NCBI GenBank assembly: GCA_036507075.1
Contig: DASXQR010000075.1
Span: forward strand, 1 to 13,213
Origin: Acidobacteriota bacterium
GTDB lineage: Bacteria > Acidobacteriota > UBA6911 > JACQSX01
Direction of reading: 5' to 3'
DNA: 13,213 bases
Shown here: positions 1 through 13,213 of the stretch, piece by piece
Layout: each line of letters starts with the position of its first letter
How positions within the stretch are numbered: position 1 is the first letter of the stretch
Translations under genes and position numbers: made by a program
Notes under the pieces: model-generated
The model's database searches: none
What the model was told of the DNA's origin: nothing
What the model saw: the letters and a program-made list of their open reading frames with translations, nothing else

Positions 1-93
1 GTTTCCGGAACCAACTACTATCGCCCCACCAGAACAGGAATTGAAATCATGGCAAACGCCATCGCCATTCGTGATAACAAAATTGCAGCCTGA
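1..93 (+). CDS. 3' end of an unidentified CDS entering from the left (VSGTNYYRPTRTGIEIMANAIAIRDNKIAA*)
   Basis: Frame +1 is open from base 1 to TGA at 91-93. It is followed by an A-rich intergenic stretch and a palindrome that separates it from the convergent ppk2. Too short to assign a family. Confidence 0.4.
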   Translation, partial: VSGTNYYRPTRTGIEIMANAIAIRDNKIAA

Positions 94-130
94 AAAAAAC
101 TGCTCAAAAAAACAAGATTTTTCGAACTAG

Positions 131-181
131 TACTACAAAGGACACAAAGATCTTTTGTGCTCTTTGTGCCTTTGTGGTGAA
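131..181. repeat. Degenerate copy of the 9-nt-periodic palindrome (family P)
   Basis: TTTGTGCCTTTGTGGTGAA at 163-181 is identical to 10087-10105. The central CACAAAGATCT is also shared with the 10043-10105 copy. The left arm is shortened. Confidence 0.85.
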
Positions 182-191
182 CGCGTTTTTT

Positions 192-1001
192 TCATTTGAG
201 GATGAGCTTTGAAAGATCGCACGGAGGCGCAGGGAATTTCATGTCGAGGCTTTCCAGGGCTTCGACGATGATGGCCGAAACGGCAAGGTTTCTCAGCCAT
301 TTCTTGTTGGCCGGGATGACAAACCAGGGAGCCCGTTCCGTGCTGCAGCGGCTGAGCGCGTCCTGGTAGGCTTCCATGTATTGGTTCCACAGCTTTCGCT
401 CATCAAAATCCCCCGGATTAACCTTCCAGTTCTTTTCGGGAACCTCGATTCTTTCCCTCAGCCGCTTTTTTTGCTCGTCCTTGCTGATGTGCAGAAAGAA
501 CTTGAGGATCTTGACGCCGTTCTCGGCCAGAATCTGCTCAAAAGCGTTGATCTGCTCGTAGCGCCGGGACCAGACCGGGCGCGGGACCAGGTGGTGCACT
601 CTCACGACCAGGACATCTTCGTAGTGCGATCGGTTGAAAATGCCGATTTCTCCCCTGGCCGGAACCGCGTGATGCACCCGCCACAGGAAATCATGGCTTG
701 CCTCTTCGGCCGATGGGGCTTTGAATGAAGTGACTTCGCAGCCCTGAGGGTTTACCCCGGACATCACGCGCCGGATGGTGCCGTCCTTTCCGCCCGAATC
801 CATGGCCTGCAAAACGACCAGCAAGGCGTGCTTCCTTTCGGCGAAGAGAAGATTCTGCAGCTCATCCAGGCGCGCGATTTTCTTCTGCAGGAGCTCTTCG
901 GCCTCGCTCTTATCCTTGAAGCCTGCCGTGTAGTCCGGGTCATAACGGGAGAGCTTTACTGTCTTTCCGGGTTTGACGGCAAATTCCTTGCTGAATTTCA
1001 T
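192..1001 (-). CDS. ppk2: Polyphosphate kinase 2 family protein (single-domain, class III-like polyphosphate:nucleotide phosphotransferase)
   Basis: 269 aa. Walker A-like QAMDSGGKDG, plus NPQG, SFKAPS, HDFLWR, FNRSHYEDVL, KFFLHISKDEQ, KNWK and APWFVIPANKKW, all PPK2 hallmarks. Confidence 0.95.
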   Translation of the reverse strand: MKFSKEFAVKPGKTVKLSRYDPDYTAGFKDKSEAEELLQKKIARLDELQNLLFAERKHALLVVLQAMDSGGKDGTIRRVMSGVNPQGCEVTSFKAPSAEEASHDFLWRVHHAVPARGEIGIFNRSHYEDVLVVRVHHLVPRPVWSRRYEQINAFEQILAENGVKILKFFLHISKDEQKKRLRERIEVPEKNWKVNPGDFDERKLWNQYMEAYQDALSRCSTERAPWFVIPANKKWLRNLAVSAIIVEALESLDMKFPAPPCDLSKLILK

Positions 1002-1156
1002 GTTTCCACTGTGCGCGAGCGGCCAGCGCCGGGCCAGTATAGTTCAATTTGAAACAGGAGGAGGGGGCGCGCGCCGGGATTTTTCACAAGATCAGAACGG
1101 CGGGCGTCATCCCGCGGTTGGGGTTTAGACATTTCTGACGAACGATAATGTCGGGT

Positions 1157-1274
1157 CAGTACCGCCGTCAGGTTGCGGCGAGCCAGAGTGGCGTGTCTGG
1201 AGGTGGGACCTAGCGTGGCTTAGCATGAGACTCGACCAGTTTGGCGCGCCGCGACCTGATGGATCGCGGTACTG
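1157..1274. repeat. REP-doublet-like long imperfect inverted repeat
   Basis: CAGTACCGC..TCAGGTTGCGGCG..GCCA (1157-1191) pairs with TGGC..CGCCGCGACCTGA..GCGGTACTG (1236-1274). The outer 9 bp are perfect. Confidence 0.7.
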
Positions 1275-1297
1275 TAGCGCTGCTTCGCAGCGCCCTC

Positions 1298-1537
1298 GCC
1301 CGCCGCATTTGAGCGGGCGCCAGCTCGTGGTCCAAGGCGTCCTCCGAGGCGGCTGTCGCCCACCAAAAAAACGGTGGGCTCACGGTTCTGGAGGGCTCGG
1401 TCCCACGGCTCCGCTTCGCTTCGCCGTGGGCTACAGGCTGTCGCCCGCCCAAAAAACGGGCGGTCTGATTAAATGATCTTCGCGTTCTTCGCGCTCTTCG
1501 CGGTTAGATTTTTTCACACGGGCTGACGCCCGTGGGT
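1298..1537. repeat. Cluster of REP-like GC hairpins plus a family P half copy
   Basis: Hairpins CCCACGGC/GCCGTGGG (1402-1430) and CACGGGC-TGAC-GCCCGTG (~1518-1535). Two related GGCTGTCGCCC..AAAAAAC.. stem-loops at 1351-1380 and 1436-1466. CTTCGCGTTCTTCGCGCTCTTCGCGGTT at 1478-1505. Confidence 0.7.
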
Positions 1538-1596
1538 GCGGGGCGGATTGATGTGTAATAGAATTCATGTCAAATCAACCGAGCGGAGGAAGGTCA

Positions 1597-3156
1597 ATGG
1601 TTCAGAGATCGGTTCGCCTGTGGGCGGCGTGGGGGGTTTGTGCGGTTGTTTTGACGGCGCTGGCGGGGCGTTGGGGATTGTCCATTGAGCCTGCTTACCG
1701 TGTGCCGCCGGCGCTTGCGAGCGCGCGGGCCGCCGGTCCCGACCCGAAGCCGGCGCCGAATATTGTGTTTATTCTGGCCGATGATCTCGGGTGGAAGGAT
1801 GTCGGGTATCACGGCAGTGAAATCAAGACGCCGGCCATCGACCGGCTGGCGGCGTCGGGCGCGCGGCTGGAGCAGTTTTATGTGATGCCCGTGTGCAGTC
1901 CCACGCGCGCCTCGCTGATGACAGGCCGCTACCCGATTCGCTACGGATTGCAGACCGCCGTGGTGCGGCCATGGGCCCAGTACGGCCTGGCTTTGAATGA
2001 ACGGATGCTGCCGCAGGCGCTCAAGGAAGCCGGATATGAAACGGCGATCACCGGCAAGTGGCATCTGGGACATTACCAGCGCGCCTACCTGCCCACTTTG
2101 CGCGGATTTGATCACCAGTATGGCCATTACAACGGGGCCATCGATTATTTCACGCACGTGCGCAACGACAGCTTTGACTGGCACCGCGACGACCGCGCCT
2201 CGCGCGACGAAGGCTACAGCACCAACCTGATCGCTCAGGAAGCGGTTCGAGTGATTGAGCAGCACGACCGGTCGCGTCCTTTATTTCTTTATGTCGCCTT
2301 CAATGCGCCCCACGCGCCCCTGCAGGCTCCGCCGGAATATCTGGAGCGTTATGCCGGCATCGCCAATGAAAGGCGGCGCGCCTATGCCGCCATGGTTGCG
2401 TGCGAGGATGACGGGATTGCCCGGATCCTGGCGGCCCTGGAGGGCAAAGGGATTTATGACGACACCTTGATTGTTTTTTCAAGCGACAACGGAGGGCCGC
2501 TGCAAAACGGCGCAGATAATGGGCCGCTGCGGGCGGGCAAGGCGACGGTCTACGAAGGAGGCGTCCGCGTGCCGGCCTTTGCCGTATGGCGCGGCAAGCT
2601 GAAGCCCGGAATCGTCAACGAGCCGCTCCACATGGTCGACTGGTATCCGACATTGCTCCGGCTGGCCGGCGCCCGCCTGGAACAGAAGCTGCCGCTGGAT
2701 GGGAAAGATGCCTGGGCCACCGTCGCGCGCGGAAAACCTTCGCCTCATGACGAGATCCTTCACAACGTCGAGCCGGGTCGCGGCGCCCTGCGGCGCGGCG
2801 ACTGGAAGCTGGTCGTGCATGCCCCGCTTCCGATGGCAAACGCGGCTCTGGCGTCGCTGCCGGCGAATGCCCCGTCGCCGGCTTCGGATGCGGCCGCAAA
2901 TCGGGCACGACAGCAGGGTGCGCGGTCCGGTGAAGTGGATGAAGAAGGAAACGATCGGGGCCCGGCGCGCATCGAGCTGTTCAACATCAGGCAGGACCCT
3001 TACGAGAAGCAGGATTTGTCGCGCGCGCGTCCTGAAGTGGTGCGCGACCTGCTGGCGCGCTTGAACCGCTACGCGCGCCAGGCAGCGCCGGCAAAGTACG
3101 AGTCAAAACCGGCGCCCGGATTCAAGACACCGGCCGTGTGGGGAGAAAAGGAATAA
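1597..3156 (+). CDS. Arylsulfatase (formylglycine-dependent sulfatase, arylsulfatase B-like), probably exported
   Basis: PNIVFILADDLG, signature CSPTRASLMTGRY, GKWHLG, APHAPLQ, FSSDNGG, YEGGVRVP, ELFN..DPYE, and an N-terminal hydrophobic signal or anchor. ATG 1597 preferred because GGAGG lies at 1585-1589. The ORF track starts at 1567. Confidence 0.95.
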   Translation: MVQRSVRLWAAWGVCAVVLTALAGRWGLSIEPAYRVPPALASARAAGPDPKPAPNIVFILADDLGWKDVGYHGSEIKTPAIDRLAASGARLEQFYVMPVCSPTRASLMTGRYPIRYGLQTAVVRPWAQYGLALNERMLPQALKEAGYETAITGKWHLGHYQRAYLPTLRGFDHQYGHYNGAIDYFTHVRNDSFDWHRDDRASRDEGYSTNLIAQEAVRVIEQHDRSRPLFLYVAFNAPHAPLQAPPEYLERYAGIANERRRAYAAMVACEDDGIARILAALEGKGIYDDTLIVFSSDNGGPLQNGADNGPLRAGKATVYEGGVRVPAFAVWRGKLKPGIVNEPLHMVDWYPTLLRLAGARLEQKLPLDGKDAWATVARGKPSPHDEILHNVEPGRGALRRGDWKLVVHAPLPMANAALASLPANAPSPASDAAANRARQQGARSGEVDEEGNDRGPARIELFNIRQDPYEKQDLSRARPEVVRDLLARLNRYARQAAPAKYESKPAPGFKTPAVWGEKE

Positions 3157-3170
3157 CGCCCTGCGATTCG

Positions 3171-3244
3171 CAAAAACCTAACCGCCAAGAACGCCAAGAA
3201 TAGCTCTCTTGGCGGTCTTGGCGATCTTGGCGGTTAGGTTTTTG
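3171..3244. repeat. Family P palindrome between convergent genes; probable bidirectional terminator or 3' stabiliser
   Basis: Perfect 20-bp inverted repeat CAAAAACCTAACCGCCAAGA (3171-3190) / TCTTGGCGGTTAGGTTTTTG (3225-3244), with internal CGCCAAG/CTTGGCG units. It overlaps the RNB stop codon at 3234-3236. Confidence 0.85.
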
Positions 3245-5102
3245 TACCGTCCAGCTCAAAATCGATAAATCCCTGGCGCGGGTCTGTCGAGATCAGTTTG
3301 ACGCGGACGCGGTCGCCGACCTGAAGGCCTTCGACGTTGCCGTGCAGTTTTCCTTCCACGGGCGGATGGGCGATCCGCACCCAGGTGCCTTTTTCCGAGG
3401 CGCCGGTGATCATGCCGTTGAATCTCTTTCCGATGCGGGGGCGCAGCGCCACCGCGGCGATGCATTTGCGCACGAAGCGCTCCACCTTGTTTGCGTCGTC
3501 TTCCTTCTGCGTGCAGTGGGCGGCCAGCGCCTCCAGTTGGTCCATCGCGTAGGAGGAAGGCTGGCGCGCGAAGGCGCATTTCAGCAGGTGCTGGGTCAGC
3601 AGGTCCGGGTAGCGGCGGTTGGGCGCCGTCGAGTGCGCGTAATCCTGCACGGCCAGCCCGAAATGCCCGGGCGATTCCTGTCCGGGGTTCTTGACCACGT
3701 ACTGCCCGCGGCCCAGCAGCTTGATGATGGCCAGCGACAGGTCGGGAAAATGTTCCGGATCGCGGCGCTGCTGTTCCTTCAGGAATTCCTCCAGCGCGGG
3801 CGCGTCCGGCTCGGCGGGAAGGCCGGCGCCGTGCTCGCCTGCCAGCTCGACGATCCTGTCCCAGCGCTCCGGTTCGCGCACGATCCGCCGGATGCTGGGA
3901 AGCCCGCGGCCGTCCAGAAAGCCGGCGGTGGTCTGGTTGGCCGCGATCATGAAATCTTCGATCAGCCGGCCGGCGCGGTTCGGCTCGCGCGAGGCCAGGT
4001 CGAGCGTGCCGTCCGGCAGCAGGGCGGGGCGGAACTCGCGGGTTTCGAAATTGAGCGCGCCTGCTTCGTGGCGGCGCTCGCGCAGGCGGGAGGCGGCTAG
4101 GTCCTGGAGCGTGAGTTGCCGCTGAAGGGGTGGATCCGAATCGATCTTTTCAAGGATACGGCGTCCAACGTCTGAAGGTCGATGAGAGTCTGACAGGAAA
4201 TCCGAGCCGCGCGCGTCAGCAAGCGGACTCTCCGGAGAGGGTTTGGTTGGCATGGCGAAGTCGACTTTCTCTGGAGGCTCCGCTTGCTGACGCGCGCGGT
4301 TCTGTTGTGGGTGGAGAAGTGTCGCATTCTCCGGCGCTTGCTGACGCGCGCGGTTCGGTTGCGGGCGGAGAGGTGTGGCATCCCCCGGCGCTTGCTGACG
4401 CGCGCGGTTCTGTGGGAGCTCGCTCACCCGCTCTCCCGCTCTCCCTCTCTCCTTCCCTCCATCCCTCCCTCTCTCCATCTCTCCCTCTCCCGCACTCTCC
4501 CGCCCTCCATCCCTCAATCTCTCTGTCCCTCCTTCCCTCCGTCTCTCCATCCCTCCATCCCCGAACCGCTCCAGCCATTCCGCCACGGCGTTGTAAGTCA
4601 GTCGCGCGCGGTTGCAGACGATGGCGGGGTAGACGGAGGATTGAGTGACGCGGCCGTCTTGACTGGTCAGCATTTCGACGACCACAGCCAGTCTCTTCTC
4701 GCTCTCGACTAAAGAAGTCAAATCGGTGGAGAGGCGCTCGGGAAGCATGGGGAAGGTTTCCACGCCTGTATAGACGGAAGTGGTGTTGTGCTGCGCGGCT
4801 CGATCCGTGTCCGATCCGGATGGCACAAACCAGCTCACGTCGGCAACGGCGACGTAGATTCGAATCGCTTCGCCTTCGGCGACGGCATACTCGAGTTGAT
4901 CCAGATCGCGCGTGTCGTCATTGTCGATGGAAGACCAGAGCCAGGCGCTCAGGTCGGTCACCTTCAGGCTGGAGAAATCAGGTTCGGCGGCGCGCGCGAC
5001 CTCCTGGCGAACCGGCGGCGGGAACTCGGTCAGAAAACCGCGCTCGCGCATCGCCTGACGGGCAACCGCATGCAGGTCGACGCCCGACTGCGAAACACCC
5101 AT
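3234..5102 (-). CDS. RNase II/RNB-domain 3'-5' exoribonuclease with C-terminal S1-like domain, carrying a ~120-aa repeat-derived insertion
   Basis: SIDNDDTRDLDQ catalytic loop, VAVADV, TSVY..FPMLPERLS, LIEDFMIAAN, HFGL..YAHSTAPNRRYPDL and a C-terminal GFIDF. Residues ~181-303 are low-complexity and repeat-encoded. Confidence 0.93.
   Translation of the reverse strand: MGVSQSGVDLHAVARQAMRERGFLTEFPPPVRQEVARAAEPDFSSLKVTDLSAWLWSSIDNDDTRDLDQLEYAVAEGEAIRIYVAVADVSWFVPSGSDTDRAAQHNTTSVYTGVETFPMLPERLSTDLTSLVESEKRLAVVVEMLTSQDGRVTQSSVYPAIVCNRARLTYNAVAEWLERFGDGGMERRREGGTERLRDGGRESAGEGEMERGRDGGKERGRAGERVSELPQNRARQQAPGDATPLRPQPNRARQQAPENATLLHPQQNRARQQAEPPEKVDFAMPTKPSPESPLADARGSDFLSDSHRPSDVGRRILEKIDSDPPLQRQLTLQDLAASRLRERRHEAGALNFETREFRPALLPDGTLDLASREPNRAGRLIEDFMIAANQTTAGFLDGRGLPSIRRIVREPERWDRIVELAGEHGAGLPAEPDAPALEEFLKEQQRRDPEHFPDLSLAIIKLLGRGQYVVKNPGQESPGHFGLAVQDYAHSTAPNRRYPDLLTQHLLKCAFARQPSSYAMDQLEALAAHCTQKEDDANKVERFVRKCIAAVALRPRIGKRFNGMITGASEKGTWVRIAHPPVEGKLHGNVEGLQVGDRVRVKLISTDPRQGFIDFELDGTKT
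4204..4410. repeat. Intragenic REP-like cluster: three direct 22-bp cores at 54-bp period plus one inverted copy
   Basis: CGCTTGCTGACGCGCGCGGTTC at 4281-4302, 4335-4356 and 4389-4410. The inverted copy at 4207-4227 is a perfect 21-bp complement of 4279-4299. Confidence 0.9.
4420..4562. repeat. Intragenic CT-rich octamer array (TC(C/T)CTCC(A/C/G)-like)
   Basis: About 140-bp polypyrimidine tract with ~8-nt period. It encodes GDGGMERRREGG...RAGERVSE in the RNB frame. Confidence 0.9.
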
Positions 5103-6137
5103 TTACAATCTCCGCAGCACTCGTTCCCACCACGGGCGTTTTGGAAACTTCAAGGGAGGAATGTATTCAAGGGGAGCATCCTTGAGCAAACGGGCCGCCA
5201 GATGGCGGATGTCCTGAGCCGCCCGGCTGCGCGGGTACCTGGGCAAAAACGGCTGCACCTTCTGCACGGATTCGGGCACGTGCGGATCAAAATGCACAAA
5301 CCCGAGAAAACCCAGATTGCTTCTCAGTTGCAGATAGCGAAACAGCAGGTTGTTGAAGTTGGTGAGAGCCCGCTTGTCGGTTCGCCTTCCCCGGTACATG
5401 TTGACCACGATCTTGACCTTGAGATCGTTGATCATTCCACTCAGAATGTAGCCGGCGTACAGGTCCCAGAGCTTCAACTGCTCGATCACGTTCCTCAGGT
5501 TGAAGTCCTCTTTTCCTTCCACCAGTTCTCTCAGCTTGGCGCGCACCGCCTGCAGAAAATCCTTCTGCTCCAGCTCGCGCAGCACGAAATGCATGATGGC
5601 GGTTTTGAGAAACAGGAAAGCGTTGTGCAGCGAAAGGGATTCCGGAGTGATCACGACGATCTTGTGATCGGCGCTCAGAAAAAAGTCGAGCACCTCGGGG
5701 GAAGTTCCGGCGCCCAGGTCAAGCAGCACGAATCGGGCGTCCAGGCCGCGCAGGTTTTCGAGCAGCTCCCCCTTTCGCTCCCGGTCCGGCTGCGCTTCTT
5801 CCAGGCGGTAAGAGCAACTGATCATCTCCAGTGACGGCTGTTCGGTGCGCGACAGGATGGGCGAGAGGCTGGTGGTGCGTCCCATCAAAAAATCGCTGAT
5901 ATTTCCGCTGGGGTTGCGCACTCCCATGCAGGTGTTCAGGTTGCCGCAGCCGAGATCCAGATCGACGGCGACGATTTTCTGATGGCGCGACGCCGGATCC
6001 GCGGCCAGGGCATGCGCCAGGTTGGCGGTGATGACCGTCTTGCCCACGCCGCCCTTGCCGCTGGCAATGGCGACGATCCGTCTGTCCGGACGCACCGCCC
6101 GTTCAATGACCGGCTCCGTTAGTGCTTGCGAATTCAC
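5103..6137 (-). CDS. MinD/ParA-family P-loop ATPase, FlhG/FleN-like
   Basis: Deviant Walker A SGKGGVGKT, DLDLGCGNL, LLDLGAGT, VVITPE and IVVNM. The C-terminal PWWERVLRRL resembles an amphipathic membrane-targeting helix. GTG start. Confidence 0.9.
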   Translation of the reverse strand: MNSQALTEPVIERAVRPDRRIVAIASGKGGVGKTVITANLAHALAADPASRHQKIVAVDLDLGCGNLNTCMGVRNPSGNISDFLMGRTTSLSPILSRTEQPSLEMISCSYRLEEAQPDRERKGELLENLRGLDARFVLLDLGAGTSPEVLDFFLSADHKIVVITPESLSLHNAFLFLKTAIMHFVLRELEQKDFLQAVRAKLRELVEGKEDFNLRNVIEQLKLWDLYAGYILSGMINDLKVKIVVNMYRGRRTDKRALTNFNNLLFRYLQLRSNLGFLGFVHFDPHVPESVQKVQPFLPRYPRSRAAQDIRHLAARLLKDAPLEYIPPLKFPKRPWWERVLRRL

Positions 6138-6171
6138 GAGGATTTAGTCAGAAGTAAAAACGTCACGGGCG

Positions 6172-6180
6172 ATGCTACCA
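6172..6180 (-). promoter_or_regulatory. Candidate extended -10 (TGgTAGCAT) for the ATPase-RNB transcript
   Basis: Reverse complement of ATGCTACCA, about 35 nt upstream of GTG 6137. Motif match only. Confidence 0.35.
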
Positions 6181-6185
6181 TAAAT

Positions 6186-6356
6186 GTCGTCCGTGGTCAG
6201 TGGTCCGTTGTTAGTTGTCCGTTGTTCATGGTTTTCCCCTGTGGAAACCTGGCTTGGTGCCTTTGGTGGTGAAAAAGGATTGAACCACCAAGACACCAAG
6301 CCAGCCCCCTCCAACGGACTACTGACCACGGACCAGGGACTACGGACTACGGACAA
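6186..6356. repeat. Nested repeat: inverted heptamer arrays (GTCCGT(T/G) / ACGGAC(T/C/A)) enclosing a family P inverted repeat
   Basis: Heptamer arms at 6186-6227 and 6312-6356 are mutually complementary. The inner CTGGCTTGGTGCCTTTGGTGGT (6249-6270) pairs imperfectly with ACCACCAAGACACCAAGCCAG (6284-6304). Confidence 0.85.
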
Positions 6357-6382
6357 AATAGGGTGCAACGACGGGCGCATCC

Positions 6383-6391
6383 TGCTACAAT
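6383..6391 (+). promoter_or_regulatory. Candidate extended -10 (TGcTACAAT) for the protease gene
   Basis: Near-consensus TGn-TAnAAT upstream of the protease start. Confidence 0.45.
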
Positions 6392-6454
6392 CCACGAAAG
6401 CAAAACATACCGTGCTGATCCGTGAAACTGCGTAAAGGCAATGAGGATAAATCA

Positions 6455-7054
6455 GTGAATCTAGAAGATCATCTGCGGTCGCTGACGGGGAAAGAAACGG
6501 CCGCTCCCGCAAGCGCTCCCGCCGCCAAGGAGCTTTCAAGAAACGCCGATCCGGGTATTGTTTCCATTACGGCCGATGATCGCGCCGGCAAGGGCTTCAT
6601 CGTGGATGAAGAGGGCAGGATTCTCACCAACTTCCACCTGATCAACGCGGCATCGCGCATCAAGGTGACCCTGTCTTCGGGCGATATTTTTCTGGGCAAG
6701 GTGGTGCGCAAGGACGCCGCCCGCGACCTGGCGCTGCTGCAGATTCCCACCCGCACCTCGGGGCATCTGGCGTTGGGCGACGCGGGCAGCGTGGATGTGG
6801 GCGAGGAAGTAATGATTCCCGGTCCCAGGGCGGGAGAGCGATCAAGCGGCGTGATCAGCGCGATCCGCAAGATCAACGGGACGCAGATCCTTCAGATCGA
6901 TATGCCTTTGGATCCGGCAAACAGCGGCTGCCCTGTGATGACTTCGGCGGGCGCGGTTGTCGGCATCAGCACCTTCAAGCTGGGACACCAGCAAAACAGC
7001 GGCGGCACCGCCGTCAGCGTCAACGAGTTGAAGGCCTTTATCTTTGGGTTGTAG
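6455..7054 (+). CDS. Trypsin-like (S1C/HtrA-type) serine protease domain protein, without PDZ domain or signal peptide
   Basis: Triad motifs ILTNFHLI (His), RDLALLQI (Asp) and DMPLDPANSGCPV (Ser), plus GKGFIV and VVGIST. GTG 6455 has GAGGA at 6443-6447. The ORF track starts at GTG 6422. Confidence 0.85.
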   Translation: MNLEDHLRSLTGKETAAPASAPAAKELSRNADPGIVSITADDRAGKGFIVDEEGRILTNFHLINAASRIKVTLSSGDIFLGKVVRKDAARDLALLQIPTRTSGHLALGDAGSVDVGEEVMIPGPRAGERSSGVISAIRKINGTQILQIDMPLDPANSGCPVMTSAGAVVGISTFKLGHQQNSGGTAVSVNELKAFIFGL

Positions 7055-7185
7055 CCCGCGGTTCGATCAAGAAAAGAATTAACCGCCAAGAGCGCGAAGA
7101 GCGCCAAGAAAGCGCAGGGGACTGGGCTACTTTGTGCTCTTGGCGTTCTTTGCGGTTCATTCTTTCTTTTGACCGAACGGGGCTA
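7052..7185. repeat. Family P palindrome with extended arms spanning the whole convergent intergenic region; probable bidirectional terminator or stabiliser
   Basis: Left arm TAGCCCGCGGTTCGATCAAGAAAAGAATTAACCGC versus reverse complement of the right arm TAGCCCCGTTCGGTCAAAAGAAAGAATGAACCGC. Inner CGCCAAG/CTTGGCG units. Confidence 0.8.
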
Positions 7186-8934
7186 ACGCTCCAGCACTCC
7201 CTTCCGAAACATCAGCGTCTCAATTAAGGTGGGCGGGATGGTGCCGTAGCTGAGCAGTTCTGAGTGGAAGTTCTTCAGCTTGTATTTTTTCCCCTGCTTT
7301 TTTTTGTACTCGGCGCGGATGCGTGTGATCACTTCGCGGCCGACCAGGTAGCTCAGCGGCTGGGTGGGGCTGGTGGTGTAGCGCTTGACTTCGCCGATGG
7401 CGCCCGGCTTGTCCAGGCGCACCTCTTCGGTCAGCATGTTGACGGCTTCATTGAACGTCATGGTCCCGGTGTGCAGTTCCACGTCGATCAGCACGCGCGC
7501 GGCGCGCACCAGCGTCCACTGCAGTTGCACCAGGCGCTCTTCGGGCGTGTAGTATCCGTTTTCCGAGAGCAGCTCCTCGGAATAAAGCGCCCAGCCCTCG
7601 GAAAAGATCGAGCTGGAGAGCACTTTCTTGACCGTCGATTCGGCCTGATTGGCGTAGACGAACTGCAGGTGATGGCCCGGATAAGCTTCATGCACCACGG
7701 TGTTGACGATGTCTCCGTGGCTGTGTCCCTTCAATTGCTCGGCCTGTTCTTCGGCCGGTTTGCCGGTGTCAACGGGGGTGACCGTGAAGTACCCGGTCTG
7801 ATCCTTTTCAAACGGCGCCGGGCTGAAATACTGGGCGTAAGGCACCGTGCTGCGCTGGAAGAGCGGCGTTTCGATGATCTGCAGCTTCTCGCCGGCGGGG
7901 ATTTCCACCAGCTCGCGCTTTACCAGGAAGACCCGAGCGCGGGCCGTCTCCTTGCGGTACTCCTCGAGCAGCGAAGGGGCGTCGGGATGGTGCAGCTTGG
8001 CCGCGTCGAGCACCGCTTTCCAGTCCCTGGCCGGATCAATCAGTTTTGCAATGTCGATCAGTTGCTTGCGGGTGCGGTCGAAGAGGATGCGGCCCATCGA
8101 GTTGAGCTGGTCGCTCCCTTCGTCCATCAGGTAATTGTTTTTCAGATAAAACTCGAAGTTCTCCTTGCCCGCGCGGAAGTCGCCATCGGAGCGCCGCAGC
8201 AGGTCATCCTTGAGGAAAGCGAGATAATCGCGATAGGCGTCGGCCGCATTTTTGCTTTCCTGCGCCAGGGACTCCTTCAGCGCGGGGACGTTGGCGGCCA
8301 GTCCGGACACCACGCTTTCGAAAAAGTCGACGCTGCCCTGCGTCGACTCGATCGCAATTTCCGTCCAGATGCGCGGCGGGTTGCTCAGGGTGCGTTTGCC
8401 GGCTCCAAGGACGCGCGGGATCTGCTGCATGCGGGTGATGATCTGCTTGAGGCGCGTTTCCAGGGGCGCGTATTCGCGCGAGGCCATCAGGAAAACTGCC
8501 GTGGTGGCGGCATCGGAATAAAGGCTGGGAGTTTTCTTCCAATATTCGACTTCGTCAATGTCCTTGACGGTGACCCGCAGCGAGCCCTGCAGGACCCGGT
8601 AATCGGCCTGCGCGGAAATCGGCATTGAGGCGATCGGGATGGCTTCCAGTTCGGCCAGGTATTTTTTGGCCATTTCACTCTGCGCGTGAAAACCATCGGC
8701 CGAGAAATCGCCCAACTGCTCGTCATATTTGTGGATCCCCAGCATGGTGGCCAGGACAGGATTGAGGCGGGTGACGTCTTCCAGCCAGCGCGCCACCAGT
8801 TGATCGAATTTCTGCTGCTCGGCGCCGCTGGGCCTTGGCTGGTCGTTTTTATTCTGGGCCGCCAGAAGGAACGCCTGTCCCGCAAGAAGAATCGCGAGAA
8901 GCATTGCTTTTCCGGGTATTCTTGAGATATTCAT
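7183..8934 (-). CDS. DUF885 family protein (putative exported zinc metallopeptidase-like)
   Basis: 583 aa with a signal-peptide-like N-terminus. Motifs P..AT.LG.H.YD..L.D.S, HEAYPGHHLQ, FSEGWALYSE, RAARVLIDVELH, EVKRY...PTQPLSYLVG and FH..LL.YG..P are typical of DUF885. Confidence 0.92.
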   Translation of the reverse strand: MNISRIPGKAMLLAILLAGQAFLLAAQNKNDQPRPSGAEQQKFDQLVARWLEDVTRLNPVLATMLGIHKYDEQLGDFSADGFHAQSEMAKKYLAELEAIPIASMPISAQADYRVLQGSLRVTVKDIDEVEYWKKTPSLYSDAATTAVFLMASREYAPLETRLKQIITRMQQIPRVLGAGKRTLSNPPRIWTEIAIESTQGSVDFFESVVSGLAANVPALKESLAQESKNAADAYRDYLAFLKDDLLRRSDGDFRAGKENFEFYLKNNYLMDEGSDQLNSMGRILFDRTRKQLIDIAKLIDPARDWKAVLDAAKLHHPDAPSLLEEYRKETARARVFLVKRELVEIPAGEKLQIIETPLFQRSTVPYAQYFSPAPFEKDQTGYFTVTPVDTGKPAEEQAEQLKGHSHGDIVNTVVHEAYPGHHLQFVYANQAESTVKKVLSSSIFSEGWALYSEELLSENGYYTPEERLVQLQWTLVRAARVLIDVELHTGTMTFNEAVNMLTEEVRLDKPGAIGEVKRYTTSPTQPLSYLVGREVITRIRAEYKKKQGKKYKLKNFHSELLSYGTIPPTLIETLMFRKGVLER

Positions 8935-8960
8935 TCCGATCTTTTTACCACAAAGATACC

Positions 8961-9287
8961 CCGAATGCGGATTTCGGAATGCGGAACCTACCGAATGCGG
9001 ATTTCGGAATGCGGAACCAACCTAATGCGGATTTCGGAATGCGGAACCTACGGAATGCGGATTTCGGAATGCGGAATGCGGAATGGTTGCAGATCCGGGC
9101 CATAGTGGTCAAATCAGAACTCGCGTTGTCTATTTCACAAGCGAAAGTTCGTTTCTGCTCCCATTCGAAAAACGCCTCCCTATTCCGCATTCCGCTATTC
9201 CGCATTCCGCATTCCGCGATCCGCATTTGAAACATTCCGCATTCCGGGATCCGCATTTGAAACATTCCGCATTCCGAAATCCGCATT
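8961..9287. repeat. Large inverted GCGGAAT/ATTCCGC heptamer arrays organised as 30-bp units around a ~96-bp unique core
   Basis: Left arm has four 30-bp units starting at 8961, 8991, 9021 and 9051, each with the invariant core AATGCGGATTTCGGAATGCGGAA. Right arm has units at 9203, 9233 and 9263. 9265-9287 is the exact reverse complement of the 23-bp core. Confidence 0.95.
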
Positions 9288-10022
9288 TTAGGAGCGTTTC
9301 CAGACCAGTGGAATCCCGCAGACGGTCGAAACCGTCATCAACCCCCCGAACACCATCAGCAACCCATACCCCCACATCCTGCCGGCCCGCGACTGCGAAT
9401 ACTCCATGATGTGAAGCCAGGAATACATTCGACGGTTGATCCGCTGCCGGGGGTTCATTTTCACGATCAAGTTTCCGGTCCGCGGCGAAATTAAGCAAAG
9501 CCATTTGCCCGACGGGCCCTCCAGCAGGGCGCGATAGACGGGCAGTTCGAGGTGAAACGAAGGATAATCAATATCGAAGCGGTCCTGCACTCTCCACTCC
9601 ACCATTTTTGCGCCGCGCCCGGCAGCCTGCATGGCGAGCTCGGAAGCCTCAATTTCCCCGATGCCAAGGAAGGGATCTGCCGAATTGGCGTCGAAGGTTC
9701 CGCCGGCTCCATTGATCCATTGCACATCGTAAAGCTGCCGGTTGCCGCAGACGCGGTACTGCACCGAGCGGATCGATTCGGTCGGGAAGCTGCGCAATTT
9801 GAGCGTGTCCAGGAGATGGGCGATCGAGGTGGTGGCGTCCTGAACGGGAAGTTTTAAGGGATCGGGCGGCATGTTGACCATCAGCCTCTGGACGGGTGGA
9901 GTCTCGCGGGCGGCGCGCCGGAAATTGTTCCAGGAAAAAAAGATGCCGCTTATCAGCCAGGCCAGCATCTGCAGAAAGACGATCGGCGCCAGCCATCGGT
10001 GCAACGTTCTCAAAGTAGGCAT
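9288..10022 (-). CDS. PepSY-associated TM helix domain membrane protein
   Basis: N-terminal LRTLHRWLA + TM helix (W.ISG), a central extracytoplasmic region with LPVYRA..ISPRTG, and C-terminal WLHIMEY + TM helix. Confidence 0.8.
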   Translation of the reverse strand: MPTLRTLHRWLAPIVFLQMLAWLISGIFFSWNNFRRAARETPPVQRLMVNMPPDPLKLPVQDATTSIAHLLDTLKLRSFPTESIRSVQYRVCGNRQLYDVQWINGAGGTFDANSADPFLGIGEIEASELAMQAAGRGAKMVEWRVQDRFDIDYPSFHLELPVYRALLEGPSGKWLCLISPRTGNLIVKMNPRQRINRRMYSWLHIMEYSQSRAGRMWGYGLLMVFGGLMTVSTVCGIPLVWKRS

Positions 10023-10042
10023 AGAAGTGTCCCAAATGATTT

Positions 10043-10105
10043 TTCACCACAAAGGCACAAAGGGCACAAAGATCTCTTCGTGTTCTTTTGTGCCTTTGTG
10101 GTGAA
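10043..10105. repeat. Best-preserved family P palindrome
   Basis: Perfect 19-bp inverted repeat TTCACCACAAAGGCACAAA (10043-10061) / TTTGTGCCTTTGTGGTGAA (10087-10105), 8 nt downstream of the add stop. Confidence 0.9.
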
Positions 10106-10112
10106 CTCGTTT

Positions 10113-11174
10113 TTACATCAACAACCGCCGAATCTCTCCGCGCTCTTCTTCCCCCAAAAACGCATATCCCAGCGTCCTCCGTGTCATCTCCACAAACTGC
10201 TCCGGAAACCACCCCAGAATCTGCGCCGCCAATTCCCACTCCCGCTCCAGTGTCGTCTGCAACAACCCCGGATCATCCGTATTCACCGTAAACGGAATCC
10301 CCGCCCGAACTATTTCAACAATCGGGTGCGTCCTTATTCCGCATTCCGCCTTCCGCACTCCGCCTTCCTTCCCCCACTCTCCCGAAACAGCCCCGGTGCG
10401 CCAATTACTCGTAATGGAAAGATCCAGGGCCAGATTGTTGCGCTTCAAATAGTCAACCAGCATCGGATCCTCCAACGCGCGTATCCCATGCCCGATCCGT
10501 TCTGCCCGCAATTCCTCGATAGCCCCCCACACACTGCGCGCATCACAGATTTCCCCGGCATGCGCCGTCCGATGCAATCCCGACTTTTCCGCCGTCTCGA
10601 ATACATCCCGAAACGCGCGCGCCGGAATGCTCGCCTCATCCCCGCCGATGGAAATTCCAACCACTCCCCGGTTCTGATACCGCGTCGCCCACTCCAGCGT
10701 TTGCCAGCACGGGTCCGGCCCCCACTGCCGCACGCAGTCAAAAATCCAGCGCGCGTGCACGCCGCTTCGCGAAGGGCTGGACGTACGCTCCAGCACCGCT
10801 TCGATGACCTCTTCGACGGGAAGGCCGAAGCGTTTGCAGATAGATGGCGTAAAAAAGATCTCGGCATAAACGCAGCGCTGATCCGCGAGCTGCTGGATCA
10901 ACACGCCGGCCAGGCGGCCGTAATCTTCCGGCCCCTTTAAATGTTCGCAACAGACCTTGTAAGCATTGAGAAATTCCGAAAACGTGCGAAACGCATACAG
11001 CTCTGAAACAAGGTCCTCCCCTTCCTTGCCCAGCGAAGTCCCATAGCGCCGCGACAACTCCCGCAAAAACCCAGGACCCATCGCCCCTTCCAGGTGTACG
11101 TGCAGCTCCAGCTTGGGGATCTGGCGCAGTTCAAACGCTGTCCGTTGTCCGTAGTCGGTTGTCCGTTGCCTCAT
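10113..11174 (-). CDS. add: Adenosine deaminase (adenosine/adenine deaminase family)
   Basis: PKLELHVHLEG, YAEIFFTP, IGGDE, TAHAGE, AERIGHG, TSN and TVNTDDP metal and catalytic motifs are intact. ATG 11174, with alternative TTG 11198. Substrate (adenosine, adenine or aminofutalosine) cannot be determined here. Confidence 0.92.
   Translation of the reverse strand: MRQRTTDYGQRTAFELRQIPKLELHVHLEGAMGPGFLRELSRRYGTSLGKEGEDLVSELYAFRTFSEFLNAYKVCCEHLKGPEDYGRLAGVLIQQLADQRCVYAEIFFTPSICKRFGLPVEEVIEAVLERTSSPSRSGVHARWIFDCVRQWGPDPCWQTLEWATRYQNRGVVGISIGGDEASIPARAFRDVFETAEKSGLHRTAHAGEICDARSVWGAIEELRAERIGHGIRALEDPMLVDYLKRNNLALDLSITSNWRTGAVSGEWGKEGGVRKAECGIRTHPIVEIVRAGIPFTVNTDDPGLLQTTLEREWELAAQILGWFPEQFVEMTRRTLGYAFLGEEERGEIRRLLM
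10336..10384. repeat. Intragenic ATTCCGC heptamer array (4 units) plus CT-rich tail inside add
   Basis: ATTCCGC ATTCCGC CTTCCGC ACTCCGC at 10336-10363, the same unit as 9182-9287. It encodes part of GEWGKEGGVRKAECGI. Confidence 0.85.
11139..11166. repeat. Intragenic TGTCCGT heptamer array (4 units) at the 5' end of add
   Basis: TGTCCGT TGTCCGT AGTCGGT TGTCCGT, the same family as 6186-6356. It encodes QRTTDYGQRT. Confidence 0.85.
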
Positions 11175-11271
11175 CAACTTCGCGCCTTCGCGGTTCAATT
11201 AACTGCGAGGGCAACCGTGCCTGTAGAGGGTGATGCTTCAAATCTACCGGCTGCCGATTAGCCACGCTGCT

Positions 11272-11363
11272 TTCACCGCAGAGACGCCAAGTCCGCCGAG
11301 GTCTCGCAGAGTCTGCATCCAGGCTCTGCGAAAACTCAGCGTGTTCTGCGACTCGGCGGTGAA
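11272..11363. repeat. Family P palindrome, CGCAGAG variant
   Basis: TTCACCGC (11272-11279) / GCGGTGAA (11356-11363) ends, with four ~9-nt units per arm (CGCAGAG, CGCCAAG, CGCCGAG, CGCAGAG versus CTCTGCG, CTCAGCG, TTCTGCG, CTCGGCG). Confidence 0.8.
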
Positions 11364-11434
11364 TGCAACGTTGCCGTCTACACAGACCCGTAATCGTGGC
11401 AATGCACTTGCTGGTTATGCATTATGCCAACTGG

Positions 11435-11550
11435 AACCCGGCAACCCGCAACTCGCCAACCCGCCAACCCGCCAACCCGCCAACCCGCAACTCGCCAACC
11501 CGGCAACCTTCAACTGACAACGGACCACTGACACCACTGACAACTGACTA
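11435..11550. repeat. GCCAACCC octamer array fused to an ACTGAC(A/C) heptamer array
   Basis: About 10 units of (G/C)CAAC(C/T)CG at 11435-11508, then ACTGACA ACGGACC ACTGAC..ACTGACA ACTGACTA at 11513-11550, ending on the GntR stop codon. Confidence 0.9.
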
Positions 11551-12636
11551 ATCGTAAAGCTGGATCTCCCGAATGGTGGCGATCGTCTCATCCGAGATAA
11601 AACTCTGATACGTCTTCAATTCCACGTGCGCGGGCGTGATTTTGCGCATCTGGTCCCAGCAGGCCGGCGTCACGTAAATGGTTTCCGCTTCATTCAGTAT
11701 TTCCTCCAGCAGCGGCTCATTCTTGATGGGGCAGATGAAGAATTTTTTGTCCGTGGATGGATGGAAAATGGTCATGTGCACGTCCCAGGGCGCGTGCATG
11801 GTATTTTCGTCGCGCACGATCAGCGCCACGTTGCGCGTGCGGGCCGCCTCCAGGATTTCCGCCGAGATCAGCGGGTTGGGCCGTATCTCCAGCACCGGCT
11901 TCTGAAACCGCGTCGCCAGCTCCTTGACTTCATCCATATGCCAACTGGTCGTCATCAAGTACTCCGACTTCTGCACCGCCTCCACCAGCTCTGGACTCAA
12001 TGCGGCCCGTCTATCTCCCGCTCTCCCACTCTCCCCCTCTCCCTCTCTCCATCTCTCCTTCTCTCCATCCCTCCTTCTCTCCCTCTCTCCATCTCCCCCT
12101 CCCTCCCTCGCTCCATCTCCCACTCTCCCACTCCCCGGCTCCCCCAGCGCCAGCACATAGACCTCGGCCGGCGCCGCCCTCTCCCGAATCTCGTTTGAAA
12201 AAATATTCGCTTCTTCTTCGTGATCGACCACGGTCACCACGATCCGTCGAAGGTTTTTGCCGGTGCTGAGATTTTCAATCAGCCCTTGCAGCTTCTCGGG
12301 GGAAAGCCCCAGGCCGCGCGCCTTCTCCAGGGTCTCGGAGATCAGCTTGTGTATGGCCTTGCGCCGCATCCGGTCGTAGCTTTGCGGATCGCGCTCGCGC
12401 ACGAAAACGCCGCTGGCCTTGCGCACGTCGACGTAGTTTTCCTGCGACAGCTTCTGGTAAATGCGCTGGGCCGATTTCAGATTGATTCCCGCATGCAGCG
12501 CCATTTCCCGCACCGAAGGAAGCCGGTCGCCAGGCTTGAGTTTTCCCGTGTAAAGCCCCGAAATCACCTGCCCCTTGACCTGCTCATACAAAGAAAGCCC
12601 GCAATCCTTGTCCAGGTTAAACCGTATCTCGGTCAT
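11548..12636 (-). CDS. GntR family transcriptional regulator (YtrA-like wHTH plus long C-terminal effector region) with ~45-aa repeat-derived insertion
   Basis: LYEQVKGQV...GKLKPGDRLPSVREMA...IN...R.Y..L...YV..RKASGVFV winged HTH. About 230-aa alpha/beta C-terminal region. Confidence 0.92.
   Translation of the reverse strand: MTEIRFNLDKDCGLSLYEQVKGQVISGLYTGKLKPGDRLPSVREMALHAGINLKSAQRIYQKLSQENYVDVRKASGVFVRERDPQSYDRMRRKAIHKLISETLEKARGLGLSPEKLQGLIENLSTGKNLRRIVVTVVDHEEEANIFSNEIRERAAPAEVYVLALGEPGSGRVGDGAREGGGDGERERRRDGEKERWREGEGESGRAGDRRAALSPELVEAVQKSEYLMTTSWHMDEVKELATRFQKPVLEIRPNPLISAEILEAARTRNVALIVRDENTMHAPWDVHMTIFHPSTDKKFFICPIKNEPLLEEILNEAETIYVTPACWDQMRKITPAHVELKTYQSFISDETIATIREIQLYD
12010..12145. 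repeat. Intragenic CT-rich octamer array inside gntR
   Basis: Polypyrimidine tract with ~8-nt period. CTCCCTCTCTCCATCTCTCC at 12039-12058 is identical to 4465-4484. Confidence 0.9.
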
Positions 12637-12645
12637 AGAATTAAA

Positions 12646-12675
12646 AGGTTACAAGCTCCCCCTCACTCCTGACAA
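12646..12675 (-). promoter_or_regulatory. Candidate sigma70 promoter of gntR (TTGTCA-N18-TAACCT), near-leaderless
   Basis: -35 is the reverse complement of 12670-12675 and -10 is the reverse complement of 12646-12651. Only 9 nt separate the -10 from the ATG, and there is no SD. Confidence 0.4.
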
Positions 12676-12686
12676 GCCCAAATCCC

Positions 12687-12716
12687 TCCCTGTGTCCCCT
12701 GTGTCTCTGTGGTGAA
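12687..12716. repeat. Family P half copy (CTGTGT variant)
   Basis: CCCTGTGTCCCCTGTGTCTCTGTGGTGAAA ends in the family's GTGGTGAA terminus. Confidence 0.7.
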
Positions 12717-12801
12717 AATCTTTTACCTGCAATATCTTACGACTTCCACCCCCGCCCCCGATGAACTATTCCACCCTGTCCCCCATCTCACACGAAGGGG
12801 G

Positions 12802-12810
12802 TGCTATACT
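12802..12810 (+). promoter_or_regulatory. Candidate extended -10 (TGcTATACT) for the last gene
   Basis: Near-consensus motif upstream of AGGGAG (12822-12827) and TTG 12839. Confidence 0.5.
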
Positions 12811-12838
12811 TTGTACCCATCAGGGAGTGTTTCAAGCT

Positions 12839-13213
12839 TTGAAAAATCTACTTTCTTTGCCACAGAGCAACCGGCGGATCCTTTGTGTCCTTGGTGTCTT
12901 TGTGGTTATTTTTACGTTACAAATCTCTGCCTTCTCCCAAACCGCCGAAGTCAAACAAGGCTCTCATCTCAAGGTGCGTCTCTCTCGCGAGATCTCCACT
13001 AAGACTGCAGAAAAAGGAGAAGATTTCGATTCCGCCCTGACCGAAGATTTCGGATCAGAAGACCGGGTGCTCATTCCCAAGGGAAGCATTCTGAAGGGAA
13101 CCATCGTGCGTGCCATGCGCGCCGGCCGTCTCCGCGGCCGGGCCGAGCTGGCGCTTCATTTTCGAAAGGTGGAACTTCCCACCGGCGAGAGTTTTGACAT
13201 CAGCGCCACGCCG
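12839..13213 (+). CDS. Partial exported protein with VirB10/TrbI-like beta domain (runs off the window; absent from the ORF track)
   Basis: My translation of frame +2 has no stop: MKNLLSLPQSNRRILCVLGVFVVIFTLQISAFSQTAEVKQGSHLKVRLSREISTKTAEKGEDFDSALTEDFGSEDRVLIPKGSILKGTIVRAMRAGRLRGRAELALHFRKVELPTGESFDISATP. It has a signal peptide (A-F-S|Q) and a VRL...IST.TA..G..F / VLIP.GS...G pattern like TrbI-like domains. The start is uncertain (TTG 12839 or GTG 12827). Confidence 0.75.
   Translation, partial: MKNLLSLPQSNRRILCVLGVFVVIFTLQISAFSQTAEVKQGSHLKVRLSREISTKTAEKGEDFDSALTEDFGSEDRVLIPKGSILKGTIVRAMRAGRLRGRAELALHFRKVELPTGESFDISATP

What the first reader, a model, noticed from the sequence alone, without database searches (positions are those of the whole stretch)
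131..12908. Multi-family repeat system found both between genes and in frame inside intact genes
Seen: at least five unrelated short-repeat families occupy nearly every intergenic gap, and four genes carry repeat DNA in frame without stops. These are RNB 4194-4562, add 10336-10384 and 11139-11166, gntR 12010-12145, and the last gene 12858-12908. The heptamer and P families occur both inside and outside genes. Catalytic motifs of the hosts look intact. Known precedents: Rickettsia palindromic elements insert in frame, REP/BIME arrays are spread by RAYT HUH transposases, and cyanobacteria have heptamer STRRs. Inference: several families are being converted into new peptide loops in parallel by a trans-acting spreading mechanism that is not encoded in this window.
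Basis: partly seen in the sequence, partly recalled or inferred. Interest (0 to 1): 0.85.

Follow-up and report, generated by a model that had tools for sequence, protein, structure and literature searches.

The report
Competence-linked repeat cassettes seeding proteins
A soil Acidobacteriota genome is littered with short repeats that occasionally become tolerated protein loops or export signals, and the small genes that probably spread them share a predicted promoter with the cell's DNA-uptake genes, which suggests, untested, when they move.

Summary
The repeats and in-frame inserts are real. GntR (+45 aa), ADD (+14 aa) and RNB (+110 aa) carry repeat DNA that family orthologues lack. Internal inserts are rare: 5 of 697 conserved genes, none broken, against 3,339 of 3,884 blocks intergenic. 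The same loops in PurL and MtaB hold different repeats in relatives, so they look like tolerated junk, as with Rickettsia elements. The last gene is different: the repeat arm forms its signal-peptide core, as in about 20 genes. The scan had already noted in-frame repeats, repeat-made signal peptides and these cassettes on other DNA.

The new result concerns the candidate spreaders. GxxExxY, four-helix-bundle and Y1-transposase genes are flanked by these repeats. 21 of 25 such loci carry a two-box promoter-like motif that also precedes dprA, comEC, comEA, comF, comM, radC, a pilin, recA and ssb. A variant marks competence genes and cassettes in other families of the class, but not outside it. 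Mobilisation during competence is inferred. No read check was possible.

The parts
131..181 (.). 9-mer P-family hairpin, intergenic
   Evidence: same arm flanks and begins GxxExxY genes
1350..1465 (.). REP-like hairpins of the family flanking the Y1 transposase at G000:C107:37567
   Evidence: by-eye comparison with flanks
1477..1531 (.). Q 9-mer arm plus small REP hairpin
3171..3244 (.). Q 9-mer inverted pair between convergent genes
   Evidence: I12; family flanks GxxExxY C83:12885
3234..5102 (-). RNB-family exoribonuclease host, 622 aa
4194..4562 (-). In-frame composite insert in RNB: octamer array 4423-4561, three REP copies at 54-nt period 4281-4413, inverted REP 4204-4238; net +110 aa over family orthologues
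   Evidence: REP part folds with z = -5.6
6189..6354 (.). Inverted ACGGAC heptamer arrays around a nested 9-mer hairpin
   Evidence: family flanks four-helix gene C88:58600
7073..7156 (.). Q 9-mer inverted pair
8961..9288 (.). Inverted ATTCCGC heptamer / 30-mer arrays
10040..10105 (.). P hairpin between genes
10113..11174 (-). Adenosine deaminase host, ATG at 11174
10335..10376 (-). 42-bp in-frame insert (octamer plus heptamers), 14 aa where PDB relatives show a 14-residue gap
11139..11168 (-). ACGGAC heptamers read as the ADD N-terminal leader
11178..11548 (.). Intergenic mix of 9-mer arms, AACCCG array and ACTGAC heptamers
   Evidence: AACCCG family flanks four-helix gene C73:6269
11548..12636 (-). 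GntR-family regulator host, 362 aa
12010..12145 (-). In-frame purine-octamer insert, net 45 aa; this octamer family flanks four-helix remnants C231:4089-4401 and C82:21435
12688..12717 (.). Half P arm, intergenic
12880..12908 (+). P reverse arm read as the hydrophobic core (LCVLGVFVV) of the predicted signal peptide of the last gene (TTG 12839)
   Evidence: 4 family orthologues have non-repeat N-termini here

Best explanation
The repeats are the gene-less ends and internal-deletion products of small selfish cassettes: left arm, promoter, one small gene, inverted right arm. The genes are of three unrelated kinds: Y1 HUH transposase (IS200/RAYT-like), GxxExxY PD-(D/E)XK-family protein, and Avd-like four-helix bundle. 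SHOWN: the cassette anatomy, deleted copies that keep the arms and promoter, thousands of intergenic copies, rare in-frame survivors, and a shared upstream motif. INFERRED: (1) the helpers copy the repeats in trans; (2) in this class the motif is an alternative-sigma promoter of the competence regulon, so helpers are made when imported single-stranded DNA and RecA, DprA and ComM are present; (3) copies landing in genes are purged unless frame-preserving and in a permissive loop or terminus, and such loops are refilled repeatedly; (4) the 9-mer arm happens to encode a hydrophobic run and has taken over the signal-peptide core of roughly 15-20 exported proteins.
For: Anatomy and family pairing; deleted derivatives. 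Repeat density: 2,110 of 3,402 gaps against 5 of 697 conserved genes and no repeat-broken gene. Same loop, different fill: PurL 105/134/82/47/29 aa and MtaB 71/143/185/43/35 aa. Motif: 61 sites at 23 bits or more against 0 in five column-shuffled matrices; ATG exactly 5 nt downstream at 13 of 61; targets named by Pfam and NCBIfam; 21 of 25 helper loci against 48 of 4,877 called genes. In relatives: 7 of 10 family cassette loci score above 20 bits; G002 sites precede ssb, uvrD, dprA and a Y1 gene, identified from translations. A class variant gave 23 sites in 17 of 137 genomes (control 1); of the 20 not used to write the pattern, 11 precede pilus or competence genes and 4 precede mobile genes. 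Signal peptides.
Against: The motif was first seen upstream of the helpers, so 21 of 25 is partly circular. It was not found in 228 Acidobacteriota genomes outside the class or before 66 GxxExxY loci, nearly all from other lineages, most of which start just after a host stop codon; only 3 of 45 upstream genes scanned were competence genes. Competence is therefore not needed for such cassettes to exist. 0 of 37 cassette loci outside the family reach 20 bits with this matrix. No cognate sigma was found: none of 34 sigma genes has a site upstream. No helper was found for two of the inserted families. No activity is known to me for GxxExxY or four-helix proteins on these repeats. There are no reads, RNA or peptide data.
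Confidence: 0.6

Rival explanations
1. Hitchhiking promoter: the cassettes captured the competence promoter because it keeps them silent most of the time. Repeats spread by host recombination and slippage, with no special role for competence.
For: GxxExxY cassettes of other lineages are mostly promoterless passengers of housekeeping genes; tandem arrays vary in length as slippage would give.
Against: Three unrelated gene families, and integrase-like genes in G002, all carry the motif; composite inserts join families that slippage cannot create.
Confidence: 0.25
2. Host-serving system: the helpers are domesticated parts of transformation, for example acting on incoming DNA at repeats that work as uptake or recombination tags.
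For: Shared motif with dprA, comEC, comM and recA; RAYTs behave like housekeeping genes elsewhere (bioRxiv 10.1101/119735, passages).
Against: Many helper copies are frameshifted or truncated. Families turn over between genera: the P 17-mer has 329 copies in G000, 13 in G003 and 0 in G001, G002 and G004. Repeats are strongly excluded from genes, unlike Neisseria/Pasteurellaceae uptake sequences (recalled).
Confidence: 0.1
3. The internal loops are selected new protein parts.
For: Same sites are hit repeatedly; a heptamer-like PurL insert seems inherited in G001, G002 and G004 (by eye); the octamer family is enriched inside genes, 7 of 166 blocks against 2 of 1,266 for the 9-mer.
Against: No peptide conservation; loop lengths differ up to fivefold; empty alleles persist.
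Confidence: 0.07
4. Assembly artefact of a metagenome bin.
For: No read check was obtained; low-complexity arrays are error-prone.
Against: Independent assemblies show inserts at the same loops; all 5 inserts in conserved genes keep frame; the bin is 95.7% complete with 2% contamination.
Confidence: 0.03

Closest known systems
Rickettsia palindromic elements (RPE; as reviewed in PMC10969869, passages read)
   Same: Several repeat families lie in frame in unrelated housekeeping genes without breaking them.
   Different: RPEs are about 150 bp, nearly half lie in ORFs and each encodes a conserved peptide. Here under 1% of blocks are internal, inserts are variable 7-9-mer composites with no conserved peptide, and candidate helper genes are present.
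REP/REPIN-RAYT systems (PMC3116915 passages; PMC3479197 abstract; bioRxiv 10.1101/119735 passages)
   Same: Y1 HUH genes flanked by inverted palindromes that are abundant between genes; gene-less inverted doublets.
   Different: Two tested proteins score as IS200/IS605 TnpA and one as sub-threshold RAYT. Two further unrelated protein families show the same anatomy. The passages read name no promoter or competence link.
Heptamer repeats of Xanthomonas and Nostoc (PMC4692102, passages)
   Same: Intergenic 7-mers, often as inverted pairs near gene ends, under-represented in coding DNA.
   Different: Those are G-quadruplex-type units, and the term 'four helix' does not occur in that text. Here several heptamer families each flank a four-helix-bundle gene.
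Four-helix-bundle (TIGR02436, PF05635, 23S rRNA IVS protein) and GxxExxY (TIGR04256, PF13366) families
   Same: Helper proteins pass the family cut-offs.
   Different: Their repeat-flanked cassette form and shared promoter were not found in the library searched; the scan's own notes record the cassette form.
Alternative-sigma competence regulons (SigH of Staphylococcus and Lactobacillus; listings and abstract starts)
   Same: One promoter type ahead of dprA, comEC, comEA, comF, pilins, ssb and recA.
   Different: The motif differs, the sigma is unidentified, and about a third of the sites belong to selfish cassettes.

Membership tests
RPE-type coding palindromes | In-frame insertion in intact genes with empty orthologues | tested here: met
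RPE-type coding palindromes | Unit-length element with conserved peptide | tested here: not met
   inserts of 6-110 aa from different families and frames
RPE-type coding palindromes | Large share of copies inside ORFs | tested here: not met
   20 of 3,492 blocks of 20 nt or more are internal
REP/RAYT | Y1 HUH gene flanked by inverted copies of an abundant repeat | tested here: met
   for several families, including the window's 1350-1465 hairpins
REP/RAYT | A cognate RAYT for the GCGCGCG REP inside RNB | tested here: inconclusive
REP/RAYT | Protein passes the RAYT model | tested here: not met
   of 3 tested, 2 pass the IS200 model and 1 scores 43.8 against a RAYT cut-off of 80
REP/RAYT | Cleavage of REP single strands | not testable with these tools
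   needs biochemistry
Competence regulon | Shared motif before core uptake and recombination genes | tested here: met
   class variant
Competence regulon | Motif positioned as a promoter | tested here: inconclusive
   fixed two-box spacing and ATG at +5 in 13 of 61 sites; no transcript data
Competence regulon | Identified cognate regulator | tested here: inconclusive
   34 sigma genes, none with an upstream site
MITE | Target-site duplication | not tested
   orthologues at 60-80% protein identity are too distant to define it

The most novel reading that the evidence does not exclude
In this class of Acidobacteriota, three unrelated kinds of repeat-flanked mini-cassette have converged on the host competence promoter. 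They use the single-stranded DNA and recombination machinery of natural transformation to copy their repeats, and by doing so supply ready-made signal peptides to exported proteins, LptE among them.
Probability: 0.3. Interest if true: 0.85.

Novelty: new variant of a known kind. Interest (0 to 1): 0.64.

Why it matters
How REP-like and heptamer repeats multiply, and what the GxxExxY and four-helix-bundle proteins do, are open questions. A shared promoter names the condition (competence) under which to look for expression and movement, pairs each helper with a candidate substrate, and predicts a competence regulon for a class of Acidobacteriota. The in-frame loops mark insertion-tolerant sites in PurL, MtaB, GltB, ADD and GntR. 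The repeat-made signal peptides are a countable case of selfish DNA taking on a protein function.

Tried and rejected
Rfam: no match in the window. First matrix run drifted onto the 9-mer repeat through an offset error and was discarded; a relaxed regex with wrong spacing was uninformative. The 26 'broken' candidates looked like gaps between adjacent genes by eye and were not counted as disruptions. C144 proved to be an intergenic gap. Single-sequence fold of ADD was unusable (pLDDT 40). The ECF sigma at C17:71533 was considered as regulator because sites lie nearby, but it has no upstream site. The ECF classification supplement (PMC7826278; one file, cut when stored) gave no TCGCA hit, and motifs shown as figures or in the cut part were not seen. 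The cross-phylum test of cassette against dprA/comM promoters was not completed: only positions were obtained. SOS reading rejected: the annotated targets are uptake and recombination genes and no lexA or uvrA appeared among those scanned, though not all 61 downstream genes were annotated.
Full report
SETTING. The window is the whole contig C75 of a 6.12-Mb bin (233 contigs, 95.7% complete). Its closest GntR relatives lie in records titled Acidobacteriota. Four same-family genomes (G001-G004) and one same-order genome (G005) served as orthologue sources.

OBSERVATION. The families are real and genome-wide. A k-mer plus tandem-repeat mask gave 3,884 blocks covering 220 kb. Of these, 3,339 were intergenic, 278 touched a gene end and 36 were internal to a called ORF (my own gene caller, 4,877 genes). 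Of blocks of 20 nt or more, 20 of 3,492 are internal, in 15 ORFs; a few of these may be start-call artefacts. 2,110 of 3,402 gaps of 50 nt or more hold a repeat. The window inserts are absent from orthologues: GntR +45 aa (5 of 5), ADD +14 aa (4 of 4), RNB 149 aa against 39, 38, 16 and 16. The ADD insert falls where two PDB adenosine deaminases show a 14-residue gap.

HOW COMMON. I compared 1.88 Mb of G002 (about 54% of it; 1,543 ORFs) with G000. 697 orthologue-like pairs had 77 extra G000 segments of 5 aa or more, and 7 overlapped repeats. Five are genuine: GntR, ADD, glutamate synthase, MtaB and a 6-aa case. One was an intergenic gap and one is unclear. The single frame break held no repeat. 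Repeats at termini were flagged more often, in 26 C-tails and 24 N-leads, uncurated and partly artefactual. Coding insertions are therefore strongly purged, and this window, holding 2 of the 5, is an outlier.

LOOPS ARE REFILLED, NOT CONSERVED. The same PurL segment measures 105, 134, 82, 47 and 29 aa in G000, G001, G002, G004 and G005. The MtaB segment measures 71, 143, 185, 43 and 35 aa in G000, G001, G003, G002 and G005. Each is filled with different octamer and heptamer families. The ADD leader behaves alike. I infer tolerated sites rather than selected peptides.

SIGNAL PEPTIDES. The reverse 9-mer arm reads LCVLCVFVV in one frame, and the forward arm gives basic residues. Among 1,537 arm copies, ORFs that start before the arm and have no ATG in the next 40 codons number 27 in that frame, against 13 and 17 in the other two. 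In 20 of the 27 the most hydrophobic window overlaps the repeat. That overlap is partly built in, and no signal predictor was run. 13 of 18 hand-picked hosts hit Pfam families, mostly of kinds I know as exported: PQQ dehydrogenase, TonB-type receptor, LptE, sulfatase, BNR, FG-GAP, GWxTD, Ig-like. Orthologues of the window's last gene (4), C152:43767 (5) and C17:93910 (3) have ordinary N-termini at the matching position. The scan had noted this phenomenon in two other genomes.

CANDIDATE SPREADERS. G000 has 6 GxxExxY matches, 9 four-helix matches at 7 loci and 12 Y1 matches. Most are enclosed by inverted arms of one repeat family each: P and Q with GxxExxY; ACGGAC, AACCCG and the octamer with four-helix genes; REP hairpins with Y1. 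Internally deleted copies keep the arms, the upstream motif and gene stubs. All 5 of 41 genomes with the exact P 17-mer also have GxxExxY, which occurs in 17 of 41; kin are not independent. Elsewhere, 49 of 66 GxxExxY loci examined (of 80 fetched) have a 9-mer arm near the 5' end. No helper was found for the RNB REP, which is widespread in Bryobacterales and others.

SHARED PROMOTER. Upstream of the helpers lies AAAAWTTTTTCGCAGATTT, a spacer, then GGCCRGTTATGT. A matrix from 35 seeds finds 61 sites at 23 bits or more, against 0 in five shuffled matrices, and none in the window. 21 of 25 helper loci have a site, against 48 of 4,877 genes; this figure is partly circular. The non-circular result is that the motif also precedes ssb, comEA, recA, comM, a pilin, radC, comEC, comF, recQ, recG, uvrD and dprA (21 downstream ORFs plus 3 neighbours were scanned, not all 61). 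By eye, the motif lies inside the left arm in most cassettes. A strict pattern matches G000 15 times, G001 9 times and G003 3 times, and 0 times in 38 other genomes, with reversed controls at 0. 7 of 10 family cassette loci exceed 20 bits, and family dprA genes score 6, 19 and 36. A variant written from three sites gave 23 sites in 17 of 137 class genomes, control 1. The other 20 sites precede 5 pilins, 2 dprA (one by eye), radC, 2 pilM, a PilT-like ATPase, 2 four-helix genes, a frameshifted RAYT-like gene (by eye), a DDE transposase, 2 homologues of a G000 target and 3 unassigned stretches.

AGAINST GENERALITY. The pattern found 0 of 228 genomes outside the class. No site was found before the 66 GxxExxY loci, which mostly follow a host stop codon, and 3 of 45 upstream genes scanned (of 74 listed) were comM or comEA. 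The sigma factor is unidentified.

MECHANISM. Helpers expressed during competence would meet single-stranded DNA, the substrate of HUH enzymes (established knowledge; REP-bound TnpA structure, PMC3479197, abstract only), together with RecA and DprA. I infer copying of arms in trans, growth of arrays by slippage and recombination, and purging from genes except at permissive sites. None of these steps is shown.

LITERATURE. In-frame repeats are known (PMC10969869 and PMC3184786, passages). Heptamer pairs are described in PMC4692102 (passages). RAYT biology was read as passages in PMC3116915, PMC3686654 and bioRxiv 10.1101/119735; those passages give no competence link. PMC12378983 (passages) notes mobile elements induced during competence and transposition from transforming DNA needing RecA and DprA, but names no such promoter in the passages seen. 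Ten searches showed no listing on this motif or on cassette-competence coupling; the library lacks most subscription papers, and supplements were mostly unseen. Three word searches of the scan's notes for the promoter link found nothing.

VERDICT. The competence-type promoter shared by three cassette kinds is the new and testable part. Interest 0.64; new variant of a known kind.

Noticed in passing
G000:C17:68346-72967 (L082): ECF sigma, zf-HC2/TPR anti-sigma-like and CHAT/TPR genes beside an XRE regulator, with motif sites at 71573 and 72684 and recG nearby; a possible regulator locus.
   Followed up: partly
G002 loci L304, L250, L255: The motif precedes ORFs that read like integron integrases (by eye).
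   Followed up: no
G000:C97:18644-19270 (L071); L471; L478: A family with no Pfam or NCBIfam hit carries the motif in G000 and twice in G021; a candidate unknown competence gene.
   Followed up: partly
G001:C383:8760-10006; G003:C73:3253-4430: Broken GxxExxY genes lie directly downstream of dprA; in other lineages cassettes follow comM (L519, L529) and comEA (L552).
   Followed up: partly
L470:1651-2310: A four-helix-bundle suffix-domain gene carries its own flanking 9-mer repeat in frame inside itself.
   Followed up: no
G000:C6:1414-1558 and 8 similar pairs: P-arm pairs about 145 bp long enclose a second conserved inner hairpin: a nested gene-less element.
   Followed up: no
G000:C232:8682-10322: An UppP/BacA ORF runs on for about 270 further residues across heptamer repeats; possible read-through fusion or tail extension.
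   Followed up: no
window 3234-5102: The RNB family has SIDND(D/E)xRDLDQ at the active-site motif in all five orthologues, with Q where I recall an Asp in RNase II; found in only 4 of 40 relatives.
   Followed up: no
window 5103-6137: MinD/ParA-like ATPase gene ends one base from the RNB start; no repeat in this junction.
   Followed up: no
L385: A metagenome bin titled Bordetella parapertussis holds the acidobacterial REP; probably a mislabelled or mixed bin.
   Followed up: no
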